Shown: positions 1 through 64,000 of the stretch, piece by piece | Position numbering within the stretch: the first letter of the stretch is position 1 | How the letters are laid out: each line of letters starts with the position of its first letter | Assembly: GCA_963751455.1 (NCBI GenBank) | Contig: CAVVUN010000009.1 | Span: forward strand, 256,001 to 320,000 | Direction of reading: 5' to 3' | Origin: Nitrospirota bacterium | Lineage (GTDB): Bacteria > Nitrospirota > UBA9217 | Length of the DNA: 64,000 nt | Notes under the pieces: generated by a model | What the model was told of the DNA's origin: nothing | The model's input: the letters and a program-made list of their open reading frames with translations, nothing else | Databases searched by the model: none | Position numbers and translations under genes: made by a program

Positions 1-2139
1 GTAACAAAAACGGGAAGGGCCATACCGGTCCTGCATAATGTACGCGTTCTCAGAAATGATCAAGGGGAATTTATCGGCACTCAGGGCATTGCACGCGACA
101 TTACCGACCGGAAAACCGCTGAAGACGAACTGAAAAAGGCGATCCAGCGGATCGAAGAAGAGAAAGCCAGATCAGAGTCGGTTCTCGCCGCGATCGGAGA
201 CGGCGTCAGCATTCAGGATGCAGATTATAAAGTACTGTATCAGAACAGGGTCCACAAGCAAATGAGCGGAGGGATCAAAACCGGGGAGTATTGCTACGCC
301 GCCTATGCGCACAGCGATGCCGTATGTCCCGGGTGCCCGGTATCGAAAACATTTATCGACGGTAAAAACCACACTCTTGAAAAGGATATAGTGAGGGGAA
401 CGCAGTTACTCACTATCGAGATCATGGCGTCTCCGTTGCGCGACTCTTCCGGAAAGATTATAGCAGGGATTGAAGCGGTAAGGGACATCACCGAACGCAA
501 AAAGGCGCGTGAGCGGCTGACGCTGTTCTCAAAAGCTATCGAGGAGGCCGGAGACGGTGTGCAGATTGTGGACCTCAACGGATTCATCGTTTATTCGAAC
601 AAAGCGGTCCAGGAAATATACGGGTTTTCTCCGGAGGAATTGTCCGGGACACATGTCAATCTGATGAACGCGGACCCCGACTTTGCCGGCAACGTGATTC
701 TTCCCATGATAAAGGATACAGGCCGATGGTGTGGTGAGTTGATCGTGAAACATAAGAACGGCAGAACCTTCCCGGTATGGCTCTCCACGTCACTGGTAAG
801 AGACGCGTACAGTAATCCGATAGCGATGATCGGTATAATTAGAGACATTACAGACCGGAAACGGTCTGAAGAAATTGTAAATCGTCATCGCGGAGACCTT
901 GCGAGGCTGGTCGAGGAACGTACGAAGGAGCTTACGGCAGCAAATGAAAAGTTGCGCAAGGAGATGTCTGAACGGGAACGCATGGAGGATGAACTTCTGA
1001 AGGCCCAAAAACTGGAGTCCCTTGGCATTCTTGCCGGAGGAATCGCGCATGATTTCAACAATCTGTTGGCATCAGTTCTGGGCAATATTTCGCTTGCCAT
1101 GCTCGACATTGACCGCGCACATGAGGCATTCAGCCGGCTTATCGCAGCCGAGAAAGCTTCTCTGAGGGCGCAGGACCTTACGAGGCAGCTTCTCACGTTT
1201 TCCCGGGGAGGTGTGCCTGTAAAAAAGACGACTGAAATAACGGAACTGATAAGGGAAGCGGTAAGCTTCGCGCTGCGCGGATCGAATGTCAGATTCGAAT
1301 TAGTCATTGAGGACAGGCTCAAGCTGGTGGACGTCGATGAAGGCCAGTTTAGTCAGGTCATTCATAACCTTGTTATTAACGCAAATCATGCCATGCCGCA
1401 GGGAGGCGTTGTCACGATACGGTGCAGCACTATACATCACAGGGCGCACGGCGCTCTTCCTTTGCGGGAGGGAGAGTATGTCCGGATATCAATCGAGGAC
1501 CACGGAATAGGAATTTCCCAGGAACACCTATCGAGAGTTTTCGACCCGTACTTTACGACCAAGCAGAAAGGAAGCGGCCTCGGGCTTGCCACTACCTACT
1601 CCATCATCAAGAAACACGGGGGGCACATATCGGTTGAATCGATAGAGGGCGTCGGAAGTACATTTCACGTCTATCTTCCGGTCTCCCGGGAAACAAAGCT
1701 GCCGATCAGATCGTCAGAAGGGGTGTTGCGGAAGGGGACAGGCAGCGTTCTGGTCATGGATGACGAGCACGAGGTAAGGGAGACAACAGGCCAGGTTCTG
1801 AGCAAACTCGGGTATATGGTGACCCTCGCCGAAGACGGCGACGAAGCGATCGAACGGTACTGCAGCGCCAGGGAGGCAGGTAAGCCCTTCGCTCTTGTTA
1901 TCATGGATTTAACGGTCCCGGGAGGCATGGGCGGGACGGATGCGTTGAAGAAGCTTCGGGAGATAGATCCGGACGTCAAGGCCATCGTGTCGAGCGGGTA
2001 TTCTAACGATCCGGTCATGGCGGATTTCAGGCAACACGGCTTCATGGGAGTCGTGACGAAACCGTACCGAATCAAGGAACTGAGCGAAGAGGTTCACAAG
2101 GTTATTAATAGCGTTTCACAAGGAGCAGGCAGCTCGTAG
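1..2139 (+). CDS. multi-PAS hybrid sensor histidine kinase/response regulator (5' end outside window)
   Basis: Frame 1 is open from base 1; PAS/PAC motifs (RDITERK), H-box AGGIAHDFNN, HATPase boxes (FDPYFTTK, GSGLGL), C-terminal REC (MDDE...MDLT...KP). Confidence 0.93.
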   Translation, partial: VTKTGRAIPVLHNVRVLRNDQGEFIGTQGIARDITDRKTAEDELKKAIQRIEEEKARSESVLAAIGDGVSIQDADYKVLYQNRVHKQMSGGIKTGEYCYAAYAHSDAVCPGCPVSKTFIDGKNHTLEKDIVRGTQLLTIEIMASPLRDSSGKIIAGIEAVRDITERKKARERLTLFSKAIEEAGDGVQIVDLNGFIVYSNKAVQEIYGFSPEELSGTHVNLMNADPDFAGNVILPMIKDTGRWCGELIVKHKNGRTFPVWLSTSLVRDAYSNPIAMIGIIRDITDRKRSEEIVNRHRGDLARLVEERTKELTAANEKLRKEMSERERMEDELLKAQKLESLGILAGGIAHDFNNLLASVLGNISLAMLDIDRAHEAFSRLIAAEKASLRAQDLTRQLLTFSRGGVPVKKTTEITELIREAVSFALRGSNVRFELVIEDRLKLVDVDEGQFSQVIHNLVINANHAMPQGGVVTIRCSTIHHRAHGALPLREGEYVRISIEDHGIGISQEHLSRVFDPYFTTKQKGSGLGLATTYSIIKKHGGHISVESIEGVGSTFHVYLPVSRETKLPIRSSEGVLRKGTGSVLVMDDEHEVRETTGQVLSKLGYMVTLAEDGDEAIERYCSAREAGKPFALVIMDLTVPGGMGGTDALKKLREIDPDVKAIVSSGYSNDPVMADFRQHGFMGVVTKPYRIKELSEEVHKVINSVSQGAGSS

Positions 2140-2194
2140 GAGAGCATGGGACCAGATTATAAAAGCCGCAGCTCTTTTGTTCAGATCAACATTC

Positions 2195-3538
2195 TTAAAT
2201 CTGGTCTACATCCACGATCAACTTGATTTTCTGGCCGACCCGCACCGTTTTGCCGATGCCTTTGTTCCACTCCCGTATATCTGCAACAGTGACATTGTGT
2301 TTTTTTGCAATTTTAATAAGATTTTCACCGCGCCGTACACGGTAGAGAATCTGCTGATTTCTGACTGCCTGAGCGGGAGAGAGGCCATGGATGTCCTGCG
2401 GCCGGCCGCTGGTGCCGACAGGTATCAGCAGATGTTTACCGGTCGATATTTTTTTCCTGCCAAGCCCGTTGATATCCCGGATAGCTTCGGGAGTGGTATT
2501 ATACTGTTTAGCCAGTAGTGCCAGCGTCTCGCCCTTCTTCACTTCATGACGCTCCCATGTGATTTTCTGCTCGGGCGGTATGGCAGCGTAATTGGCGAGG
2601 AATTTATCTTTCCTGCCCGGGGGTATTCTGAGCACATAATGGCTGTATTGGGGAGGAGTTACCCACCGCCGGATTTCCGGATTCAATTCTTTGATCTCCT
2701 GATAAGTGCACTCGGCGCACCGCGAGATCAACCGAAGATCCGTGCTCTCCTCGACAACAACCTCGTCGTACTTGAACGGTTCGAATTTTGAAAGGGTAAA
2801 CCCATAGGCCTCCGGGTTCTTGGCAATGATCGTTGCGGCCATGTACTTGGGTACGTAATTTTTGGTCTCTTTGCGGATATAACGGGAAGCCTTCAGGTCC
2901 CAGAAATCTTCTGACCGGGTCCTCAGGACGGCACGCTGAACTTTGCCCGCTCCTGCGTTGTATGACGCGAGGGCCAGGGGCCATGAACCGAATAGATTGT
3001 GCAGATCTTTCAAGTGTTCAGCGGCAGCTTGGGTGGATTTGACAGGATCTTTCCGCTCATCGATCCACCAGTCGATCTTGAGCCCATACGACTTACCGGT
3101 TGCAGGCATGAACTGCCAGGGACCTACCGCATGCGCCCATGATACCGCGTAGGGATTAAACCCGCTTTCTATCATGGCGACGTAAACCAGGTCTTCGGGA
3201 AGGTTCTTGTCCCTGAAAATGTCCTTCATAAGCGGTATATACCGGGCGGAACGATCAAGCCACAATTGGAATATATTTCTGCCGCGCGTCTTAAAGTATT
3301 CGAGATGATTTTCGACGCTGTCATTCAGGATCATCGGAATCTGATACGGTTTTTCTTCGGCGGTTTCGTCGATGACTTCGTCCAGCTGCGCGATATCTTC
3401 AGAAGGGGGTTTTAATTGGCTGGGAACTTGTATTCCCGCCTGCTGAGGATCAACGGATTGAGCGAATGATCCGGGAAACGGAACCAGTAGTGTCATACAG
3501 GCGATTGCCAGTGCGACTAGAAAATTTCTCGATATCAT
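2195..3538 (-). CDS. mltD: LysM-containing lytic murein transglycosylase (MltD-like)
   Basis: SLT motifs IESG, GPWQF, ASYNAG, ETKNYV; C-terminal LysM repeats; N-terminal signal peptide. Confidence 0.88.
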   Translation of the reverse strand: MISRNFLVALAIACMTLLVPFPGSFAQSVDPQQAGIQVPSQLKPPSEDIAQLDEVIDETAEEKPYQIPMILNDSVENHLEYFKTRGRNIFQLWLDRSARYIPLMKDIFRDKNLPEDLVYVAMIESGFNPYAVSWAHAVGPWQFMPATGKSYGLKIDWWIDERKDPVKSTQAAAEHLKDLHNLFGSWPLALASYNAGAGKVQRAVLRTRSEDFWDLKASRYIRKETKNYVPKYMAATIIAKNPEAYGFTLSKFEPFKYDEVVVEESTDLRLISRCAECTYQEIKELNPEIRRWVTPPQYSHYVLRIPPGRKDKFLANYAAIPPEQKITWERHEVKKGETLALLAKQYNTTPEAIRDINGLGRKKISTGKHLLIPVGTSGRPQDIHGLSPAQAVRNQQILYRVRRGENLIKIAKKHNVTVADIREWNKGIGKTVRVGQKIKLIVDVDQI

Positions 3539-3712
3539 TTATCCTCCAGCTTTAGTATAAAGTTACCGTATTCATGTTTCTTTGTCAAGGTCTAACGGCG
3601 CGAATCAATTGAGCTTTAGATGATGGACCAGCTGTAAAACGAATCGATAAAGTGGGGCCATTTTCTCTTATTTCTTGTAATTCGTTAGGGGCTTCTGTAT
3701 TATAAATTAGTT

Positions 3713-4468
3713 ATGAATGCCCGTATTCTTGAGATATTTTCTTCTATTCAGGGGGAAGGACCTTTCGTCGGCCAGAGGCACATTTTCGTCCGGTTTTCCG
3801 GTTGTGATATCCGGTGCAGATACTGCGATACGCCGGCAGCCTTAACGAGATATGATAACAGTCACGACTTTCCCGGCCGGATGCGCGCCCAAGCGTCGCC
3901 GGAATCTTTTACGTTTGAAGATCTGCCCGATATCGTCACTGCCGTTCAGTTGTCCGGATTTGTGAGCGCCTTGCCTGGAACGGCCCGGCCCGTCCTGTGC
4001 TCAGTATTACGGGAGGAGAGCCGCTGCTTCATAATGAGTTTCTTGCCGAATGGCTGCCGTTCGTGCGGAACCGTTTCACTATTTACCTCGAGACTAACGG
4101 AATTCACAATAAAGCCATGGAAAAACTCCGCGCGCTCATCGATATCGTGAGTCTTGACTTTAAACTGCCATCCGCCACCGGTCTGTCTGCCTTCTGGGAG
4201 GAGCACCGGAGATTCCTGGCAGCAGCAGGAAATGAAAATGTCTTTGTCAAAGCCGTAGTGACCTCCGATACCATTGCGGACGATATTGTAGAATCGGCGA
4301 ATATCATAGCTCAAATTCGATCGTTTTATTCCCCTGATTATCCAGCCGGCGGCCGGACGCTTTGCACCGGACACGTCGCTCCTGATCGATTTCCAGAACA
4401 GGGCTCTCTCGATTATCGGGGATGTGCGCGTCATTCCGCAGGTCCATACAATGCTTTCTTTACCCTAA
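3713..4468 (+). CDS. queE: 7-carboxy-7-deazaguanine synthase (radical SAM), split by ~2 frameshifts
   Basis: [40 protein letters not shown] and C-terminal VRVIPQVH lie in different frames. Confidence 0.85.
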
Positions 4469-4484
4469 CAAGGGGATACTACGG

Positions 4485-5922
4485 TTGAACCTTCCACTCC
4501 TTATTAAGATTGTCGAAGAACTCTCCTTGCTTCTCACGGATGCCCGGGTCCGGCAGGTGGCTGAAGGACCGAAAGGAACACTGTACCTCTTACTCATTCG
4601 AAGCCGGAAGCAGTTTATTCTTCTGCTCTCATCCGACCGGTCACTGCCCAGAATATATCTCGTTTCTCGAAAGACCGAACCATCCCGCTTTCCGGGACCC
4701 TTCACGCAGTATCTCAGAAGCCGTTTGAACGGCTCGGTTATACGGCATATCGTATTGCTGAACGAGGACCGTATCGTTGAAATTGCTTTTTCCGCCAGGG
4801 CCGGAGAATTCCGCCTTATTCTGGAGCTTACCGGTTCAACTGCAAATCTCGTGTTTACTGACGCTTTTTCGACAATTCTTGCGGTGTATTCATCAGGCGC
4901 ATGACGCGGTGTGCGCGGCCGGCAGCTTGTTCCCGGAATCCGATATGAATTCCCGCTCAAAAAAGGCGCGCAGTCGGCCACCATGTCGGGCGAAAAACGA
5001 AATTCATGCATGCAGCCCCAGCCTCAGGAAGAGGCTGAAGCAAACCGCGAAACTGCTCTCATATATGAACGTCTTCTCGAGCAGAAAGAGATCGAGGGTC
5101 TCCGGTCCCGGCTCCGTTCGCATCTCCGTAGATCACTCAAAAAGATCCGGCGACGGATAGAGGCTCTGACGGTGGACGGTCAGACCATGGAAAACGCGGA
5201 ACAATACAGGGCTGGCAGGCGACCTGATCCTTGCCAATCTCGATAGACTCCAAACCGGGATGGCGGAAGCTGAACTTACGGGTCACGATGGAACAAGATG
5301 CATTATTATTCTCGATCCGAAGCGCTCGGGTACGGGAAATGCCCAACTTTATTTTAAGAAATATAAGAAAGCGAAAGCCGGACGGAAAATCACAGCTTCC
5401 CGTCTGCTTCAAGCCGAGGCTGAGTGCAAGCAAATCCTGGATTTTCGGAAGAGCTTGATCAGGCTCAGGACAGGGAAACGCTGCATTCTCTCGGTTCTCG
5501 TATAAATAAGCGGGGACAACTGCATGCCGGCGTGAAGGATAAAAAGAAAGTCTCCATGCCAGGTGAAGCCTCGGTTCGGACGATCCAGTATTCCGGATGG
5601 GAAATACTTGTAGGGAAGAGCGCGGCGGGAAACGATTACCTGACCATGAAGCTGCGCTTGTGACAACGATCTGTGGCTCCATGCCGAGGGCACGCCCGGA
5701 TCTCACGTGCTCATTAGAAATCCCGAGCAAAGGGAAATACCTTCTCCGGTACTCGTAAAGGCCGCATCTCTGGCTGCTTTTTACAGCAGGGCATGCGCAG
5801 CCGGAAAGGTGCCTGTTGCATACACTCTGGCCCGACATGTTAAAAAGCCCAAAGGGGCCAAGCCGGGGCTGGTTACGCTGTCAGAAAGGAAAACAATAAT
5901 AGCCGTGCCCCAGGAGAATTGA
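4485..5922 (+). CDS. rqcH: NFACT/RqcH (FbpA-like) ribosome quality-control protein, several frameshifts
   Basis: Fragments F..YLRSRL, ..DRIVEI.., LILELTG..NL, NAQLYFKKYKKAK, ILVGKSAAGNDYLT, WLHAEGTPGSHV, KKPKGAKPGLV. Confidence 0.8.
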
Positions 5923-5964
5923 GAAAAATCGCTTGGGAAGATGCCACGGACGGGATACAATTTC

Positions 5965-5994
5965 TTGACAAATAAAAAATAGTAATCCTATAAT
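5965..5994 (+). promoter_or_regulatory. sigma70-type promoter
   Basis: TTGACA-18 nt-TATAAT upstream of the cNMP-domain gene. Confidence 0.7.
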
Positions 5995-6041
5995 TCGAAA
6001 GTGCCGTCTTAAAATCGAAATCGAAGTAGATCATTCCGGGA

Positions 6042-6495
6042 ATGGATAACGTTGAATTTTTGAAAAAAACAGTGCTGTTCAAGGGCAGCAGCAAGGAAGA
6101 AATCGAACTTGCTGCCGGCTTGTTCCAGGAGCGCGTGATCAAGCCGAACATGACCATCTTTACGGAGAAGATGCCTTCGGAGGCGCTCTATATCGTGAAG
6201 AGCGGAAGCGTGCGGATCAGTATCATGGCCAGGGAAGGCGAGGAAAAATCGCTGCATTTTATACGGTCCGGGAGAGTTTTTTGGTGAACTCGCGCTGCTT
6301 CAGGAAGAAAGCAGGCTGGTCACTGCGCGTACTGAAACGTCCGCTGAATTGCTTCTTTTACGCGGAAGGATTTCCTGGCACTCATGGAATTGGACCCCCG
6401 GCACTGCGTCGAGAATGCTCATGGTGATTGCAAAACTGCTCGCTATGCGGACCAAGGCTTACAGTTCCCGGCTCAGAGAGATGCTGCTTTCATGA
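6042..6495 (+). CDS. cyclic-nucleotide-binding domain protein (frameshifted)
   Basis: IFTEKMPSEALYIVKSGSVRI, then FGELALL..SRLVTAR in another frame; stop overlaps the next ATG. Confidence 0.75.
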
Positions 6496-7446
6496 TCCTT
6501 GCCGGCATCGATGTCGGGACGAATACTCTCCGTCTCCTTATTGCCGATATCGAACATGATTCCTTCCGTGAAATACATTCAGACAGAAAGATCACAAGGC
6601 TGGGGCAGCGCCTTGATACGCTGGGATATTTGTCCTCGGAATCGCAGCAGCGCTCCATTACCTGCCTTGCTGCGTTCAGCAGAACGATTGGGAAGTATGC
6701 TGTAAGCGGAGTTGCGGCCGTGGGAACGAGCGCACTGAGAAAGGCGTCAAACGCCGCGGAATTCATCAAGATGTAAAAAACAAGACCGGCATCGACATAC
6801 GCATTATCGAAGGTACCGAAGAGGCGGCCCTCACGCTTTTAGGCGTTATCTGCGGACTGCAAGGCAGTAAGGGCGGACGGGAGACCGAATTTTCCCCTGC
6901 AATGGTCCTTGATATAGGCGGAGGCAGCACGGAAATAAGCCTGATTCGGCCGGCAACGGGCACCAAGGCTTTCAGTCTGCCGCTCGGGGCCGTGTATCTC
7001 ACCGAGCGGTTCATAAAAAACGATCCTCCATCAGACACGGACCTGGAGCGGCTGAGGCAGGCGATCAGAAGCGAGATTGAAAAACTGAGTTTGTTCCACC
7101 CGGGACGGCGCAGCTCCTGGGCACAGCGGGAACCATTACGACTCTCGTGGCAATGGATTTGAAGCTTGCCGAGTATAAACCCGAGCTTGTAAATGGAGCC
7201 AAACTCACGCGAGAGTCAGTCGACGAAATCGTGAAAAAACTTCGTACGGCTACGATTGCACAACGGCGGCAAATTCCAGGCCTCGAGGCGGGACGGGAAG
7301 ACATTATTCTGGCCGGCGCAGTGGTGGTTCAGGAGATCATGGATCGTTTCTCATTCCGGAAGATGGTCGTGAGCGACTGGGGGCTGAGAGAAGGGATCGT
7401 GATAGATCTCTATCAGAAACTGACGCGCCGGGAAAGTCCGGGATAG
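6492..7446 (+). CDS. ppx: Ppx/GppA exopolyphosphatase family (frameshifted)
   Basis: AGIDVGTNTLRL, GTSALRKASN, DIGGGSTE, GRED.ILAG, GLREGIV across three ORF pieces. Confidence 0.85.
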
Positions 7447-7491
7447 AGGTATTCACGTGCATTAATTTCCTGAAAAAGGAATTATCCGAAA

Positions 7492-7866
7492 ATGCTGAAA
7501 GAACTGACTTCACCGAAAAATGACGGAAAAAGTCCGAGAAGATGGTTCTCGGACGATTATTTCGATCTTATACTCTGGCTGCGACAAGACGGATCTCTTT
7601 CCGGGTTTCAGTTATGCTACGATAAAAAAAAGCAAGAACGGGCCCTGACCTGGTCAGGAGAGAGTGGGTTCAGGCATGAAGCCGTTGATCAGGGAGAAAC
7701 AAATCCGGCAAAAAACCGGAGCCCGATTCTGGTGCCTGACGGGCTTTGTCCGATCTCGGAGATTACATCGCTCTTTCTCGCAAGGAGCAGCGAACTGGAG
7801 CCCTCAATCAGGTCGTTTATCGAAACCAGGTTGCGTGAATATGAAATGATAACGCAGTCTGCTTAG
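7492..7866 (+). CDS. hypothetical protein
   Basis: 124-aa ORF with protein-like motifs (RRWFSDDYFDLILW, GFQLCYDK, PILVPDG). Confidence 0.7.
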   Translation: MLKELTSPKNDGKSPRRWFSDDYFDLILWLRQDGSLSGFQLCYDKKKQERALTWSGESGFRHEAVDQGETNPAKNRSPILVPDGLCPISEITSLFLARSSELEPSIRSFIETRLREYEMITQSA

Positions 7867-8106
7867 TGCGTGGAGCATTCTGGGTTCAGAGACAGGAGCC
7901 TGCCGCCTGAGCTGACGAGGCGTTTTGCCGAAAAGCTCGGTGTCAATCCGGTGAGATAGACGCAGGTCATAATAGGATGGTAGTGCGTGCTACGGATGTG
8001 GCGGAGGTGCTTAGGAAACATCGTGACGGGAGAACTGGTCTAATCGGATAGAAGCCTCAGCGAACGAATATAGTGATACAGTTTATTTATTGTGACTCTG
8101 ATCCTG

Positions 8107-8424
8107 CTACTTATGACATCGGCTGCAGTTTTTATTGTCCTGCACATCAAATGATTTTTGTCCGTTATGGCATTTTCCGCAGAAATCGCCTTTGTTGATC
8201 TTGGACATATCCATTTTATAAGAACCCTGCTGCATTTGAAAAATAGCATAGTGGCAGCCGGTGCACTTGAGGCCTTTTTCGCTGACATGTTTCTCATGGC
8301 TGAAGACAACCGGGCTTACATTCTTGGGTCTGAAGGTGATGTCGCCACCGCCGACCTTTTCTGCTGCTATCCCGGCAGAAGCAAAAAGACAGAATGAAAC
8401 CATGAATACGATTAACAGTCTCAT
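8107..8424 (-). CDS. periplasmic triheme cytochrome c7/c3-type protein
   Basis: Signal peptide, VVFSHEKH and three CxxCH motifs (CTGCH, CGKCH, CSRCH). Confidence 0.9.
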   Translation of the reverse strand: MRLLIVFMVSFCLFASAGIAAEKVGGGDITFRPKNVSPVVFSHEKHVSEKGLKCTGCHYAIFQMQQGSYKMDMSKINKGDFCGKCHNGQKSFDVQDNKNCSRCHK

Positions 8425-8590
8425 AAATCCCCCCCCAAAAAAAATGTAACGATAACGAAGCTATTATAGCAATTCCCGCGCTAGGGTCAAGCACTTTCTT
8501 GCACTGAAGAGCTTTCTTGCCGGTTATTATGCGAATCTGGTATACTCTAGATAAAGAATTCAAATGCTTGCGAGGGGAGCGGCGCCTGCG

Positions 8591-9369
8591 ATGACAAGAG
8601 ACTCTATAGATATCATGAAAAGCGAGTTGGCGAACATAAAAAATCCCGTTCGTTTAATATTGTTCACGACCGATATCGCTTGTGAAACATGCCCCGATAT
8701 GCTGAAGAAGGTCAGGCGATCAAGGCCGCTGTCTCCGAAAATCGCGCTCGAGGTGTACGACCAGGTTATGGACCGCGATAAGTCGGAACAGTACAGGAGT
8801 ACGAAATGTCCCGGCTGTTGTGGTACAGGGCGGCAGCGGACGTTCCGTTACGTTTTACGGCCTATGTTGATGATGTTTTTTTCGAGATATTGCTTGATAC
8901 TATTCTTGCCGTATCCGGCGGCAGGGACTGGTTTGCCGGCAATATCCGAAAGACCCTCGCTCATCTCGAACGCGAGGTGAACATCCAGGTTTTTGTAGAA
9001 AGCGACTGCCCTCAGTGCAGGCCTGTGGCCGAAACGGCGATAGGACTGGCATTGGAAAGCGATCTCATCTCCTCAAATATTATCGTTGCAAGCACATTTC
9101 CGGCTCTTATCAAGAAGTATTCAATAAAAACGCTTCCCAAAACGATTTTCGGCGCGAACCTGCATATGGACGGCCACGTAACGGAAAGCGAATTTCTTGA
9201 AATGATCTTTCAGGCAGAGGGGGTTCAAGCCGGGCCTGACAGGCGCTGCCTCTCCTGCGGAAATCCTTCCGGTGACCTGATCTGCGGGTCCTGCAAAGCA
9301 AGGATCCAGGCTGAGGCCGTTGACCATAAACGCAAAGGGGAGAAATTGAGACAAACAGGTTCTTCCTGA
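8591..9369 (+). CDS. protein-disulfide oxidoreductase (two thioredoxin folds) with Cys-rich tail, frameshifted
   Basis: CETC and CPQC motifs; C-terminal CLSC-x8-CGSC. Confidence 0.7.
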
Positions 9370-9493
9370 GCTTATTCTTCTGCCTTACTTCCCGAAGGGA
9401 CTGCGGCTTGCAATCAGTATTCCAGGGTGTATAAAGCGCGCAAGGCACGTTCCGCCGTTATGATCCAAGACTAAGAGCAATCGAGGTCTGATC

Positions 9494-10505
9494 GTGAAAC
9501 AGGCGATGTTCCAGGAAATGAAGGACGCTCGCAAGGTGGAGTGCAGTCTGTGCAGCCACCGTTGCCTTATTCCGGATGGGAAGCGCGGCATTTGCGCGGT
9601 CCGTGAAAATAAGGCTGGCACTCTGTACACCCTTGTATACGACAAGGTCATCGCGCAAAATGTAGATCCTGTTGAAAAAAAGCCGCTGTTTCATTTCCTG
9701 CCAGGCAGCCGGTCCTATTCCATCGCCGCTCCCGGATGCAATTTTCGCTGTTTACATTGTCAGAATGCGGATATTTCCCAGCTTCCGCGCGACCGCGGCG
9801 GCACTGTCACGGGAGAGGATGTCCCGCCCGAAAAGATCGTACAATCCGCCAAAAACACCGGTTGCGGCAGCATCTCCTATACCTATACGGAACCGACCAT
9901 ATACTTCGAACTCGCTTATGATACTGCGCGCCTTGCAGCCGAGGCAGGCATCAAGAATGTATTCGTCACAAACGGATATATCACACCGGAAGCCCTTGAA
10001 ACGATACAGGCCGTATCTGCATGCAGCGAATATAGACCTGAAGGGATTTTCCAACGATTTTTACAGGAAAGTGTGCGGCGCCCGGCTTCAACCGGTGCTT
10101 GACGCGATCAGGCTTTATAAAAAAATGGGCATCTGGATTGAGATAACGACGCTGGTTATCCCGGGTCATAACGATTCAGAACAAGAGCTCCGGGACATAG
10201 CGGAATTTATAAGGTCTGTCGGTGAAGAAATACCATGGCATGTTTCCCGGTTCCATCCGACGTATAAATTGCCGGACCAGCCGGTGACGCCGATCGAAAC
10301 GCTCACGATGGCGAGGCGGATCGGACTCGAAGCGGGCCTGCGGTACGTCTATGAAGGCAATGTGCCGGGAGAGGGCGAAGATACCAACTGTCCGGTGTGC
10401 AAGAAAGGCTTGATTAAAAGGATAGGCTACCGCATCAGGGAAAACAACGTGAAGGATGGTAAATGCGTATTCTGCGGCGCGGCCATTGACGGCGTGTGGG
10501 AGTGA
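9494..10505 (+). CDS. amrS: AmmeMemoRadiSam system radical SAM enzyme (one frameshift near 10005)
   Basis: CSLCSHRC, DPVEKKPLFHF, GCNFRCLHCQN, YTYTEPT, WHVSRFHP, YVYEGNV. Confidence 0.9.
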
Positions 10506-10644
10506 AGCTAATGCGGTGGAAAGTGAGAACGCTTACCATGCATGAATGACGAGGCGCGTATCGTGAAGCGGAAAGGTTGGCGTCAAAGCGAATAACATGA
10601 TCGCTAGACAAAACGGGCGTCGCACCCGTAGCCTTTTAAAACCT

Positions 10645-11064
10645 ATGGTAATAGTCAACTACGAAACATTCGAACATGAAGCCGACATCGGCGTTCGAGG
10701 CTTCGGCAGGACGATTGAGGAAGCGTTCGAGAACGCTGCAGTTGCGCTCTATTCAATCATCGTAAATATCAATAAAATTCAACCATCAGAAAAAAAGATC
10801 GTAACAGTAACCGCTCCTGACCTCGACCTTTTGCTCGTAGAATGGCTGAATGCGCTACTGTCATTGTCGGATATCGAGCGGATTGTTTTCTCGAAATTCT
10901 CGGTAAAAATAGAAAATCAGTCGCTCGAAGGCACGGCGTGGGGAGAGCCGCTTGACCGGCAGCGCCACGAACCCCACGTGGAGGTAAAGGGAGCCACTTA
11001 CCACATGCTCAGCGTTACGCAGAAAAACGGCGGATATTCGGCGCAGTGCGTGGTAGATGTATAG
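10645..11064 (+). CDS. archease
   Basis: FEHEADIG...EVKGATYH...VVDV signature; adjacent to rtcB. Confidence 0.92.
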   Translation: MVIVNYETFEHEADIGVRGFGRTIEEAFENAAVALYSIIVNINKIQPSEKKIVTVTAPDLDLLLVEWLNALLSLSDIERIVFSKFSVKIENQSLEGTAWGEPLDRQRHEPHVEVKGATYHMLSVTQKNGGYSAQCVVDV

Positions 11065-11111
11065 GAATTGCGGAATCTGAATGCGGAATGTAGAATGTAG
11101 AATAAGGAATG
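11065..11111 (+). repeat. degenerate heptamer tandem repeat (GAATGYR-like) in the archease-rtcB spacer
   Basis: gaattgcg gaatct gaatgcg gaatgta gaatgta gaataag gaatg. Confidence 0.6.
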
Positions 11112-11155
11112 CATCCCTAGTCACAGACCGAGTCTAGAGGTCAGATGTAGTAATG

Positions 11156-11178
11156 GTAGGTGCAGGCTTCAGCCTGCG
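11156..11178 (+). repeat. REP-like element (GTAG + hairpin)
   Basis: GTAGGTGCAGGCTTCAGCCTGCG; near copy at 22840-22862. Confidence 0.65.
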
Positions 11179-11190
11179 TCCAAGAATAAA

Positions 11191-12621
11191 ATGGACATCA
11201 AAACATTAATTAAAATCTCGGATTATGTTTGGGAAATTCCCCGGCAAGGCGGCATGCTCGTACCGGGCAGGATCTTCGGGAGCGAACAGCTCGTTAAGGA
11301 AATGGATGAAAAGGTCCGCGAGCAGGTGACGAACGTTGCGATGCTTCCGGGGATACAGCTTTTCTCTCTTGCAATGCCGGATGCTCATTGGGGCTACGGG
11401 TTTCCTATCGGCGGCGTTGCCGCATTCGACCCGGATCAGGGGGGCATAATTTCCATGGGCGGAGTGGGGTTCGACATTTCCTGCGGCGTCCGGACCATGA
11501 AAACCGGGATGATTCGTGACGAAGTCATGTCGCGGCTCAAGACGCTAGCCGATCAATTCTATAACCGCGTGCCTGCAGGTGTCGGATCAGAAGGTTTGAT
11601 AAAACTTTCGCTGGAGCAGACTGATGATATGCTTGTCGGCGGAGCCGAGTGGGCAATAAAAAGGGGTTACGGTATACAGGACGATCTTCAGTACATCGAA
11701 GAAGGGGGCAGGGTGGATGGCGCGGATCCCGCACAGGTTTCGGAAACAGCCAAGAAGCGGCAGTATCGGGAGATGGGAACACTCGGATCAGGAAATCATT
11801 ACCTCGAGGTCCAGGTGGTTGCTGAAATCTACGATGAAAACGCGGCCTGGGCAATGGGAATCAATATGGAGGATGTGGTCATCTCGGTCCATTGCGGGTC
11901 CCGGGGTCTCGGACATCAGATAGGAACGGACGCTTTAAAGAACCTCGCCTATGCCGCGCAGAAATACAATATCAACATCAAAGATCGCGAACTTGCCTCC
12001 GCGCCCATTAATTCGCCTGAAGGTAAACGATATTTCGGCGCAATGTCTGCAGGAATCAATTGCGCTCTCGCAAACAGGCAGATCATCACGCACCTGGTTC
12101 GGGAGATATTTACGGAAGTGTATCCCGAGGGGCATATCAAGATGCTGTACGATATCAGCCATAATACCTGCAAAGTTGAGACGCACCTGGTCGAAGGAAA
12201 AAAGAAAAAGCTTTATGTCCACCGCAAAGGCGCTACACGCGCGTTCGGACCGGGTCAGATCGATCTCCCCCTGGAGTATCAACATGTCGGGCAGCCGGTA
12301 TTGATCGGCGGCACGATGGGGACGTCTTCATACATTTTAATCGGGACGGAAGAAGGAATGAAGCAGTCGTTCGGTTCCGCATGTCACGGGGCCGGGAGGT
12401 CCATGTCGAGGACCCAGGCCAAGAAAAAATGGCACGGCAGAGAGGTAGTAAAAGAGCTGGAAGAGCGGGGCATCCTCGTAAGGGGGCATTCCTATTCAGG
12501 GATAGCAGAGGAAGCGCCTGGTTCGTATAAGGATGTAATCGAAGTAGTTGAGTCGACACATAACGCCAACCTTGCCAGAAAAGTGGCGAGGGTAAAGCCG
12601 ATTGCCTGCATCAAGGGTTAA
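11191..12621 (+). CDS. rtcB: RtcB RNA 3'-phosphate/5'-OH ligase (archaeal/eukaryal-like long form)
   Basis: MPDAHWGYGFPIGGV, GVGFDISCG, GTLGSGNHY, HCGSRG, HRKGAT, HGAGR, EEAPGSYK. Confidence 0.96.
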   Translation: MDIKTLIKISDYVWEIPRQGGMLVPGRIFGSEQLVKEMDEKVREQVTNVAMLPGIQLFSLAMPDAHWGYGFPIGGVAAFDPDQGGIISMGGVGFDISCGVRTMKTGMIRDEVMSRLKTLADQFYNRVPAGVGSEGLIKLSLEQTDDMLVGGAEWAIKRGYGIQDDLQYIEEGGRVDGADPAQVSETAKKRQYREMGTLGSGNHYLEVQVVAEIYDENAAWAMGINMEDVVISVHCGSRGLGHQIGTDALKNLAYAAQKYNINIKDRELASAPINSPEGKRYFGAMSAGINCALANRQIITHLVREIFTEVYPEGHIKMLYDISHNTCKVETHLVEGKKKKLYVHRKGATRAFGPGQIDLPLEYQHVGQPVLIGGTMGTSSYILIGTEEGMKQSFGSACHGAGRSMSRTQAKKKWHGREVVKELEERGILVRGHSYSGIAEEAPGSYKDVIEVVESTHNANLARKVARVKPIACIKG

Positions 12622-12655
12622 ACTCGAGTAGTTGCCCGTATTGCTGCTGATTCGC

Positions 12656-12871
12656 TCACGTTGAACGTGGCTTTGAGTGATATACCCTTTTCATGTAACG
12701 ATCACCCCGCCTGAGTTCATCGAGGATATGTGTCAGTCGCTTCAGTTGTGTGGCTTCAAGCTTTGCGCGAGTAATCCGGCCTATATAATCGTTCTGCTGG
12801 TATGGCGGTCGGCTTCGATACGCTTCCAAAAGCCCGTTTTCAGCAAGCGCTTTCCGAACGAAGGAAGGCAT
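12656..12871 (-). CDS. YdeI/OmpD-associated family protein (true start uncertain)
   Basis: MPSFVRKAL..GLLEAYRSRPPYQQNDYI..I..AK...T..KRL. Confidence 0.7.
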   Translation of the reverse strand: MPSFVRKALAENGLLEAYRSRPPYQQNDYIGRITRAKLEATQLKRLTHILDELRRGDRYMKRVYHSKPRST

Positions 12872-12928
12872 TTTGTGAACAGGGCGCTTTAGCCGCAGTG
12901 TTTGCTCATCTTCATAAGAGAGTCTGTA

Positions 12929-13477
12929 TTATCGCCGCTCTCTCGGATGTTTTTTCTTGTAATCGAGCGGTCTTTCCTTCAAACCGTCAGGTCCCCATAT
13001 GCCCAGCTTTTTCTCTCGAGCAAAACGCTGTGCTTTCCTGAATCGGTCAACATATTTGCTGTTCGGCTGCATCGTGAATAAAACGGCATACCCGTCAAGA
13101 AGCATCTGTTCATTGATCAGCGTTTTGCCGGACCAAAGGTAAACGAGCAGACGATTATACTTGTCACGCTGTTCGAAGTCGGTTTCGATTGATACCTGCC
13201 AGTGTAGTTCTTTTAAAATATTTCTTAAATGCTCATGAGCCTTGGGACCCCAGGGTTCCTGGCCTGATTCAGGAGCATCGAGGCCGATCAGGCGGGTCCG
13301 GACTTCGTTGCCGTTCATTCTGACAGTCACAGTATCGCCGTCATTGACAGCAATCACGCGTGCAACACGAAGCTCAGGAGTCGTATCCGCTTGAGCCGGC
13401 CGGCAGAAACAGGCAGATACAATAACGATAAAAATGAGGAGATGTTTATAAAATCTCCTGCTGTGGCTTGCGATCAT
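12929..13477 (-). CDS. secreted thermonuclease (SNase) family
   Basis: VNDGDTV, RLIGLDAPE, DKYNRLL, AREKKLGIW; N-terminal hydrophobic segment. Confidence 0.9.
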   Translation of the reverse strand: MIASHSRRFYKHLLIFIVIVSACFCRPAQADTTPELRVARVIAVNDGDTVTVRMNGNEVRTRLIGLDAPESGQEPWGPKAHEHLRNILKELHWQVSIETDFEQRDKYNRLLVYLWSGKTLINEQMLLDGYAVLFTMQPNSKYVDRFRKAQRFAREKKLGIWGPDGLKERPLDYKKKHPRERR

Positions 13478-13539
13478 TATGTTTTGTGGTCCCTCATGTA
13501 ACTAAGGAGTCAAAATCTTCTCAAAACGGGAAGAATATT

Positions 13540-13645
13540 TACCGCGAAGACGCGAGGGACGCAAGGAAACCATGCAACATCTTTTCAGGTTTTAAAACCC
13601 TGCTGTTGGCTTTGCTTTCCTCGCGACCATTGCGCCTTTGCGGTT
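13540..13645. repeat. intergenic imperfect inverted repeat built from 9-mer units
   Basis: accgcgaag acgcgaggg acgcaagg ... cctcgcgacc attgcgcct ttgcggt; relatives at ~17062-17130, 18175-18315, 23448-23470, 24455-24570. Confidence 0.6.
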
Positions 13646-13687
13646 CAAGGTTTTACTTCCGGCTTGTCCGGGTTAGGATACGCAATT

Positions 13688-13716
13688 AAAAGGGCGGGCT
13701 TTGTAAAGCCCGCCCT
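13688..13716 (-). terminator. intrinsic terminator of the carbonic anhydrase gene
   Basis: 12-bp inverted repeat agggcgggcttt/aaagcccgccct followed by a T-run on the minus strand. Confidence 0.7.
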
Positions 13717-13739
13717 GTATAAGGAACAAATATCAGGTA

Positions 13740-14447
13740 TTAATGTGCCGTTGCCTGCGCATGAGTATGTGATGTCTTTGTCTCGATCGGGAGTGTTTCC
13801 ACCTGACCGCTCGCGAGATGATAAATCCCCGTTACCACCTTAAGTTCGCCTTTCTCGATGAGATGTTTCAGGATAGAACTCTTTTGCAAAGCGGTTGTGT
13901 ACGACTCCGCCACATTCTCCCGGATGGCGTTGTCCAGGATCTCGTCCCTGGTGCCGCCTTTTGCTTTAGCTTTCTTGACTGCCGGCTCTATTTTATTGAT
14001 GATCACGCCGATATTGCCTTCGGGCTTGCCGTGCGCGTCGAGCGCTGCCCCCACGGCGCCGCATTTATCGTGGCCCATAAGCACAAGCAGGGGGGCGTGA
14101 AGGTGCTCGGCTGCGTATTCGATGCTGCCGAGCGCAACCGCATCCAGCACATTGCCCGCAACGCGCACGACAAAGATATCGCCGAGACCCTGATTAAAGA
14201 TGTGTTCCGGGGCGACCCTCGAATCCGAGCAGGTGACGATAATCGCATGGGGATGCTGGCCGCCGGCCAGTTCCATCCTCCGGGCGCTGCTGACATCTGC
14301 CTGTACGAGAGCCCCTGACACGAAGCGTTTGTTACCGTCCGTAAGCCTGGCTATTACGTCTACGGATGTTTGCGGAGAGGTAAAGGCAAATACGGCGGAT
14401 ACCGCGACAGAAAAAATGAACGAGGCAACTATGCTTTTTTTCAACAT
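13740..14447 (-). CDS. beta-class carbonic anhydrase with signal peptide
   Basis: GNKRF, CSDSRV, RVAGN, SIEYA, GHDKCGAV zinc ligands. Confidence 0.92.
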   Translation of the reverse strand: MLKKSIVASFIFSVAVSAVFAFTSPQTSVDVIARLTDGNKRFVSGALVQADVSSARRMELAGGQHPHAIIVTCSDSRVAPEHIFNQGLGDIFVVRVAGNVLDAVALGSIEYAAEHLHAPLLVLMGHDKCGAVGAALDAHGKPEGNIGVIINKIEPAVKKAKAKGGTRDEILDNAIRENVAESYTTALQKSSILKHLIEKGELKVVTGIYHLASGQVETLPIETKTSHTHAQATAH

Positions 14448-14572
14448 TTTGTTTCTCCTCTTCTTCGGGTAAAATAAGGTGAAAATATGGCACGATTGAT
14501 ACTATATTTCAACCGATAATGTCAAGGACTACTTTTTGTTATCGATGGTATTCGTAGTCCGCATGATAAATC

Positions 14573-14622
14573 TTGACAAACTGCCACTTTTTGCTAGTAT
14601 TGTAAGTAAGTATTCACTTACA
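14573..14622 (+). promoter_or_regulatory. promoter with palindromic TetR-type operator
   Basis: TTGACA-16-TAGTAT followed by palindrome TGTAAGT-N8-ACTTACA just upstream of the TetR ORF. Confidence 0.6.
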
Positions 14623-14642
14623 AAAAGACCAATACCAATACA

Positions 14643-16091
14643 ATGCCCATCAAAAAGGATCGAATCATACGGAAGGTGCGGGGTGAGGTGAGGCGGGAGC
14701 AGATCGTTCGGGCCGCGCTCCTGATCATCGGCCAAAAAGGTGTGAGCAGTCTCACGACAGCTGCGATCGCGCGCGAAGTCGGCATCTCAGAGGGCAATCT
14801 CTATCGGCATTTCAAGAATAAGGATGAAATCTATTACGCAGCGGTTACACAAGTAAAAGAAATGATAATGAATAATCTGGAAAAAGCTCTGATGGGCAGT
14901 AGTGACCCGATACGGGTGTTAAAGCGCTTTTTTTCACTTCAGATCGAACTGATTGAACAAAACAGCGGAATTCCCCGGCTCATGTTTTCGGAAGAGCTGC
15001 ACGTTCACATGAATCTCCGGGAGAAGATACTTGAGACCATGCTTTCGGTTTCGAACAGACTCGCGTCAGTTATTAAAGACGGTCAGAAGGCAGGTTCAAT
15101 CAGAAAGGACATTGACCCGGTGACCACGATATCGATGTTTGTGGCCATGGTCCAGGGGCTGGCTTTTCGCTGGTCCCTGGGAGGGTTCTCTTTTTCTTTG
15201 ACAATCGAAGGTATGAAAACCTGGAAAAATTTTGAGAAGTGCATTGCGAAACAGGGAGAAGCTATGAAAAAGAGACTTATCGCAGCGGGTATACTTCTGA
15301 CGATCGCTCTCGCTGCAGTTCTGATACATCGGTTCGGCAATAATGAGAATGAAGACGTTATTTCAGTGTCGGGAAATGTCGAGGTTACCGAGATAAATGT
15401 AGCGTTTAAAATACCGGGCAGGGTGCTGTCACTATATACAGACGAAGGCCGGAGTGTGGCAAAAGGCGATAAACTTGCGGTTCTGGACAGCGCTGAATAT
15501 GAAAGCCAGGTAGCGCAGAACAGGGCGAATGTCATGAACGCCGATGCCGAACTCGAAAAGGCCGGAAAAGATCGTGAGCGCTCGGAGCTTCTTTATACAA
15601 GAGAGGCCATACCCGCGCAGCAGCTGGATAATGCAAGAACTGCGTATGATGTTGCGTTCGCGCATGCCGAGCTGGCAAAGGCATCGCTTCGAACGTCTGA
15701 AGTAAAATTAAAAGATACCGTCATCTTTGCGCCGACATCAGGGGTCGTCCTCATGAAGAACACCGAGGCCGGCGAAACTGTCGCAGCCGGGGTGCCCATA
15801 TTGACGATCGGCGACATGGAAAATCTTTGGGTTAAGGTATACGTGAGGGAAAACAAGCTTGGACTCGTGAAACCAGGGCAAAAGGCGCAGATCGTAACCG
15901 ATTCTTATCCCGAAAAAGTGTATGAAGGTTCAGTTTCCTATATTTCATCAGAAGCGGAATTTACACCGAAGAGTGTTCAGACCCAGGAAGAAAGAGTGAA
16001 GCTTGTGTTCGGTGTAAAGGTGAGCGTCAGAAATGTAAACAATGAGTTAAGGCCGGGCATGCCTGCGGATGTAAAAATACTTCTGAAGTAA
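14643..16091 (+). CDS. TetR-family regulator read in frame into a HlyD/YbhG-type membrane-fusion protein (HlyD start at 15264)
   Basis: HTH AIAREVGISEGNLYRHF; GGAGAAGCT-ATG at 15264, then TM and SGNVE, EAEFTPKSVQT..ERV.LVF, GMPAD. Confidence 0.85.
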   Translation: MPIKKDRIIRKVRGEVRREQIVRAALLIIGQKGVSSLTTAAIAREVGISEGNLYRHFKNKDEIYYAAVTQVKEMIMNNLEKALMGSSDPIRVLKRFFSLQIELIEQNSGIPRLMFSEELHVHMNLREKILETMLSVSNRLASVIKDGQKAGSIRKDIDPVTTISMFVAMVQGLAFRWSLGGFSFSLTIEGMKTWKNFEKCIAKQGEAMKKRLIAAGILLTIALAAVLIHRFGNNENEDVISVSGNVEVTEINVAFKIPGRVLSLYTDEGRSVAKGDKLAVLDSAEYESQVAQNRANVMNADAELEKAGKDRERSELLYTREAIPAQQLDNARTAYDVAFAHAELAKASLRTSEVKLKDTVIFAPTSGVVLMKNTEAGETVAAGVPILTIGDMENLWVKVYVRENKLGLVKPGQKAQIVTDSYPEKVYEGSVSYISSEAEFTPKSVQTQEERVKLVFGVKVSVRNVNNELRPGMPADVKILLK

Positions 16092-16122
16092 TGAGATAAC
16101 TTCAGCCACGAAGAGAAAACAT

Positions 16123-17034
16123 ATGACGGCAATCAAGACATCCAACCTTACAAAATCCTTCAACGGGAATATTGCCGTTAATAACCTCGAACTGGACATC
16201 AAGAAAGGCGAGCTCTTCGGGCTCGTGGGTCCGGACGGGGCGGGCAAGACCACGATCATGCGGCTGCTGACGGCCATCATGAAACCAACCTCGGGCGAGG
16301 CATGGGTGGCCGGTCATTCCGTACTGACCGATGGCGAGACGGTCAAGGAAAAGGTCGGGTATATGTCCCAGCGCTTCGGTCTTTATGAAGACCTTACCGT
16401 CAATGAAAATATCAACTTCTACGCCGACCTGTATGAAGTTCCGGCAAGGGACCGACCTTCGCGCATTGAACGCCTGCTCGGTTTCAGCAACCTTACGCCG
16501 TTCAGGGAGAGACTTGCGGGCAAACTCTCCGGCGGCATGAAGCAGAAACTCGGGCTCGCCTGCTCCCTGGTGCACACACCCGAAATACTGTTCCTCGACG
16601 AACCGACGAACGGCGTTGACCCGGTTTCGCGCAGGGACTTCTGGAAAATCCTGTATGATCTCCTGAAGCAGAAAATAACCATATTTGTCTCTACGGCATA
16701 TCTTGATGAGGCTGAGCGCTGCACACGGATCGGGCTGCTGCATGAGGGAAAGCTGATGACACAGGAACGACCGGACACTGTTAGAAAGTCCCTTGGGCTG
16801 CCAATGATCGAGGTGTGGTCGGAAAACGCCCGTCAAACAGCGGCCCGGATCAGCCAGATCAGCGGTGTGCGGAGAGTCAGCCTGTATGGGGACCGACTGC
16901 ATATCACGCTCGAGGAGAAAGCGATGACCCGGGAAGTCGTGGCCGAAATTCAGCAGATGGGTATTGCGATAAAAGATTTTCGGGAAATTGTTCCCTCGCT
17001 CGAGGACGTGTTTATTGCAATGGTGGAGAAATGA
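16123..17034 (+). CDS. ABC-2 transporter ATP-binding protein (YbhF-like half)
   Basis: GPDGAGKT, LSGGMKQK, LDEPT.GVDP. Confidence 0.93.
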   Translation: MTAIKTSNLTKSFNGNIAVNNLELDIKKGELFGLVGPDGAGKTTIMRLLTAIMKPTSGEAWVAGHSVLTDGETVKEKVGYMSQRFGLYEDLTVNENINFYADLYEVPARDRPSRIERLLGFSNLTPFRERLAGKLSGGMKQKLGLACSLVHTPEILFLDEPTNGVDPVSRRDFWKILYDLLKQKITIFVSTAYLDEAERCTRIGLLHEGKLMTQERPDTVRKSLGLPMIEVWSENARQTAARISQISGVRRVSLYGDRLHITLEEKAMTREVVAEIQQMGIAIKDFREIVPSLEDVFIAMVEK

Positions 17035-17238
17035 ATTTAAGTAACTACTCAGGTCATTTCTTTATCCGCAGATTACGCAGATTACGCAAATAAAAACAAA
17101 ACCCGAATTCTGGTTTTAAAATCTGCGGATAGAAGGCTTTTTCCCAGATTTGTCTTAATGCCGTTCTGAAAAGAAGCTGAATAGTTACGAATTTAATTGC
17201 AAATACGAAATGCCGATTTAGGAATGATTAAATTAAAC

Positions 17239-18165
17239 ATGGAAAATGATTCAAATGCAGTCAAAGTGCACGGCCTCAGCCGCACCTTCGGGGACTTTGT
17301 CGCTGTGGATCACATTGATCTTGCGGTGCGCAAGGGCCAGATTTTCGGATTTCTCGGCCCCAACGGCGCCGGCAAATCAACAACCATCAAAATGCTATGC
17401 GGGCTGCTTCTGCCGACCGGAGGAAGGGGAACAGTAGGCGGCTTTGACATAATTACTCAATCAGAACAGATCAAGCAGCACATCGGATATATGTCGCAGA
17501 AGTTCTCTCTCTATGACGACCTTACTGTTGAAGAGAACATTAATTTCTTCAACGGCATCTATAATGTAGCTTTTTCCAGGAAAGCAGAACGCAGGGATTG
17601 GGCCCTCGAAATGGCGGGACTCAAAGACAGACGGAATACGCTTACAAAGATTTTACCCGGCGGTTATAAGCAGAGGCTCGCGCTCGGCTGCGCCATATTG
17701 CATGAGCCTCCGATGCTGTTCCTCGATGAACCTACCTCGGGAGTAGATCCTGTTTCCCGGCGTAACTTCTGGAGCATGATCTATGGAATGTCGCAGGCAG
17801 GTACGACGGTTTTCGTGACGACCCACTACATGGATGAAGCGGATTACTGCGACCGTCTGGCGCTCATTTACCGCGGGAAAATCATTGCCGAAGGGTCTCC
17901 CCATCAACTTCGAAAGGATTTCATGAAACGCGACGTGGTTGAAATCGAGGTGGATCGCCTCTTCGAAGCGTTGGATATCCTGGACAGAAACAAGATCGAA
18001 TCGGCAATATTCGGCAGCGTTCTGCATGGCACGGTGGAAAACGCAGCGTCCGGAGAACCGGTTATTCGAAAGCTTTTGACCGATGAGGGGATAACCATCA
18101 GAAAGATCGAAAAAATCGTGCCGTCGCTGGAAGATGTTTTTGTGACGCTGATTGAAACAGCATGA
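17239..18165 (+). CDS. ABC-2 transporter ATP-binding protein
   Basis: GPNGAGKS, LPGGYKQR, LDEPTSGVDP, TTHYMDEA. Confidence 0.93.
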   Translation: MENDSNAVKVHGLSRTFGDFVAVDHIDLAVRKGQIFGFLGPNGAGKSTTIKMLCGLLLPTGGRGTVGGFDIITQSEQIKQHIGYMSQKFSLYDDLTVEENINFFNGIYNVAFSRKAERRDWALEMAGLKDRRNTLTKILPGGYKQRLALGCAILHEPPMLFLDEPTSGVDPVSRRNFWSMIYGMSQAGTTVFVTTHYMDEADYCDRLALIYRGKIIAEGSPHQLRKDFMKRDVVEIEVDRLFEALDILDRNKIESAIFGSVLHGTVENAASGEPVIRKLLTDEGITIRKIEKIVPSLEDVFVTLIETA

Positions 18166-18370
18166 TATCGAAGTTACCACAGAGTCACAGAGACATAGAT
18201 AACAGAATAAAGAAGTGAAGATGTTTTGGACGCAGATGAACGCGGAAACTGCCGGATTAAAGAAATTAAAAGATAGAAAAACTTATCTGCGTTAATCTGC
18301 GGAAATCTGCGTCCATGCTTAAGGTGCTAAAGATATTTGCATCGTGTTCCGCACGTGGTAGATTATTTAA

Positions 18371-19480
18371 ATGAAATTTCTTCGCATTAAAGCCATCTCA
18401 AAGAAAGAGCTTATCCAGATCTGGCGCGATCCCTTCAGCCTCGCCATGGCCTTTCTCATGCCTGTGCTCCTGCTCGTCATCTTCGGGTACGCCATAAGCT
18501 TCGACATCACGAACATCGATACCATCATTGTGGATAACGATAAAAGCAGTTTCAGCCGCGAATTTGCAGCCAGGCTGCAGTCGTCGGGTTATTTTACCAT
18601 CCTGGGCTATCTTGAAAAGTACGGAGACATCGATCATTATCTGGACTCGGGTAAAGCGAAGGTAGCAGTGATGATTCCCGAAGATTTCTCAAAAAATATC
18701 AGAGCAAACAGGAGCGCTCAGGTCGCCGCGATCGTGGACGGCAGTGATTCCAACACGGCAGCCATCGCGCTGGGATACCTGACGTCGCTTGCCGAACAGT
18801 ATTCGCAGTCCCTCGCAAATGTACGGATCGTCCCTCTCGTAGAGGCCCGCAGCCGGGTCTGGTACAATCCTGAGCTGAAATCGAGGAACTTTATTATCCC
18901 GGGACTGATTGCCGTGATCATGGCCGTGATTGCCGCGCTCCTGACTTCCCTTACCGTGGCCCGGGAGTGGGAGCGGGGGACCATGGAACAGCTCGTTTCG
19001 ACTCCACTCAAGACACCCGAACTGATCATCGGCAAATTACTGCCCTACCTTCTGATCGGTTTCAGCGATACCGTTGTTGCGGTGTCGATGAGCGTATTCC
19101 TGTTCGGGGTTCCCCTCAAGGGAAGCGTGGCGCTACTCATGGCTCTGGGCGGCCTGTTTCTGTTCGGCGCACTCTGTTGGGGCATCTTCATATCGATTGT
19201 TGCCCGGACTCAGCTCTTGTCAAGCCAGATAGCCCTCGTCAGCTCGTTCCTGCCTGCGTTTCTGCTGTCCGGATTCATGTTCTCGATCTGGAACATGCCG
19301 AGGCCGCTCCAGCTCGTGACCTATATTATCCCGGCGCGCTATTTCGTGACAATCCTGAAGGGGATATTTCTCAAGGGAAGCACTCTAGCTCTCTTGTCAG
19401 GACAGGCACTCCTCCTGGCTCTCTATGGGGCGGTTATTTTCTATGCTGCAACCAGGAAGTTCAGGAAGAGGGTAGAATAA
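18371..19480 (+). CDS. ABC-2 permease (YbhS-like)
   Basis: KELIQIWRD, WYNPEL.S..FIIPG, REWERGTMEQL. Confidence 0.92.
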   Translation: MKFLRIKAISKKELIQIWRDPFSLAMAFLMPVLLLVIFGYAISFDITNIDTIIVDNDKSSFSREFAARLQSSGYFTILGYLEKYGDIDHYLDSGKAKVAVMIPEDFSKNIRANRSAQVAAIVDGSDSNTAAIALGYLTSLAEQYSQSLANVRIVPLVEARSRVWYNPELKSRNFIIPGLIAVIMAVIAALLTSLTVAREWERGTMEQLVSTPLKTPELIIGKLLPYLLIGFSDTVVAVSMSVFLFGVPLKGSVALLMALGGLFLFGALCWGIFISIVARTQLLSSQIALVSSFLPAFLLSGFMFSIWNMPRPLQLVTYIIPARYFVTILKGIFLKGSTLALLSGQALLLALYGAVIFYAATRKFRKRVE

Positions 19481-19482
19481 TA

Positions 19483-20595
19483 ATGTTCGAGCGGATCAAG
19501 CACATCGTTATCAAAGAGTTCCTGCAGACTTTCCGTGACAAACGGATGCGCTTTTTTTTGATTATACCTCCCCTCGTGCAGCTCATGATGTTCGGGTATG
19601 TAGTGACCATGGATGTGGATCGGATCCCTACTGCAGTGTATGATTTGGACCGTTCGTCAGACAGCAGGGAACTGGTGCGGCGTCTTGCCTCCTCGGGTTA
19701 TTTCATTATCAACGAACAGGCCCGCAGTTCGATGGAGATCATGGATATGCTTGACCGGGGCAAAATTATTTGCTCGGTCCAGATCAATCAGGGCTTCCAG
19801 GAGCAGGTCCGGAGAGGAATACCGACCTCGGTCCAGGTGCTGGTCGACGGGACCGATTCCAATACCGCGCTGATTGCCCTGGGATATATTGAGCGTGTGA
19901 TAGCGAAATTCGGAGCTGAACGGTCACAAAGAAAATCAGCAATCAGCGCGGGCAGGATCGATTTACGAACCCGGGCATGGTACAACCCGGAGCTCAAGAG
20001 CAGAAATTATAATGTGCCCGGTGTTATCGGGTCAATTCTCATGCTCATCTGTCTCATGCTCACGGCCATGGCAATCGTCAGGGAGCGGGAAGTGGGGACC
20101 ATGGAGCAGCTGATGGTTACGCCCATCACGTCATTTGAACTAATGCTTGGAAAGACCATCCCGTTCGCGTTAATCGGGTTCGTCGATATGATTATCATCA
20201 CGGCCGTTGGGATAAGCTGGTTCAGAGTACCGATTCACGGGTCGATACTCGTTCTCTTCCTGTCCTCCGGTGTTTATATTCTCTCCGCGCTCGGCATCGG
20301 GCTGTTCATCTCCACGGTTTCGAGAACCCAGCAACAGGCGCTCATGGCCACGATGCTGTTCTATATGCCTGCTATTCTTCTATCGGGCTTTGCATTTCCA
20401 GTCGAAAATATGCCGAAGATCTTTCAGTACATTACCTATCTCAATCCGCTTCGCTATTTTCTCGTGATCATTAGAGGCATATTCCTGAAAGGGAACGGCC
20501 TTGCTGTCTTGTGGCCGCACATACTCGCGCTATTAATCATGGGCCTGATCGTAATAGCCCTTAGTTCCTTGCGTTTCAGGAAACGTTTAGGATAA
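19483..20595 (+). CDS. ABC-2 permease (YbhR-like)
   Basis: Start at MFERIKHIVIKEF; REREVGTMEQL, NPLRYF. Confidence 0.92.
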   Translation: MFERIKHIVIKEFLQTFRDKRMRFFLIIPPLVQLMMFGYVVTMDVDRIPTAVYDLDRSSDSRELVRRLASSGYFIINEQARSSMEIMDMLDRGKIICSVQINQGFQEQVRRGIPTSVQVLVDGTDSNTALIALGYIERVIAKFGAERSQRKSAISAGRIDLRTRAWYNPELKSRNYNVPGVIGSILMLICLMLTAMAIVREREVGTMEQLMVTPITSFELMLGKTIPFALIGFVDMIIITAVGISWFRVPIHGSILVLFLSSGVYILSALGIGLFISTVSRTQQQALMATMLFYMPAILLSGFAFPVENMPKIFQYITYLNPLRYFLVIIRGIFLKGNGLAVLWPHILALLIMGLIVIALSSLRFRKRLG

Positions 20596-20693
20596 TATGT
20601 GGATTGTATTTCGACTGCGACTGCAAGTTTATGCTATAGTTTTATTAATTAGGCGCTTACGCCCATAACATCGACAATCTTTTGTCGATGTTT

Positions 20694-20755
20694 GTAGGGC
20701 AACCCTTCAGGGTTGCGGCTTCCCGGTGATCAGCAAGGCTAAAGCCTCGCCCTAC
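20694..20755. repeat. REP doublet (GTAG...CTAC)
   Basis: GTAGGGCAACCCTTCAGGGTTGC ... GCAAGGCTAAAGCCTCGCCCTAC. Confidence 0.7.
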
Positions 20756-20826
20756 AAAAGCGTTAAATTCAAACTGCCCGAAGGGCCTAAAACCATTCAC
20801 AAATAACTTTAACAAAGGGAGATCGC

Positions 20827-20985
20827 ATGGACAAATGGCAATGTACGGTTTGCGGCTGGATCTATGATCCGGCTAATGGTGACCCGGACGGCGGAATTGC
20901 ACGGGGAACACCTTTTGAAAAGATACCTGATTCATGGGTGTGCCCGGTATGCGGAGCTGGCAAAGACGCATTTGAAAAAATATAA
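20827..20985 (+). CDS. rubredoxin (not in ORF track)
   Basis: Manual translation [52 protein letters not shown]; GGAG RBS. Confidence 0.97.
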
Positions 20986-21275
20986 CGTCCGGGCGGTGCA
21001 ATCCCGGGAAGATTGCAAACAGATCCGATAACCGGAGGTGCAAAAATGAAAACGAGGGAAAATAATCTGTTTTTCCTTCATTGTGGGCCTTTTCCTGATG
21101 GGCTCTCCGCTGACAATCAATAACGTCGACTATTAAACTGATTTTTTTACGCCCCTGCACTATGCAGGGGTGTTTGTTTATTTAAAATAAGGCTCAAGCA
21201 AACATTATTCCTATAGCAATCAATCTTTGCTATAATAGTCAAAGTTATTAAGCCGGATCGTCTCAAAGGGGGTCT

Positions 21276-22172
21276 ATGAGACCGTTCAAGGAGATCAAGC
21301 ATAATTACCGGTTCACTGAAGAGGACGAGCGGCGCCTGGCCGGTCTCCGTCCCCTCATGCAAGCGCATGCGGACGAGGTGATGAACACGCTCAATGACTG
21401 GATCACGGGCACGCCGGGGGCCGCCCGTTTTTTTACCGAAGAAACGAGAAAAAAGCACGTATTTGACGCTCAGCGTGAGTGGTTCGAGACCCTTTTCTCG
21501 GGCACGTATGACAATAAATACCATGAAAAGTTGAGCAATATAGGAACGGCCCATGTAAGGCACGGCGTAGAAGCTCACTATATGAACCGCGCCATCAACC
21601 TTGTAAAGAATTCCTGCATCGGTATTCTGCAGAACCTCGACGAGGATAAGAAAACAGTGACCGACAAGATCATATCGGTTGGAAAGATCCTGGACATCAG
21701 CCTGGACGTCATTACCACTGCGTATATCGAAGAGGAAATACGGACGTATTCGCCGGTCTACAAGGTGAGAAGCAGGCTTATCGCTTTTTCCGAATTCTTT
21801 TCTCAAACGACCAACCTCCTGCTTGTGCTTGCCCTCATTGGGCTCACGCTGGGCGTTGTCTGGCTGTTCGCCCAGGACGTCTTGCTTCTCCTTTCCGGTG
21901 ATGTCGAGCGGGGAATCATATCCGCATTGGGCTCCATGCTGCTGCTCTGGCTCATGATCGAGCTCATGAATACGGAGATAGCACACCTCAAAGGCGGCAA
22001 ATTCCACATCAGCGTGTTTGTAGGGGTCGCCCTCGTGACCATGATCCGGGAGACTATGATCGCAACTTTAAAGCATGAAAGACCGGAATCGATATATTAC
22101 CTTATCGCGGCAATCTTCGTAATCGGCTTTGTATTCTGGATCGTTACCAGGGCTGAAGACCGTCAGAAATAA
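21276..22172 (+). CDS. protoglobin/globin-sensor domain fused to PsiE-like 4-TM domain
   Basis: FTEED..L, WF..LFSG.YD..Y...L..IG.AHVRHG; C-terminal TM bundle with IEL.., VALVTMIRE. Confidence 0.8.
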   Translation: MRPFKEIKHNYRFTEEDERRLAGLRPLMQAHADEVMNTLNDWITGTPGAARFFTEETRKKHVFDAQREWFETLFSGTYDNKYHEKLSNIGTAHVRHGVEAHYMNRAINLVKNSCIGILQNLDEDKKTVTDKIISVGKILDISLDVITTAYIEEEIRTYSPVYKVRSRLIAFSEFFSQTTNLLLVLALIGLTLGVVWLFAQDVLLLLSGDVERGIISALGSMLLLWLMIELMNTEIAHLKGGKFHISVFVGVALVTMIRETMIATLKHERPESIYYLIAAIFVIGFVFWIVTRAEDRQK

Positions 22173-22244
22173 CGACATCGTAGTATGATCTTCATCATAG
22201 CAGTTTTCCTTTTCTTGTGCCAAAATTAACAATAGAGGAGAATC

Positions 22245-22829
22245 ATGGATAATCGTCAGCCGGATTGCAGCGTGTCTGAGGAAGACCTTCGCGCGGCCCT
22301 GAGGGAAATGAAGTCCTATATGGACGTGACCGAAGAGGACCTGAAAAAGATCTACGCGATCGCGCTCAAACATGCCCGTGAACGGGCAGTCCTCCGTATC
22401 CCGGTAAAAGAAGTGATGACGACACCGGTCGTGTCCGTCTTCCGCGATGCCGGTCTGCATGAAGCAGCCCGCCTGCTGTCAGAGAACAGGATCAGCGGCA
22501 TGCCGGTGGTCGACAAGGAGAACCGCGTAATCGGCGTCATCAGCGAGGCTGATATCCTGATGCTTGCGGGGATGAGGGAGGGACATACCTTTCGCGACGT
22601 ACTTCGCAGGATCCTCGGGGAACAGGTGCCTGCAAAAAAGGCCGGAGATACCGTCGGACAGGTGATGAGTTTTCCTCCGATTACAGCAAAGACGGATGAC
22701 GAAGTGGATGAAGTTGCAAAGATTCTGGATGAACGAAGGATAAAGAGACTGCCTGTTGTTGACGATGACGGGAAACTCCTGGGAATTATCTCGAGGGCGG
22801 ATATTGTGAGGGCGATCGGGAGGAAATAA
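22245..22829 (+). CDS. CBS-domain protein
   Basis: Two CBS repeats (ISGMPVVD, IKRLPVVD..GIISRAD). Confidence 0.9.
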   Translation: MDNRQPDCSVSEEDLRAALREMKSYMDVTEEDLKKIYAIALKHARERAVLRIPVKEVMTTPVVSVFRDAGLHEAARLLSENRISGMPVVDKENRVIGVISEADILMLAGMREGHTFRDVLRRILGEQVPAKKAGDTVGQVMSFPPITAKTDDEVDEVAKILDERRIKRLPVVDDDGKLLGIISRADIVRAIGRK

Positions 22830-22878
22830 TCCAGTTCTGGCAGCCGCAGGCTTCAGCCTGCGCATCAACTGAAATTGC

Positions 22879-23424
22879 ATGACCATCAACGAATATATCT
22901 CAAAAATGAAAGGCGGGGGCAAGAGTCCGCCGGGGGTGCGATCTATCGAGCTTCTTTGGTCGTGGCTCGGCGCAGTGATGGGCATCGGCATTTGCGGGTA
23001 TATTTCATCCCAATATTTCGAACCACGTGAGCTTACTCTTCTGATCGGATCCTTCGGCGCTTCCGCAGTGCTTGTGTACGGCGCAGTAAAAAGTCCGCTG
23101 GCGCAGCCCAGGAACCTTGTGGGAGGTCATATACTATCCGGGATCATAGGGGTCGCATCGTACCAGGTGTTAGGCGATACGATCTGGCTGGCATCGGCAA
23201 TAGGGGTTTCTCTCGCAATCGTCGCGATGCTTGCCACGAAGACACTTCATCCGCCTGGCGGAGCTACGGCCCTGATCGCGGTCATAGGCGGGCCAAATAT
23301 ACACGGTCTCGGCTTTTACTATGCCATCCTTCCAGCGGGCGCGGGCGCAGTCATCCTGCTGATAGTTGCCGTGCTCGTGAACAACCTCTCAAAAAACAGA
23401 CGTTATCCTGAATACTGGATCTGA
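22879..23424 (+). CDS. HPP family membrane protein
   Basis: FGASAVL, SPLAQPRN..GGH, TLHPPGGATAL, YPEYW. Confidence 0.92.
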   Translation: MTINEYISKMKGGGKSPPGVRSIELLWSWLGAVMGIGICGYISSQYFEPRELTLLIGSFGASAVLVYGAVKSPLAQPRNLVGGHILSGIIGVASYQVLGDTIWLASAIGVSLAIVAMLATKTLHPPGGATALIAVIGGPNIHGLGFYYAILPAGAGAVILLIVAVLVNNLSKNRRYPEYWI

Positions 23425-23621
23425 TTTGAACCAAAAGGCAATACCGTATCCGCAGATGACGCAGATTTCTCAGAGCAGATCAGGGATATTTATTAATATG
23501 TCTGTGACGCACTCATTTTGTCATTCCGAGCCAAGCGAGGAATCTTGCTCTCCCAATCTTCTCCGAGGTGAGAGCGCCAAGGTAAGTGGCCTGACGGGCG
23601 GTTTGCCCAGAGTCTCGCAGT

Positions 23622-24420
23622 TCAGTTCCGGTATCGTACATCCGTTTCCGAAACCCAGATGGAACAAGCCTTTCCCCGTCCGAGTTCTTTGTTGCACGCT
23701 GCAAGGCACGCCCCGCAATTTACGCACGAGATGTCCCGCCTGCGCATCCGCGGGTTCACCTTCATAAAACAAGCCCGGTCGCAGCCTTTACAATCCGTGC
23801 ACGATGATGCCCGGGCAACGTCCATGTTGAGCTGAGCGAGACAGGGCTGACCCAGCCCGAACAGCAGCTGCATCAATCCAGCCGCACATATGAACTTGCA
23901 AAGCACATGTCGGACAAGTATCGAAGTGAGCAGCATATTGATCGACACTCCGATAATGCATGCCTTGACACCAAACGTGAAATCCCAGGTTGCGATCTGA
24001 TGAAATATGGTGGCGGGTGCAACGAGATAACCGGTGAGAGCAATCCCGCGCCTTTCCACCCCCGGCTCCCGCCGGGGGTGGAAAGCGCTCACTCGCGCGA
24101 GGCCCGATGAGCCTCGCGTTCGCGAGTTCGCAGTTCCGGGAGGTCGCGTTGTTTGAGGGAGCCACCGGCTCCTGCCGGTGAGGGCTCCACTGCCGCCTGC
24201 CGGCGGTATAATGACGATTGCAAGAATTGCAGCTATAACATAGGGAAGCCTATTCTTCTTCGAACCGTCAGAATCGTTGGAGTGTTTAGCGTACAGATTC
24301 CTTCTCGAGAAGACCGAGCGTCAGAATATCCGCGAGTTCGAACAAGCTTCCCTCGGGACACAGCCCGCCGCAGAATAACCGCCCCGTCAAGTGCCCGGAA
24401 CGTCATAAGAAGATTAGGGC
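23622..24420 (-). pseudogene. CcoG/NapH-type membrane polyferredoxin pseudogene
   Basis: GRLFCGGLCPEG at ~24350-24385, CKFICAAG, CTDCKGCDRAC, CVNCGACLAAC; contains a stop, a frameshift and a 143-bp insertion. Confidence 0.75.
24050..24192. mobile_element. 143-bp triple-hairpin element lacking terminal inverted repeats, with 4-bp CCGC direct repeats
   Basis: CCGC at 24046-49 and 24193-96; removing element plus one repeat restores ...VIIPPAGGIALTGY... Confidence 0.7.
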
Positions 24421-24625
24421 GGAAGGAAAGCAAATTGCAAAATGCAAATTTAATTTACCACGAAGACTAGAAGGCACGAAGAAAGACAAATCATTGACAA
24501 GCAAAATGCAAATAATTTCGGCCGCAAAATTTAAATCTTTATTCTTGCGCTTTCTGCGCATCTTTGCGGCTGAAATGCCTTTATTCCAGCTTGTCTGGTT
24601 TGCGGCTAATAGGACCGTGGTTCGT

Positions 24626-25015
24626 CTAATCGGATTTGACTACGCTTTTCTGCTGCAAGGACTTGAAGATCATATCGAGAACGTCCTTTTGTTTTCCCTC
24701 AAACTTGTTCAGCACAGCCAGGCAGCTTCCCATGGGAAACCGCTGATGCAGATAATCGGCATCGCGGCCTGAAAGGATAATGATCCGGTTCTTATTGATT
24801 CCCTTTGATGTGGCATACGAGAGAACTTTTCCGCCGTCAAGGCCGGGCATTTCAAGATCAACCAGCAGGAGGTCGAGGTCATTCGTGATCAATACGAGGC
24901 ATTTTATAGGATCATTGCAGGTGATAACATCAAGTCCCGGATAACGCTCCTCAACATATTCCTCAAGAATTCTTGAGAATGCCGGATCATCGTCGATTAA
25001 TAAAATCTTTCCCAT
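24626..25015 (-). CDS. single-domain response regulator
   Basis: ILLIDDD, LVDLEMPGLDG, IILSG. Confidence 0.85.
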   Translation of the reverse strand: MGKILLIDDDPAFSRILEEYVEERYPGLDVITCNDPIKCLVLITNDLDLLLVDLEMPGLDGGKVLSYATSKGINKNRIIILSGRDADYLHQRFPMGSCLAVLNKFEGKQKDVLDMIFKSLQQKSVVKSD

Positions 25016-25074
25016 GAGTGGTTCCTTTTAAAAAGAATGGCTAAGCAAGGGGCAATGTACTACTTTTGTATTCT

Positions 25075-25340
25075 TTAGGCAAGTATAATTAGAGCGAAGG
25101 CAGGAACTGCGAGGATCAAAGAGGATGCGGCCCACCACTGCGATTCAGGGTCGCTGCTCTTTCTTCTTTTTGCGGCAAGAATGGCGGCAGCAAGGCCGGC
25201 GAGGACACTGGCAAAGGCGATCACGACCGCGACCAATCCGCGCATGCGGCAAGTGAGCACATTGCCGGGATTGCGACCACGACAAAGAAGACAGTCGGTG
25301 AAACAGCGGGCAGTAGTATGTGTCGGATGAGAGGGGACAT
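25075..25340 (-). pseudogene. small membrane protein, frameshifted, probable former cassette gene
   Basis: MSPLIRHILLPAV.. joined by a frameshift to ..CRMRGLVAVVIAF..WWAASSLIL; preceded by GTTAAAG, ends GCCTAAA. Confidence 0.45.
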
Positions 25341-25428
25341 ACGTAACCCTTCAGAGGGCGGCTTTAACGCACGGGTGGACCGGCCGGTGAGCATTTTTGT
25401 ACGGCCTGTGCCTTTGCTTCTTTGTGTT

Positions 25429-25569
25429 ATGAAAAGCGAACACGTAATCAGGCCATTCAGGCCGTGAAAGAATTCGGTGGGAACCGGCGGTTTATCGTTT
25501 GATAGACCAGCCGATATGAAGGAGTGCCGTCAGGACGTTACGGGCTTTGGAGGAGGGCCATTGGCTCAT
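25429..25569 (-). pseudogene. hicA: HicA toxin pseudogene (premature TAA, truncated)
   Basis: Manual translation MSQWPSSKARNVLTALLHIGWSIKR*TAGSHRILSRPEWPDYVFAFH; ATGA overlap with hicB stop. Confidence 0.8.
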
Positions 25570-25766
25570 GCAGGCAGCGCAAAAAGCTCATCAAGTTCGG
25601 GAATGTTCTCCCCGTGATCCAGCCGATCTGCTATGATACGCAGTGCCAGTGCTTCAACTTTGGCAATTGCTTCTTCTCGTGTCTTTCCGTAAGCTAAAAC
25701 ACCCGGAAGATCAGAAACCTCGGCAATCCAACGACCATCTTCTTCTTTTTCAATATCTATCTTCAT
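25566..25766 (-). CDS. hicB: HicB-family antitoxin
   Basis: EKEEDGRWIAEVSDLPGVLAYGKTREEA. Confidence 0.9.
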   Translation of the reverse strand: MKIDIEKEEDGRWIAEVSDLPGVLAYGKTREEAIAKVEALALRIIADRLDHGENIPELDELFALPA

Positions 25767-25878
25767 TCTATTCTCCTCTGATGATAAATTTATCTGAATA
25801 TGGCGCTGATTGCAAGTCTAAATTTATCGTGGGCGGAGCGGCTTTTACACCTGGCTCGATCCGGATGAGACGACAAAA

Positions 25879-26440
25879 TTACGATTTAACCGCATAAGTT
25901 CCCTTGGGACTTAATGCACGCTTGTAATCTGAAATCGAGTGATATCCGTTCGCCGCAAGAATCAGGTCGTAACGCTGCCCATTTTGGGTGAAATCTTCTC
26001 TGGTGTAATCAATGACCTGGTCTGCGCCAATCGAGCGCACCATATCCAAATTCCTCGTACTGCACACGCCAGTCACTTTAGCTCCGAACGATTTGGCAAT
26101 CTGTACCGCAAACGTACCAACACCACCAGACGCACCATTAATCAAAACCTTTTGCCCTGGCTGAATCTGTCCTTTATCGCGAAGACCATGTAGGGCGGTG
26201 ACTGCCGCCACAGGTACGACCGCTGCTTCCTCGAACGATATATTGGCCGGTTTCAACGCCAATGCATTTTCACGGCACATACATACTCGGCAAAACCGCC
26301 CAAACCGCACTCGAATAAGTCCCCGAATACCTCATCACCCGGCTGAAACTGCCTTACGTTTCTGCCTACTACTTCCACCCGCCCCGCTATGTCAGATCCG
26401 AGTATCTTGTATTTTGGTTTTAGAAGCCCAGAGTGCAGGC
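25879..26440 (-). pseudogene. NAD(P)-dependent alcohol dehydrogenase/quinone reductase (MDR) fragment
   Basis: ILGSDIAG.V..VG, GGFAEY, VLINGASGGVGTFAVQIAK, ADQVIDY; both ends missing, frameshift. Confidence 0.8.
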
Positions 26441-26461
26441 GGGCCAAGAACGGGTCAGTTG

Positions 26462-26571
26462 GTAGGTTGGGTAGAACGAAGTGAAACCCAACGCTTTTTA
26501 GTTTTCAGATTACTCACCAATTGCCGAAACATTAAATCTGTCGGGTTTCGCAGCAGCTCTACCCGACCTAC
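26462..26571. repeat. inverted REP doublet
   Basis: GTAGGTTGGGTAGAACGAAGTGAAACCCAAC ... GTCGGGTTTCGCAGCAGCTCTACCCGACCTAC. Confidence 0.75.
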
Positions 26572-26682
26572 GAACTAATTTGTCAACATCAAAGATTCGA
26601 CCCCATGACCACGCATGACCACGTTAATCACCTTGTCCGATGTCAAGGGCAATCACTTTCTTGTTACGTTATTCTTACTACA

Positions 26683-29658
26683 TTAATTCTCAGGCTTCTT
26701 GACTGCTAAAAAATGAACGCCAGGTTCTGGCGGCACTAACCACGCGCCAATGGCCTCACCCTCTGTTGGTTGATAGCGATATGACTGGTGAGATTGAGCT
26801 GATGCCCCAATCTTCCAGCCATAACCCATCGATTCAAGCGTAAGCAACGGAGAAAACACGGCGTCATCTGTATCAACTAGACTGCGTCCGTTAAGATGGA
26901 ACGGGGCAATGCCTACTTGAGTGGCTTGTTCAGCCGCCGATAAGTTTCTCTTGCTTACCAGAGTGACATTTCGAGCGCGGAGTGATTTTAGCGCATCTGC
27001 TATTTCAAATTCCAATGTCTTAGGCGACTGTTGGAGACCATTTGCTTTTATGTGGGTTGTTTTACTTAACAGCAACCTTCTCATATGCAACAAATCGACC
27101 TGGGATTCGTTAACAAAGTCAAAGAGAATATTTAGTGGAATGTCACGCGAGTAAGGAAGCAACCCAATTTCGATATACGTTTGCTGTTCATTTTGAATTG
27201 CCGGAATGCAATTGGCCGCCTCGGTAAGTAATTGCTCCATAACTCCATGACCAGGACTTACACAGCCCACTCCTGAAGCAGGAACCAGAAGGAACTTTCC
27301 ACTCGCTAAAAAAGATTTCGCCTCAGTAATGAGAAATTTCATAACATCATTGGGCAACCATGAAGCATACCCCATCGCCATAAAGCGATGTCGTCCCGTT
27401 TTCGATTTCAATTCAGACCCGAGCGTTAATAGGTACCCAGCACCCCAAGGCCCAAACCAATTTCCATCGACCATGTGAAGAAACTTTCCAGATTTGGTTG
27501 GTCCTTTCCACAACAATAAGGTGAAATCTGCATATAAAGACCACAGTCTAAGCGCCTGCCTGATGTCCTCCAGTGATCGCACTTCGATTGTTACATTCAA
27601 TGAGTGTGGAAACGCTTGCAAGTTTCGGAGAATTTGTGCAAAGCAACCGCGGCCCCAATAGTCATAATCGAGCGCTGCCGCATTATAGTCATCTGCGGTA
27701 TCTTCCCACCATTTGACAACAGGGGCTACGGTCAATGCGTTTGCCTCATGTAAACTTAAAATGGGTTCTTCGCTAGGGTTTTCTATTTCTGAATCGCCAA
27801 GATAACGAGAAAAGCCTCTCGCTCGTTCAAGGGTCTCCTTAAAGACGTTTGGCCCTTGTCCTATGAGCGATATGTCAATTATTCGTTTGCGAAGTTCGAT
27901 GTTTGCTTCGACCCGCTTTATATAGTTTTCCTTGATTTTGCATAGCTTTTCATCTTCAGTCAAGCATTCGCCCAATTTAGTCATTGCGCTTTGAAGGCTA
28001 TCGTTCTGTCCGAGCTGTGAAGAATAATTAGCGATCAATCCTAATATTTCTAAATGAATATCCATTGGCACACTAATGCGCCCGGCAACCAAATGATATG
28101 CTTCTTGCGCCAATTCTAAAGCACGCTCAGTTTGCCCTTTGTCTGCAAGTGCCTCTGCCAAATTCATCTTAGCCATAAAGGAAGAATCGACCTCGGAGGC
28201 AAGATCTACGGCTATTTCAGCTTTTTCCACAGCTGTAGCTAAATCGCCTAACTGCCGCGAGATCACAGAAACCAACTGTGTAGTAGCGAACGTAATAGGC
28301 TCAGTCTCTGGTGACACAGCAATGTTCAAGAGTGATTTTGCTTTCTGTAGCGCCTCCTCAAGTCGTCCAGCTTGAAAGTTAACCAAAGCCACCGTGTAAA
28401 GTACGCCGGGTAGAAAGGCCTTACGTGTATCTGTTGAAACTTTGTCAGCTAAACGCAATGCCGCTTCAGACGCGGCTACTGCTGTACTATGACGTTTGGC
28501 GTGTGATGAATTATTTGCAACATTAATCAATTGCCCTGCAATACGCAGGGAGAGAAAGCTGTTACGCGCCGAAGCTTCCAACTCATGAATTCGAGATATA
28601 GCCGCATCTTCATCGCCTGACTTCACTGCCCAGTGAATCCCAGCGTTAAGGGCTGCTTGAAAAACCTCACCGTCAAGCATATCGGGATTGCGCTTTGCAT
28701 ATGTCTCAGCTAAGTTGAGATGCTCCTCGGCCTCACTAGAGCGGTTCGCATTGCACAGAAGATGTACGTACTCTGAACGGGCGACGCATAGTTGTTCGTC
28801 ACAACGCTCGATATTTGCAGGTAGGCTGGCCAATGCAATTGCTTCCAGATATGCAGATTCGGCCCCGTGAAAATCGCGCTTTTCCTCTAGATACGCACCA
28901 CGCGCTCGATGGTACATCACTAAAACGGGCACTTCCGTAATATCTTTATGCAAGGACTCAAGCCGTTGAAAGTAATATCCGCGATCACCTATGCCACCTC
29001 GGGCAGACGAAAGTAAGGATAGGCCAATTAGTACTTCAGCCTGTAAATGGACGAGCTTCTCAGTCTCAGCTATCACAAGTGCCTCTTCCATTGCCTCAAA
29101 TGCCTTACGTCTTTTGTCTTGATTGGCTAGTTCGGTCGCTCGCTTCAATAAAGAGCGTATTTTTGACTCAATTTGATTTGGCGATTTGGAAATTCCAAAT
29201 AGAGAAGATAGCTTCTCCGTCGTTAATTTTTCCAGTCGTTCCCATAGACCGTCAATTCCAAGGGCCTCGACACGAACGTCTGGGTTCACAGCGCTCAGCC
29301 GCGCTAATGTCTTTGCTGTAAGGTGCCCAACCTTGCCATCAGCGCTATTGTGAATAAACGTCCATACTTTGAGAGAACTACCAAGAGTGTCTTTTGCCTT
29401 ATTGAAGTCGGCTGCGACCTTGGAGGCCGTGCTACTATCAGTAGTGAGGCTAGGCGGGGCATAGAGTTGATAAACTCTTCCTTCTTTCAATGCCAACCCG
29501 TCGATGCCACCATCACCTCTTGTTACACGAATTGCCAAGAAGCAGTCTTCGCCGTGAAGAGCAATCGCAATTTTTTCAAACCAGTTTTGGAAGGCTTCCC
29601 CGTGAACACTGCGGAACTCTTCTCGATATTTAAGTTTAATGCCTTGTTCTAAGTCCAT
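26683..29658 (-). CDS. N-terminal restriction-endonuclease-like domain + TPR-like repeats + unknown C-terminal domain (991 aa; cassette gene)
   Basis: GEAFQ..F, GDGGIDG, VYQLYAP, K...DF.KA at the N-terminus; Ala/Leu-rich helical repeats aa ~165-600. Confidence 0.7.
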   Translation of the reverse strand: MDLEQGIKLKYREEFRSVHGEAFQNWFEKIAIALHGEDCFLAIRVTRGDGGIDGLALKEGRVYQLYAPPSLTTDSSTASKVAADFNKAKDTLGSSLKVWTFIHNSADGKVGHLTAKTLARLSAVNPDVRVEALGIDGLWERLEKLTTEKLSSLFGISKSPNQIESKIRSLLKRATELANQDKRRKAFEAMEEALVIAETEKLVHLQAEVLIGLSLLSSARGGIGDRGYYFQRLESLHKDITEVPVLVMYHRARGAYLEEKRDFHGAESAYLEAIALASLPANIERCDEQLCVARSEYVHLLCNANRSSEAEEHLNLAETYAKRNPDMLDGEVFQAALNAGIHWAVKSGDEDAAISRIHELEASARNSFLSLRIAGQLINVANNSSHAKRHSTAVAASEAALRLADKVSTDTRKAFLPGVLYTVALVNFQAGRLEEALQKAKSLLNIAVSPETEPITFATTQLVSVISRQLGDLATAVEKAEIAVDLASEVDSSFMAKMNLAEALADKGQTERALELAQEAYHLVAGRISVPMDIHLEILGLIANYSSQLGQNDSLQSAMTKLGECLTEDEKLCKIKENYIKRVEANIELRKRIIDISLIGQGPNVFKETLERARGFSRYLGDSEIENPSEEPILSLHEANALTVAPVVKWWEDTADDYNAAALDYDYWGRGCFAQILRNLQAFPHSLNVTIEVRSLEDIRQALRLWSLYADFTLLLWKGPTKSGKFLHMVDGNWFGPWGAGYLLTLGSELKSKTGRHRFMAMGYASWLPNDVMKFLITEAKSFLASGKFLLVPASGVGCVSPGHGVMEQLLTEAANCIPAIQNEQQTYIEIGLLPYSRDIPLNILFDFVNESQVDLLHMRRLLLSKTTHIKANGLQQSPKTLEFEIADALKSLRARNVTLVSKRNLSAAEQATQVGIAPFHLNGRSLVDTDDAVFSPLLTLESMGYGWKIGASAQSHQSYRYQPTEGEAIGAWLVPPEPGVHFLAVKKPEN

Positions 29659-29740
29659 CCGCTCTCCATGACGTATTTAGTCTATACATCTATACTGTAA
29701 AAAGCGCTTCAACGCTAATGTTCATCGTCAGCACAGGGAG

Positions 29741-29799
29741 GGGTAACATGCGGATGTGGGGCGTGATTCTCAACGACCCTTACGATCCGCTTGTTATGC
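29741..29799 (-). other. attC site (59 bp)
   Basis: Minus strand: GCATAAC AAGCGGATCGT...ACATCCGCAT GTTACCC; R'' contains the TAA stop of the upstream gene; extrahelical base in L''. Confidence 0.85.
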
Positions 29800-31581
29800 C
29801 TGCTCGATAAATAGCTCTGAACCTCTTTTTATAGATCGGTTGAACATAATACCGATCTCGCCGGAATGAGCCTCGTCAACGCTTTTATCGTCTATTTGTA
29901 TAGACTTCACAACAGCTACCGCGTAGCTTGAATTCTTTTTTACAATTATCTTCATGTTTCTTGTGATATGAATTCTATTGATGTTTTTTACGATCGCAAT
30001 TTTCCCATCCTGATAGTATTCTTCGGGAACGCCAATGGAAATAAGGTTTTCGGGTTTTAATTCAATTAATCCCACTTGAAACAATTTATTGCGGACATGT
30101 TCCTTAGTTATTATGCCGTCTTCAACCATGAAGTATGCTTTGTACAACTCAAAAGTTGTTAATAGGCCACGCTTATCCAAAAGCGCATCTCCTATCTGGA
30201 CGTCTGAAAAAGGAGGATTAAGCCTGCTGTGAGGAGGTATATAACGCTGATGATTAACTATATACAGCCCAAAAACATCAAACCGATTTCTCTGCTCGGC
30301 TCTTCGAAATCTAATTTTGGATATCTGTGAGCAATCCTTGTCTGTGGATGTGCCACTGATGCCCTTAACCTCGATAACAAGAAGTCCTTTTTCATTTTCT
30401 ACTTGCAAATCCTCTTCCTTAATTTCTAATTCCAACTCGTCCATGTTTACGACGGATTCAAAGCCTAACCAGTTAAGAAAATATTCGACTGCCTTTACAA
30501 GCTTATCGCCGGTTTCAAATATAAGTTCATGAAGAAAGTGATATTTAATTCTATTTTCACTTAGCAATCTATCCAAATCATGAATATCTTTTTGATATTT
30601 CTCTTCGAGATTTTTCTTAGCCTCAATAAGGGCATTTTCACCAGGGAGTAAATATTCTCCACTTTTTAGCCATCCGAATTGACCATGAAATGGAAACAAT
30701 TCTGGGTAAATTTCGGGAAGATAAACGTTGAGTAGGTCAGAAAGAAATTTTCCCTTATTCTTGATATCGGGAAAAACTAAAATCAATCCTTCGTCATAAA
30801 AGTGACTAAAACTAATTATTTCCCCATTATCATTGACTAACAATGGCAAGAAAGATTTCATTTTCACATTCTTTCCATCTTTCCATTCTGTCGGATGGGA
30901 AAAAACTATATTATAGGTTGAGCCATCCAGATATTTTTCAAGAAGTGGAGACAATTTAGTCTCACTCTCCGGAAGTTTTATTTTATTACCAGACTTATTT
31001 TTCGAGGATGGTAAGCCACTATAGAAATCAAGATTTGAATATTCTTTTTCGCTCGTAACATTAGCATAACGGTCATTAATTTCTACGAATTGATAAGAAA
31101 CGCTCTCTTCTTGAGGAGAGAAGCATATGACGACAGACTCTTTTTTTAGTATTTCTGCAATTTCTTTGGCGATGACATAAATAGACAGAGGCCTCGGATC
31201 GAAAATCGTTTGCGGATATTTGCAAAGTAGAGCATGTGCTTTTTTGTCCTTTGTTCGGTCTATGCTGTGATCATTATCTTTATACTCAATACTTTTCTCT
31301 CTAGTCATATCAAAAATGACTATGTCAAACTCGTGAAGATTTGCAGGAATTCGATAATTGAGCAATAAGAAATGTTCAGAATGGCGTTCGTTATTTGGAA
31401 CTTTTACGCAGGTTCCGGTACTTGCCACCTCATGCTTAAAAAGGTTTGAACTTAGAAGCTTCGAGACGTCATCATCAGTATCAAATAAACATATCAATGG
31501 CCTTTCATGAGGAGATGCGCTTTGAACCTGAGCATCTTTTATTGTTCCCAAAGTGTCTTTCTTTTTTTTCGTTTTAAACAT
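29794..31581 (-). CDS. PD-(D/E)xK nuclease with C-terminal EF-Tu domain II/U32-C-like beta-barrel (595 aa; cassette gene)
   Basis: TGDKLV.AV..FL..LGF, EEDLQV..LVIEVKG; C-terminal IG...YY...IAIV..VKSIQIDDKSVDEAHSGEIGI..IKRGSELF; very AT-rich. Confidence 0.7.
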   Translation of the reverse strand: MFKTKKKKDTLGTIKDAQVQSASPHERPLICLFDTDDDVSKLLSSNLFKHEVASTGTCVKVPNNERHSEHFLLLNYRIPANLHEFDIVIFDMTREKSIEYKDNDHSIDRTKDKKAHALLCKYPQTIFDPRPLSIYVIAKEIAEILKKESVVICFSPQEESVSYQFVEINDRYANVTSEKEYSNLDFYSGLPSSKNKSGNKIKLPESETKLSPLLEKYLDGSTYNIVFSHPTEWKDGKNVKMKSFLPLLVNDNGEIISFSHFYDEGLILVFPDIKNKGKFLSDLLNVYLPEIYPELFPFHGQFGWLKSGEYLLPGENALIEAKKNLEEKYQKDIHDLDRLLSENRIKYHFLHELIFETGDKLVKAVEYFLNWLGFESVVNMDELELEIKEEDLQVENEKGLLVIEVKGISGTSTDKDCSQISKIRFRRAEQRNRFDVFGLYIVNHQRYIPPHSRLNPPFSDVQIGDALLDKRGLLTTFELYKAYFMVEDGIITKEHVRNKLFQVGLIELKPENLISIGVPEEYYQDGKIAIVKNINRIHITRNMKIIVKKNSSYAVAVVKSIQIDDKSVDEAHSGEIGIMFNRSIKRGSELFIEQA

Positions 31582-31617
31582 TTTATCAAACCTCTATCAA
31601 CAATTTGCTCCGATAAC

Positions 31618-33425
31618 GAGTCTGTAGAAAAAGTCATTTTGCGAGAGATCTTTTTATCGCATCTCGTCTTTGATCCAACCTGTGTGCTCAGATTATCGGT
31701 TCGTTTTGATGATCTGCTTCGTGAGTGCCCCGGTTTCTATTCGGGTTGCCTTTCATTTACTGCTTTTTTGCTGCTCTTAACCATGCTTCTCACGCAAACC
31801 CCGGCCCGTATCGATGCACCTTCAGAAGATTGTGCACAATGCAGTAGAGCCGCCACTGGATGCTCACCTTCTTTTTCCCTCTGAGACTGAATCGATCCAG
31901 GCCGAGACTGGAACGGATGTCGGCAAAGACGGGTTCGACCGTCGCCATCCTTCTTCCATAGATCAGCTTGCCCGCTACCGAATCTATCTTCTCCCGCATC
32001 TTCTGCGTGAAGGTCTTGGTCTTGTTGCTCGGTCTTCCCGGTAAAGTGCGCGAACTGGCGGGTTACGGTCACATCGGGATTCTTCATGCACTTTGCTCTG
32101 AATTGGCAGGGGATGCAGTCTCTCTTGGTTCCATGGTACTTGATGGCGTGTAGTCCATTATGGATTGCGTTGCCGCTTTTGTACATCCGTTTCCCGGCCG
32201 GGCAGATGCAGAAGCTCTTGTCAGGGCTTACCGTGAAGTCGCGAGGCTGGAAGATGATGGCTCGGTCGAATCTTTTCGCGACCTCTTTATTGAACCGCTC
32301 CTTGTGTCGGTCCGCATCGGCGAACCGGGGATCGCGGTGACGGAATTTATTGTCTGCGATGTATGCGTCGATGCCGTCCTCGATTACCATCTCCACGTTC
32401 TTTTCGGAGTGGAAGCCGCTGTCGCTGGTCAGTTTGGTCTTTTTGAAGATGTCTTCTTCTTTCCCGATCGCCTTGAAGTTCTCCCGCGTTCCTTCGACCA
32501 TGGGTTTCAGTATTGCGGATTCGGAGTCTCCGGTCGCCTCTGCATGGACCACGACCTGATGCTTGCTGTCGACCATCGCTACGCCGTTGTAGCCCTGGAC
32601 GACGCCGTGGGAGGTCTTCATGTTGGCGCTTTCATTGTCGGTGATGTTGCTCTTCCTCGGTTTGCCCTTGCTGCCGGGCTTGTCGTCGTTTTCCTCGAGC
32701 CAGGCTTTGATCTTTTTGACCTTCGCCTTGAGGGTGGAAATGTATTGCTCTTCCTTCTCTATGACCGCCTTGTCGGTCTCGGTTTTGTCTCGTTCCTTAT
32801 GCTTGCGCGATGATCTGCCGGATGGCCTTTTCCATCTTCTCTTTTTTATGCTGGAGATCTTTCTTGGTTCCGCTCCATTCCTTTGAAGCATTCGAGGGGA
32901 GCTTGCAGCCGTCTACCGCGAACATCTCTTTGCCGATCAGGCCCATCTCGTCGCAGATAAGAAGGACTTCGAGGAAGAGCTTGATCGTTTCCTGGTCATG
33001 CGAGGAGATGAAGTCGGCTATCGTCGTGAAGTGCGGCCGGGTGTCGGCGGAGAGGGCCATGAAGATGACGTTCTCGTTGCAGCAGTCGGCGATCTTCCGG
33101 CTTGAGGTGATTCCCTTCGAATAGGCGTACAGGACGATCTTTAAGAGAATCCGGGGATCGTAGGCCGGGGCGCCGGTCTCGTCGTTCTTGTAGCGAAGGT
33201 CAAATGCGGAAAGGTCGAGTTCGTTGTCGATGAGATAATGAAGCGTGTGTTCGAAGGTGCCGTGAAGGATCTGTTTATCGAAGTTGATCGGAATGAACTT
33301 GCCTTGGGAATAATCGTACTCCTTGTATTTCGCCATACGCCTCCCGTGGGTGAGGGGTATTTGATGATTCCTTACAGCGTTTTGATGGCGTCATTATAGC
33401 ATAAAATGACTTTTCCTACAGGTTC
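31618..33425 (-). mobile_element. IS1182-family insertion sequence, 23-bp imperfect terminal inverted repeats, 3-bp AAC/GTT target duplication
   Basis: GAGTCTGTAGAAAAAGTCATTTT (31618-40) vs GAACCTGTAGGAAAAGTCATTTT (rc of 33403-25); AAC at 31615-17 and 33426-28. Confidence 0.9.
31790..33336 (-). CDS. IS1182 DDE transposase in three frameshifted pieces
   Basis: GAPAYDPRILLK..Y, PHFTTIADF, AVDGCKLPSNAS, TDNES..MK, GYN, DSGF, VEPVFA. Confidence 0.9.
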
Positions 33426-33480
33426 AACACGCGCCTGACGCGCCGCCTTTGGCGCGTCGCTGTCGAGGCGCACGTTAATA
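33426..33480 (-). other. attC site interrupted at R' by IS1182
   Basis: Minus strand: TATTAAC GTGCGCCTCGAC...GTCAGGCGCGT GTT[IS]GTTATCG. Confidence 0.85.
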
Positions 33481-33495
33481 CTCTCTAAAAATAAT

Positions 33496-34377
33496 TTATC
33501 TGGGGCCGCCGTGCTCCCAAGCCATAAAAAATAATAATTGCAGCGGAGAGGTTACAACGTCAAAAGCAACGGTCAGCGGCGTGCCTATGCTCCTTATAAC
33601 GAGAGGGTAATCATATATTTTCTCTGGTCGAAAAAGATAGAATTTTATCGGAAGAGGCTGTTTTTCCTGTGGCAAGATTGCCATCCATCCGCTTGTATCA
33701 AACTCTTTTAGAATAACTGCGTCTGATTTATAACAACATAGCGAATAATAGTATAAATGAGATCCGTCAGGTTTATAATTATAAGAAAAATCAGATGGAA
33801 GAATAATCGAAGGATAATGAAAATAGCTATGAAATGGCGGAATCGCTTCGACGTGTTGGGATCGTGAGCCCACAAGCGAGGAAGACTCGCGGTCTTTAAA
33901 GTAAGTGCCTATCACAGATGGTAGCTTGAATGTGACATTTAATTCCCAACTATTATTTTTATCAACTTTTATTGCGTAGAGATCAATTGGACTAATTAAG
34001 CTTTTAAATAATGCTTCATAGTTTGTTTTTATAAATGAATCAGGGTTTCCTGGAATATAAGAACCTTTTTCTTTTATAATAAGGAAGCCATCTAAAACCC
34101 CGGGAAAGGATTTATTTTCTTTTTGATCTTGTTTAATGTGAAATGGGACACAATAGGTTTTAAAATTTACGGCCTTCGATTCCCCATGAGAATCGTCAAT
34201 TTTCCCTTTATCATAGCTGACATAAATTTGATCAGCCTCGCCAATCATCAACTTCTCTGCTCTAACCCCTTGCTGATGGTTCCACAATAAAGTCGTGGCA
34301 CATCCGCTGCATACTGAAGAGATAAACAAAAAGAGACTAAATAGAAGTATCTTCCTTGGCTTCTTAAAATACGCCAT
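33496..34377 (-). CDS. hypothetical lipoprotein (cassette gene)
   Basis: Lipobox-like VCSGC/AT; C-terminal TPLTVAFDVVTSPLQ; AT-rich; followed by attC. Confidence 0.7.
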   Translation of the reverse strand: MAYFKKPRKILLFSLFLFISSVCSGCATTLLWNHQQGVRAEKLMIGEADQIYVSYDKGKIDDSHGESKAVNFKTYCVPFHIKQDQKENKSFPGVLDGFLIIKEKGSYIPGNPDSFIKTNYEALFKSLISPIDLYAIKVDKNNSWELNVTFKLPSVIGTYFKDRESSSLVGSRSQHVEAIPPFHSYFHYPSIILPSDFSYNYKPDGSHLYYYSLCCYKSDAVILKEFDTSGWMAILPQEKQPLPIKFYLFRPEKIYDYPLVIRSIGTPLTVAFDVVTSPLQLLFFMAWEHGGPR

Positions 34378-34408
34378 CGGGAACCTTTCATGACATGTCT
34401 AATGAAAA

Positions 34409-34503
34409 CATTAATGCGGCAGCTGAGCCATGACCCCGAAGGGGTTCTCCCGGCGTGGTTTTCGCGCCGGGTTAGGAGCGATGGCTCAGCTGCCGCATTC
34501 TCG
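34409..34503 (-). other. symmetrical attC-like element with perfect 19-bp arms (AAT...ATT core)
   Basis: AATGCGGCAGCTGAGCCAT (34413-31) / ATGGCTCAGCTGCCGCATT (34481-99) enclosing small hairpins. Confidence 0.6.
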
Positions 34504-34518
34504 CGGCGCGAAGCGCCG

Positions 34519-34571
34519 GGAGAATCGCGCCGGTCACGCGCCGTCCGACGCTGTGGACCGGCAGGTTGGAA
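34519..34571 (-). other. short attC site (53 bp) of a gene-less cassette
   Basis: Minus strand: TTCCAAC CTGCCGGTCCAC...GTGACCGGCGCG ATTCTCC; extrahelical C. Confidence 0.7.
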
Positions 34572-34582
34572 CTTATTATATT

Positions 34583-34680
34583 TTGCAATGCAGCAGCTAA
34601 GCCTTACTTGATAGCGACCGACGGAGAGGTAGCGCAAAAAGCGAAGCTGTCAAGCGTCGGGCTCCAACTGATTGTTAGAG
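34583..34680 (-). other. attC site (98 bp)
   Basis: Minus strand: CTCTAAC AATCA GTTGGAGC ... GCTTAGC TGCTGC ATTGCAA; overlaps the 3' end of the HEPN gene. Confidence 0.75.
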
Positions 34681-35393
34681 AGAGCATTTTCATGTTTGGC
34701 TATTTCTTCTTTCAGCTCGTGAGCTCTAGCCGCAATATCTTTCCGTATACAATCTAAAACATACTTGTAACTATCCTCTCCAAACATTGATGTGGAGTAT
34801 GCGAGCGCTCCGAATAGCAAACTATATTTATTGATGATACTAATGGCTCGTTCCAAGAGAACTTCGATTTCAGCAAATTTCAACGGATCGAGCACGACAC
34901 TGTTCGGAGAAAGCGTTTCTTGCGGGTTTCTGTGCGCGCCTATATTATTCCTCCAGGCAAGGAGATGACGGACCCGGGGGTCTGCGCTAGACACAAAGGC
35001 AATGTCCGACTTCAGTTCATCCTTATCGGGTATTCGAGAGTCATTTGCCAAGCTTTCAACGAAAGGATTGTCTTTCAGCCTTTTAATAAATTCTGGAGTA
35101 TCGAATATGTGTAGGTTGGCTTGGATTGTTGCCAGAAGGCGCGGGAGGCTAAGAGATGATGTATGAGAATCGTAAGCACGACACAATCGCAACAAGGTTG
35201 CATCTACCTGGGCATCTATGGCCAGATTCCAGAAAGCGGCGGATTGATTTAGTTCGGTGACGTATTCGGGTATTGCGTTGTTAAGATTTTGATACAAATG
35301 GAAATGGACATGTGCATCAACGATGTCTCGGGCCAAGCCTTTCATCAGCGAGTCGAATTCTGCCGAGTTCTTTATTCGCATCGGCTTACTCAT
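34650..35393 (-). CDS. HEPN-domain protein (AbiU2-like; cassette gene)
   Basis: LLRLCRAYD....SL..L and Rx5H motif WRNNIGAH; predicted all-helical. Confidence 0.75.
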   Translation of the reverse strand: MSKPMRIKNSAEFDSLMKGLARDIVDAHVHFHLYQNLNNAIPEYVTELNQSAAFWNLAIDAQVDATLLRLCRAYDSHTSSLSLPRLLATIQANLHIFDTPEFIKRLKDNPFVESLANDSRIPDKDELKSDIAFVSSADPRVRHLLAWRNNIGAHRNPQETLSPNSVVLDPLKFAEIEVLLERAISIINKYSLLFGALAYSTSMFGEDSYKYVLDCIRKDIAARAHELKEEIAKHENALSNNQLEPDA

Positions 35394-35402
35394 GACTGTT
35401 CT

Positions 35403-35486
35403 CCCTAATGTTTAGGCTTCTTTCCGAGCGCCAAAAACGAAGTCCAAGTCTCGGGGCGCTCTCGCTCAGAAAGAAGCTGGTTGGAC
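35403..35486 (-). other. attC-like site at the IS91 end
   Basis: Minus strand: GTCCAAC CAGCTTCTTTCTGAGCG...CGCTCGGAAAGAAGCC TAAAC ATTAGGG; left spacer shortened. Confidence 0.6.
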
Positions 35487-36010
35487 TAAGCCGTTCGCGC
35501 GCCACGGTCTATGGAATTTCAAATGATTTCGCTTTTAAAGATTGGTCAATCTGAGCAGTGTATCCGGGGGCATGAGATGTTTTGCGAGGTCTGTTCCGGT
35601 GAAAAGCGGCACTTCCGGACAAATCCGCAAGCCCCTTTCATTGACGACTATACAGGAATCGAGGCTTTTGGGCAATAGGATATCGTTGCGAAACACAAGG
35701 CTGTTTTCGGGGATTGGGCACCGTGTCAGGTTATCGCGTTCGAGTGCGGTCGTCATATACGCGGAGGTCCTTTACAGCGCGCGGGCAGTATCGTCTCCGT
35801 TCTCATCGTTCGTTCCCCACAGTTCGGGCACTTGCCGACTTCGAACCCGGTAAGTCGAAGCAGTCGCTCCTGCCAGGTCTCGGTCTTCTCTTCCGGCTGC
35901 TTTCGCTCAGCCGTCTCAGCCCCAAGAAGCTCCCTTGCCCGCTCGATTTTCATCCTCCGGCATCGATTTCCCAAAAATCCGTAGTGCCTGATCTTGACGA
36001 ACCTGTGACT
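35487..36010 (-). mobile_element. IS91-family remnant (transposase C-terminus and downstream end)
   Basis: FVKIRHYGFLGNR...CPNCG..M...GPP; oriIS-like TTTGAAATTCCATAG near 35508-35525. Confidence 0.75.
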
Positions 36011-36060
36011 TAAAATCTCCATTGATCAGGAGTAAGAATACCAGAATCTAATAATTCCCC

Positions 36061-36076
36061 TATGACCTGGGTCATA
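36061..36076 (-). promoter_or_regulatory. Crp/Fnr-type palindromic site
   Basis: TATGAC-CTGG-GTCATA; TATTCT ~29 nt downstream on the minus strand. Confidence 0.45.
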
Positions 36077-36115
36077 CGTATGGAGACAAAAGCGAGCTAC
36101 GCGGCTCAGGAGATT

Positions 36116-36430
36116 TCAGTCAACCGGCGTTACCACGGCCATGACTACGAGATCGGATCCCTTGTTCGCCTCGAAGCCATGGGGAACTGACGGATCGCAG
36201 AGAATGGCTGTTTTTTCTCCAGCTTCGATCTTTTCATCTCCTACAGTGAACGTGCCCTTGCCCTGGACACAGTACATCATGAGCCGTAGCGGCGCCTTAT
36301 GGGGTTCGAGCTTCTGGCCGGCCTTCAGGCACATGAGTGCGACACGCATTTCAGGCTTGTCCGAAAGCATTTCCCGGGAAATCCGGTCAGGGCTGAACCT
36401 GATGAGAGTGTTGATATTAAGCACGTCCAT
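36116..36430 (-). CDS. cupin domain protein
   Basis: GQKLEPHKA...GKGTF.VG....PHGFEA; GGAGG RBS before ATG at 36430. Confidence 0.85.
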   Translation of the reverse strand: MDVLNINTLIRFSPDRISREMLSDKPEMRVALMCLKAGQKLEPHKAPLRLMMYCVQGKGTFTVGDEKIEAGEKTAILCDPSVPHGFEANKGSDLVVMAVVTPVD

Positions 36431-36468
36431 ATATTCCTCCTTCATGGTTTGAATAACCGAAATAATCT

Positions 36469-36628
36469 TAGCAGGCTGTTGAAAAACGATTTTTCGCAGG
36501 CTAAAGCGTCTCGACTGAGCTCGTCGAAATCCTGCGGCTACCAAAAGTCACATTGATAATCAACCAGGTAGCCGCACCCTTTAGGGTGCGTTTATGCTGC
36601 GAGAGGGACTTTTTCAGCAGCCTGCTAG
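36469..36628. mobile_element. MITE with IS5/IS1182-like terminal inverted repeats, containing a REP
   Basis: TAGCAGGCTGTTGAAAAA ... TTTTTCAGCAGCCTGCTA; internal GTAGCCGCACCCTTTAGGGTGCG. Confidence 0.75.
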
Positions 36629-36632
36629 AAGA

Positions 36633-36675
36633 AGTATAGCAGGGACTTTCGGCTGCGGGTATGACCTGAATCATA
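36633..36675 (-). promoter_or_regulatory. class II Crp/Fnr-type promoter for the cupin gene
   Basis: TATGAC-CTGA-ATCATA (36660-75) centred 29.5 nt upstream of minus-strand TATACT. Confidence 0.55.
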
Positions 36676-36708
36676 GAGTGGCTGGTGAGACTTGGAAGAA
36701 GGAAAACG

Positions 36709-38664
36709 TTATGAATTAAGAGGGGATTTGGGGGAGACTGTTTTATGCTCGGTAATGACTTTACGGATGGTGTCGCTCAGTTTGGCGATGGTATATGGCT
36801 TCGAAATGACGCCGCAGAAGCCGTAATCCGAATATTGCGCCATAATAGGATCGTTGGAGTAACCGCTTGAGACGATTGCTTTGGCAAACGGGTCGATTTC
36901 ACAGAGACGTTTTACCGCTTCCTTGCCCCCCATTCCTCCCGGAATAGTGAGGTCCATGAGAACGACGTCGATACGCCTGCCGGCTTTAAGTTCACGTGTA
37001 TAAATATCAAGCGCTTCAGATCCGTCTCTCGCATTAGATACATCGTAGCCGAGGCGGGTGAGAATCTCGCCCGCGACTTCCCTGACCATGTCTTCGTCGT
37101 CCATGATCAAAATCTTGCCGCTGCCGGCTGCCGATGTTAACATGTCCGGTTTTTTATGCGGGGGGCCGGCGGCGGCAGGAAGGTAAACATGAAACGTCGT
37201 GCCCGTTTTGACGACCGAATCTACGGAAATATGTCCATGATGGCGTTTTATGATCGAGTAGGTAGTCGCAAGTCCGAGCCCGCTGCCTTTTTCCTTTGTC
37301 GTAAAATACGGATCGAAGATTTTTTCGAGATATTGCGGGGATATGCCGATTCCCTGATCTGCTATGGATATTTGCACATAGTTTCCGGGTGCGAGCGGCA
37401 GTTCGTCTGCAGCGGTAACGGCAATGTTCCGATCGGATATTTTTATTGTCCCGCCGTCGGGCATCGCCTGGTCCGCATTGATAATCAGGTTGTTGAACAC
37501 CTGGCTCAATTGGCCTTCGTCAGCCTCGACATTCCAGAGGTCGCTGCAAAGCGCAAAATCGCATTTGCTTTTTGAGCCGTGAAGCGCAAACGACGCGACA
37601 TCGCGAACAAGTTCCATGATGGAGAGGTTCTTCTTGACGGGAGCGCCGCCCCGCGAAAACGTTAAAAGCTGCTGCGTGAGCATTCTCGCTTTTTCCAATG
37701 CGCGCTCAGCTTCCTCCATTCTTTCATAGATCATGTCACCGGGACCGGAATCCAGTTTTGCAAGCGTGATGTTGCCGAGGATCGCGGTCAGGAGATTGTT
37801 AAAGTCGTGGGCCAGTCCTCCGGCGAGGACGCCGAGCGATTCCAACTTTTCCGCTTTCAGAAGCTCATCCTCCAGTTTTCTCTGCGCGGTCACATCGGTA
37901 ACCATCGAAAACCGGGCCTGTCTTTTGCCGAACAGGATGGGGTGCGAGATCATTTCGACTTCAATGACGGTGCCGTCCTTCCTGCGATGTTTCCAGACAC
38001 CTGCGATATGCGGATCCGAGTTATCAGAAAGAGAATTCATGAGGCCTGGCAGCGTATCCGGGGGACAGATGTCCTCAAGGTTCATCCCCAGAAATTCTTC
38101 ACGCGAATATCCGTAGTGCCTAATGGCCGCGTCGTTCACCGCAAGAAAAAAAAGGCTCTTTATATCGAAAACCCACATGGGCTGCGGATTATGCTCGAAC
38201 AGCTGCCGGTAACGCTCTTCGCTTTCACGGACGGTTTCCTGCAGCCTGCGGCGTTCTTGAATCAGCTGCTGACGGTACAGCACCTGGTTTATAACCGAGG
38301 GAAGGACATCCAGAAATTTCAGTTCCACGTCCTTTACAATATAATCGGCCGCGCCCAGTTTGATCGATTCTACAGCAATTTCCTCGTTGCCCTCACCGGT
38401 AATCATGATAGTGGCGGGGAGCTGATTTGTTTTCCCAAGCATCCGTATGACTTCAATACCTCCGAGGACCGGCATATGGTAATCCACTATCAGCAGATCA
38501 TAGGGCTTGGATGCCGCCATGGAAAGACCTTCCTGCCCGTTCAATGCGACCGAAACACCGTATCCCTGCCGCTCCAAACGGTTCTGGAGGAGACGGCAAA
38601 GGCCCGGGTCGTCCTCCATAATCAGTATCTGTGTTACAGCGCCGTCTATCATGGGCGAAACCAC
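36709..38664 (-). CDS. hybrid histidine kinase REC-PAS-HisKA-HATPase-REC
   Basis: ILIMEDD..DYHMP, PAS, AGGLAHDFNN, FDPYFTTK, C-terminal REC. Confidence 0.93.
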   Translation of the reverse strand: MVSPMIDGAVTQILIMEDDPGLCRLLQNRLERQGYGVSVALNGQEGLSMAASKPYDLLIVDYHMPVLGGIEVIRMLGKTNQLPATIMITGEGNEEIAVESIKLGAADYIVKDVELKFLDVLPSVINQVLYRQQLIQERRRLQETVRESEERYRQLFEHNPQPMWVFDIKSLFFLAVNDAAIRHYGYSREEFLGMNLEDICPPDTLPGLMNSLSDNSDPHIAGVWKHRRKDGTVIEVEMISHPILFGKRQARFSMVTDVTAQRKLEDELLKAEKLESLGVLAGGLAHDFNNLLTAILGNITLAKLDSGPGDMIYERMEEAERALEKARMLTQQLLTFSRGGAPVKKNLSIMELVRDVASFALHGSKSKCDFALCSDLWNVEADEGQLSQVFNNLIINADQAMPDGGTIKISDRNIAVTAADELPLAPGNYVQISIADQGIGISPQYLEKIFDPYFTTKEKGSGLGLATTYSIIKRHHGHISVDSVVKTGTTFHVYLPAAAGPPHKKPDMLTSAAGSGKILIMDDEDMVREVAGEILTRLGYDVSNARDGSEALDIYTRELKAGRRIDVVLMDLTIPGGMGGKEAVKRLCEIDPFAKAIVSSGYSNDPIMAQYSDYGFCGVISKPYTIAKLSDTIRKVITEHKTVSPKSPLNS

Positions 38665-38711
38665 TCCCTGTAAGGGGAATCAACTCACCGGATTACTCAT
38701 GAGGAAGGCTC

Positions 38712-39629
38712 TTACCACCATCTCATAAGCGCAATAATGAAGGTAATGACGAAAACAAGAACGAGATTCATATATGCGAAAAAATAAAATAGCCGCTCAT
38801 GAAAAGGCCGTTTCGAGTCAGGCGCGACCAGTAACCCGATACGCGGCATGGCAGTGATCTTGTTTTCATCATGCGGGGCAGTGGTGAGGAAAGCGGTCAA
38901 GTCCTCACCTGCGCAGTGTTTCATGCCGTGCACTCCGTTTTTCCAGAGATTGCTTTCCGTTACATCATAAATAACATCTTTATAGCTTATGTAAGCGGGC
39001 CTTCCTTCTTTCCCGTCGAAATACCGAAGCCCTTCCTCATTATATACCCCGGCACCTTCAACTGCGACGGCATTTTTTTGTTTCCGCAGCCGGGGCCCGA
39101 TAAAGCGCGTAACGATTACGGCGCTTATAAACATGATAATGAAAAGGATAATCTTTATGCCGAGGAGTATGCCGAATCTGGTCGTCCAGAATACAGGCCA
39201 TGCAGGCACCCTCGCGATAGTCAACAGTATCCCGGTAATGAGAACCATGGGCATCGTCGCCCATGCCAATCGGAGTTCACCCCTCGGAAGCCCCTTTGAG
39301 GCATAAGCAGGTTTGAGCAGCAGATGAACGTACATTATGGTCCCGAACCAGGCAATTGCAGACAAAAGATGCAGGTATCCCACTGCCACGCGCATTGCCT
39401 TACCAGTACCGGACAACGGATGATAGAGCTGCAGCTGCTTCAATTGCTCCAGAAATATTTTGCCCTCTTCTGTAAGGTCCCCGCCTCCCGCAGGATTAAT
39501 ATGGCAATGAGTACACGTCATCCCGGTCTTTTTGGAATATTCCGGAGTTGCAAATGCAGGGCAGGGGAAGGAAAAGAAAAAAAGCGGCAGCAGTATGAAT
39601 ATGAGAAACGAAGACAGTTCGTTTTTCAT
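38712..39629 (-). CDS. heme c (CxxCH) + CopD-like TM + cytochrome b5-like domain protein
   Basis: ATPEYSKKTG..CTHCH, YLHLL.AI.WFG, FG.LL.IKI, FDGKEGRPAYI...IYDVT.S.LW..G.H...H.AG.DLT......PH. Confidence 0.8.
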   Translation of the reverse strand: MKNELSSFLIFILLPLFFFSFPCPAFATPEYSKKTGMTCTHCHINPAGGGDLTEEGKIFLEQLKQLQLYHPLSGTGKAMRVAVGYLHLLSAIAWFGTIMYVHLLLKPAYASKGLPRGELRLAWATMPMVLITGILLTIARVPAWPVFWTTRFGILLGIKIILFIIMFISAVIVTRFIGPRLRKQKNAVAVEGAGVYNEEGLRYFDGKEGRPAYISYKDVIYDVTESNLWKNGVHGMKHCAGEDLTAFLTTAPHDENKITAMPRIGLLVAPDSKRPFHERLFYFFAYMNLVLVFVITFIIALMRWW

Positions 39630-39697
39630 ACGCGAATTATAGAGTATCGCATCCCAAATGTAAATACATTTGTACCCGGTTCCGTTCACGAGCGAGA

Positions 39698-40537
39698 TCA
39701 CTTTCGGACAACCACAGATACCCATTTGTCATCAACTAACCGCTCTACCATACGCAAGCCGTTTTTTTTCATTTCAGCGATTACCTCGCCTTCCTGGCCC
39801 TGCAGCATGCCGGAGAGCAGAACGATGCCGGCCGTATTCAGTCGAGCAGCAAACTGCGAAGCGAGAAGCAGCAGGACGCCGGAAATTATATTGGCCGCGA
39901 TTGCGTCGAAGACGCCTGATATTGAAGCGATGCTTCCTTCCCTGATTTCTATGCGTGGTACATTGTTAAGGCCTGCGTTCATGCGGGCTGCCGTGATTGC
40001 TACAGGGTCGGTGTCAAGTGCTGTTACGTGCTTGTAACCCAGTTTTGCGGCTGCAATTGCGAGAAGCCCGGTGCCCGTGCCCAGGTCCAGGAAGCGTTCT
40101 TTTGCCGAAAGAGCGCAGTATTTTTCCATGAGAACGAGGCAGGACCGGGTAGTTGCATGATGGCCCGTGCCGAAGGCCATTCCAGGATCTATGACGAGAT
40201 TGATTCGTCCCTCGTGCTCTTTTTCCCAGGGAGGGAGGACCGTGAAGCGCTCTCCTATCCGCAGGGGTTGAAATCCTTTTTTCCAGGACTCGTTCCAATC
40301 CTGGTCCGGAATCAGAACGTTATTGAACGTCAGGGTTCCGCTGCCGGATTTTTCGAGCAGCATATCCAGGATTGCCAGATCTTCGGTAATTTTTTTCATG
40401 TCAGCTGCTTCGGCGAAATAGGCGGTTATGCCGTTATTTTGTTCAATAACCCCGAGGCTGCCCGCGGCCATGAGTTTTTGGATCAGCCTGTCCCTGACGT
40501 ATTCGCGGCTCTGTATGGTCAATTCGTAGTAAGACAT
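39698..40537 (-). CDS. prmA: ribosomal protein L11 methyltransferase
   Basis: DWNESWK..F.P, IDPGMAFGTGHHATT, LDLGTGTG.LAI, ANI. Confidence 0.93.
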   Translation of the reverse strand: MSYYELTIQSREYVRDRLIQKLMAAGSLGVIEQNNGITAYFAEAADMKKITEDLAILDMLLEKSGSGTLTFNNVLIPDQDWNESWKKGFQPLRIGERFTVLPPWEKEHEGRINLVIDPGMAFGTGHHATTRSCLVLMEKYCALSAKERFLDLGTGTGLLAIAAAKLGYKHVTALDTDPVAITAARMNAGLNNVPRIEIREGSIASISGVFDAIAANIISGVLLLLASQFAARLNTAGIVLLSGMLQGQEGEVIAEMKKNGLRMVERLVDDKWVSVVVRK

Positions 40538-40759
40538 GAAAGTTGTGTTATTGTATCAGGCGTCGTAAGGGCATGTCAAATACTCGATTATGAATAGGAA
40601 ACAGAAAACTAAGCCAAAAAAATCCGTTCCACGGCCGAAAACATGGAACGGGACCCGGGTTTTGATTACTTTTTCCTTGACAACTCCATGACTTACATGC
40701 TATTTTACGTGCTCTTCACGAGAAAAGAGACAGGATTACAACCAAGGAGGGTTGAGCAC

Positions 40760-41071
40760 ATGTATGCAGTTATCGCTTCCGGAGGAAAACAATATAAAGT
40801 TGCCCCCGGTGATATTGTCAGAATAGAATGCATTGAAGCCAAAAAGGGCGATACCATCGAGATCAAGGACGTTTATATGATCGCTGACGGCGACAAGATA
40901 TCCGTGGGCAAACCCATGCTTGCGTCCGCAAAGGTCACGGCCGAAGTCATGGGCGACGGGAGAGGCGAGAAACTTCTTATATTCAAACACCGCCGACGGA
41001 AGGGGTACCGCAGGACGAACGGTCACCGCCAGAATTTTACGGCGATCAAAGTGAAGGAAATAACAGCATAA
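40760..41071 (+). CDS. rplU: 50S ribosomal protein L21
   Basis: MYAVIASGGKQYKV...GHRQNFT; RBS AAGGAGG. Confidence 0.97.
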   Translation: MYAVIASGGKQYKVAPGDIVRIECIEAKKGDTIEIKDVYMIADGDKISVGKPMLASAKVTAEVMGDGRGEKLLIFKHRRRKGYRRTNGHRQNFTAIKVKEITA

Positions 41072-41181
41072 ATTCAGGAATCAGGAGGCAGTGAGTCAGG
41101 AGTCAGGAAAAAAATGAGACATTTTTCCCGGGCTTCTGAATACTGACTTCTGTCTCCTTGTTCAATCCGGAGGATATCAGA

Positions 41182-41442
41182 ATGGCACATAAAAAGGGAG
41201 TCGGCAGTTCGAGGAACGGAAGAGACAGCAATCCCCAATATCTGGGCGTAAAGCGGTATGCAGGCGAAAAAGTGCTCGCGGGCACAATCCTCGTGCGGCA
41301 GCGCGGCACCAAATTTCACCCCGGAATGAACGTGGGCAAGGGCAGCGACGATACTCTTTTCGCAAAGATAAACGGTGTGGTGAAATTCGAAAAATACGAC
41401 AGAACACGTAAACAAATAAGCGTATACGAAGCGGCTTCGTAA
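41182..41442 (+). CDS. rpmA: 50S ribosomal protein L27
   Basis: [26 protein letters not shown]. Confidence 0.98.
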
Positions 41443-41466
41443 GAGCTTTCGAAAAGCATTTCGCAA

Positions 41467-41494
41467 GGCGGCATTAAACCATGCCGCCCTTTTT
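41467..41494 (+). terminator. intrinsic terminator after rpmA
   Basis: ggcggcat-taaacc-atgccgcc-cttttt. Confidence 0.75.
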
Positions 41495-41734
41495 ATTTTG
41501 ACCCTGTTCGCACAGGTTCCTTTTCATCTCCTGCCCGAGCCTCCTCAAGGGAGGCGGAGACCTCCAAAAAATAACGCGACTCGCGCAGCCCGCGTCGTAT
41601 TCTTTCCCCGTTTTTAGCCGGGAAACTCCGAGCTCCGGGATTGACTCTTGCATTTTCATGCATAACTCTGTATATTCTTTACATAATCTCAATGATCTGA
41701 CCCCCCTCCGGTTCAGGGGAGAGAGCGTATCATC

Positions 41735-42772
41735 ATGTCCAATTTTATAGACCGGGTTAAGATCAACATAAAAGCAGGCCATGGCGGACCGGGCGCCATC
41801 AGTTTCAGGCGTGAAGCATATGTGCCCCGGGGCGGACCTGACGGAGGAAACGGCGGCAAAGGCGGAGATATCATTATCCGCGCCGACAGCCAGCTCGGGA
41901 CGCTTATCGATCTCAGGTACCAGCAGAACTATTTTGCCAAAAACGGCGTACAGGGCAGCGGCAAACAGTCGTCGGGAGCGGATGCGGATGACATCATAAT
42001 CCGGGTCCCCGTCGGGACGCTGATCTATGAGGCAGAGACCAGAGAACTGATCTCCGATCTTGACGCCGATGGCAAAGAATTCATGGCTGCCAGGGCGGGC
42101 AGAGGCGGCAAAGGAAACGCTTTTTTCAAGAGCGCGACGCATCAGGCGCCGCGGTTCGCGCAGCCCGGAGAACCAGGCGAGGAAAAAACCCTGTTCCTTG
42201 AGCTGAAGCTCCTCGCCGATGTGGGGCTTGTCGGTTTTCCGAATGCGGGCAAATCGACGCTCATCTCGCGCATTTCAGCTGCCAAACCAAAGATAGCGGA
42301 CTATCCGTTTACTACACTGACACCGGTGCTTGGCGTCGTGAAACCGGAAGGCAGGAAGAGTTTTGTGGTTGCCGATATTCCGGGCTTGATCGAGAATGCC
42401 CATAAGGGAGCAGGACTGGGGTTCGAATTCCTGCGGCATGTGGAACGAACATCCATTCTCCTTCACCTGGTCGACGTGTCCGGGCTCGTTCCCGGCGGTC
42501 CCGTTGAGAACTTCAAGAAGATCAATAAGGAGCTTGAACTTTACAGCCCGGAGCTGCTCCGCAAATTCATGGCAGTAGCGGCAACCAAGATAGACGCCGC
42601 TGAGCCGGAAAAACTGAATGAACTGGCGGAATTCTGCCGTGCGGAGGGACTGGATTTTTTCCCGGTCTCCGCTGTTACCGGCGCCGGGCTCGAACCGCTG
42701 ATCGGCTTTCTTGCCGGGACGGTCGAAGCGAATAAAAAAGTGACGGTGAGCGATATCGGACAACCTGACTAA
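41735..42772 (+). CDS. obgE: GTPase ObgE/CgtA
   Basis: FRREAYVPRGGPDGGNGG, GFPNAGKST, YPFTT, DIPG, TKID. Confidence 0.97.
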   Translation: MSNFIDRVKINIKAGHGGPGAISFRREAYVPRGGPDGGNGGKGGDIIIRADSQLGTLIDLRYQQNYFAKNGVQGSGKQSSGADADDIIIRVPVGTLIYEAETRELISDLDADGKEFMAARAGRGGKGNAFFKSATHQAPRFAQPGEPGEEKTLFLELKLLADVGLVGFPNAGKSTLISRISAAKPKIADYPFTTLTPVLGVVKPEGRKSFVVADIPGLIENAHKGAGLGFEFLRHVERTSILLHLVDVSGLVPGGPVENFKKINKELELYSPELLRKFMAVAATKIDAAEPEKLNELAEFCRAEGLDFFPVSAVTGAGLEPLIGFLAGTVEANKKVTVSDIGQPD

Positions 42773-42862
42773 AGAAATGAAATCTGATTCGGGGACCCGC
42801 CCTGGATTCTTGTCGCCCTGCTCCCCCGATTTTCTCTCTTTAATTTAAAAGCTGTTTTCTGA

Positions 42863-43930
42863 ATGAAATCAACACAGAAAAAAATCCTGGTAATGCGTTA
42901 CCGTTTCATAGGCGACACGGTCCTGACCGTGCCGTTTCTGCGAAACCTGCGCAAGGCCGAACCGCATGCCGCAATTACGTGGATGGTCGCCCCGGGTTCA
43001 TCCGATGCAGTATCAGGGATACCGTATGTAGATCATCTGTTGTACTGGGACCCGGTTACCATACACGCGGACAGCAGGGGCGCTCATCGAACACTCTCAT
43101 CAAAGCTGACGTTCATCAAAGAACTGCGGAAGGAGCGCTTTGACAAGGTTTACGTGCTCAAGCGGTCATTGTCCAGCGCAATCATCGCCTGGTTAAGCGG
43201 CGCGCCGGAGCGGGTAGGCTTCGATACAGAGGGGCGAGGGTGCCTGCTGACCCGGAGGGTCGCTTACCGGCACGATCGTCATGAAGTCATGAACTTTCTG
43301 GCTGTTTTGAACGAAGACGGAGTGAAGGTCCATGACGATTTTCTGGAAATATGGTCAACGCCCGAGGAAGAACTAAAAACTCAGGACAGAATCACCCGGA
43401 GCGGAATCAACGCTTCTGCGCAGTTCGCCGTAATCCATCCGTTTTCCGCAGTTGTCGAGCGCGGATGGCCGCTCGAAAACTTTGCTGAACTGGCTTCACG
43501 GCTAAACGCTGACACCGGGTGCAGGGTGATCGTCGTTGGCGGGCCGGGTGACAGGGAGACCTTCGCACGGGTTCGTGCTGTGTTCGGGCCTGATATCGTG
43601 GATCTCGTCGGCAAATGCAGTATGCGTGAAACGATCGCCCTGTTGCGGCGAAGCAGCCTCTTTATCGGAAACGACAGCGGCGTTATGCATCTTGCCTCAG
43701 CAGCAGGGGTTCCGCTCGTGGCGCTCTTCGGCCCTCAATCGCCGGTTAAATTCGGGCCGTGGAGCAAGCGGGCAAAAGTAATATATAAAGGAATGAACTG
43801 CTCGCCCTGCAGACAGAAGTTTTTTAGCGAATGTTCGCCGTCTTCGCGAATGAGGCCGGCATGCATGGAAAACATTTCAGTAGAGGAAGTTTTTCAGGAA
43901 TGTATCAAGATTGCCGACTTAAAGCCTTGA
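42863..43930 (+). CDS. waaF: GT9 LPS heptosyltransferase (WaaF-like)
   Basis: RFIGDTVL..P, ERVGF, GNDSGVMHLA..G.P.VALFG, CSPC. Confidence 0.8.
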   Translation: MKSTQKKILVMRYRFIGDTVLTVPFLRNLRKAEPHAAITWMVAPGSSDAVSGIPYVDHLLYWDPVTIHADSRGAHRTLSSKLTFIKELRKERFDKVYVLKRSLSSAIIAWLSGAPERVGFDTEGRGCLLTRRVAYRHDRHEVMNFLAVLNEDGVKVHDDFLEIWSTPEEELKTQDRITRSGINASAQFAVIHPFSAVVERGWPLENFAELASRLNADTGCRVIVVGGPGDRETFARVRAVFGPDIVDLVGKCSMRETIALLRRSSLFIGNDSGVMHLASAAGVPLVALFGPQSPVKFGPWSKRAKVIYKGMNCSPCRQKFFSECSPSSRMRPACMENISVEEVFQECIKIADLKP

Positions 43931-44016
43931 GCCGCAGCAGTAACTCACAAAGTAGAAAGTTAGCCTGAACAATTTGCACTTTGCAATTTGAAATTTGCAA
44001 TATGCAATAAATCTTT

Positions 44017-44790
44017 ATGACCCATAAACTGTCAGTCGCCATTATTACCCTGAACGAAGAAGCGAACATTCGTCGTACGCTGGAAAGCGTGAAATGGGCG
44101 GATGAAATCGTTGTTATCGATTCGGGCAGCTCCGATAAGACCGTTTCAATATGCCGCGAGTATACGGATAAGGTGCTTCTTCAGCCGTGGCTGGGCTTTG
44201 CGGCCCAGAAGAATTTCGCCATCGATCGAACTACAGGTGACTGGATCCTGAGCCTTGATGCTGATGAACCGATAGAGCCGATGCTTGCGGATGAAATCCG
44301 TGCCATTATTTCCTCTGCGACAGCATTCGACGGCTACCACATCCCCCGAAAAACGTTTTTTCTCAGAAGGCAGATGCGGTACGGCGGCTGGTATCCGGAT
44401 TATAATCTTCGGTTGTTCCGCCAGGGAAAAGGCAGGTTCGAGGAAAGGGCAGTCCATGAGGCAGTCAAAGTCGCTGGAACTGTCGGACAGACCCGGAATG
44501 CAATCAATCACCATGCTTATCCGGACCTTGCCGGCTACATGTCCTCGATTAACAGATATTCCTCACTGGCCGTGAACGTAATGGCTGAAAAGGGCATTTC
44601 CGGCTTCAAGACAAGCTGGATCAATATCGCCGGCCGGCCGGTTTTTACGTTCATCTTTAAATATTTCTTTCGCCTCGGGTTCCTTGACGGGAAAGCAGGA
44701 CTCCTGCTCAATCTTTTCCATTCTTATTATGTGTTCGCAAAATATGCCAAGGCGTGGGAATATAAAAAACGCATAGGGCATAGCGCATAG
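44017..44790 (+). CDS. GT2 LPS core glycosyltransferase (WaaE/KdtX-like)
   Basis: IITLNEE, DSGSSD.T, LDADE, WYPDY..RLF, VHE. Confidence 0.85.
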   Translation: MTHKLSVAIITLNEEANIRRTLESVKWADEIVVIDSGSSDKTVSICREYTDKVLLQPWLGFAAQKNFAIDRTTGDWILSLDADEPIEPMLADEIRAIISSATAFDGYHIPRKTFFLRRQMRYGGWYPDYNLRLFRQGKGRFEERAVHEAVKVAGTVGQTRNAINHHAYPDLAGYMSSINRYSSLAVNVMAEKGISGFKTSWINIAGRPVFTFIFKYFFRLGFLDGKAGLLLNLFHSYYVFAKYAKAWEYKKRIGHSA

Positions 44791-44835
44791 CGCAGGTTCT
44801 TTGTTCTACGCGCGCTGCGGCATACGGCTAATATC

Positions 44836-45936
44836 ATGAAGATTCTGTTTGTGAACAATTCACGGGGCCGGGGCGGCGGAGAGGAATTTCTTCGAGATCT
44901 GCTGCCCGGTCTCTGTAATAAGGGCATTGATGTCGGGCTTCTCTGCAGGCCGGATACCCCTCTTACCGAAATGTTCAAAAGCAGCAGGATCAAAGTGCAT
45001 CCACTGGAACGCTCCGGACGTCATGCGCTGACCGCCGTCTTTAAAACCGCCTCCATCATTCGATCCGGCGGATACGACATTATCAATATACAGCGACGCC
45101 ACGATATACTCCAGGCTTTGCTGGCGGTCCGGCTTTCCGCCAGATCTCCTCACTTGCTGTATACCGTGCAGGTGCCGGAATTCATGAAGTCTCTTTTTAT
45201 CCTTTCCCGCATGAAAAAGATTGTCACCATCTCACGCCATATCAGGGACCGGATGACATCCGGCTTTCCGGAAATAGCGCCGAGAATCAGAATCATCCAC
45301 TACGGTATAGACCTTGATAAGTTCAAACCCTCGACAATCAGTCGAGGCCGGTTGCGAAAACGGTTCGGGCTGGAACAGGATACTAGAATTATAGGCTCCG
45401 TCGGAGACCTCTGGAAAAACCAGATTGAATTTCTTGATGCGCTCGTACTTATCAGAAAAGAAATTCCGGGCGCCCGGTACGCACTTGTGGCTGCGGAATC
45501 GGGAAGCGGTCATGTCGAAGAGTTCAAACAGCGGGCATCAGCGCTCTGCGTTTCGGATGCACTTCTATGGACCGGGCGGCTGTCCAAGGACGACATGCTC
45601 TCATTTTATTCCGACATCGATGTCGCCGTTAACACTCATCGCAATGAAGGTTTCGGCATCTGGGTGCTGGAAGCACTGGCGGCAGGCACTCCCGTCGTTT
45701 CGGTGAACGAAGGAGGCGTCCGCGATTCGCTCGATGGCTGTCCCGCAGGAGCGCTCGTGGATGGCGGTGCAGATGCCATGGCGCGCGAAGTGATCAGGAT
45801 ACTGGATGACAGGTCCGTGCATAGGCGTATGGCTGAGGCGGGACCCCGCTGGACATCCGAAAGATTCAGTCGGGAACGGATGGTCGGCGACTACTTTGAA
45901 TTCTTCCAGCACTTGGAGGAGAACTTGAACAGCTGA
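44836..45936 (+). CDS. GT4 glycosyltransferase
   Basis: GGGEE, EGFGIWVLEALAAGTPVV. Confidence 0.88.
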   Translation: MKILFVNNSRGRGGGEEFLRDLLPGLCNKGIDVGLLCRPDTPLTEMFKSSRIKVHPLERSGRHALTAVFKTASIIRSGGYDIINIQRRHDILQALLAVRLSARSPHLLYTVQVPEFMKSLFILSRMKKIVTISRHIRDRMTSGFPEIAPRIRIIHYGIDLDKFKPSTISRGRLRKRFGLEQDTRIIGSVGDLWKNQIEFLDALVLIRKEIPGARYALVAAESGSGHVEEFKQRASALCVSDALLWTGRLSKDDMLSFYSDIDVAVNTHRNEGFGIWVLEALAAGTPVVSVNEGGVRDSLDGCPAGALVDGGADAMAREVIRILDDRSVHRRMAEAGPRWTSERFSRERMVGDYFEFFQHLEENLNS

Positions 45937-45962
45937 TGCAAGAAGAACTCAGGAGAACGGCA

Positions 45963-47096
45963 ATGAAAATTCTGTATATTTCGAACGGATCAAATTTTTT
46001 GAGTGCAGGCGGAATGGAATATCATATGATCGACGTCACCGAATGGCTGAAAAAGAAAGGTGTTCAGTCGGCAATGGCCATACGGAAGGGTACCTTCATG
46101 CATAAAAATCTTGTGTCTGACAGACCGAACATCTACCCGCTGTCGTGGACCGGCCCGGCGAAAATTATTTCTTTTTTACAGGTTGCCCGTGCGATTATTG
46201 ACTTTTCTCCGGACATCATTTCTATTAACAGAGAACGGGACATAAAGCGTATTTATTACATCGTCAAGTTCATGGAGCTCTTCTTAAAGAATAAAATCAA
46301 ACTCATCTCAATATTTCAAAATGTGGGATGGAGAAGCTCTTTCAAACTGGAGAAGCTTGACGGGCTTATTTTTCTCAACGATTACACGAAGCAGGATTAC
46401 ATTTCCTGGAATAAAGGTGCAGAAAACAAGTCAGTAACCATAAATTACGGAATCCATCTGCCCGAAGTCGATCGCCAAGAAAAGTCCAAATTGAACAGAG
46501 CGCGTAAATTTTTCAAGGGTACAGGGTTCCCGTTGATCGGCATGGTGGGCGAATTCCGCAAAAACCAGACCGAATTGATCGACGTGGCTTGCCATCTAAA
46601 GAAAAAACTGCCCGATTTTACCATTGCCTTCATCGGGAGAGGGACAGAGGAAGAGACGAGGCCGCTGAAGGATAAAATAGAACGAATGGGCTTGACGAAA
46701 AACTTCGTTTTTACCGGCAGAGTTGACAAAGAGCGCATACCGGACATTTTTTACGACCTGGATGTGTCCGTCACAACAAACCGGTCTGAGGCTTTCGGCT
46801 TGGTTTTTATAGAATCGCTTGCTTCGTGTACGCCCCTCGTAGCGTATAATTCGGGTGGTCCCGTCGAAATTCTTGAAAAAGGAGGCGGCCTCCTGGTATC
46901 CGGCGGTCCGGAGGAAATGGCTGACAAACTTTTCACGATCGTCTCCGATCATGATTTAAGAAACTCGCTGGGTGCGGCCGGACGAGACATTGCGGAAAGA
47001 TACTTCAGCATCAACGCAATGGGGGAAAGGCATTTTAATTATTATTCTGAAATTCTCGGAAAGGCTTATGTACGCCAGAGCCTTGCAGCGGGGTAG
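45963..47096 (+). CDS. GT4 glycosyltransferase
   Basis: AGGME, EAFGLVFIESLAS.TP. Confidence 0.88.
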   Translation: MKILYISNGSNFLSAGGMEYHMIDVTEWLKKKGVQSAMAIRKGTFMHKNLVSDRPNIYPLSWTGPAKIISFLQVARAIIDFSPDIISINRERDIKRIYYIVKFMELFLKNKIKLISIFQNVGWRSSFKLEKLDGLIFLNDYTKQDYISWNKGAENKSVTINYGIHLPEVDRQEKSKLNRARKFFKGTGFPLIGMVGEFRKNQTELIDVACHLKKKLPDFTIAFIGRGTEEETRPLKDKIERMGLTKNFVFTGRVDKERIPDIFYDLDVSVTTNRSEAFGLVFIESLASCTPLVAYNSGGPVEILEKGGGLLVSGGPEEMADKLFTIVSDHDLRNSLGAAGRDIAERYFSINAMGERHFNYYSEILGKAYVRQSLAAG

Positions 47097-47118
47097 ATTT
47101 GTTGCGATTGGATAAAGA

Positions 47119-49341
47119 ATGTCTTTAAGCATATTAATGATGATTTCAAAAAACGACCGTTACGGCGCCCAGCGTGTTTTTCTGGACCAGGTTTCCAGTA
47201 TGCACCGCATGGGACATTCCGTCGTGGTGGTCGGCCGGGGCACTGAAGGTTTTGTAACCGAATCAGTCCTTGCCATGGGTGTGGAGTATCACGGCATATC
47301 CATGAGCAAGGTGAACGATTTGTTCTTTCTGATGCGCCTCGTGAAAAACAAAAATATCGACATCATCCATACTGCGCTCGATCGGGCCGATTATTTCGGA
47401 ATCCTGTTGTCCAGGTGCACCGGCAAACCGGTCATCACTACGATGAACGTGAAGCGGTCCCACCTGGGGCACAGGCTGGCAGACAGAGTTATAACAGTTT
47501 CGCGTCAACAAAAGATCTTACTCATAAAAAAAGGCGTGAATGCCGGCAAGGTGCACATGGTTCGCCCCGGGATAGACATTGACCGTTTTTGCCGCCCCGA
47601 TCCCGGAAAGCGCCAATTCTGGAAGCAAAAACTGAACCGCGACACGCACAGCATTGTCTTCTGCCATATCTCAAGCATGCTGCCCCAGAAAAACCATTCG
47701 GTCTCTATAGATCTTGTGGATTCATGCAGAAAGCGGGGAGAAGAGCCGCTCCTGATTATTGCGGGCGGTCCGCTCGAGGGCGAATATTATACATCGCTGA
47801 AAAAAAAGATTTCGGATTCGGGACTCGACAAGAATGTATATTTTACCGGGTGGACCAGGGACCTGCCGGAGCTGCTTTCTTTGAGCCATTTTACGCTTCT
47901 CCCCTCGGTCCATGAAGCACTCGGCATGGTTTTGATCGAGGGTATGGCTGCGGGGACCCCTATCGTGGCATGCAAGGGCGAAGGCGGAGCCGAACTGATT
48001 GAAGATTACGAAACGGGTTTCCTGTACGATACCGGGGAAGGCGTTCCTCGGCTGGCGGAACGGCTTATGGCGCTGTACAGCGACAGAACGCGATATGCAG
48101 CCCTCTCTGATAAATGCCGAAATCTGGCGCGGAATGAATTGTCCCTCGACCGGTTCGGAGAACACCTTTTACGAGTGTATAGTGAGGTCGTGACTATACC
48201 GCGCGTCTTCTCTGACCGGCGAGATCGGATACATACCTCTGACACTCAGCGAAAAGACAAACAATCGCTGCGTATTCTGCAAATAATATCCAAAAATGAC
48301 CGGTATGGGGCTCAAAGGATCTTTCTGGATCAGATATCGACTCTTCATGCCATGGGCAACCAGGTGACCGTCGTAGGTAGGGGCACAGAAGGGTTTGTCT
48401 CGGATTCAGTACGCAATATCGGCATACCCTACCACGGTATTCCGATGAACGGAATCGGCGACATTCATTTCGTGCGTCGTCTGATAAAAGAGCATAATAT
48501 TGATGTTATACACACTACCCTTGACCGAGCCGATACCCTGGGTCTACTCGCTTCTCCGTTCCTTGGTTGTCCCGTTATAAGCACCATGATGGTGCCGCGG
48601 GTGCACCTCGGCTTTCGGTACATGGACCGCGTGATTGCCTTGAGCCGCAAGCTTCAGGTATTGCTGAAACAGAAAGGGGTCGACCCGTCGAGAATTGAAG
48701 TAATACGGCCCGGCGTGAATGTTGAGCGGTTCACCAACCTGGACGAACAGAAGCGGAAGAGTTGGTACGAGAGGGTCCGGAGAGAGCGATATAGTATCGT
48801 TTTTTGCCATATCGCGAGTATGATCCCGAGAAAAGCCCATTGCGTATCACTCGAACTCGCGGATGCCTGCAAAAAACGGGGAGAAGAACCTCTCCTTATC
48901 ATAGTAGGAGATCCCCTTCGCGGTTCCTATTACGAATCCTTTATCAACCTGGTCAATGATAAAGGACTTGCGGGAAACGTCTTCTTTACAGGCTGGACAT
49001 CGGAAATTCCAGAAATATTGTCGCTCAGCCACTTCACGGTGCTTCCATCCGAAAATGAAGCTCTCGGTGTTGCGCTTATGGAAGGGATGGCCGCAGGCAC
49101 CCCGATTATTGCACGGTCGGACGAAGGCGGTGCGGAGCTTATTGATGATTACGGAACAGGATTCGTGTTCAGGCCCGATAAAGGTGTGGAAAATCTTGCC
49201 GTGGAACTGTTGGACACTTACCGGAAACCGGGCCGCTACAGGGAACTGTCCGCCCGATGCACCACGACGTCGATCTCGGAATTTTCGATGGAAAAATTCG
49301 GCAAGCGGCTGACCGATCTTTATGCCCGGGCCGGCCTCTAG
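47119..49341 (+). CDS. tandem GT4-GT4 glycosyltransferase
   Basis: Two homologous halves (ISKNDRYGAQR.FLDQ; EALG..L.EGMAAGTP twice). Confidence 0.88.
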   Translation: MSLSILMMISKNDRYGAQRVFLDQVSSMHRMGHSVVVVGRGTEGFVTESVLAMGVEYHGISMSKVNDLFFLMRLVKNKNIDIIHTALDRADYFGILLSRCTGKPVITTMNVKRSHLGHRLADRVITVSRQQKILLIKKGVNAGKVHMVRPGIDIDRFCRPDPGKRQFWKQKLNRDTHSIVFCHISSMLPQKNHSVSIDLVDSCRKRGEEPLLIIAGGPLEGEYYTSLKKKISDSGLDKNVYFTGWTRDLPELLSLSHFTLLPSVHEALGMVLIEGMAAGTPIVACKGEGGAELIEDYETGFLYDTGEGVPRLAERLMALYSDRTRYAALSDKCRNLARNELSLDRFGEHLLRVYSEVVTIPRVFSDRRDRIHTSDTQRKDKQSLRILQIISKNDRYGAQRIFLDQISTLHAMGNQVTVVGRGTEGFVSDSVRNIGIPYHGIPMNGIGDIHFVRRLIKEHNIDVIHTTLDRADTLGLLASPFLGCPVISTMMVPRVHLGFRYMDRVIALSRKLQVLLKQKGVDPSRIEVIRPGVNVERFTNLDEQKRKSWYERVRRERYSIVFCHIASMIPRKAHCVSLELADACKKRGEEPLLIIVGDPLRGSYYESFINLVNDKGLAGNVFFTGWTSEIPEILSLSHFTVLPSENEALGVALMEGMAAGTPIIARSDEGGAELIDDYGTGFVFRPDKGVENLAVELLDTYRKPGRYRELSARCTTTSISEFSMEKFGKRLTDLYARAGL

Positions 49342-49584
49342 TTCCTGTCGCATTGAGCAAGCTTCAGCTATAATATTGTCTCCATCCCTCGCTGCCCTGA
49401 TTACCGATCAAGTGTAAATACAATCAGAGCTGCCCCGGCTATCTCGACCTGCCTTCATTTTTCAAAATGCCTGGATTTCCGCCAAGTAATATCAATTTAA
49501 AACTTTACTTTCATTAAATAATATTGTAATATTATCAGCCTATTAGGGAATTACCAGTTCGTCAGTTCGAGGAGAAGGGTGAAC

Positions 49585-50718
49585 ATGAAACGAGCTCTCA
49601 TAACGGGAATCACCGGACAGGACGGTTCATATCTTGCGGAGTTTCTTTTATCGAAAGGGTATGAAGTCCACGGGCTCATTCGCCGTGCAAGCACTTTCAA
49701 CACTGGAAGAATAGATCATGTCTACACCGACCCCCATGTCAGGGGGACCAGGCTGTTTTTGCACTACGGCGATCTTGCCGATGCGGGACAATTGACCCAC
49801 ATCATTTACAACATCAAACCGGATGAAGTATACAACCTCGCTGCACAAAGCCATGTAAGGGTCAGCTTTGACATGCCGGAATATACCGGAGATATTGTAG
49901 GCCTCGGCACGACCAGACTTCTGGAAACAATCCAAAAGAGCGGCATTCAGGCAAAATACTACCAGGCGTCTTCATCTGAGATGTTCGGCGCTGCCAAGCC
50001 GCCGCAAAATGAGAATACGGTCTTTTACCCGCGAAGCCCTTATGCCGCGGCAAAGGTATATGCATACTGGATCACGGTAAATTACCGTGAAGGCTACAAG
50101 ATGTTTGCCTGTAACGGGATATTATTCAATCACGAATCCCCCAGGCGGGGCGAAACTTTCGTAACGAGAAAAATATCCAGGGCGGTTGGCTCGATTCTAG
50201 CCGGAAAGCAGGAAAAACTGTATTTGGGCAATTTAAGCGCAAAGAGAGACTGGGGCTTTGCGCCGGAATATGTCGAATGTCAATGGCTGATACTGCAGCA
50301 GAACACGCCTGATGATTACGTGATCGGCACAGGTGAGAGTCACACGGTTCGTGAATTCGTCGAGCTTGCATTTCACTATACCGGTGTTGAAATAGAGTGG
50401 AAGGGAAAGGGAACAGAAGAAAAAGGGATCGTCCGTTCCGTCAGCCCGGGGACTGCATGGCCTATAAAAACCGGCGATGTTCTCGTAGAGATCGATCCCA
50501 GGTATTTTCGGCCGACGGAAGTCGATTTTCTCCTTGCGGACCCGTCGAAAGCCATGAAACAGCTCGGCTGGGAGCCGAAGATTACCTTCAAGGAACTCGT
50601 AAAAATCATGGTTGACGCGGATATGGAAATGATGGACCTTACCTCCCCCGGTCACGGAGTGAAGACCTTGCACGATAAAGGGATCCACTGGACGAAAAAC
50701 AGGGTCACATTAGGATAG
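49585..50718 (+). CDS. gmd: GDP-mannose 4,6-dehydratase
   Basis: [44 protein letters not shown]. Confidence 0.97.
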
Positions 50719-50743
50719 GAGTAGTCCCTTCCTGGTGCTGCTT

Positions 50744-51682
50744 ATGAACAATTCATCAAAAATATACGTTGCAGGCCACAGGGGACTCGTCGGATCTGCA
50801 CTCATAAAAAAACTCAAGGAACAGGGATACGGGCAGCTGCTCGTCAAAACGAGCCGTGAACTGGACCTGAGACGCCAATCTGCAGTTGAAGACTTTTTTG
50901 AGCATGAAAAACCGGATTATGTTTTTCTTGCCGCCGCCAAAGTAGGCGGCATCCTGGCAAACAACACCTATAAGGCCGAGTTCATTTACGATAATATTAT
51001 GATTGCGGCGAATATTATCAACGCCGCCTATAAATCCGGCGTAAAGAAATTACTCAATCTCGGCTCGTCCTGCATCTATCCGAAGTTTGCGCCTCAGCCA
51101 ATGAAGGAAGAACATCTGTTGACCGGCATTCTTGAGCCCACAAATGAACCGTATGCAATCTCGAAAATAGCCGCCATAAAGCTTTGCCGTTATTACAATG
51201 AGCAGTTTGGAACCAACTTCATATCCGTAATGCCTACGAACCTTTATGGACCGAATGATAATTTCGACTTTGAGACTTCGCATGTGCTTCCAGCATTAAT
51301 CAGGAAATTTCATGAAGCCGGGAAAGTGAATCAGGAATCAGTCGTCCTGTGGGGAACCGGGGAACCGTACAGGGAATTTCTCTACGTTGACGATCTGGCC
51401 GACGCCTGTCTTTTTCTTATGAAACGATACGATTACCGTGATATAGGTGAGTTTATCAATATCGGCACCGGCGAGGACATCAGGATAAAAGACCTCGCGG
51501 AACTCATAAAAAAAATCACCGGTTTCAGCGGAACGATTAAACACGATACCTCGAAACCCGATGGAACCCCCAGGAAACTCCTCGATGTGACGAGAATTTC
51601 CTCACTCGGCTGGAAGCCGAAGATCGACCTGGAAGACGGTATAAGAAGGACATATGAATTTTTCAGGGGAGCGGAGCGATGA
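50744..51682 (+). CDS. fcl: GDP-L-fucose synthase
   Basis: [37 protein letters not shown]. Confidence 0.95.
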
Positions 51683-52452
51683 AAGTCGTAATACTTGCCG
51701 GAGGCCTTGGAACCAGGATCAGTGAAGAAACGATAGTGCGGCCCAAACCGATGGTCGAGATCGGTGGAAAACCGATCTTGTGGCACATCATGAAAATATA
51801 TTCTCATTATGGATATAATGAATTTATTGTCTGCCTCGGTTTTAAAGGTTATATGATTAAGGAATATTTTTCGAATTATTTTCTTCATATGAGCAATGTG
51901 ACGTTCGATATGAAGCAGAATACGATGCAGGTGCACGAACAATATGCTGAACCATGGAAAGTAACCCTCGTCGACACGGGAACGGATACCATGACCGGAG
52001 GCCGCATAAAACGGGTCGCGCCTTATATCGGCAAAGAACCATTCATGCTCACGTACGGCGACGGCGTCGCCGATATCAATATCTCCAGCCTCGTCAAGTA
52101 CCACAAAAAACATGGAAAATTTTGCACGGTCACGGCCACGCAGCCGTCCGGCCGTTTCGGTGCTCTTCGTCTCGATGATGCGGGGCTGGTCGCCGCATTC
52201 CAGGAAAAACCTGCCGGCGACGGTTCCTGGATCAACGGCGGCTTCTTTGTTCTGGAACCGGGGATACTTGATTATATAAAAAGCGACGAAACTATATTCG
52301 AAAAAGAGCCTCTGGAACGGCTGTCAAGCGAGGGGCAGCTGGTCGCATACAAGCATGCTGATTTCTGGTACGCCATGGATACACTTCGCGATAAAAACCA
52401 TCTCGAAACGCTCTGGCAATCCGGTGATGCACCGTGGAAAGTATGGGAATGA
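51679..52452 (+). CDS. rfbF: glucose-1-phosphate cytidylyltransferase
   Basis: [39 protein letters not shown]. Confidence 0.96.
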
Positions 52453-52476
52453 CAAGCAGGAGATACGAGGCCTTTT

Positions 52477-53580
52477 GTGATCGATAAAGAATTCTGGAAA
52501 GGGAAAAAAGTGTTCCTGACCGGGCATACCGGTTTCAAGGGCTCGTGGCTCTGCCTGTGGCTTCATTCACTCGGAGCCGAGGTCCACGGCTATGCTCTTG
52601 ACCCGCCCACGAAGCCGAGCCTCTATGAGTTATGCGGCATTCAGCAGCTCCTGCGATCGACGATTGCCGATATCAGAGACCGCGACACTTTAACAAAAGC
52701 ACTAACTTCGTCGAGGCCCGAGATCGTGATCCACATGGCTGCCCAACCGCTGGTCAGAGATTCGTACAGGATGCCTCACGAAACCTACGAAGTTAACGTG
52801 ATGGGCACGGTCAATCTGCTCGAGTCCATCAGAGCATGCAAAACAGTTAAAGCAGTCATCAATATCACGACGGACAAATGCTACGAGAACAGGGAATGGA
52901 TATGGGGATACCGCGAAAACGAACCGCTCGGCGGGTATGATCCCTATTCGAGCAGCAAGGCCTGCTCCGAACTGGTGACTGCCGCATACCGCAGTTCGTA
53001 TTTCAATCCGAAAGACTATCCGGTTCACGGTGTTGCGCTCGCCTCAGCGCGGGCAGGCAATGTTATCGGAGGCGGAGACTGGGCGACTGACAGGCTTATC
53101 CCGGATTGCGTCAGGGCCTTTTTAAACGGCACGAAAGTTGTCATTAGAAATCCCGAATCAATCCGGCCCTGGCAGCATGTGCTTGAGCCGTTGAGCGGAT
53201 ACCTGGCGCTCGGTCGGAAACTGTATGAAGAAGGCCCAGCGTATGGTGACGCATGGAATTTCGGACCGGATGAAGCCGATGCAAAACCGGTCCGCTGGAT
53301 CGTTGAAAGGCTTTCTAGAAAATGGGGTGAAGGAGCGCACTATCTGGTAGATACCGAAAACAACCCTCATGAAGCTCATTATCTTAAGCTCGATTGTTCA
53401 AAAGCGAAGTCCAAATTGATGTGGCGTTCCCGATGGGACCTCCCAACCGCTCTCGAATCGATCATTGAGTGGACTCGTGCGTACAGCGAAAAAAGAGACG
53501 TAAAAAATGTCTGCCTGAAGCAGATAGGCGATTATTCACGGGACTCATACACGGGCAGAACACTCCCGGCGCCAGCCTAG
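52477..53580 (+). CDS. rfbG: CDP-glucose 4,6-dehydratase
   Basis: TGHTGFKGSWL, AAQPLVR.SY, TTDKCY, RAGNVIGGGDW, RPWQHVLEPL. Confidence 0.96.
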   Translation: MIDKEFWKGKKVFLTGHTGFKGSWLCLWLHSLGAEVHGYALDPPTKPSLYELCGIQQLLRSTIADIRDRDTLTKALTSSRPEIVIHMAAQPLVRDSYRMPHETYEVNVMGTVNLLESIRACKTVKAVINITTDKCYENREWIWGYRENEPLGGYDPYSSSKACSELVTAAYRSSYFNPKDYPVHGVALASARAGNVIGGGDWATDRLIPDCVRAFLNGTKVVIRNPESIRPWQHVLEPLSGYLALGRKLYEEGPAYGDAWNFGPDEADAKPVRWIVERLSRKWGEGAHYLVDTENNPHEAHYLKLDCSKAKSKLMWRSRWDLPTALESIIEWTRAYSEKRDVKNVCLKQIGDYSRDSYTGRTLPAPA

Positions 53581-53655
53581 AGCATAAAATGTTTCATTCA
53601 GTTGTTATGAAAAAAAGATACAATAGTAAAAGAATCTTTTTTTCAGGAGGTAAAT

Positions 53656-54744
53656 GTGGTCAGAGATATTTTTGAAGACTTGTTCGTCCTGGAAATGACG
53701 AACAACCATAAAGGCGACGTCAAAAGAGGACTTGAAATTATCCATCAGTTTTCACGCCTCGTTCGGTTCAATAATGTGAGAGCGGCGATCAAGCTTCAAT
53801 TTCGCGATGTCGACTCCTTCATTCATAAAGATTTCAGGACCAGGGACGACATCTATTACGTGAAACGGGTACTGGAAACGCGCCTGAAACTGGAAGAGTA
53901 TGCTGCCTTGGTTGAAGCGATCCGCAAGTCAAATTGCATTCCGATGACGACGCCCTTTGACGAAAAATCGGTCGATCTTATCGAGTATTTCGACATGCCC
54001 TTCATTAAAATAGCGAGTTCCGGCTGCAACGACTGGATGCTCATCGAAAGGATTGCGAAGACCAGAAAACCGGTTATCGTTTCCGTAGGCGGCATGTCCC
54101 TCAAGGACATGGACGATATGGTCACGTTTTTCGAAAATAGAAACATCCCCGTCTGTTTACTGCACTGTATCGCGGCCTATCCGACCGAAGAGCGCGATCA
54201 GCAGCTTAACCAGATCGATTTTCTGAGGAACAGATATCCCAATCATACTATCGGCTTGTCGTCTCATGAATATCATGATTGGCATTCATCGGTCACGGCT
54301 GCATACGCGAAGGGCGCCAGGGTTTTTGAACGGCACATCGATATCGATACCGACGGGTCAAAAGTGGCTGCCTATTCCTCGCTTCCTCAACAGATAGATA
54401 CATGGTTCAAGGCATGGCATCATGCAAAACTGATATGCGGAGCGTCCGGAGAGACACGGCTGATGCCTATTGATAAAGAAACTGAATATCTGCATTCCTA
54501 CATACGGGGTGTTTACGCCAAAAAAGACCTGAAAGAAGGAGGAATGATCTCGGAATCCGATATTTATCTGGCCATCCCTCTGCAAAAGGGGCAGCTGTCC
54601 TGCCGGGAATTGATGCTCGGGCAGTGGGGCCACAAGATCTTGAAAAATATCCAGAGCGACCAGCCCATCATGATCGATGCGATCGATACCCCGTACGCCT
54701 CCAGTGATGAATTAAAGAAACTTATTTATGAAAGAGGAATTTGA
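53656..54744 (+). CDS. NeuB-family PEP-dependent ulosonate synthase (divergent)
   Basis: EMTNNH.GD, KLQ, TPFD..S, KIAS, LLHC...YP, S.H, FERH, SAF-like tail. Confidence 0.85.
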   Translation: MVRDIFEDLFVLEMTNNHKGDVKRGLEIIHQFSRLVRFNNVRAAIKLQFRDVDSFIHKDFRTRDDIYYVKRVLETRLKLEEYAALVEAIRKSNCIPMTTPFDEKSVDLIEYFDMPFIKIASSGCNDWMLIERIAKTRKPVIVSVGGMSLKDMDDMVTFFENRNIPVCLLHCIAAYPTEERDQQLNQIDFLRNRYPNHTIGLSSHEYHDWHSSVTAAYAKGARVFERHIDIDTDGSKVAAYSSLPQQIDTWFKAWHHAKLICGASGETRLMPIDKETEYLHSYIRGVYAKKDLKEGGMISESDIYLAIPLQKGQLSCRELMLGQWGHKILKNIQSDQPIMIDAIDTPYASSDELKKLIYERGI

Positions 54745-54817
54745 CGCGGTCCATCATCAAGAATGCTTTTCAATCGGCGTGTATTGCGGACTTCGCCGGC
54801 TGGAAATGAGGTGAGAA

Positions 54818-56170
54818 GTGGCGGGGAAAAACGAAGGCGAAGAAGAATTGCGGAGTCAGGTGGTCCGTGCCGCAGCGCGCTATTATGAGTACAAGCACAG
54901 GGAAAAAGCCGTTTTCAAACCCGGAGACCGGATCGCTTACGGAGGAAGGGTGTTTGATGAAAAGGAAATATGCGCGCTGGTCGATTCTTCACTCGATTTC
55001 TGGCTTACGACAGGACGCTATGCTCAAAGATTCGAAAAAGATTTTGCAGCGCTTCTCGGCGCCGCATTTTGTTCCCTTACGAATTCAGGTTCTTCCGCTA
55101 ACCTTCTCGCCTTCGTGGCGCTGACGTCACCCTCTCTCGAAAAAAGGATTCATAAAGGCGATGAGGTCATAACCGTGGCAGCCGGTTTCCCGACTACGGT
55201 TGCCCCCATTATACAATACGGCGCAGTTCCGGTTTTTCTCGATATCACTCCACCCACGTACAATATCGATTGCTCGGGACTCGAAGAGGCGCTCTCGGAC
55301 AGGACAAGGGCCGTGATGCTGGCCCATACGCTCGGCAATCCCTTCGATCTCGAGGCTGTAAAAGGTTTCTGCGACAAACATGATTTATGGCTGATCGAAG
55401 ACAACTGCGACTCATTGGGTTCGAAGTATCGTTATAAAGGAGTCTGGAAATACACCGGGACGATCGGCCACATGGGGACATCCAGTTTCTATCCCCCTCA
55501 TCATATAACCATGGGGGAAGGAGGCGCGGTCTATACGGACGATGCGCGTCTCAAGAAAATAGTAGAATCGTTTCGCGATTGGGGAAGGGACTGCTGGTGT
55601 CCTTCCGGGCGGGATAATTCATGCAAACAGCGCTTTTCGCGGCAATTCGGACAGCTTCCGGTGGGGTATGACCACAAATACGTTTATTCCCATTTCGGGT
55701 ATAATCTCAAAGTCACGGATATGCAGGCGGCTATTGGTTGCGCACAGCTCGAAAAACTGCCCGGCTTCATTGCGGCCCGCAAAAAAAACTGGAGAGTGCT
55801 GCGGGACGGCTTGTCCGCTTTGGAGGACAGGTTTATTCTGCCTGAGACGGGTAACAACACGGATCCGAGCTGGTTCGGTTTTCTGCTTACGGTAAAAGAA
55901 AAGGCAGGGTTTACTCGAAATGAGATCGTAAGCCATCTGGAAAAGAACGGGATACAGACACGCATGCTTTTTGCGGGTAATCTTATCAAACATCCCTGCT
56001 TCGATGAATTACGTGAAACGGGGGCCGGATACCGGGTGATCGACGAATTGAAGAATACCGATATGGTGATGGAACGGAGCTTCTGGATAGGAGTCTATCC
56101 GGGGATGCGGGAAGGCATGCTGGAATTCATGATCGAAAAAATCAGGGAATTTGCAAACCGAACAGTATGA
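54818..56170 (+). CDS. rfbH: CDP-4-keto-6-deoxy-D-glucose 3-dehydrase (E1)
   Basis: NSGSSANL, SFYPPHHITMGEGG (His in place of PLP Lys), GRDCWC..C Fe-S motif, GYDHKY.Y.H.GYN. Confidence 0.93.
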   Translation: MAGKNEGEEELRSQVVRAAARYYEYKHREKAVFKPGDRIAYGGRVFDEKEICALVDSSLDFWLTTGRYAQRFEKDFAALLGAAFCSLTNSGSSANLLAFVALTSPSLEKRIHKGDEVITVAAGFPTTVAPIIQYGAVPVFLDITPPTYNIDCSGLEEALSDRTRAVMLAHTLGNPFDLEAVKGFCDKHDLWLIEDNCDSLGSKYRYKGVWKYTGTIGHMGTSSFYPPHHITMGEGGAVYTDDARLKKIVESFRDWGRDCWCPSGRDNSCKQRFSRQFGQLPVGYDHKYVYSHFGYNLKVTDMQAAIGCAQLEKLPGFIAARKKNWRVLRDGLSALEDRFILPETGNNTDPSWFGFLLTVKEKAGFTRNEIVSHLEKNGIQTRMLFAGNLIKHPCFDELRETGAGYRVIDELKNTDMVMERSFWIGVYPGMREGMLEFMIEKIREFANRTV

Positions 56171-57045
56171 AGATCCTGATAACAGGCGGCAGCGGCTTTA
56201 TCGGCAGAAACGTAAAGGAATATTTGTCCGCACGGTACAGCGTGCTTGCACCCGCTCATTCTGAATTGGAACTTCTCGATGAAAAGGCAGTTGAGAACTT
56301 TCTCGCAAAAAATTCCGTAGATATCGTCATCCACAGTGCCGTGAAGCCGGGCCACCGCAATGCCAAGGACCTTTCGGGACAGCTGTATACGAACACCCGC
56401 ATGTTTTTCAATCTCGCCAGGAATAATGATCGCTACGGGAAAATGATCTTCATCGGGTCCGGAGCGGTATACGACATGCGCGCATACAGACCCAAGATGA
56501 AAGAGGAATATTTCGATACGAGCATTCCTGCCGACGAGCACGGATTTTCAAAATATATCATTGCAAAATATATTGAGCGGACGGACAATATCCTGGAACT
56601 GAGGGTCTTCGGCATTTTCGGGAAGTACGAAGATTATGCCATACGGTTCATATCGAACGCGATCTGCAAGACGCTGCACGATCTTCCGATAACGATCAAG
56701 CAGAACCGCAAGTTCGATTATATCAATATTGACGACCTCGTGAAGGTGGTTGAGCATTTTATGCATAACGAGGGCCGGCATAAAGCTTACAATGTGACAC
56801 CGGACGCCTCTATAGATCTCCTTACGCTTGCCGAAAAAGTACGATCGCAGTCCGGGAACAAAGTTCCCATTCTCGTGAGAGAGACCGGGGCCGGATTAGA
56901 GTACAGCGGCGACAATTCTCGTCTCCGGGCCGAGATGCCCGAACTGAAACTTACTTCTCTTGATGAGTCCATTGCGCGGTTATACGATTGGTACGCTGCC
57001 CATCTTCACGTTATCGAGAGGGACAAGCTGCTGGTTGACAGATAA
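56167..57045 (+). CDS. NAD-dependent epimerase/reductase (extended SDR)
   Basis: ITGGSGFIG, GSGAVY, HGFSKY. Confidence 0.85.
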   Translation: MKILITGGSGFIGRNVKEYLSARYSVLAPAHSELELLDEKAVENFLAKNSVDIVIHSAVKPGHRNAKDLSGQLYTNTRMFFNLARNNDRYGKMIFIGSGAVYDMRAYRPKMKEEYFDTSIPADEHGFSKYIIAKYIERTDNILELRVFGIFGKYEDYAIRFISNAICKTLHDLPITIKQNRKFDYINIDDLVKVVEHFMHNEGRHKAYNVTPDASIDLLTLAEKVRSQSGNKVPILVRETGAGLEYSGDNSRLRAEMPELKLTSLDESIARLYDWYAAHLHVIERDKLLVDR

Positions 57046-57065
57046 GAACTCGGGGCCATTTTATC

Positions 57066-58883
57066 ATGATAAAGGTTTCTGATTACATCGTAAATAAACT
57101 CGTCGAGTACGGCGTGCAGCATGTATTTATGATTACGGGCGGCGGGGCAATGCATCTCAATGATTCGATCGGAAAATGCCGAGATATCGAATATATCTGC
57201 AATCATCATGAGCAGGCCTCTGCCATAGCGGCTGAAGGTTACGCCCGTGCCTCTGGAAAGCCTGCAGTGGTCGTAGTCACGAGCGGCCCTGGAGGAACGA
57301 ATACGCTTACCGGTGTCATCGGACAATGGCTCGATTCGGTCCCTGTCATTTACCTCTCGGGACAGGTCAAACAGGAGACAACGATAGAGTCATGCAGGGA
57401 ACTCGGTCTCCGGCAGCTCGGCGACCAGGAAATCAATATAATTGATATCGTGCGGCCTGTTACTAAATTTTCCGCTATTATAAAAAATTCGCGGGACATT
57501 AAAAAGCTCGTGGAAAAAGCCATGTACATCGCAACGCACGGAAGACCGGGACCGGTTTGGCTCGATGTCCCGCTCGATATTCAGGCGGCCATGATCGATG
57601 AAGAGACCCTGCAAGGTTACGACGAGAAAGAAGACGAGGTGCGTTTTGAACCGGCCGCAGTCAAAGCCCGGGTATCACGTCTCCTCGAAATGCTGAAGAA
57701 AGCCGAGCGCCCCGTTTTTCTTGCCGGGCAGGGGATACGGATTGCCGGGGGGCAGAAACTCTTTCTGGATGCCATTGAATCCCTGGGGATACCCGTTGTT
57801 ACATCGTTCTGCGGCTTTGATCTTATACCGACCGATCATCCGCTCTTCATAGGAAGAATAGGAACAGTGGGAAACCGGTCCGGAAATTTCACGCTTCAGA
57901 ACAGTGATTTGCTTCTGTCCGTAGGGTCCCGCAATAACATCAGGCAAGTCAGTTACAACTGGCGTTCTTACGCGCGAGCCGCCACCAAGGTCATTGTCGA
58001 CATCGATGCTTCGGAACTTAAAAAGCCAACAATCAAACCGGACCTTGCTGTTCATGCCGATGCAGCTGTTTTTTTAAAGGAACTGCAGGCCCAGCTTACG
58101 CACCAAAAGCTTCCCGAACGGAACAAATGGCTGGAATGGTGCCGGTTCAGAAAAGAGAAATATCCTCGAGTCTCGTCGGAACAGCGTTCTTCGACCGGCT
58201 TCGTCAATCCCTATTATTTTATAGAAATGCTGACCGGTTCGCTGCGTGAAGAAGCGATCGTGACCGCAGGGAACGGTACTGCCTGCGTCGCGCTGTTTCA
58301 GGCCGGCACTGTAAAACAGCGGCAGCGCATGTTCTGGAACTCTGGCTGTGCTTCCATGGGATATGATTTACCCGCTGCCATAGGCGCGTGCCTGGCAAGT
58401 GGAAGGAAAGACGTTGTTTGCCTGGCCGGTGACGGCAGCCTCCAGATGAACATTCAGGAACTGCAAACAGTTGCGCACAACCGGCTGCCGATCAAGCTTT
58501 TTGTACTCGATAACAGCGGATACATTTCGATCAGGCAGACTCAGGATGCTTTTTTTGACGGCCGACATATAGGATGTGATGCCGCCAGCGGTGTCAGTTT
58601 TCCGGATATTGAAAAAGTAGCCTCAGCCTACGGCATCAGAACCGCTGCGATAGAAAATCATAAAGAAATGAAAGATGCTATCTCAGTGGTTCTCGAGACC
58701 GAGGGTCCCGTGATCTGCCGGGTCCGTCTTTCTCCCGGTTACAAATTCGAACCCAAGCTCTCTTCGGAACGTAAACCGGACGGTAAAATTGTTTCAAAGC
58801 CGCTGGAAGATATGTTTCCGTTCCTGGACCGTGAAGAATTCAAAAGCAATATGCTCATTCCCGAATGGGACCCCGAACAATGA
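57066..58883 (+). CDS. ThDP-dependent carboligase (acetolactate synthase-like, YerE-type)
   Basis: HHEQA..AAEGY, TSGPG.TN, GRPGPVW.DVP.D, GDGS.QMNIQEL..DNSGY. Confidence 0.88.
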   Translation: MIKVSDYIVNKLVEYGVQHVFMITGGGAMHLNDSIGKCRDIEYICNHHEQASAIAAEGYARASGKPAVVVVTSGPGGTNTLTGVIGQWLDSVPVIYLSGQVKQETTIESCRELGLRQLGDQEINIIDIVRPVTKFSAIIKNSRDIKKLVEKAMYIATHGRPGPVWLDVPLDIQAAMIDEETLQGYDEKEDEVRFEPAAVKARVSRLLEMLKKAERPVFLAGQGIRIAGGQKLFLDAIESLGIPVVTSFCGFDLIPTDHPLFIGRIGTVGNRSGNFTLQNSDLLLSVGSRNNIRQVSYNWRSYARAATKVIVDIDASELKKPTIKPDLAVHADAAVFLKELQAQLTHQKLPERNKWLEWCRFRKEKYPRVSSEQRSSTGFVNPYYFIEMLTGSLREEAIVTAGNGTACVALFQAGTVKQRQRMFWNSGCASMGYDLPAAIGACLASGRKDVVCLAGDGSLQMNIQELQTVAHNRLPIKLFVLDNSGYISIRQTQDAFFDGRHIGCDAASGVSFPDIEKVASAYGIRTAAIENHKEMKDAISVVLETEGPVICRVRLSPGYKFEPKLSSERKPDGKIVSKPLEDMFPFLDREEFKSNMLIPEWDPEQ

Positions 58884-58941
58884 TGTGGAAACAGCACATT
58901 AAACCTTTACATTCATCGGCAAAGGATGAGGTGATGAGATC

Positions 58942-59607
58942 ATGAAACGTACCGTTCTCCTGACCGGCGGATCACGAGGAATAGGTTCAGCCGTGAAAAA
59001 GCGGTTGAGCAGCGAAGACATGGAAATATTGGCTCCAGGAAGGGCGGAACTCGATTTGCTCTCCAATGAATCGATCGGTTCCTTTCTGGCTTCACTGAAG
59101 CGTCCTGTGGACGTCCTGATAAACAATGCCGGAATCAATCATCTTGCATCCGTCGAGGAGATCACGACGGATACTTTGGAGGCGATGGTGCAGGTGAATT
59201 TAACGGCCCCCCTTAGGATTATTCAGGGCACACTGCCCGGAATGAAGAAAAACCGGTATGGAAGGATTCTTAACGTAAGTTCGATATTCGGAATTGTTTC
59301 AAAGGAGCGGCGCTTGCTGTATTCCGCCACAAAATCCGGGCTGATAGGAATGACAAAAACGCTTGCACTGGAACTGGGGCCGTTTAATATTCTGGTCAAC
59401 TGCATTGCCCCGGGCTATGTTTTGACCGAGTTGACGAGACAGAACAACAGCCCCGAAGAACTGAAACGGATTTCCTCATCCATCCCTCTCAATCGGATTG
59501 CGGAACCTTCAGAGATAGCCGAGGTTGCTGCATTCCTGTGCTCCGACAGGAACACGTATATAACGGGGCAGGCCATAGTTGTGGACGGGGGATTTACATG
59601 CAGGTGA
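58942..59607 (+). CDS. classical SDR oxidoreductase
   Basis: TGGSRGIG, NNAG, YSATK, N.IAPG, YITGQ...VDGG. Confidence 0.9.
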   Translation: MKRTVLLTGGSRGIGSAVKKRLSSEDMEILAPGRAELDLLSNESIGSFLASLKRPVDVLINNAGINHLASVEEITTDTLEAMVQVNLTAPLRIIQGTLPGMKKNRYGRILNVSSIFGIVSKERRLLYSATKSGLIGMTKTLALELGPFNILVNCIAPGYVLTELTRQNNSPEELKRISSSIPLNRIAEPSEIAEVAAFLCSDRNTYITGQAIVVDGGFTCR

Positions 59608-60677
59608 TCAACATCAAATCCGCTGTGCGGAATTATACTGTCTCATTCCCGGTTCGAGACGATTTTGTGGGTGAATTGACCTCCAGGGCGGATTGCTTGT
59701 TTGTCATTGACAGTACTGTATGGAATCTTCACAAGGACGGCTGTCTCAATCAATTAACAAAATCAGATAAGATAATTTTACCAGTCGCTGAAGAGCGAAA
59801 GAATCTTGACAGCGTTCAAGAGTTGTATGACGGATTTATGGACCGGTCGGCAAAGAAGAACATGACCATGATAACGATTGGAGGGGGCATTCTCCAGGAC
59901 GTCTCCGGCTTCGCCGCTTCTACCCTCTACAGAGGCATCAACTGGATATTCATGCCTACGACTCTGCTTGCCCAGGCAGACAGCTGCATAGGGAGCAAAA
60001 CATCCCTTAACTATAAACGATTTAAAAACCTGGTTGGAACGTTCTATCCGCCTTCAGAAGTGTACATATACACTCCCTTTCTCGAGACATTGAAGCCGAT
60101 AGATTTCTTCAGCGGGTTAGGAGAGGTCATCAAACTCCATATTATGGGTGGTCAACAGAAAACAGACGAATTGATTACCATATGGTCCGATCTTGTTCAG
60201 CGTAAACCTGAATCACTGATGTCAGCTGTACAGAACTGTCTTGCAATTAAACAGAGTTACATGGAGAACGATGAGTTTGACACCGGACGAAGAAATCTTC
60301 TGAATTTCGGCCATTGTTTCGGCCATGCTCTGGAAACAGTGAGCCACTATCGTATTCCTCATGGTCAAGCTGTGGTAATAGGGATGCTTTTTGCAAACAT
60401 AGTAGCCAAAAACATGGGGATACTCGGTTCCGCAACTGAGGATTATCTTGCACACAAGCTGCTCTTGAGTGCGGTCAATGCGAAGATAACGCGGTCCGAT
60501 CTTGACGCAAAACACATTGCTGAAGCCATGAAAAAGGACAAAAAGAGGGTCGGAAAAGATCTTGTTATTGTCTTAATGACTGAAGATTTCATCTTTGAAA
60601 AAATAACCAATTTCCGCGAAGAAGATCTGGCCCCAGGGATTGACGAACTTATAAACGTACTGCAATTGACTGAGTGA
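59598..60677 (+). CDS. 3-dehydroquinate synthase-like (sugar-phosphate cyclase family) protein
   Basis: GGG..QD, PTTLLAQADS.IG.K, KNLVG.F, LNFGHCFGHALE, PHGQAV. Confidence 0.85.
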   Translation: MQVINIKSAVRNYTVSFPVRDDFVGELTSRADCLFVIDSTVWNLHKDGCLNQLTKSDKIILPVAEERKNLDSVQELYDGFMDRSAKKNMTMITIGGGILQDVSGFAASTLYRGINWIFMPTTLLAQADSCIGSKTSLNYKRFKNLVGTFYPPSEVYIYTPFLETLKPIDFFSGLGEVIKLHIMGGQQKTDELITIWSDLVQRKPESLMSAVQNCLAIKQSYMENDEFDTGRRNLLNFGHCFGHALETVSHYRIPHGQAVVIGMLFANIVAKNMGILGSATEDYLAHKLLLSAVNAKITRSDLDAKHIAEAMKKDKKRVGKDLVIVLMTEDFIFEKITNFREEDLAPGIDELINVLQLTE

Positions 60678-60996
60678 TAGCTTTATTGTCTCATGAAAAC
60701 GACTTTCAGTTCTGTGGAGTAAGCACATCTGTGGCAGAGATACTCCCTTCATTATAAGTATTAACCTTCCTTCAATCCTCAAGGCAGCAAATGGCAACAA
60801 TGCGCAAATTAAATCAGTTTAATGCAGGAATAAACCCCGTACGATTCTTGTTCATCCCTTGTAATTGATATTTGGAATGAAGCGTGCTACGCTTAATTCT
60901 GTAACATCTGCTGTCCAAGTCTTGATAATCACACTTCCGATGGAATAAAAATATCTCCCCGCATGGGCTCTCGGAATAGCGATAAGGACATAATAG

Positions 60997-62010
60997 ATGA
61001 AGACTATCAGTATCGTCACGCCCTGTTACAACGAAGAAGAAAATGTAGAAAAGGTATATTGGGAAACAAAGAAAGTATTCGAAAGGCTTCGAAACTATTC
61101 TTACGAACACATATTTATCGACAATGCGTCTCGTGATGGAACGGTTCGAGTTCTCAAAGCAATTGCGAAACACGATAAAAAGGTAAAGATTATTGTGAAT
61201 AATCGTAATTTCGGGCATATACGCTCTCCGTTTTACGGCCTTTTGCAATCGACAGGGGATGCTGTCGTATTGCTGTGTGCGGATATGCAGGATCCGCCGA
61301 CCATGATCATTGATTTTGTTAACAAATGGAATGAAGGATACAAGGTCGTTTTAGGAGTAAAGAAAACGAGCCAGGAATCAGCGGCCATGTTCGCCATACG
61401 AAAACTGTATTACTATATTATTCATTCCCTGTCTGAAGTCCCGATTACTAAAAATCATACCGGGTTCGGATTATATGACAGGGAGGTTATCGATATTATG
61501 AGAAAACTCGGTGACCCGTATCCGTATTTCAGAGGTCTCATTTCCGATCTCGGGTACGAAAGCGCAAAGATATATTACGATCAGCCAAAAAGAAAACGAG
61601 GCATTTCAAAAAACAATTTTTACACACTCTACGATATGGCAATGCTCGGCATTACGAATCATTCCAAAGTTCCGCTTCGTCTTGCCACAATGCTGGGTTT
61701 CGCAATCGCTGCCTTGAGTCTCGTCGTTGCTTTCTGCTATTTTGTTGCCAAGCTTATTTTTTGGGATCGATTCAGCCTCGGCACAGCTCCCCTGATCATC
61801 AGTTTGTTCTTCTTTTCGTCTGTTCAATTATTTTTTATCGGAATTATCGGCGAATATATCGGATCCATACATACCCAAATATTAAAAAGACCCCTGGTCG
61901 TTGAAAAGGAAAGAATCAATTTCAATTCAAATGATGTCCTGGATTCACATGACGGAGAAATTTCGGGCGTCATGAAGGACAAAACTGTAAAGCATGAAGT
62001 TTTCCAATAA
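60997..62010 (+). CDS. GtrB-like polyprenyl-phosphate glycosyltransferase (GT2 + 2 TM)
   Basis: PCYNEE, DNAS.DGT, RNFG, ADMQDPP, C-terminal TMs, GEYIG. Confidence 0.88.
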   Translation: MKTISIVTPCYNEEENVEKVYWETKKVFERLRNYSYEHIFIDNASRDGTVRVLKAIAKHDKKVKIIVNNRNFGHIRSPFYGLLQSTGDAVVLLCADMQDPPTMIIDFVNKWNEGYKVVLGVKKTSQESAAMFAIRKLYYYIIHSLSEVPITKNHTGFGLYDREVIDIMRKLGDPYPYFRGLISDLGYESAKIYYDQPKRKRGISKNNFYTLYDMAMLGITNHSKVPLRLATMLGFAIAALSLVVAFCYFVAKLIFWDRFSLGTAPLIISLFFFSSVQLFFIGIIGEYIGSIHTQILKRPLVVEKERINFNSNDVLDSHDGEISGVMKDKTVKHEVFQ

Positions 62011-62452
62011 TGCTATTCAAACACAATTGAACAGCCACAGCGTCAAGACGAAATTTGTGATAGTTGGAATCTGGAATACATTTTTCGGCTATCTGGTATT
62101 TTATTTACTTGACTCGCTGTTCAGTTCTCGCTTGCAAACAAGAGCTGTTGCTTACATGAGCGCGATGACGTTTGCGCAGATCATTGGCGTCATAAACGCG
62201 TATTTATCCCACAAAAGAATAACATTCGAGACATATACGAAGGGAAGGGGAACGGTCATTGAGTTTTTTCGTTTTACCGTCACCTACGTCTTTTCGTTTT
62301 GTGTTAACGTTCTTTTATTGCCGGTCCTTGTTGAATCAATGAGCATCGATCCGAAAATCGCTGGTTTGATTCTTGTCATAATAACGACAATAACAAGTTA
62401 TCTTGGCCATTCAAGATTCTCATTTAAAAAGAAACTGCCGGAATTACAGTGA
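61994..62452 (+). CDS. GtrA family flippase
   Basis: KFVIVG..NT..GY, four TMs, F.RF, SY.....FSF. Confidence 0.85.
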   Translation: MKFSNNAIQTQLNSHSVKTKFVIVGIWNTFFGYLVFYLLDSLFSSRLQTRAVAYMSAMTFAQIIGVINAYLSHKRITFETYTKGRGTVIEFFRFTVTYVFSFCVNVLLLPVLVESMSIDPKIAGLILVIITTITSYLGHSRFSFKKKLPELQ

Positions 62453-62603
62453 CTTTCGGGTAATTTAGATCTGCATTGATTTTAAACCCTCTGGATATTT
62501 CTCCGGCTTCTCCTGCTTTTGTTCTGAATTAAATCTCGGACCTATGGAGAACTGACTCAGCGTGAATTACGCGGATAAGACATTAACGAATAAAGCAGCT
62601 GTG

Positions 62604-64000
62604 ATGAAATATGCATCTGCGATTCATTATTTTGTCTGCAGTTTAGGGCTGATCGGACTCTCAAAATATCTATCTCTCATTCTCGGATCATTTCTATTCA
62701 AATCCCATGAACGTCTGCAAATTAACGAATATCTTGTAGCATATTTCTTCTATCCTGAAAAACGGTACGAGCTTCTGCATTACAGCTTGATACTGGCTCT
62801 TCTGGTCTCATACTATTTTTGTGTCCATATCATTTTCAATAGAATAATCAGGAAACGCCAGGGATCTATTGAGAACTTTAGCTCCTTTTTAACGGCTGAA
62901 ATAGTCGTTCTTTGTTTTAACCTCATTCTGCTTAATCCTCATAATATCCGCAACGCCTGGAGACTCATTTTGGGGGTATGTCTGTGGTTGATTCTCTTAT
63001 TTGCTCCTTTACTACAACAGTATCTCGAGCTGTCGCAGCGTAAACTCGATCGATATTACTACGTGGTACTATCCATTGTTATTGTACAATTCATTTTTGT
63101 TTTTTCACCGTTTATTATTCATGAGCCAAAAATGATAAATGAGTTTCTTGATATTCCGGAAAAAACGTTTATACAGAAGGAAGGCAGGCATGATAATTAT
63201 TCGGAGAAACGCGCCAACAACAGCGACAAGGATTACTTGACATTGATTGACAACAGCACATTTATAAATCACTTCAGACTGTTCGGGACGCACCTGAAAT
63301 ATGACTTACTTAATGATAAAGGCCAAGACCCTGTTCCTTCAATCGGAAATTACATTTTGTTTCCAAAAACGCCTAATCTTCAAAATTTTATTAATGACAA
63401 AGAACTGAATAGGGGTCTGAAATACTATTACGACGATCGGTATTCGGTTTTAGTTGCCATCGACAAAATATCTGCACTGGAAAAGACAGCTCTGAGCAAC
63501 CTCGCAAATGAGGAAAACAACAAAAAAGCCATTGAAGTGTTCTGCGATTCAAATGCCGGCGTTGTCCAACCCTCAAAGAGCGAAAACTATTCCGGTCCGG
63601 TGAAGGATTTTCTTAAAAAAAATGCCTTTGAAATACACTGGCAGATTTTGAATCGATGGGTAATTCATCATCATAATTTTACCCTGGCTCCTATGAACGA
63701 ATACGATCTTGGAAAAAATGTGAAAGATATTTACGCCCAGTACGGGCTTTTGAACCTGATTGTTACAAAAAAAGTCCTTGATCTGATTGGAGGGCTGAAT
63801 TATCAGAATTATCTGAAGACGTGGTTCTCGTATTACTATATTTATTATGGATTATTGTTTGTTCTGATAATATTCCTGTTCCGTGATGTGAAGTATGCGA
63901 CGCTGATTATTATCTTAGTTTCTTATCTGGTGACATCTGTCGGTTTCAATTATCTGTTTCTTGGTCCCGGTCTAAATCCTATCAGGCACTTTTTCGACAT
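62604..64000 (+). CDS. large polytopic membrane protein, possible GT-C (GtrC-like); runs off window end
   Basis: Frame appears open from ATG 62604 to window end by manual reading; several TM segments, large soluble loop, HHHNF...AQYG motif; follows gtrB-gtrA. Confidence 0.65.
   Translation, partial: MKYASAIHYFVCSLGLIGLSKYLSLILGSFLFKSHERLQINEYLVAYFFYPEKRYELLHYSLILALLVSYYFCVHIIFNRIIRKRQGSIENFSSFLTAEIVVLCFNLILLNPHNIRNAWRLILGVCLWLILLFAPLLQQYLELSQRKLDRYYYVVLSIVIVQFIFVFSPFIIHEPKMINEFLDIPEKTFIQKEGRHDNYSEKRANNSDKDYLTLIDNSTFINHFRLFGTHLKYDLLNDKGQDPVPSIGNYILFPKTPNLQNFINDKELNRGLKYYYDDRYSVLVAIDKISALEKTALSNLANEENNKKAIEVFCDSNAGVVQPSKSENYSGPVKDFLKKNAFEIHWQILNRWVIHHHNFTLAPMNEYDLGKNVKDIYAQYGLLNLIVTKKVLDLIGGLNYQNYLKTWFSYYYIYYGLLFVLIIFLFRDVKYATLIIILVSYLVTSVGFNYLFLGPGLNPIRHFFD

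Follow-up and report, generated by a model that had tools for sequence, protein, structure and literature searches.

An integrase-less integron cassette array behind the right end of an IS91-family element in a Nitrospirota bacterium, with predicted anti-phage genes

How a row of integron cassettes comes to stand in a chromosome without an integrase gene beside it, and what the genes in such a row do, are the questions raised by a 64,000-nucleotide stretch of a Nitrospirota genome (hereafter the window). The original prediction read four minus-strand genes in this stretch, set apart by imperfect palindromes, as an integrase-less cassette array (CALIN) carrying a bank of phage-defence genes. 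All six palindromes and all five pairs of complementary heptamers that it described are present where it placed them, and the array is real, decaying and contained in an 11-kb chromosomal insertion. The block was cleanly inserted between a cupin and a receiver gene that stand next to each other in relatives, the two being 11 kb apart here and at most 1.5 kb apart in seven of 24 relatives.

The attC sites were examined with a covariance model (R1) trained on 39 attC-like sites of the genome that all lie outside the window; 11 of 16 pairs in it exhibit compensatory changes. Three bottom-strand matches were obtained, at 33422-33480 (68.8 bits), 34519-34571 (47.1 bits) and 29741-29799 (43.1 bits), the runner-up reaching 12.4 bits. 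These sites combine the R''/R' cores, an L box with an extrahelical base and a bottom-strand fold, with attC-type fold probabilities of 0.87 at 29741-29799 and of 0.39 and 0.09 at the other two (median 0.38 in 53 reference candidates), and, by our own model R1, are co-oriented at spacings of 1.0 and 3.6 kb, a CALIN being recognized by at least two co-oriented attC a few kb apart. The model matches and extrahelical-base hairpins on which the array call had been staked were thus recovered at three sites. The other three palindromes (35403-486, 34583-680 and 34409-503) lack this combination and gave no R1 match, the model spanning only sites of 51-66 bp and so being an unfair test of longer ones; the fold probability was 1e-5 at 34583-680 and 1e-7 at 35403-486. 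The four bases after each NTT agree with the complement of the downstream R'' at 13 of 20 positions, and the true pairing of ends is the only one among 120 permutations that reaches 13 (mean 6.8), so that cassette starts complement their own R'' in the five pairs proposed. The genes are indeed four, co-oriented and on the minus strand, but with G+C contents of 45, 38, 36 and 46%, where the window as a whole has 49%, two of them rather than all are clearly AT-rich.

Although every palindrome is present, the six are not equivalent, and the sites outside the model record the decay of the array or a different origin altogether. The long attC of cassette 1 (34583..34680, minus strand) is decayed, its R'' and L'' boxes still visible and its crossover A|TT placed at 34589/34588. 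Behind it lies an empty cassette (34519..34588, minus strand) that consists of an 18-bp spacer and the canonical short attC 34571-34519 (R'/R'' 3/4). The palindrome 34409-503 is part of a 110-bp mini-cassette that holds no gene (34415..34524, minus strand) and is composed of a hairpin, an inverted duplicate of its attC arm, a second hairpin and an attC that ends in A|TT; this copy is devoid of the L'' box. The mini-cassette occurs in nine copies in the genome and in 10 of the 63 genomes of the family, its arms being 100% paired with compensatory changes in 6 of 10 pairs (0 of 500 shuffles). It resembles the gene-less integron cassettes presented in the available text of 10.1101/2023.11.21.568050 in having no ORF and in its insertion at G|TT behind an attC, but differs from them in its length of 110-136 bp, its nearly complete self-complementarity, the inverted duplicate of its attC arm and the A|TT end.

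The canonical attC of cassette 2 (33422..33480, minus strand) is split at its GTT by an IS1182-family element (31618..33425, minus strand), which landed there with a 3-bp GTT duplication at 33428-26 and 31617-15 and has the DDE transposase, terminal inverted repeats and short target duplication of that family. Its transposase is spread over three frames (NF033551, E 1.9e-30 and 1.1e-25), and owing to the frameshifts the pieces score below the whole-protein cut-off. The idea that IS1182 targets attC in general was set aside, as the second copy (C12), located at an attC-like site, has lost its left end and is too little to go on. At the far end of the array, cassette 4 retains an R'' box (26663..26669, minus strand, no R1 match) with the remainder of its attC missing, and a dispersed repeat with GTAG-ended hairpins (26462..26607), which we take to be similar to REP/RAYT ends, closes the block; copies occur on C2, C3, C6, C8, C12 and C15. 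An Rfam scan of the window returned 0 matches.

The statement that the window lacks intI was borne out by the TIGR02249 profile, which, run over the whole genome, found six copies, all outside the window and every one truncated, interrupted or frameshifted. No intact intI, in cis or elsewhere, was found in the assembly, which is 100% complete by markers and, being in 15 contigs, leaves room for a copy in a gap. The genome holds about 23 attC clusters, six of which adjoin the broken intI copies. Since all six intI copies are broken, the array looks frozen, and it is one array among many that is probably no longer shuffling.

The head of the array is where our reading departs from the original prediction, in which the palindrome 35403..35486 (minus strand) was counted among the attC. 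This hairpin is attC-like, with a crossover A|TT between 35409 and 35408, but it has neither a canonical L box nor an R1 match nor an attC-type fold, and 27 of 29 comparable element ends stop at such an N|TT (A|TT or G|TT) and give way to unrelated DNA. Judged by sequence comparison, it is the right end of an element combining a recombinase and an IS91 transposase, which had been missed. Upstream lies the 3' remnant of an IS91-family (HUH, Y2) transposase (35753..36022, minus strand; NF033538, E 6.5e-12), the element having lost its recombinase gene and its left end, whereas relatives harbor full two-gene elements with the same end, in which a tyrosine recombinase precedes the Y2 HUH transposase (PF00589+PF13495 and PF04986+PF14319). 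In the organism's own genome the PF04986 profile gave no match, as was also the case in the control genomes, and tblastn with the transposase remnant recovered only the remnant itself.

Two further features accompany this end. A motif at 35509..35523 (minus strand) is kept across 26 aligned ends and is presumably oriIS-like, as in IS91/ISCR ends. A sigma-70-type promoter directed outward to the cassettes is predicted at 35647..35675 (minus strand; TTGCCC-17-TATAGT, a 9/12 match by pattern only); across the region such matches are no commoner than chance would give (16 versus 13.8), and under a strict pattern 18 of 26 element ends have the same promoter-like box 171-183 bp ahead of the tail. 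Outward promoters are described for ISCR-like elements in the accessible part of PMC9330008. Complete elements begin with a TTGAACTAAGCCG-like sequence, and both ends together rebuild one hairpin. One element (L074) is located within an ordinary gene and another (L073) in an attC, at its G|TT, while an end-to-end junction at a contig end (L039, one case) fits a circle or a tandem. With the IS91 two-gene subgroup that carries a tyrosine recombinase, and with ISCR, the element shares the HUH/Y2 transposase, the oriIS-like end and the outward promoter (here a predicted one); it differs from them in that an attC-like hairpin is rebuilt from its ends, which insert at N|TT and leave no target duplication, only the right end being preserved in the window.

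Of 19 loci, nine have co-oriented attC downstream of the element end, the other 10 having none there, and two have them upstream; a control, the 77 kb surrounding the cupin gene in 24 relatives, gave 0 attC matches. The bases past the element end complement the next R'' at 24 of 36 positions, against a mean of 13.7 after shuffling (p 1.5e-4). Since in relatives this end stops at A|TT, retains the promoter-like box and, in 9 of 19 loci, has cassettes behind it, it likely seeds arrays, and it likely gave the array in the window both its promoter and its landing site; the failure of 35403-486 to fold like an attC and the 10 ends with no attC downstream are points against this.

On the whole, we lean toward an origin in which an integrase supplied from elsewhere built the array at the hairpin end of the IS91 element, whose promoter would drive the cassettes, with three of the genes encoding predicted single-gene anti-phage toxins. 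The recombinase+IS91 element would first have entered the chromosome at an N|TT past the cupin gene; IntI from a then-intact integron of the genome would have added cassettes at or behind the A|TT end; the left part of the element would then have been lost, promoter and hairpin being retained; and finally the mini-cassette and IS1182 would have landed in attC sites, two attC decayed, the intI genes broken and the array frozen. With the DNA to the left of the window's element lost, this order, element first and cassettes later, is a presumed one.

Possible, though in our estimate rather unlikely, is an ordinary CALIN, that is, a piece of a complete integron whose intI and attI were deleted or left behind, in which the IS91 element came as a parasite before existing cassettes and a deletion took the true head. 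The clusters beside broken intI and the insertion of element L073 into an attC speak for it, and the complementarity between element end and R'' fits such a history equally well. Loss of intI and transposon-mediated rearrangement are moreover among the CALIN origins discussed in the available text of 10.1101/2022.09.11.507474, according to which most CALINs have no nearby intI pseudogene. Against this, an upstream attC occurs in just one of six relative loci that combine a downstream array with readable upstream DNA, no intI or attI remnant lies between the cupin gene and the transposase remnant, and the block is cleanly inserted between genes that adjoin in relatives. With CALINs in general the array shares the co-oriented single-gene cassettes, the bottom-strand-folding attC and the absence of a nearby intI; it differs from them in its head, an IS91-element end with a predicted promoter, and in that no intact intI was found in the whole assembly.

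Turning to the cargo, the domain calls made for three of the genes (HEPN, nuclease with EF-Tu barrel, nuclease with TPR) are backed by profile and fold matches. Cassette 1 (34650..35393, minus strand) encodes a 247-aa protein of the AbiU2-type HEPN superfamily, with PF18734 above cut-off (E 1.5e-27) and an R-x5-H motif within the R-x4-6-H pattern, and is a predicted RNase toxin that would cut RNA; one partial relative was found in 400 genomes. A stand-alone HEPN_AbiU2 cassette of Vibrio mimicus confers resistance to T4 and T7 (available text of 10.64898/2026.03.17.712381), and the AbiU system of Lactococcus has the same type of HEPN; a point against a defence role is that AbiU2 was dispensable there and reduced activity, as stated in the accessible portion of PMC13064643. 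Cassette 2 (33496..34377, minus strand) encodes an orphan of 293 aa with no Pfam, NCBIfam or PADLOC family and hence no defence signal in these collections; by eye its start is signal-peptide/lipobox-like, and among 404 candidates it was recovered alone.

Cassette 3 (29794..31581, minus strand) encodes a 595-aa predicted DNase, and its attC (29741..29799, minus strand) is canonical (fold probability 0.87; crossover G|TT at 29747/29746). From VIA fold matches (Z 11.5, rmsd 3.3, 177 aligned; Z 12.7, 3.1, 142; Z 10.6, 2.5, 80), the protein model would comprise a GATase-like fold, a coiled coil, a FokI-type PD-(D/E)xK nuclease and a barrel similar to EF-Tu domain II. Residues E389/E390/D391/E404/K406 are invariant across 57 homologues. 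A PDB sequence search with the alignment of this family gave no significant match, and an Atlas search returned unnamed clusters only. An attC directly past the stop was found in 14 of 74 loci of the family (3 of 740 shuffles), the other 60 homologues having none by our own detector. In 8 of 29 neighborhoods, hand-picked from 80 and some of them related, a near-full-length restriction, CBASS, PD-T4-10 or PDC neighbor is present; the raw PADLOC rate near homologues (20 of 137 proteins) is not far above that of the control, in which 4 of 48 window genes gave matches, each to part of a domain. Identity with AbiU1, the partner in a split AbiU, was considered and dropped: AbiU1 superposes on FokI (accessible portion of PMC13064643) and is assigned to the AIPR/ParB family in the available text of PMC3632139, whereas no AIPR-type Pfam matched the four cassette genes or the 57 homologues. 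Unlike in Lactococcus AbiU, the HEPN gene and the 595-aa gene are separate cassettes here. The 595-aa protein may cut DNA once its barrel or GATase-like domain senses infection.

Cassette 4 (26683..29658, minus strand) encodes a predicted immune receptor of 991 aa with a Lamassu/Cap4-type nuclease head, a TPR solenoid (157-588) and a conserved, unnamed C-terminal domain. The head matches an 'ABC-three component system protein' (E 4e-14), and in the model the TPR directly follows it. Among 44 long relatives the head is Mrr in three, DUF4365 in one, PNP in six, TIR in one, kinase in two, HNH in one and that of the query in nine. These swappable N-terminal effectors on a TPR solenoid, which we take to be Avs-like, are shared with Avs and NLR-like STAND receptors; in contrast to Avs, with its central STAND NTPase, Walker A is found in 0 of 45 proteins and an NTPase Pfam in none of 44, a conserved C-terminal domain of unknown fold being present instead. 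The head likewise recalls Lamassu, but the array holds no SMC/ABC ATPase partner, and only the effector head is in common. Whole-protein fold searches were filled with TPR matches and barely probed the C-terminal domain (about 620-991), for which Atlas gave no usable match. Viral contigs contained no relative, and 400 genomes of the phylum contained one distant relative, with no attC seen there by eye. Through its TPRs the protein may sense a phage protein and release the nuclease head, the infected cell being killed or arrested.

Three of the four genes are therefore predicted anti-phage toxins, two of them from unnamed families, and for these three a defence bank is plausible from domain content, effector swapping and published precedent; it does not extend to the 293-aa gene. 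The PADLOC check proposed with the original prediction gave no confirmation, since no model matched any of the four genes (best E 0.015). Single-gene defence cassettes are known from sedentary and mobile integrons (available texts of 10.1101/2024.07.02.601686, 10.1101/2024.07.02.601719 and 10.64898/2026.03.17.712381), with HEPN and Mrr-type nuclease domains as here and with one HEPN_AbiU2 cassette published as protective; the 595-aa and 991-aa architectures differ from these in belonging to no Pfam, NCBIfam or PADLOC family and in their long cassettes of 1.9 and 3.1 kb. The main text of 10.1101/2024.07.02.601686 uses neither 'TPR' nor 'EF-Tu', and that of 10.64898/2026.03.17.712381, in its accessible part, does not use 'TPR'. 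We found no account of the IS91 head or of the two nuclease families in the literature, of which subscription papers and preprint supplements are mostly unsearchable and may list homologues.

That the array is genuine but its cassettes a mixed, unselected collection, the nuclease genes being toxins or addiction genes unrelated to phage, we regard as unlikely. The missing PADLOC matches, the orphan lipoprotein-like protein, the weak neighbor enrichment, the site decay and the IS insertion are what it would lead one to expect; yet all four genes keep an intact open reading frame, in contrast to the broken IS and intI copies, no cassette holds an antitoxin partner, and the effector swapping involves domains reused across defence systems (available text of 10.1101/2025.09.30.679545). 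Least of all, and very improbably, the palindromes might be terminators or REP-like repeats in an ordinary island, as three unmatched sites and the closing repeat could suggest, a reading already disfavored by the conserved AAC/GTT, the extrahelical base and covariation, the one-in-120 pairing and the occurrence of the same sites beside intI elsewhere in the genome.

CALINs and defence cassettes are already known, and as an array alone the locus is ordinary. Tentatively, with odds somewhat against it, we propose more: that the right end of the recombinase+IS91 element is a portable integron head, promoter and A|TT hairpin together, which, once set down in ordinary DNA, collects cassettes with an integrase acting in trans, and that the array holds two new single-gene immune families. 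Both families are unannotated and widespread (753 relatives for the 595-aa protein and 180 for the 991-aa protein) and combine clear catalytic residues with an architecture of immune type; if the proposal is true, they would represent a FokI-type nuclease with an EF-Tu-mimicking barrel as its gate and a TPR receptor that swaps effectors, lacks an NTPase and has a novel C-terminal domain. The portable IS91-end head would then be an undescribed origin of CALINs, and this locus and its relatives supply a specific 300-bp candidate head for the origin of integrase-less arrays.

The block at about 25,000 to 36,100 is an insertion between a cupin gene and a receiver-domain gene, because no more than 1.5 kb separates these two flanking genes in 7 of the 24 relatives examined. 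One relative retains the gene order kinase-cupin-receiver-HPP of the window. The assembly, of which the window covers C9:256001-320000, comprises 5.72 Mb in 15 contigs and is, by marker genes, 100% complete and 5.4% contaminated. On the minus strand, the array runs from an IS91 remnant and its end through cassette 1 (HEPN), an empty cassette of 64 bp, a mini-cassette of 110 bp that holds no gene and cassette 2 (293 aa) to cassettes 3 (595 aa) and 4 (991 aa), and it is closed by a dispersed repeat, which we take to be REP-like. Of the attC of cassette 4 only R'' remains, and an IS1182 lies within the GTT of the cassette 2 attC, ahead of cassette 3, with the GTT duplicated. A second IS1182 copy (C12:53358-55146, 79% identical) begins inside an attC-like site and ends before GTT, from which an attC preference of IS1182 is possible. 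The remainder of the inserted block (25400-26447) holds a hicB gene adjoining a short or broken hicA-like gene, as well as a frameshifted zinc-binding dehydrogenase gene.

Scanning the genome by pattern yielded 117 attC candidates, of which 39 short, clear sites outside the window were chosen by eye; their aligned bottom strands, with compensatory changes in 11 of 16 pairs, were used to build a covariance model. Within the window, the model matched 33422-33480 (68.8 bits), 34519-34571 (47.1) and 29741-29799 (43.1), the next best match reaching at most 12.4 bits. Half of the six attC sites in the original prediction were thus recovered, and the other three were unmatched, which at longer sites is weak evidence since the model was trained on 51-66-bp sites only. 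The probability of an attC-type fold was 0.39, 0.87 and 0.09 for the three matched sites (reference median 0.38, 53 candidates), 1e-5 for 34583-34680 and 1e-7 for the IS91 end hairpin at 35403-35486. The proposed complementarity between cassette starts and R'' was borne out, with 13 of 20 positions matching over the five pairs, the best of 120 permutations. As tested, the array is indeed an integrase-less cassette cluster (CALIN). Genome-wide, the model gave 78 matches among 150 scored candidates, the best 72 of which fall in 23 places, 16 holding more than one site. Intron-type reverse transcriptase ORFs also occur among the attC sites (C3:359984-361348 and C2:443251-444516).

The cassettes begin exactly at the IS91 end, whichever of the two came first. 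The stretch 35753-36022 resembles IS91 transposases by profile match, and the remnant DNA was matched in 27 of 400 other genomes of the phylum, 24 of these 27 among the 63 genomes of the same family. Complete elements encode a 285-aa tyrosine recombinase and a 397-aa Y2 transposase. Among relatives that are kin and not independent, 27 of 29 distinct right ends terminate at A|TT or G|TT, past which the DNA is unrelated. Left ends begin at N|TT and are complementary to the R'' region of the right end; therefore, a circle of the element would rebuild one hairpin. One element was inserted in frame within a transporter gene without duplication (L074), and another occupies an attC at its G|TT (L073). 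A recognisable end was present in 19 of 20 sampled stretches from relatives, and co-oriented attC sites were detected downstream of it in nine of these loci and upstream in two; of the six loci where an array lies downstream and the upstream DNA could be read, L073 was the only one with an upstream attC. In the control, 24 stretches surrounding the cupin gene, the same model found no attC. The four bases past the element end were complementary to the next detected R'' at 24 of 36 positions, against a mean of 13.7 in 20,000 shuffles (p 1.5e-4), the detected site probably not being the nearest one in three loci. A TTGCCC-17-TATAGT box, 171-183 bases ahead of the element end, was found by strict pattern at 18 of 26 ends; variants of it are present at six others, and the region is missing from two. 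Several IS91 remnants start just upstream of this box.

Other element ends were also observed. At a contig end (L039, G224:C55), a right end directly abuts a left end, which is either a circle junction or a tandem copy. In L069 (G173:C1), element ends at 3660 and 6369, at a distance of 2.7 kb, enclose a complete element; an empty cassette and further cassettes follow. An isolated end piece at C1:5283-5369 of the source genome holds the promoter-like box only, downstream of a host gene.

The mini-cassette is present in nine copies in the source genome and was found in 10 of 63 family genomes, with further copies in records under the titles Desulfuromonadales, Ignavibacteriales and Desulfonema. 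An attC end precedes 20 of the 24 distinct copies, as judged by eye. Across 14 full-length copies, the inverted arm and the right arm paired in all 138 cells, with compensatory changes in 6 of 10 pairs (0 of 500 shuffles), a stricter pairing than that of their own L''/L' (88.5%); the window copy has lost L''. An IS91 end in L051 (G161:C318) has its hairpin swapped for the mini-cassette layout (inverted arm, hairpin, attC, A|TT), which suggests exchange between the two types. At C1:23841 of the source genome (L168), a copy lies behind an attC split in two by a sequence resembling a group II intron end. Another gene-less hairpin unit behind an attC (L016, C15:277267-277460) has an ATAT-type core, not TTCTC.

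Defence cassettes in integrons are already published (10.1101/2024.07.02.601686). The array is neither Avs nor Lamassu and, as far as testable, is set apart from AbiU. The cassette 4 protein has 35 relatives and a structure model at pLDDT 81; residues 3-157 resemble an 'ABC-three component system protein' (E 4e-14), TPR spans 157-588, and 180 representatives of its C-terminal domain were found. The heads of 44 long relatives include Mrr (3), DUF4365 (1), PNP (6), TIR (1) and kinase (2), HNH was found in 1 of 23 scanned and the query's own type in 9, and P0153 combines TIR with HNH; none of 45 family proteins has a Walker A motif. Such heads are listed among the domains that recur in different defence systems (10.1101/2025.09.30.679545). 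We judge a defence role for cassette 4 likely, more so than for the other three. A distant 976-aa relative (L219, G244:C17, 6583-9513), with nuclease head, TPR and the same C-terminal domain, stands alone, with no attC seen by eye. Cassette 1 encodes HEPN_AbiU2 (E 1.5e-27), and a single-gene HEPN_AbiU2 cassette is reported to give protection from T4 and T7 (10.64898/2026.03.17.712381), whereas AbiU2 of Lactococcus is reported to be dispensable (PMC13064643); its predicted defence role is, in our judgement, likely.

The cassette 3 protein has 753 relatives among 7,996 scored, and its structure model (pLDDT 85) combines a GATase-like fold (28-296; Z 11.5, rmsd 3.3, 177 aligned), a FokI cleavage domain (347-508; Z 12.7, rmsd 3.1, 142 aligned) and a translation-factor barrel (513-595; Z 10.6, rmsd 2.5, 80 aligned), with catalytic-type residues invariant in 57 homologues. 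From 80 metagenome loci, 74 were scorable (one without ORF, five too short), and an attC followed the homologue's stop in 14 of them (two duplicates) versus 3 of 740 shuffles. For 29 long loci selected by hand, 20 of the 137 closest neighbouring genes matched PADLOC at 1e-10 and eight loci had a near-full-length defence neighbour, versus 4 of 48 control genes, all partial, giving modest support for a defence neighbourhood. Two plasmid homologues stand alone, one flanked by IS1 copies. For cassette 3 we lean towards a defence role, and for the orphan cassette 2 we judge it very unlikely. The literature searched, bioRxiv supplements lying outside it, held no description of an IS91 element as array head, of the 595-aa family or of the 991-aa family; the accessible part of PMC8138268 mentions IS91 0 times.

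As originally predicted, a TIGR02249 search gave no intI match in the window; outside it, two loci scored above cut-off. The genome-wide intI search proposed at that time returned six copies, all broken on translation. The copy at C1:553957 ends right after H-x-x-R beside another gene, presumably REP-transposase-like as named by its N-terminus. In the copy at C2:446969, a repeat of about 110 bases (C2:448265-448374) is inserted in frame, and a TGA lies at 448358-448360; the repeat has 14 other, diverged matches in the genome. The copy at C3:356.5-358.1k is frameshifted and interrupted by a repeat of 147 bases (C3:357431-357580), which differs from the C2 repeat and has six other near-identical copies. 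Fragments lie at C1:32057, C1:612827 and C12:96281-96810. The array is not an active integron; because all six copies are broken, it was probably assembled in trans and frozen since, barring an intI copy in an assembly gap. The genome as a whole holds attC sites, clustered or single, at about 23 places, its arrays apparently frozen.

Follow-up and report, generated by a model that had tools for sequence, protein, structure and literature searches.

The stretch of Nitrospirota DNA analysed here (64,000 nucleotides; hereafter the window) carries a complete gene, open and intact, for the 991-aa protein of an earlier note on this DNA (Table 1). The gene begins with an ATG preceded by a GGAG 6 nt upstream, and its GC content is 46.4% (GC3 0.42) in a genome of 51.4%. 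An AlphaFold2 model of the full 991-aa product, which joins a nuclease-type effector domain, a TPR region and a conserved C-terminal domain (CTD), reached a mean pLDDT of 84 and a pTM of 0.71. All sequence motifs quoted in the earlier note were found, both in the N-terminus (G20-EAFQNWF, G48-DGGIDG, V62-YQLYAP and K80...DF85.KA) and in the CTD (D666-YWGRG, R704-LWSLYAD, L790-LVPA and L834-PYSRDIPL); because they are conserved among relatives—in an LmuA-type set and in a 101-row alignment—they are not chance occurrences. PADLOC, a check that the same note had proposed, matched neither the protein nor its CTD, and neither did NCBIfam or PHROGs. An Rfam search returned chance matches only, and PDB sequence-profile searches TPR matches or noise only.

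Table 1 Features of the 991-aa gene and its flanks (positions within the window)
Feature	Positions	Strand	Evidence
Complete gene, 991 aa: effector nuclease, TPR, conserved CTD	26683..29658	-	open ORF
Residues 1-155: LmuA/ABC-3C-type PD-(D/E)xK-like nuclease domain	29194..29658	-	BLASTP, PADLOC, hhalign, conservation
Residues ~158-597: TPR-like helical solenoid	27868..29187	-	Pfam, model helices, structural matches
Residues ~631-991: conserved unclassified CTD, ~360 aa	26686..27768	-	model, profile search, conservation
attC-like site that ends the upstream cassette (595 aa)	29741..29799	-	one 59-nt hairpin of -15 kcal/mol with AAC/GTT paired
Candidate R'' box left from a disrupted downstream attC	26663..26669	-	heptamer read from sequence, inference only

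The N-terminal domain is related to a Lamassu effector encoded in the same genome. It shares 30% identity (BLASTP, E 4e-19) with the LmuA of that locus (L060), a protein that carries Pfam CTD10 and is neighboured by MC6 and DUF2326, and it is 72% identical to the nuclease domain of an NB-ARC-TPR protein (P0035). The PADLOC LmuA model matched two of 14 aligned nuclease domains, and hhalign related the domain to Mrr-like N-termini (92%, E 6e-7), a cluster in which five of 12 members match Pfam Mrr_cat. These sequence and profile comparisons agree with the earlier assignment of the N-terminus to the effector nucleases of ABC-3C/Lamassu type. In the full-length model, whose structure search lists were filled by TPR rows, the domain adopts the order H-H-E-E-H-E-H-E, and the conserved acidic/Gln motif of PD-(D/E)xK enzymes is present on its alpha-beta core. 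Q24, D49, D53, Q64, P68 and K80 are kept in 30–32 of 32 LmuA-type relatives, K80 in all of them, and Q24, D49, D53 and Q64 are the predicted active-site residues. The catalytic lysine of the xK position is absent: Tyr66 aligns with the lysine of QCK in Mrr-type enzymes, a QxY form that is common to LmuA homologues. K80 may stand in for the missing residue, but with the canonical lysine replaced by Tyr66, nuclease activity is not guaranteed.

Behind this domain, the predicted ~430 aa of TPR-like helices are borne out by Pfam (TPR_2, TPR_MalT and TPR_12) and by structural comparison of model residues 158-593. The best match to a TPR solenoid had a Z of 18.8 (rmsd 11.2, 391 aligned) and that to PlcR a Z of 16.1 (rmsd 3.4, 218 aligned), with NprR, ComR and MalT-III among many others. 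Between nuclease and TPR, the full-length model contains no alpha/beta domain. A Walker A pattern is lacking from the 991-aa protein, in line with the earlier reading of it as NTPase-free, and was matched in two of 89 long relatives, both times inside TPR or TIR sequence; Pfam NB-ARC, NACHT and AAA were found neither in the protein nor in the 88 profile matches scanned. By Walker A and Pfam, the family as a whole is thus without an NTPase, and the gene stands alone.

The CTD is well folded in its own model (pLDDT 90.7, pTM 0.90), which comprises an alpha/beta lobe with a beta-meander, a long helical hairpin (~842-904), a beta-hairpin and a conserved W973-L-x-P tail. It had been noted as an unrecognised domain of ~350 aa, and it indeed has no assignment in Pfam, NCBIfam, PADLOC or PHROGs. 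Foldseek, likewise proposed in the earlier note and run on the whole CTD model, gave no clear structural match (none at E ≤ 0.001 in the PDB or in viral structures). A VIA-align comparison of the whole model with 48,161 chains reached a best Z of 6.9 (rmsd 4.6, 65 aligned), on the helical hairpin 215-283 only, and a second look a best Z of 5.0; as the model was searched whole and the hairpin filled the lists, this does not demonstrate a new fold. We found no description of the CTD in the accessible parts of the literature, with most subscription papers outside its scope. Of the rows with a residue at the respective column of the 101-row alignment, 96-100% keep D666, W668, G671, W717-K-G and W973. 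The near-invariant Trp, Gly, Arg and Lys residues fall in W668-G-R-G, W717-K-G, G739-x-G-Y, W948 and W973, and the conserved polar residues are D666, R670, R704, D711, K718, E779, R788, C799 and R860. Identity is higher in the CTD (mean 61%) than in the TPR region (54%), and this holds for 28 of 33 relatives; since TPR repeats generally drift faster than globular domains, this higher conservation alone does not make the CTD the switch.

A profile of the CTD matches 239 clusters at 50% identity (E ≤ 0.001). Across this family TPR and CTD are constant, and no fewer than eight enzyme kinds alternate at the N-terminus, with repeated exchanges among nucleases of LmuA, Mrr and DUF4365 type and HNH, TIR, PNP, kinase, trypsin and hydrolase domains. 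The 96 long members include 33 LmuA-type nucleases, a count inflated by the seed sequence, and 10 of the Mrr cluster; other CTD carriers start with PNP_UDP_1 (10), TIR (4), DUF4365, kinase or trypsin domains (2 each), and PADLOC recognised an HNH effector type in two and a hydrolase in one. On a CTD tree of 90 rows—built by a quick method with SH-aLRT only, and excluding P0127 and P0188, whose CTD failed the length filter—the N-terminal label switches 39 times, against a minimum of 10, and close sisters differ in their N-terminus (e.g., PNP/TIR, Mrr/trypsin and kinase/PNP). In about 22 of the 90 rows the N-terminus is helical, membrane-type or HTH-like, and none of these has been assigned a toxic activity. 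Fusions to a kinase or an HTH also fit signalling. A 2178-aa protein with 29 repeats (P0156) was dropped as a repeat artefact.

A separate clade carries the CTD alone, with no TPR and no separate enzyme, plus a hydrophobic hairpin that occurs in five of its six members and in none of 139 others. Its CTD is homologous to the TPR-fused form over 326 columns (99.9%), and it lacks C799 and K718. The CTD family is patchy and rare in the genomes sampled. The CTD profile had no match when 300 further genomes from the phylum of G204 were searched. A long profile had matches in 161 of 201 genomes of a phylum search, and among the matches listed only that in G000 reached the CTD, the rest being TPR. The profile of the TPR-less clade matched, across 401 genomes, only the TPR-fused copy of G202. 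No CTD or TPR-less relatives were confirmed on viral contigs, and none were found on plasmids with single-protein queries. Looking for CTD fusions of greater length (1044-2980 aa) gave only P0010, yet this search missed known members of such length.

The earlier note had taken the gene for an unusually large cassette, a view that holds for its upstream side. The attC-like hairpin there, 59 bp in length, lies 83 bp upstream of the gene in an array, and its R' end would mark the gene's left boundary; further such hairpins occupy 33422-33480 and 34595-34680. The attC scan was heuristic, not IntegronFinder, and 0 of 60 random stretches of the window passed its filter. The downstream side and the relatives do not bear the cassette view out. 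An R''-like heptamer stands 13 nt past the stop codon, followed by short repeats that are present at 11 other places in the genome; there is no intact downstream attC hairpin, a forced one being weak (-5.8 kcal/mol over 89 nt), and the scan found no attC in 24 downstream and 17 upstream flanks of relatives. The contig of the gene has no integron integrase above the TIGR02249 cut-off; those that exceed it are located on C1 and C2. A conserved partner gene was sought and rejected, none being common to 33 loci plus the window. A neighbour resembling a cyclase, on the opposite strand and with no Pfam match, is common to only two of the 33. Clear PADLOC defence-gene matches lie within 4 kb at six of 19 loci and are absent from 13, as raw counts without a background rate. 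Integrase genes flank four loci of the CTD family, and the array in the window contains an AbiU2-HEPN gene.

Judged from sequence, the effector repertoire and these neighbours point to defence, and a role in defence or conflict is highly probable. Since scaffold and tail are kept while the front enzymes vary, the protein is likely a single-gene immune receptor without an NLR-type ATP switch, and we regard as probable its description as an NTPase-free sensor-effector in which the N-terminal enzyme is interchangeable and the CTD acts as the constant switch. Being constant and also found without TPR, the CTD is no weaker a candidate than the TPR for the role of sensor or switch. At rest, the protein would be an inactive monomer. 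Its TPR-CTD body would bind a conserved cue of the invader, for which a phage protein would be the foremost candidate, though we hold this choice of cue with rather less than even confidence. The CTD, as the constant part, might then drive self-assembly in place of a STAND ATPase; on balance we favour such activation by assembly. As LmuA does in its tetramers, the clustered protein would form a composite nuclease site, and the active nuclease would cut DNA, so that the infected cell is stopped or killed.

Three other readings were weighed. The CTD may instead be a receptor for a small molecule, i.e., a nucleotide signal or an infection metabolite, making the protein an orphan effector akin to SAVED- or STING-fused enzymes with the TPR as spacer or scaffold only. 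The many near-invariant Trp, Gly, Arg and Lys residues would suit a binding site of this kind, the pairing of a lone CTD with a hydrophobic hairpin recalls sensor-2TM effectors, and the HNH N-termini match CBASS/SAVED-HNH effector models. However, the 33 loci have no conserved neighbour that encodes a cyclase or otherwise makes a signal, and 440 aa of TPR would be left unexplained; we consider this reading unlikely. Alternatively, the CTD could be the primary enzyme or toxin against the invader, with the N-terminal enzyme as back-up suicide effector, as proposed for TPR-GreA/B-C-PIN proteins, whose overall layout is the same in the accessible part of their description (PMC8195603). The conserved polar residues could form an active site, and the TPR-less members have no enzyme beside the CTD. 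Yet no enzyme family matches the CTD by sequence profile, and the TPR-less clade, lacking C799 and K718, has a hydrophobic hairpin instead; we consider this reading quite unlikely. Finally, the protein could be a non-immune signalling or guard protein in which, as in RRNPP regulators, the TPR recognises a host protein or peptide and governs an output through DNA binding, a kinase or a nuclease. The PlcR, NprR, ComR and MalT-III matches and the HTH-like and kinase N-termini would fit, but such structural matches are common to TPR proteins in general, the N-termini that can be assigned are mostly destructive enzymes, and the family occurs sporadically, on low-GC DNA that is mobile or rich in defence genes; we consider this reading very improbable.

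Returning to the sensor-effector reading, we tentatively extend it to the family, as a possibility rather than an expectation. The CTD might be an undescribed, ATP-free module for immune sensing and polymerisation that does the job of the STAND NTPase. In the TPR-less form an exposed hydrophobic hairpin would damage membranes, and in the TPR-fused form this hairpin would have been traded for an interchangeable N-terminal enzyme; the outcome would be a third class of bacterial pattern-recognition receptors encoded by one gene, with a possible link to the orphan family DUF6236.

Several bacterial immune platforms were first recognised by the exchange of effectors on a constant core. Here that core is an unclassified, well-folded domain with no name in PADLOC, Pfam or NCBIfam, and 239 or more sequence clusters share it. 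It raises the question of how sensing is coupled to assembly-dependent enzymes in a single protein without an NTPase or a second-messenger cyclase, for which the natural chimeras and the TPR-less clade provide built-in controls. The ecological weight of the family is limited by its rarity in the genomes sampled.

Among known systems, DUF6236 (PF19749) bears a weak resemblance to the CTD, in a tentative alignment over a helical hairpin of ~68 residues (hhalign 62%, and 86% for the TPR-less clade). Reversed controls gave 0.3% and 2.7%; block shuffles stayed at or below 1.5% for the CTD set, but with the TPR-less set one shuffle in 20 rose to 53%. DUF6236 and the TPR-less members also have in common a hydrophobic segment after the hairpin. 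In contrast, the alignment of the N-lobe is unconvincing, and a global comparison breaks down for the TPR-fused CTD (0.03%) and reaches 65% with the TPR-less clade. PF19749 had no match above cut-off in the gene's own genome or in CTD proteins, and a literature search, with most subscription papers outside its scope, found no papers on DUF6236.

With LmuA of Lamassu/ABC-3C, the protein shares a homologous N-terminal nuclease and an overlapping effector set (Mrr, HNH, protease and lipase), and the accessible account of LmuA describes a nuclease activated by tetramerisation (PMC12663957). Unlike Lamassu, it has neither the LmuA CTD (CTD10) nor an LmuB ATPase or LmuC partner: no ABC-3C CTD Pfam match occurs in the protein and no LmuB/LmuC-type neighbour in the window, and a Lamassu locus adjoins a CTD-family gene only in L010 and its near-copy L017. 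Avs/STAND receptors have a similar effector set, a TPR body and a single gene with an exchangeable N-terminal effector, and the same nuclease domain also occurs on the NB-ARC-TPR protein mentioned above; here, by contrast, there is no NTPase, and the TPR is central, followed by a conserved globular domain.

For the logic of the design there are two NTPase-free precedents. Dsr1 is, in the accessible part of its description, triggered by the phage major capsid protein (PMC13581612), and like Dsr1 and the NTPase-free carriers of the Avs7 sensor treated there, the 991-aa protein is a single gene that combines an effector with a TPR-like sensor and no STAND domain. PADLOC found no Dsr match in it or in the relatives scanned; unlike Dsr1, no scanned CTD-family member has a sirtuin effector, and that part of the Dsr1/Avs7 account contains nothing equivalent to the constant CTD or its TPR-less clade, a comparison made by description and PADLOC only. 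TPR-GreA/B-C-PIN is a predicted conflict system (Kaur et al. 2021, PMC8195603, accessible part; Pfam PF20698) with 13 variable N-terminal effectors, REase, HNH, PNPase, TIR and trypsin among them. As far as that text goes, both are stand-alone and NTPase-free, with a variable effector on a constant TPR and C-terminal module. PF20698 is absent from all five genomes that carry the CTD gene family, and the 991-aa protein has no GreA/B or PIN Pfam match at E ≤ 0.1; its C-terminal module is instead a single ~360-aa domain. TPR-GreA/B-C-PIN and Dsr1 are precedents for an NTPase-free sensor-effector logic, built here on a core domain that, judged by sequence, differs.

The open reading frame encoding the 991-aa protein is uninterrupted, and its translation contained all motifs quoted in the earlier note. 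The gene is more AT-rich than the genome (GC 46.4%, GC3 0.42, vs genome 51.4%). An AlphaFold2 model (37-row input alignment; mean pLDDT 84) divided the protein into three domains. The solenoid, first described as TPR-like helices, is TPR by both Pfam and structure comparison; no Walker A motif was found, in agreement with the proposed lack of an NTPase; and the C-terminal domain (CTD), noted as unrecognised, indeed had no match in Pfam, PADLOC, NCBIfam or PHROGs.

Features of the 991-aa gene, its product and their surroundings in the window
Feature	Position	Strand	Details
991-aa gene	26683-29658	-	
Small alpha/beta domain	residues 1-155		AlphaFold2 model
Helical solenoid	residues about 158-597		AlphaFold2 model; then short linker
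Mixed domain (CTD)	residues about 631-991		AlphaFold2 model
AbiU2-type HEPN gene	34650-35393	-	Pfam E 1.5e-27; first gene of attC array
Lipoprotein-like gene			293 aa; member of foreign-gene run
595-aa cassette gene	29794-31581	-	GC 36%
attC-like hairpins	34595-34680, 33422-33480, 29741-29799		between foreign genes
Insertion sequence	31618-33425		DUF772 + DDE_Tnp_1_6; transposase in two frames
Inverted repeat	34416-34496		strong, attC-like
HYGFLGNR fragment	35753-36022	-	heads array
REP-like repeats	26380-26620		short; 11 other genome matches
Zinc-alcohol-dehydrogenase-family fragment	25879-26310		truncated

The N-terminal domain had been likened to the effector domains of ABC-three-component (ABC-3C)/Lamassu-type systems, and its homology to the Lamassu effector LmuA and its conserved motif residues support this at the level of sequence. 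A 300-aa protein of the same genome is 30% identical to the domain over its N-terminus (E 4e-19); since it carries the Pfam ABC-3C CTD10 domain and precedes MC6 and DUF2326-ATPase genes, it represents a Lamassu-type LmuA. The LmuA adjoining a relative at locus L010 is 31% identical (E 5e-15), and the PADLOC LmuA model matched 2/14 aligned N-terminal domains. Q24, D49, D53, Q64, P68 and K80 are kept in 30-32 of 32 relatives. When its profile was aligned to that of an Mrr-like N-terminal cluster (92%), D53 fell on the Asp of the motif, and Q64-x-Y66 paired with Q-C-K. The domain is thus a predicted PD-(D/E)xK-like variant that lacks the canonical lysine, for which K80 may be the stand-in. The same domain (72% identity) is fused to NB-ARC and TPR in an Avs-like protein, P0035. 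The LmuA of the source genome belongs to a full three-gene ABC-3C/Lamassu locus (L060:3923-6776, G000:C15), with an AbiJ_NTD4 gene after it.

A full-length search returned 35 proteins, query counted, and a CTD profile search against 1.84 billion representatives returned 239 clusters at E ≤ 0.001, the best 150 of which were analyzed along with the earlier matches. The CTD always occupies the C-terminal end (in 89 long members it starts a median of 384 residues before the C-terminus), and none of 88 CTD-profile proteins scanned contained an NTPase family by Pfam. Clustering the N-termini of the 96 members in which 500 residues or more precede the CTD yielded 33 LmuA-type (a count inflated by the seed sequence), 10 Mrr-like and 10 PNP N-termini, plus many small groups. 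Library scans assigned PNP_UDP_1 (10), Mrr_cat (5), TIR (4, one being too short for the 96-member filter), protein kinase (2), trypsin (2), DUF4365 (2), HNH effector-type (2) and hydrolase (1); in about a quarter of members, N-termini are helical, membrane-like or HTH-like, without enzyme assignment. On a quick maximum-likelihood tree of 90 CTDs, N-terminal class changed 39 times (minimum, 10), and well-supported sister CTDs bore different N-termini (PNP vs TIR, Mrr vs trypsin, kinase vs PNP). These repeated changes, and the nuclease on the NB-ARC-TPR protein P0035, mark the nuclease as a mobile module and TPR+CTD as the constant core, as judged from sequence comparison. The proteins with this TPR+CTD core are a real, well-defined family, apparently unnamed so far; we found no description of the CTD in a literature search whose scope left out most subscription journals. 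The family is rare: a pattern scan of 185,579 species genomes gave 7 loci, and 300 additional genomes of one phylum gave no further CTD carriers.

The CTD, with a pLDDT of 90.7 and a pTM of 0.90 when modelled by itself, is better conserved than the TPR in 28/33 relatives, with D666, W668-G-R-G, R704, W717-K-G, G739-x-G-Y, G787-R, G798-C, R860, W948 and W973 near-invariant. Six full-length proteins of 382-404 aa (P0170, P0182, P0183, P0184, P0189 and P0191), themselves without library match, consist of the CTD only; they aligned to the TPR-fused CTD over 326 columns (99.9%) and form a single clade on the CTD tree. A cluster-mate is labelled Phycisphaerae. After a helical hairpin, 5/6 of these TPR-less proteins have a hydrophobic 19-residue window (at least 1.5), as opposed to 0/139 of the remaining CTDs, where a beta-hairpin takes its place; with this hydrophobic hairpin, the TPR-less proteins are a candidate membrane-acting family in their own right. 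A relation of the hairpin lobe to DUF6236 (9-sequence alignment) is possible: hhalign gave 62% for the CTD and 86% for the TPR-less clade, with reversed controls below 3%, yet 1/20 block-shuffled controls scored 53%, and global alignment of DUF6236 with the TPR-fused CTD failed.

The 991-aa gene is the last in a run of co-oriented foreign genes, preceded by the AbiU2-type HEPN gene, the lipoprotein-like gene, the insertion sequence and the 595-aa gene; the run looks like an integrase-less attC cluster, as the integron integrases above cut-off lie on other contigs. The insertion sequence, which we take to be IS1182-type, lies precisely where the attC at 33422-33480 has its GTT crossover end, with GTT on both sides, a position that suggests attC targeting. 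The 595-aa gene, without match in Pfam, PADLOC or NCBIfam, is a candidate defence gene; we presume its EEDL...EVKG stretch to be like a PD-(D/E)xK nuclease and its beta-rich C-terminal end to resemble EF-Tu domain II. The inverted repeat, resembling an attC whose AAC reads AAT and whose GTT reads ATT, lies just before the lipoprotein-like gene. The HYGFLGNR fragment, which resembles the terminal part of an IS91-type transposase, stands where an integrase might once have been. The idea of one large cassette held in part: an attC-like hairpin of the array (29741-29799) favors it, but no intact attC lies downstream of the 991-aa gene, where the REP-like repeats and then the dehydrogenase fragment follow. 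On relatives' flanks, 0/24 and 0/17 passed the attC filter. According to 10.1101/2024.07.02.601686, integron defence systems are smaller than elsewhere owing to poor recombination of long cassettes; a 3-kb cassette, as this gene putatively is, would therefore be unusual.

No conserved partner gene emerged across 33 loci with TPR-fused members and the window. Clear PADLOC matches lay within 4 kb at 6/19 loci (88 ORFs scanned; a raw count with no background rate, leaving out generic ATPase, helicase and reverse-transcriptase matches): PDC-S39, AbiEi, Lamassu-like with R-M and DISARM fragments, a BovA-like CHAT protein, and type IIG R-M at two loci. Hand-picked neighbours add NACHT-like, DUF4238, XamI R-M, MutL-like and CHAT genes, and integrases lie beside relatives' loci L001, L003, L014 and L018. 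Two loci have a convergent downstream gene without Pfam match (L011:1979-2803 and L024:712-1470), whose start, D(I/V)(L/V)GF, we take to be nucleotide-cyclase-looking. A divergent upstream MvdD-type ATP-grasp gene is present at both loci with an HTH-like N-terminus (L016:6295-7704 and L030:339-1385), a hint that these members could be regulatory or peptide-linked in function.

The 991-aa protein is likely to have a role in defence or conflict, and the scheme that we favor as a whole, with reasonable confidence, is a stand-alone immune sensor-effector, which would act alone with both functions in one protein. TIR, PNP, protease and kinase effectors tend to require clustering, and this common requirement suggests that the constant TPR+CTD body would drive assembly upon a cue. 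LmuA nucleases, too, are activated through tetramerisation (PMC12663957). By analogy with Dsr1—which lacks a STAND domain, carries the Avs7 sensor and is triggered by the major capsid protein (PMC13581612)—the cue would most likely be a phage protein. In a departure from the earlier note, we favor the CTD as the site of the switch, because no other part is as constant and because it also occurs in proteins lacking TPR. That the protein is a small-molecule receptor seems unlikely, and that the CTD itself is the primary enzyme is rather doubtful; non-immune signalling is highly improbable.

Among known systems, the stand-alone immune sensor-effector would resemble Avs, Dsr1 and, most of all, TPR-GreA/B-C-PIN, an NTPase-free system whose single gene stands alone and comes with any of 13 alternative effectors (PMC8195603). 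The family nevertheless falls outside each of three: Avs has an NTPase, whereas the family has none; Lamassu has the LmuA CTD and partners, whereas the family has neither; and TPR-GreA/B-C-PIN is characterized by PF20698, contained in 0/5 genomes carrying genes of the family.

Follow-up and report, generated by a model that had tools for sequence, protein, structure and literature searches.

The gene and its surroundings

The window, a stretch of 64,000 nucleotides from a Nitrospirota genome, contains a minus-strand gene for a 595-aa protein whose position and quoted motifs, as given in a preliminary description of this DNA, are confirmed by the list of open reading frames (ORFs) (Table 1). 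The GC content of the gene is 36.2%, versus 51.4% for the genome. Its stop codon lies inside the first box of an attC-like site (GCATAAC ... GTTACCC) whose bottom strand forms one long hairpin (−15.0 kcal/mol). On the other side of the gene, an IS1182-family element, whose terminal inverted repeats are imperfect and 19 bp long and whose transposase is in two ORFs, lies between the gene and a second attC-like site, which closes a cassette encoding a 293-aa lipoprotein-like protein with no family match. Both sites were called by a home-made rule that uses no covariance model. The same array holds a gene for a HEPN protein of the AbiU2 type, which is context and not a partner of the 595-aa protein. 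The integron integrase model TIGR02249 scored over its cut-off on two contigs of the genome (C1 and C2) and gave no match in the window. Judged from its sequence, the arrangement appears to be an integron-type array without an integrase, in which a single gene is flanked by attC-like sites. Phage defense functions have been reported for integron cassettes (10.1101/2024.07.02.601719).

Other features of the array are recorded here as observations. The gene directly downstream encodes a 991-aa protein that has no PADLOC match; its middle gives weak TPR matches, and a nuclease-like D-G-G-I-D-G motif can be seen by eye close to its N terminus. It is possibly another defense cassette. After the AbiU2 gene comes a GC-rich palindromic stretch that to the eye resembles several degenerate attC sites but stayed below the threshold of our rule. 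The array is headed by a remnant of an IS91-family transposase, in the place where one would look for an integron integrase.

Table 1. Features of the locus, in window coordinates
Feature	Coordinates	Strand	Basis
991-aa gene, directly downstream	26683..29658	minus	
attC-like site, 59 bp	29741..29799	minus	home-made rule
Whole gene, 595 aa	29794..31581	minus	ORF list, homolog scoring
C-terminal β-barrel, residues 513-595	29797..30045	minus	Foldseek, structural alignment, profiles
PD-(D/E)xK nuclease core (predicted), residues 347-508, FokI/BspD6I-like	30058..30543	minus	structural alignment
Helical stalk, residues 315-355	30517..30639	minus	AlphaFold2, homolog alignment
N-terminal domain, residues 25-296, class I glutamine amidotransferase-like fold	30694..31509	minus	AlphaFold2, structural alignment
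IS1182-family element, between upstream attC-like site and gene	31622..33421	minus	
Second attC-like site, 59 bp; abuts IS, closes preceding 293-aa cassette	33422..33480	minus	home-made rule
293-aa lipoprotein-like cassette gene	33496..34377	minus	
GC-rich palindromic stretch	34390..34640	minus	by eye
HEPN AbiU2 gene, same array	34650..35393	minus	PF18734, E 1.5e-27
IS91-family transposase remnant	35753..36022	minus	

A three-domain family with no match in the libraries searched

The preliminary description recognized no named system in this gene, and the libraries agree. The 595-aa protein has no match in Pfam, NCBIfam, PHROGs, or PDB sequences, and no PADLOC 2.0 model matched it at an E value of 0.1 or matched four of its distant homologs at 1e-5; the PADLOC library used covers systems described up to 2023. 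A PDB profile search with the whole protein returned only chance coiled-coil matches, and searches with each domain gave nothing significant, eRF3 appearing at E values of 0.9 to 1. The ESM Atlas returned only unnamed clusters of the same nuclease-barrel family, with the barrel alone scoring below 0.8, and a word-index search with the barrel for longer proteins found only 7 members of that family. Among 7996 candidates scored, 753 are homologs of like length, and all three domains are present in the best 120 of them without exception (120/120). Shorter forms account for 49 matches (29 with nuclease and barrel, 7 with all three domains, 5 with N-terminal domain and nuclease, 5 with the nuclease, and 3 with the N-terminal domain); we read these as fragments or broken copies, true split forms being also possible.

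An AlphaFold2 model built with 120 homologs comprises a long helix (residues 315 to 346), an α/β core (358 to 505), and an all-β region (513 to 593). With a pTM of 0.52 beside a mean pLDDT of 86.5, the domains are confident and their mutual arrangement is not, and the domains were aligned structurally, against 48,161 chains. Conservation is unevenly spread: across 80 diverse homologs, columns that are at least 90% conserved number 38/150 in the nuclease, 13/268 in the N-terminal domain, and 1/85 in the barrel.

The predicted nuclease core resembles FokI

The proposed PD-(D/E)xK nuclease fold was borne out. Residues 347 to 508 align with the FokI cleavage domain with a Z score of 12.5 (rmsd 3.0, 142 residues aligned), and the next matches belong to the same FokI/BspD6I fold (2fok, 2p14, 2ewf set; Z 11.9 and 11.4). 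The predicted catalytic residues D391, E404, and K406, which AlphaFold2 places on strands 392-396 and 399-406, are invariant (120/120, 75/75, and 80/80 aligned homologs); in the 80 diverse homologs, the invariant positions are E390, D391, E404, K406, D414, C417, K422, N443, and R453. By its modeled fold and its D...ExK set, the core belongs to the PD-(D/E)xK superfamily and is a predicted nuclease.

The nuclease domains of Can2 and VC1899 also match the core (Z 9.6 to 9.9), folds of the RNA-cutting Can2 type at Z 9.6. In one alternative, the core would cut RNA and so arrest translation, the barrel having docked the protein on tRNA or the ribosome. We hold this, the main rival of the mechanism proposed below, to be unlikely; DNA nucleases give the best matches to the core, 2 to 3 Z units above the Can2 type, and evidence from the barrel is taken up below.

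The family shares 12 to 16% identity with FokI and BspD6I and differs from them in its extra C-terminal barrel and in its missing recognition domain, FokI aligning to residues 347 to 508 only. Type IIS enzymes have a cognate methyltransferase, whereas methyltransferases account for only 3/150 nearest neighbors of the family and for none of the genes in the window array.

The N-terminal domain and the stalk

Residues 25 to 296 match the class I glutamine amidotransferase-like fold with Z scores of 10.5 to 11.4 (best rmsd 3.3, 177 residues aligned). The best structural match is 2gk3 (Z 11.4), and GH42, ThuA-like, and IFT52 domains follow at Z 10.6 to 11.1; those of GH42 and IFT52 are presumably noncatalytic interaction domains. 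A P-x-N-x-H-E motif (residues 79 to 84) is conserved. No cysteine occurs among the conserved columns of the domain, and the Cys-His-Glu triad of amidotransferases is not kept; position 155, likely the elbow to judge by secondary structure, is a cysteine in 10/80 homologs. Because a conserved cysteine is missing, the domain is probably not an amidotransferase. A conserved F-P-x5-F-x-W linker precedes the helical stalk.

A large N-terminal domain, a helical linker, and a FokI-like core follow one another in a type IIS-like order, which would suit an enzyme that restricts foreign or modified DNA directly. In that case, the N-terminal domain, which has invariant residues such as E84 (80/80 diverse homologs), would recognize the target, like the recognition domain of FokI, and the barrel would be an accessory nucleic acid-binding or structural part. 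The scarcity of methyltransferases could be accommodated, as modification-dependent enzymes need no cognate one. We nevertheless consider direct restriction distinctly unlikely, as the N-terminal domain matched no DNA-binding fold among the structural matches listed, and the barrel does not look dispensable because it is kept in 120/120 close homologs.

The C-terminal barrel has the fold of translation factor domain II

The preliminary description assigned the C-terminal region to the barrel fold of EF-Tu/SelB domain II and U32 proteins, and AlphaFold2, Foldseek, and structural alignment all uphold that assignment. In a Foldseek search of the PDB, the top matches listed were all EF-Tu or other translational GTPases (best E value, 3.4e-6), with low whole-chain TM scores because the match covers one small domain. 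Residues 513 to 595 align with domain II of eRF3, EF-Tu, and SelB at Z 10.4 to 10.5 (rmsd 2.5 to 2.8, 80 to 81 residues aligned) and with the U32 C-terminal barrel (PF16325) at Z 9.3. The Pfam model for domain II, GTP_EFTU_D2 (PF03144), matched 6/75 family barrels (best E value, 4e-4), and no NCBIfam family was matched by the barrel. Translational GTPases also have a G domain and a domain III, whereas the family has neither, judging from Pfam and from the FokI-like domain that precedes the barrel. A viral structure library yielded giant-virus translation factors and phage restriction-like nucleases, with no notable barrel-only match from a phage.

The closest sequence relatives of the family barrel are unfused, stand-alone proteins of about 85 aa, which carry the database label "translation elongation factor-like." Profile-profile comparison placed the family barrel with these at 97.5% (E value, 5e-12), versus 7% for the U32 barrel and 1.4% for EF-Tu domain II (E value, 0.037), a ranking in which the EF-Tu and U32 alignments are shallow (4 rows each); the stand-alone profile itself matched EF-Tu at 77%. 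An unfiltered search of 55,091 ORFs of the gene's own genome found only the gene itself and two stand-alone barrels (E values, 3e-7 and 2e-6) and no translational GTPase, though the genome has ten PF03144 matches. These two barrels lie at L092:1189-1755 and L093:1468-1776, and one has a long Lys-rich, histone-H1-like tail. Stand-alone barrels occur in 27/33 genomes of the host's family and in 31/151 genomes searched across the phylum, and no defense neighbors were seen beside them.

In EF-Tu, the E, F, and R of an E-M-F-R motif are residues of the aminoacyl-tRNA pocket of domain II. These pocket residues are not kept in the barrels of 80 homologs, in which, by a weak alignment, the corresponding positions 562, 564, and 565 are occupied by Q (54), K (13), or E (4), by N (37) or D (31), and by D (31) or G (24), respectively. 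Barrel trees were weakly resolved and neither confirmed nor rejected the profile ranking against EF-Tu; a 53-row tree set EF-Tu on the family's side, and it does not confirm the ranking because the EF-Tu branch is very long (4.5 changes per column) and support is weak (67/77).

These data bear on one of the suggestions in the preliminary description, that the barrel acts as an EF-Tu decoy, and they do not support its being a copy of EF-Tu. As a strict decoy, it would mimic domain II and trap phage proteins that bind EF-Tu, for example, the T4 capsid protein, whose binding to EF-Tu is described in the available text of PMC12803255. Avs7, according to the same text, employs domains II and III of host EF-Tu as its scaffold. 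A decoy would be in keeping with the shared fold and with the one tree just described. From the profile ranking, the own-genome search, and the changed E-M-F-R positions, however, we conclude that a strict decoy is the most improbable of the explanations weighed here; moreover, a decoy modeled on so strongly conserved a host protein ought itself to be conserved, and only a single barrel column is.

Docking of the barrel on tRNA or the ribosome would accord with the solved relatives of its fold, which are translation factors, and with Lys549, Lys579, and Lys585, which are common among the 120 closest homologs. In the diverse set, however, these lysines are found in only 28 to 41 of 80 homologs, the barrel is neutral (mean net charge, +0.2; range, −7 to +7), and the pocket positions are changed. 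A variable, uncharged surface is easier to reconcile with a sensor that is under pressure than with an unchanging binder of host RNA; low conservation is also compatible with a loosely constrained structural domain.

The barrel is also carried by HEPN proteins

A barrel profile search of 1.84 billion representatives returned 1164 matches at an E value of 0.001. The best 150 of these comprise 84 family members of full length and 29 partial ones, along with one protein that has three barrels and 36, mostly short fragments, that have a single barrel and neither of the other domains. In 2/36 (P0198 and P0293), a helical domain bearing an R-x4-H motif precedes the barrel. That of P0198 matches the HEPN families PF18735 (E value, 5e-16) and PF18737. 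P0198 has 5 cluster members, and its relatives turn up on two metagenome contigs and on three plasmids; in these three annotated plasmids, they lie downstream of a DUF262 gene. At loci L154 and L157, the upstream gene matches NsnA and PD-T4-2_A (E value, 1e-38). The barrel was detected at 4/5 DUF262-plus-HEPN loci (E values, 5e-25, 4e-28, 2e-7, and 0.007) and not at the fifth, L155.

The likeness to PD-T4-2 concerns these HEPN-barrel operons and not the window protein. PD-T4-2 is listed as DUF262 plus a PF18735 HEPN protein in the available part of PMC10952713, and it protects its native strain from T4 according to that of PMC9519451. The PD-T4-2_B model, which at 168 positions is too short to include a barrel, matched 0/5 HEPN-type proteins at 1e-5 and had no matches in 301 genomes or in the controls.

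In a tree, the HEPN-fused and nuclease-fused barrels form a group from which the stand-alone set is separate (SH-aLRT 100); nesting of HEPN-fused barrels within the nuclease-fused ones was not significant (p-AU 0.36). A structure model of a HEPN-barrel protein had a pLDDT of 55.9, falling below 50 in the barrel, a quality too low for use. Because it is also fused to HEPN proteins in DUF262-plus-HEPN (PD-T4-2-like) operons, the barrel is a portable module, present on PD-(D/E)xK nucleases and HEPN proteins alike, a new finding of this study. HEPN is usually an RNase domain, which adds a point in favor of RNA as the target of barrel-bearing enzymes.

Several further carriers and contexts were recorded. 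P0293 (303 aa) consists of a helical R-x4-H domain without a Pfam match followed by the barrel, and its N-terminal part has weak plasmid relatives that lack the barrel. P0201 (305 aa), known from a single record, has three tandem barrels of the family type. The pair of DUF262-like and HEPN-barrel genes lies at L153:1671-3949 and at L154:2789-4990; by eye, the pair in L154 sits between two cytosine methyltransferase-like genes and one such gene follows in L153, pointing to a restriction-modification locus nearby or around. We disregarded a SurE-barrel fusion (P0216), whose assembly is likely chimeric. The "novel beta rich domain" of MAE_18760 HEPN proteins is described as N-terminal and of 121 aa in the available text of PMC3710099 and is thus probably not the C-terminal barrel.

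Distribution, mobility, and neighborhoods

A pattern search of GTDB gave 123 matches, 97 of them relatives, and 80 were kept; they span many phyla and include one archaeon. Within its own phylum, the gene is present in 1/401 genomes. No conserved partner gene was found across the 80 homolog loci, the largest neighbor cluster covering 9/80 and including integrases. Seven plasmid records carry the gene, one of them between two IS1 copies, as does one phage record. Of 16 viral loci, 4 have the gene in the P2 interval from gpA to portal, where in 2 cases it stands alone; another has it beside a P4-type primase, and others beside repressors or integrases. The gpA-gpQ interval of P2 is a described defense hotspot (PMC9122126, available text).

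An attC-like site at the stop codon was found at 6/78 homolog loci versus 13/2585 ORFs of the own genome (p = 7e-6), with 15/930 for other ORFs of the homolog loci. This position-bound test was added after a position-free one had shown no clear excess (10/78 versus 30/399).

The preliminary description called for a check of whether homologs are enriched near defense systems, and the outcome was split: matches to any PADLOC model were not significantly more frequent (13/150 nearest neighbors versus 4/124 controls; p = 0.08), whereas near-full-length matches were (10/150 versus 0/124; p = 0.002, by a criterion set afterwards). Three of those 10 matches are methyltransferases. The scan covered 150 of 291 listed neighbors, and two of the loci are near copies.

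Two individual loci deserve mention. At G403:C23:8711-18905, a family gene lies about 6 to 8 kb from EF-Tu and EF-G genes, a nearness that is probably due to chance, no such pattern being seen elsewhere. In Photobacterium, a homolog adjoins a PM2-like major capsid gene (L008:10148-10978).

The genomic context (a single occurrence in the phylum, no conserved partner gene, a GC content well below that of the genome, attC-like sites in an array with an AbiU2 gene, and P2 gpA-portal loci) supports the defense role first suggested for this gene, and we consider it likely that the family is an anti-phage defense protein encoded by one gene. It could otherwise be a nuclease of a selfish or DNA-repair type that travels as mobile cargo, an explanation to which several observations lend themselves: most GTDB loci of the family are set among ordinary genes, many homologs lying among housekeeping genes; the overall excess of PADLOC neighbors is not significant; and the gene is split into two ORFs at 4/80 GTDB loci. 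Non-defense cargo is very unlikely, however, given the P2 hotspot, the prophage repressors and integrases alongside, the integron cassettes, and the patchy spread of a single gene.

Comparison with described systems

PD-T7-1, PD-T7-5, and Shedu likewise consist of one mobile gene that joins a nuclease effector to accessory domains; those domains differ from the ones found here, and the PADLOC and Pfam models of these systems are unmatched by the family. CnuH of CoCoNuT type III-A is likewise a defense protein with an EF-Tu domain II-like barrel, but there the barrel is an insert of a UPF1-like helicase within a multigene McrBC system (PMC11090510, available text). The RNA target predicted for CnuH in the same text is a further point on the side of RNA targeting.

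The nuclease-barrel architecture is not described in the literature searched, including the available parts of PMC10542128 and 10.1101/2024.01.29.577857; preprint supplements and subscription papers lay outside this search. Search terms had no matches in the main text of 10.1101/2025.01.08.631726 or in the supplement of PMC13586616. Within the sources searched, the family is likely an undescribed single-gene nuclease defense system.

Proposed mechanism and significance

We tentatively propose, at a confidence somewhat short of even, that the protein is a dormant DNase switched on when its barrel binds a phage product. Our grounds are an invariant, FokI-like core and a barrel that, though retained, varies, is uncharged, and occurs on a second effector as well. 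The predicted FokI-like core would stay off before infection. The C-terminal barrel would then act as the sensor and bind a phage product, upon which copies of the core may pair through the stalk or the probably noncatalytic N-terminal domain; FokI provides a precedent for activation by pairing. Paired cores, if they are active nucleases with DNA as their substrate, would cut DNA and so stop the infection.

It is possible, if doubtful, that the translation-factor-fold barrel is more generally a plug-in immune module of at least two unrelated toxic enzymes, a PD-(D/E)xK nuclease and a HEPN RNase, and would either detect phage proteins aimed at translation or steer the enzymes to the translation machinery. 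The presence of one 85-residue barrel on effectors of DNase and RNase folds means that deletions and swaps can separate sensing from targeting.

Together, these results describe a large, unannotated, one-gene candidate defense family that is unlike any in the libraries searched and easily tested in E. coli. The family also gives a way to approach the function of the stand-alone barrel proteins and, through a discrete barrel, the sensing of infection by single-gene nucleases.

Follow-up and report, generated by a model that had tools for sequence, protein, structure and literature searches.

The GTT triplet in the R' box of attC sites has been called absolutely conserved in characterised integrons (PMC2811028), and accounts are available of the conserved attC triplet (PMC4889954), of replicative resolution (PMC3458562) and of the split R' box (bioRxiv 10.1101/2023.11.21.568050). 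The integrase IntI1 needs identity between the partners at the first base of R' and no particular base at this position (PMC2811028, Table 4). In this table, ATT x ATT has a value of 1, which equals the wild type, and a compensated ATT x GTT pair one of about 3e-3; the ATT sites listed there are compensated, and the combination of ATT with AAC does not occur in the table. When a different position of the triplet carried a non-complementary change, recombination fell from 2.2e-3 to 6e-6 (PMC2811028). Canonical cassettes insert at GWT (bioRxiv 10.1101/2022.09.11.507474). Recombinases associated with IS91 have been placed next to IntI and lack its insertion (bioRxiv 10.1101/542381); the journal version of this preprint does not name IS91 (PMC8138268). 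IS91 itself targets GTTC/CTTG and makes no duplication (PMC13181058).

Here, we analysed a stretch of 64,000 nucleotides from a Nitrospirota bacterium (the window; C9:256001-320000 of its genome), in which four consecutive attC-like sites, S1 to S4, read ATT at R'. As far as the accessible portions of these sources go, the sites share the R''/L''/L'/R' layout and the cut after the first base with integron attC, including the engineered ATT sites of Frumerie et al. (PMC2811028), and also the match between cassette start and R'' and, in the families of S2 to S4, a bottom-strand wobble bias. In contrast to the compensated engineered sites, the A is natural here, family-wide and mostly combined with a C kept at R''. 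The unit ending at S1 shows the same recombinase-then-transposase order as IS91 elements with an upstream tyrosine recombinase (bioRxiv 10.1101/542381) and likewise no target duplication, but it has cassette-like ends, in which the start pairs with a subterminal R'', a terminal A|TT and R|TW targets instead of GTTC/CTTG. The element ending at S4 resembles the gene-less cassettes of Vibrionaceae (bioRxiv 10.1101/2023.11.21.568050) in the lack of an ORF, in its crossover bounds and in being both arrayed and dispersed; it differs from them in its A core and in being built nearly entirely from its own attC repeated in antisense, together with two GC hairpins. Insertion outside att at a minimal NWT-like core is shared with the attG secondary sites (bioRxiv 10.1101/2022.09.11.507474), whose consensus is GWT, whereas the IS91-type unit is also found at A|TW. 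A literature search returned no paper that describes a natural ATT core or this architecture; paywalled papers, supplements and ISfinder/TnCentral lay outside this search and may list these elements. The accessible text of PMC8618304, PMC8352920, PMC9345347, PMC5737581, PMC12901181 and PMC3469429 holds nothing on a natural ATT core.

Four ATT boxes at the head of the array

On the minus strand, the R' boxes read ATTAGGG at S1 (A at 35409), ATTGCAA at S2 (A at 34589), ATTCTCC at S3 (A at 34525) and A|TTAATG at S4 (34409 to 34415, A at 34415), exactly as a first, sequence-only reading of the window had reported. Its statement that two sites downstream keep GTT is also correct: S5 (33422 to 33480, G at 33428, PWM score 35.3) and S7 (29741 to 29799, G at 29747, PWM score 29.7), the next two true attC sites on this strand, are canonical G|TT sites of cassettes with ORFs of 293 aa (33496 to 34377) and 595 aa, respectively. 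The first base of R' in an array belongs to the upstream unit and the remaining bases to the next one. When the six bases after each A are compared with the reverse-complemented R'' of the unit that follows, 5/6, 5/6, 6/6 and 5/6 positions agree for S1 to S4 (at S4, the next cassette has the R'' TATTAAC), which identifies all four as real cassette boundaries. As in integron attC, each of them combines a cut after the first R' base with an R'' that is complementary to its cassette's own start. The conserved GTT triplet is replaced by A|TT at S1, S2 and S4, and probably at S3. Pairing of L'' and L' with one extra base and 5/5-6-nt spacers is present in S3 and in intact mini-cassettes of the S4 type and weak in S2; this geometry is absent in S1, which has a shifted perfect stem, and in the window's copy of S4, whose L'' is deleted.

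We searched the whole genome with an attC profile (PWM) that leaves the first R' base unscored and was seeded with sites carrying AAC and G or A, so unusual attC families with C or T may be undercounted. At a score >26, this resulted in 70 sites (49 GTT, 8 ATT, 3 CTT and 10 others), compared with 0 in the block-shuffled genome. After sorting 62 sites by context, the ordinary attC, a set of 45 that leaves out sites preceding a mini-cassette or a TTGGCTCC-type unit, showed 43 G, 0 A and 2 C. Sites preceding a mini-cassette had 7 G and 1 A (S3), those preceding a TTGGCTCC-type unit 3 G and 1 A, and the self-antisense sites 5 A. All three attI sites of the genome, located at three intI loci, read G|TT. 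Since the attI sites are G-type and ordinary attC keep their G, a resident integron whose recombinase has a shifted core preference, one of the two explanations offered by the first reading, is not indicated, and we rejected it. In addition, all three intI genes are broken by hairpin repeats or an insertion (C1:554k, C2:447k and C3:357k).

Several other features of the att sites were observed along the way. About 60 attC sites in this assembly are currently without an intact integrase. An IS1182-family element (31617 to 33427, minus strand) sits exactly after the G of S5, with another G|TT at its other end, and similar IS1182 ends follow one attI and two attC elsewhere (C3:358.5k, C15:1061114 and C8:187586), which suggests, at the level of sequence, that this IS1182 group targets att cores. 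Units starting with TTGGCTCCGG lie behind attC sites at C1:556203, C1:551936, C15:1068773 and C12:98977, the last one after an ordinary attC reading A|TT. One TTGGCTCCGG unit carries a small transposase gene, presumably RAYT-like, and is located inside the C1 intI, at its 3' end.

The remaining trivial account, four independent G-to-A mutations or long-read errors, is hardly credible for the run. The assembly does contain frameshifts (the IS1182 ORF is split) and the array is decayed; mutation may hold for S2. However, ordinary sites in the same assembly never carry A (0 of 45), and the A at S1 and S4 is conserved in many genomes and covaries with a distant base, which refutes this account for both sites. 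The same A recurs in dozens of other assemblies and is thus not a sequencing error, in agreement with the earlier view that drift and sequencing errors explain the run poorly. The assumption of four independent substitutions has to be given up: S1 and S4 inherit their A from element families. The context of S3 recurs at the loci L052, L031, L044 and L060, and S2 is known from this assembly alone. Raw reads of this genome were not found; four runs share 0.05-0.09 of its words and represent relatives only. Taken together, the ATT run is real, and it is neither an artefact, nor the outcome of four independent events, nor the product of a re-tuned integron. Judged by comparison of the sequences, two of the four A bases mark classes of mobile elements.

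The recombinase-IS91 unit ending at S1

S1 (35403 to 35486, minus strand) is the terminal attC-like site of a recombinase-IS91 unit, with the R'' GTCCAAC at 35480 to 35486 and A|TT of R' at 35409. Its L boxes depart from the canonical geometry: a perfect stem begins 2 nt after AAC and the extra base is missing. On the same strand lie a conserved subterminal motif (35509 to 35520), which is kept in homologous ends and which we take to be oriIS-like, and the 3' remnant of an IS91-family transposase gene (35753 to 36022), which over 90 aa is 62% identical to the C-terminal end of the transposase at locus L095. The L095 homologue reaches 472.6 bits on NF033538 and is, by this measure, a Y2 HUH transposase of the IS91 family. 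The rest of the unit, including the tyrosine recombinase gene, is absent from this genome, in which tblastn finds only the transposase remnant.

Homologous IS91-type ends occur in 22 of 401 genomes, all from one family. The 30 parsed ends, a set that includes the window's own and leaves out two further rows without a stem partner, comprise 26 ATT, 1 ATA, 1 GTT, 1 GCT and 1 misparsed end that reads ATT, which amounts to an A at 28 of 30 positions; R'' is AAC in 28 and AAT in 2. The sequence past the A is different at every locus. The same A|TT end is present on plasmids of Caballeronia (L200) and, at a tandem junction, of Sinorhizobium (L201); these are the 2 parsable ones of 5 plasmid loci of the unit, the other three right ends being missing or not parsable. 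The conservation of the A and its recurrence on two proteobacterial plasmids mark it, from sequence comparison, as an old family trait of the unit. Hence the first reading pointed in the right direction when it named an IS91-linked recombinase: a unit of this kind ends at S1, and its family carries A at this position.

Intact units have a size of about 2.57 kb and encode a tyrosine recombinase of 285-289 aa together with an IS91 transposase of 397 aa. The recombinase stays below the cut-off of TIGR02249 (193.9 bits vs 265) and, aligned with the IntI of this genome, lacks the IntI-specific insertion. The start of the unit is complementary to its own R'' region, which is a cassette-like arrangement. 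Immediately to the left of the unit stands a G in 32 and an A in 7 of 39 distinct flanks, with 0 C and 0 T; many of the G flanks resemble attI sites and one is an attC (L095). Of the 12 complete units, two are followed by TA on their right side; the cut therefore lies after the first base. None of the 12 shows a target-site duplication. The flanks read R|TW with variable neighbours, and a tetranucleotide of the GTTC/CTTG type was not found.

One reading of these ends is that the A of S1 is the terminal base of a HUH (IS91) end, joined by the Y2 transposase without first-base pairing, and that the resemblance to attC is mimicry or helps in targeting. The unit does encode an IS91 transposase, and the lack of duplications agrees with IS91, for which insertion of bottom-strand circles without target duplication is described (PMC13181058). 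Yet R|TW targets at attI/attC-like sites differ from the GTTC/CTTG of tested IS91 members, the R'' pairs with the unit start in a cassette-like manner, and this explanation is silent on S4, which has no transposase. We therefore regard it as quite improbable.

A separate A-type channel, in which the unit's own tyrosine recombinase acts on A|TT by first-base identity and insertions at G|TT are rarer or made by the host IntI, also appears unlikely, if somewhat less so. The catalytic residues of the recombinase seem to be intact, and the IntI patch is absent. A flanks account for 6/11 in genomes without a detected IntI and for 1/28 in IntI-bearing genomes, but 5 of these 6 come from one genome, and counted by genome the difference is 2/5 vs 0/10 (p=0.095). 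Among the compensated AAT/ATT variants, only L104 has a known left flank, and it is located at an A|TT site; A|TT ends exist on rhizobial and Burkholderiales plasmids. On the other hand, 32 of the 39 flanks are G, and the first attC detected downstream of the unit has a G in 8/9 loci, a count that covers only loci with a detected attC and in which one row was re-read by eye. By the same count, we rejected the idea that the IS91 end serves as an A-type attI that gathers A cassettes.

Two loci of the unit show additional rearrangements. On a Mesorhizobium plasmid, a group II intron lies within the left end (L199:217-2100). At L104, the unit with compensated AAT/ATT splits a membrane-transporter-like gene, presumably SulP-like, at its A|TT site.

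The mini-cassette at S4 and its neighbours S3 and S2

The unit that ends at S4 is a damaged copy of a gene-less self-antisense mini-cassette (34415 to 34524, minus strand), identified by alignment with its family in this genome and at 44 outside loci. It consists of a start hairpin, an antisense copy of the attC right arm, a second hairpin, the inner R'', the right arm and the A at 34415. The antisense copy begins with AAT at 34497 to 34503, the inner R'' GGAGAAC is located at 34444 to 34450, and about 20 nt of the L'' arm are lost. The earlier claim about the R'' triplets holds insofar as AAC is kept; the compensating AAT assigned to S4 belongs to the antisense copy, and the true R'' is GGAGAAC.

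Across the family, the start is followed by a GC hairpin, an antisense copy of the own attC, a second hairpin and an attC whose inner R'' matches the start, with a total length of 118-163 nt (median 130, n=31). No ORF is present, the neighbours vary and the junctions read N|TT, as expected for a gene-less cassette. A pattern search yielded 9 genome and 35 metagenome loci, and 5/9 named records are Nitrospirota. DNA matches, some of them partial, are found in 32 of 64 family genomes; in this set of often fragmented genomes, presence of the mini-cassette is associated neither with IntI (18/33 vs 14/31) nor with the IS91 unit (12/25 vs 20/39). A search of plasmids gave no match for the mini-cassette, and one viral contig matched.

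In the pooled census, the R' base of the self-antisense sites is A in 30 and G in 6 of 36, and the inner R'' is AAC in 35/36. The antisense base covaries with the R' base (25 T/A, 7 C/G and 1 parse slip among the 33 complete ones of 44 loci, some of which are redundant), and covariation also links the inner R'' to the start of the cassette in several sequence types. Mispairs in the inner L boxes are 14 G·T in the bottom strand vs 0 in the top strand; the corresponding numbers for ordinary attC are 51 vs 9. This bottom-strand wobble bias indicates that the inner attC is maintained like an ordinary one. In the outer stem, 487/510 pairs are Watson-Crick and all four pair types occur. On this evidence, both folds are maintained.

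The outer fold is the predicted one on both strands. The canonical attC fold is disfavoured by a median of 14.4 kcal/mol in the array, compared with 3.5 for ordinary attC, and by 16.2 kcal/mol in the circle; the inner fold would thus need kinetic or protein help. The repeated locking of cassettes suggested by the first reading would fit the mini-cassette alone, whose antisense copy is predicted to hide its attC fold.

These folds also bear on a different explanation, namely that the mini-cassette recombines via its outer AAT/ATT stem as a double-stranded attI-like site, or that it is a structural RNA or a locking device kept by the host, in which case the A would weaken excision of the mini-cassette and of the next cassette. 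We give this a small but appreciable chance. The near-perfect pairing of the outer stem and its dominance among the predicted folds speak for it, as does the enrichment of A in upstream sites (see below), which is expected under an identity rule. It is harder to reconcile with the covariation of the inner R'' and the start, with the retained bottom-strand wobble bias and with upstream bases that are mostly G. For a structural RNA, no Rfam match came near its gathering score; the search of the mini-cassette returned chance matches far below it.

Variants of the module were found at other positions. Two different self-antisense mini-cassettes, a G-type with a GAT start and an A-type, both with a matching inner R'', stand in tandem at C1:550371-550118. 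In composite sites (C2:441648, L151 and L085), a gene cassette or an IS91-type end carries an added antisense-arm module.

S3 (34519 to 34571, minus strand, PWM score 36.5) is an ordinary attC with AAC at R'' and belongs to an empty 64-nt cassette (34525 to 34588). In an alternative register, it has a 5-nt spacer and reads G|AT at 34526; among its relatives in the genome, GTT is combined with a spacer of 5 or 6 nt. Ordinary attC that precede a mini-cassette show 5 A/18 G, compared with 2 A/70 G elsewhere (p=0.008, overstated by the relatedness of the sequences). For this comparison of 5/23 vs 2/72, 3 misclassified mini-cassettes were moved and 2 rows with C dropped; the uncorrected value is 5/70 with p=0.05. 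The A at S3 was probably induced or chosen by the neighbouring mini-cassette. This could have happened by target preference, by conversion at insertion or by hairpin correction to match the T in the first hairpin of the mini-cassette.

S2 (34583 to 34680, minus strand) is a decayed attC with canonical spacing and AAC at R'', and its PWM score of 24.0 is below the census threshold of 26. It belongs to a gene cassette (34589 to 35408) with an ORF of the AbiU2-type HEPN group (34650 to 35393; PF18734, E 1.5e-27), whose start agrees with R'' at 5/6 positions. The L boxes contain two top-strand wobbles, which correspond to A·C mismatches in the bottom strand, and the site does not fold as attC. Neither S2 nor the HEPN cassette has a homologue in 63 family genomes (DNA) or 400 phylum genomes (protein); elsewhere, two distant plasmid matches were obtained, and viral matches were chance hits of 28 aa. 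The A at S2 is most likely a decay mutation.

A wobble-tolerant core as a possible common principle

The reading that we favour, and hold to be probable on balance, is that the run represents the head of a decayed array in which two A-carrying, gene-poor elements landed nearby, and that the combination of A with a C at R'' is likely a wobble-tolerant core. The recombinase-IS91 unit and the mini-cassette share three features: A at R', an AAC in the R'' corresponding to their start, and neighbour junctions of exactly N|TW. In the published docking model of IntI1, as we read it, either mixed A/G pair would contain an A·C mismatch, and recombination is about 300-fold lower in these pairs. With A and AAC on the folded bottom strand, the G of R'' would still pair with the C that a G-type partner brings in, and the T of the element would wobble on a G. 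With an A-type partner, the roles would be swapped, leaving one G·T mispair either way and never an A·C. Such a core would allow the elements to enter G-type attI and attC and also A|TW sites; under this model, a single tolerated G·T mispair is likely what lets both elements slot into G and A sites. The purine-only flanks of the IS91-type unit (32 G and 7 A of 39) match the model. Evidence against it comes from the costly mispair elsewhere in the triplet and from the hidden inner fold of the mini-cassette, and the model alone predicts no enrichment of A upstream, of which some was seen.

In natural integrons, the G of GTT counts as invariant; experiments have shown no more than that another base can work when the partners match. 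Two widespread natural classes of elements that keep an A would offer a direct test of one wobble pair at the docking base. Tolerance of such a pair would bear on the target range of cassettes and on attC detectors trained on GTT, as well as on what role the closest relative of IntI, the recombinase encoded next to IS91 transposases, plays. More tentatively, and at less than even confidence, recombinase-IS91 units may be autonomous cassettes: their recombinase, a sister of IntI, would act on an A|TT core as a natural second address code beside G|TT, kept from Nitrospirota-like hosts to rhizobial plasmids, with the G·T wobble as a means of crossing into ordinary integrons for units and mini-cassettes alike. 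If true, the units and mini-cassettes would serve as a living model for how attC arose from a double-stranded site.
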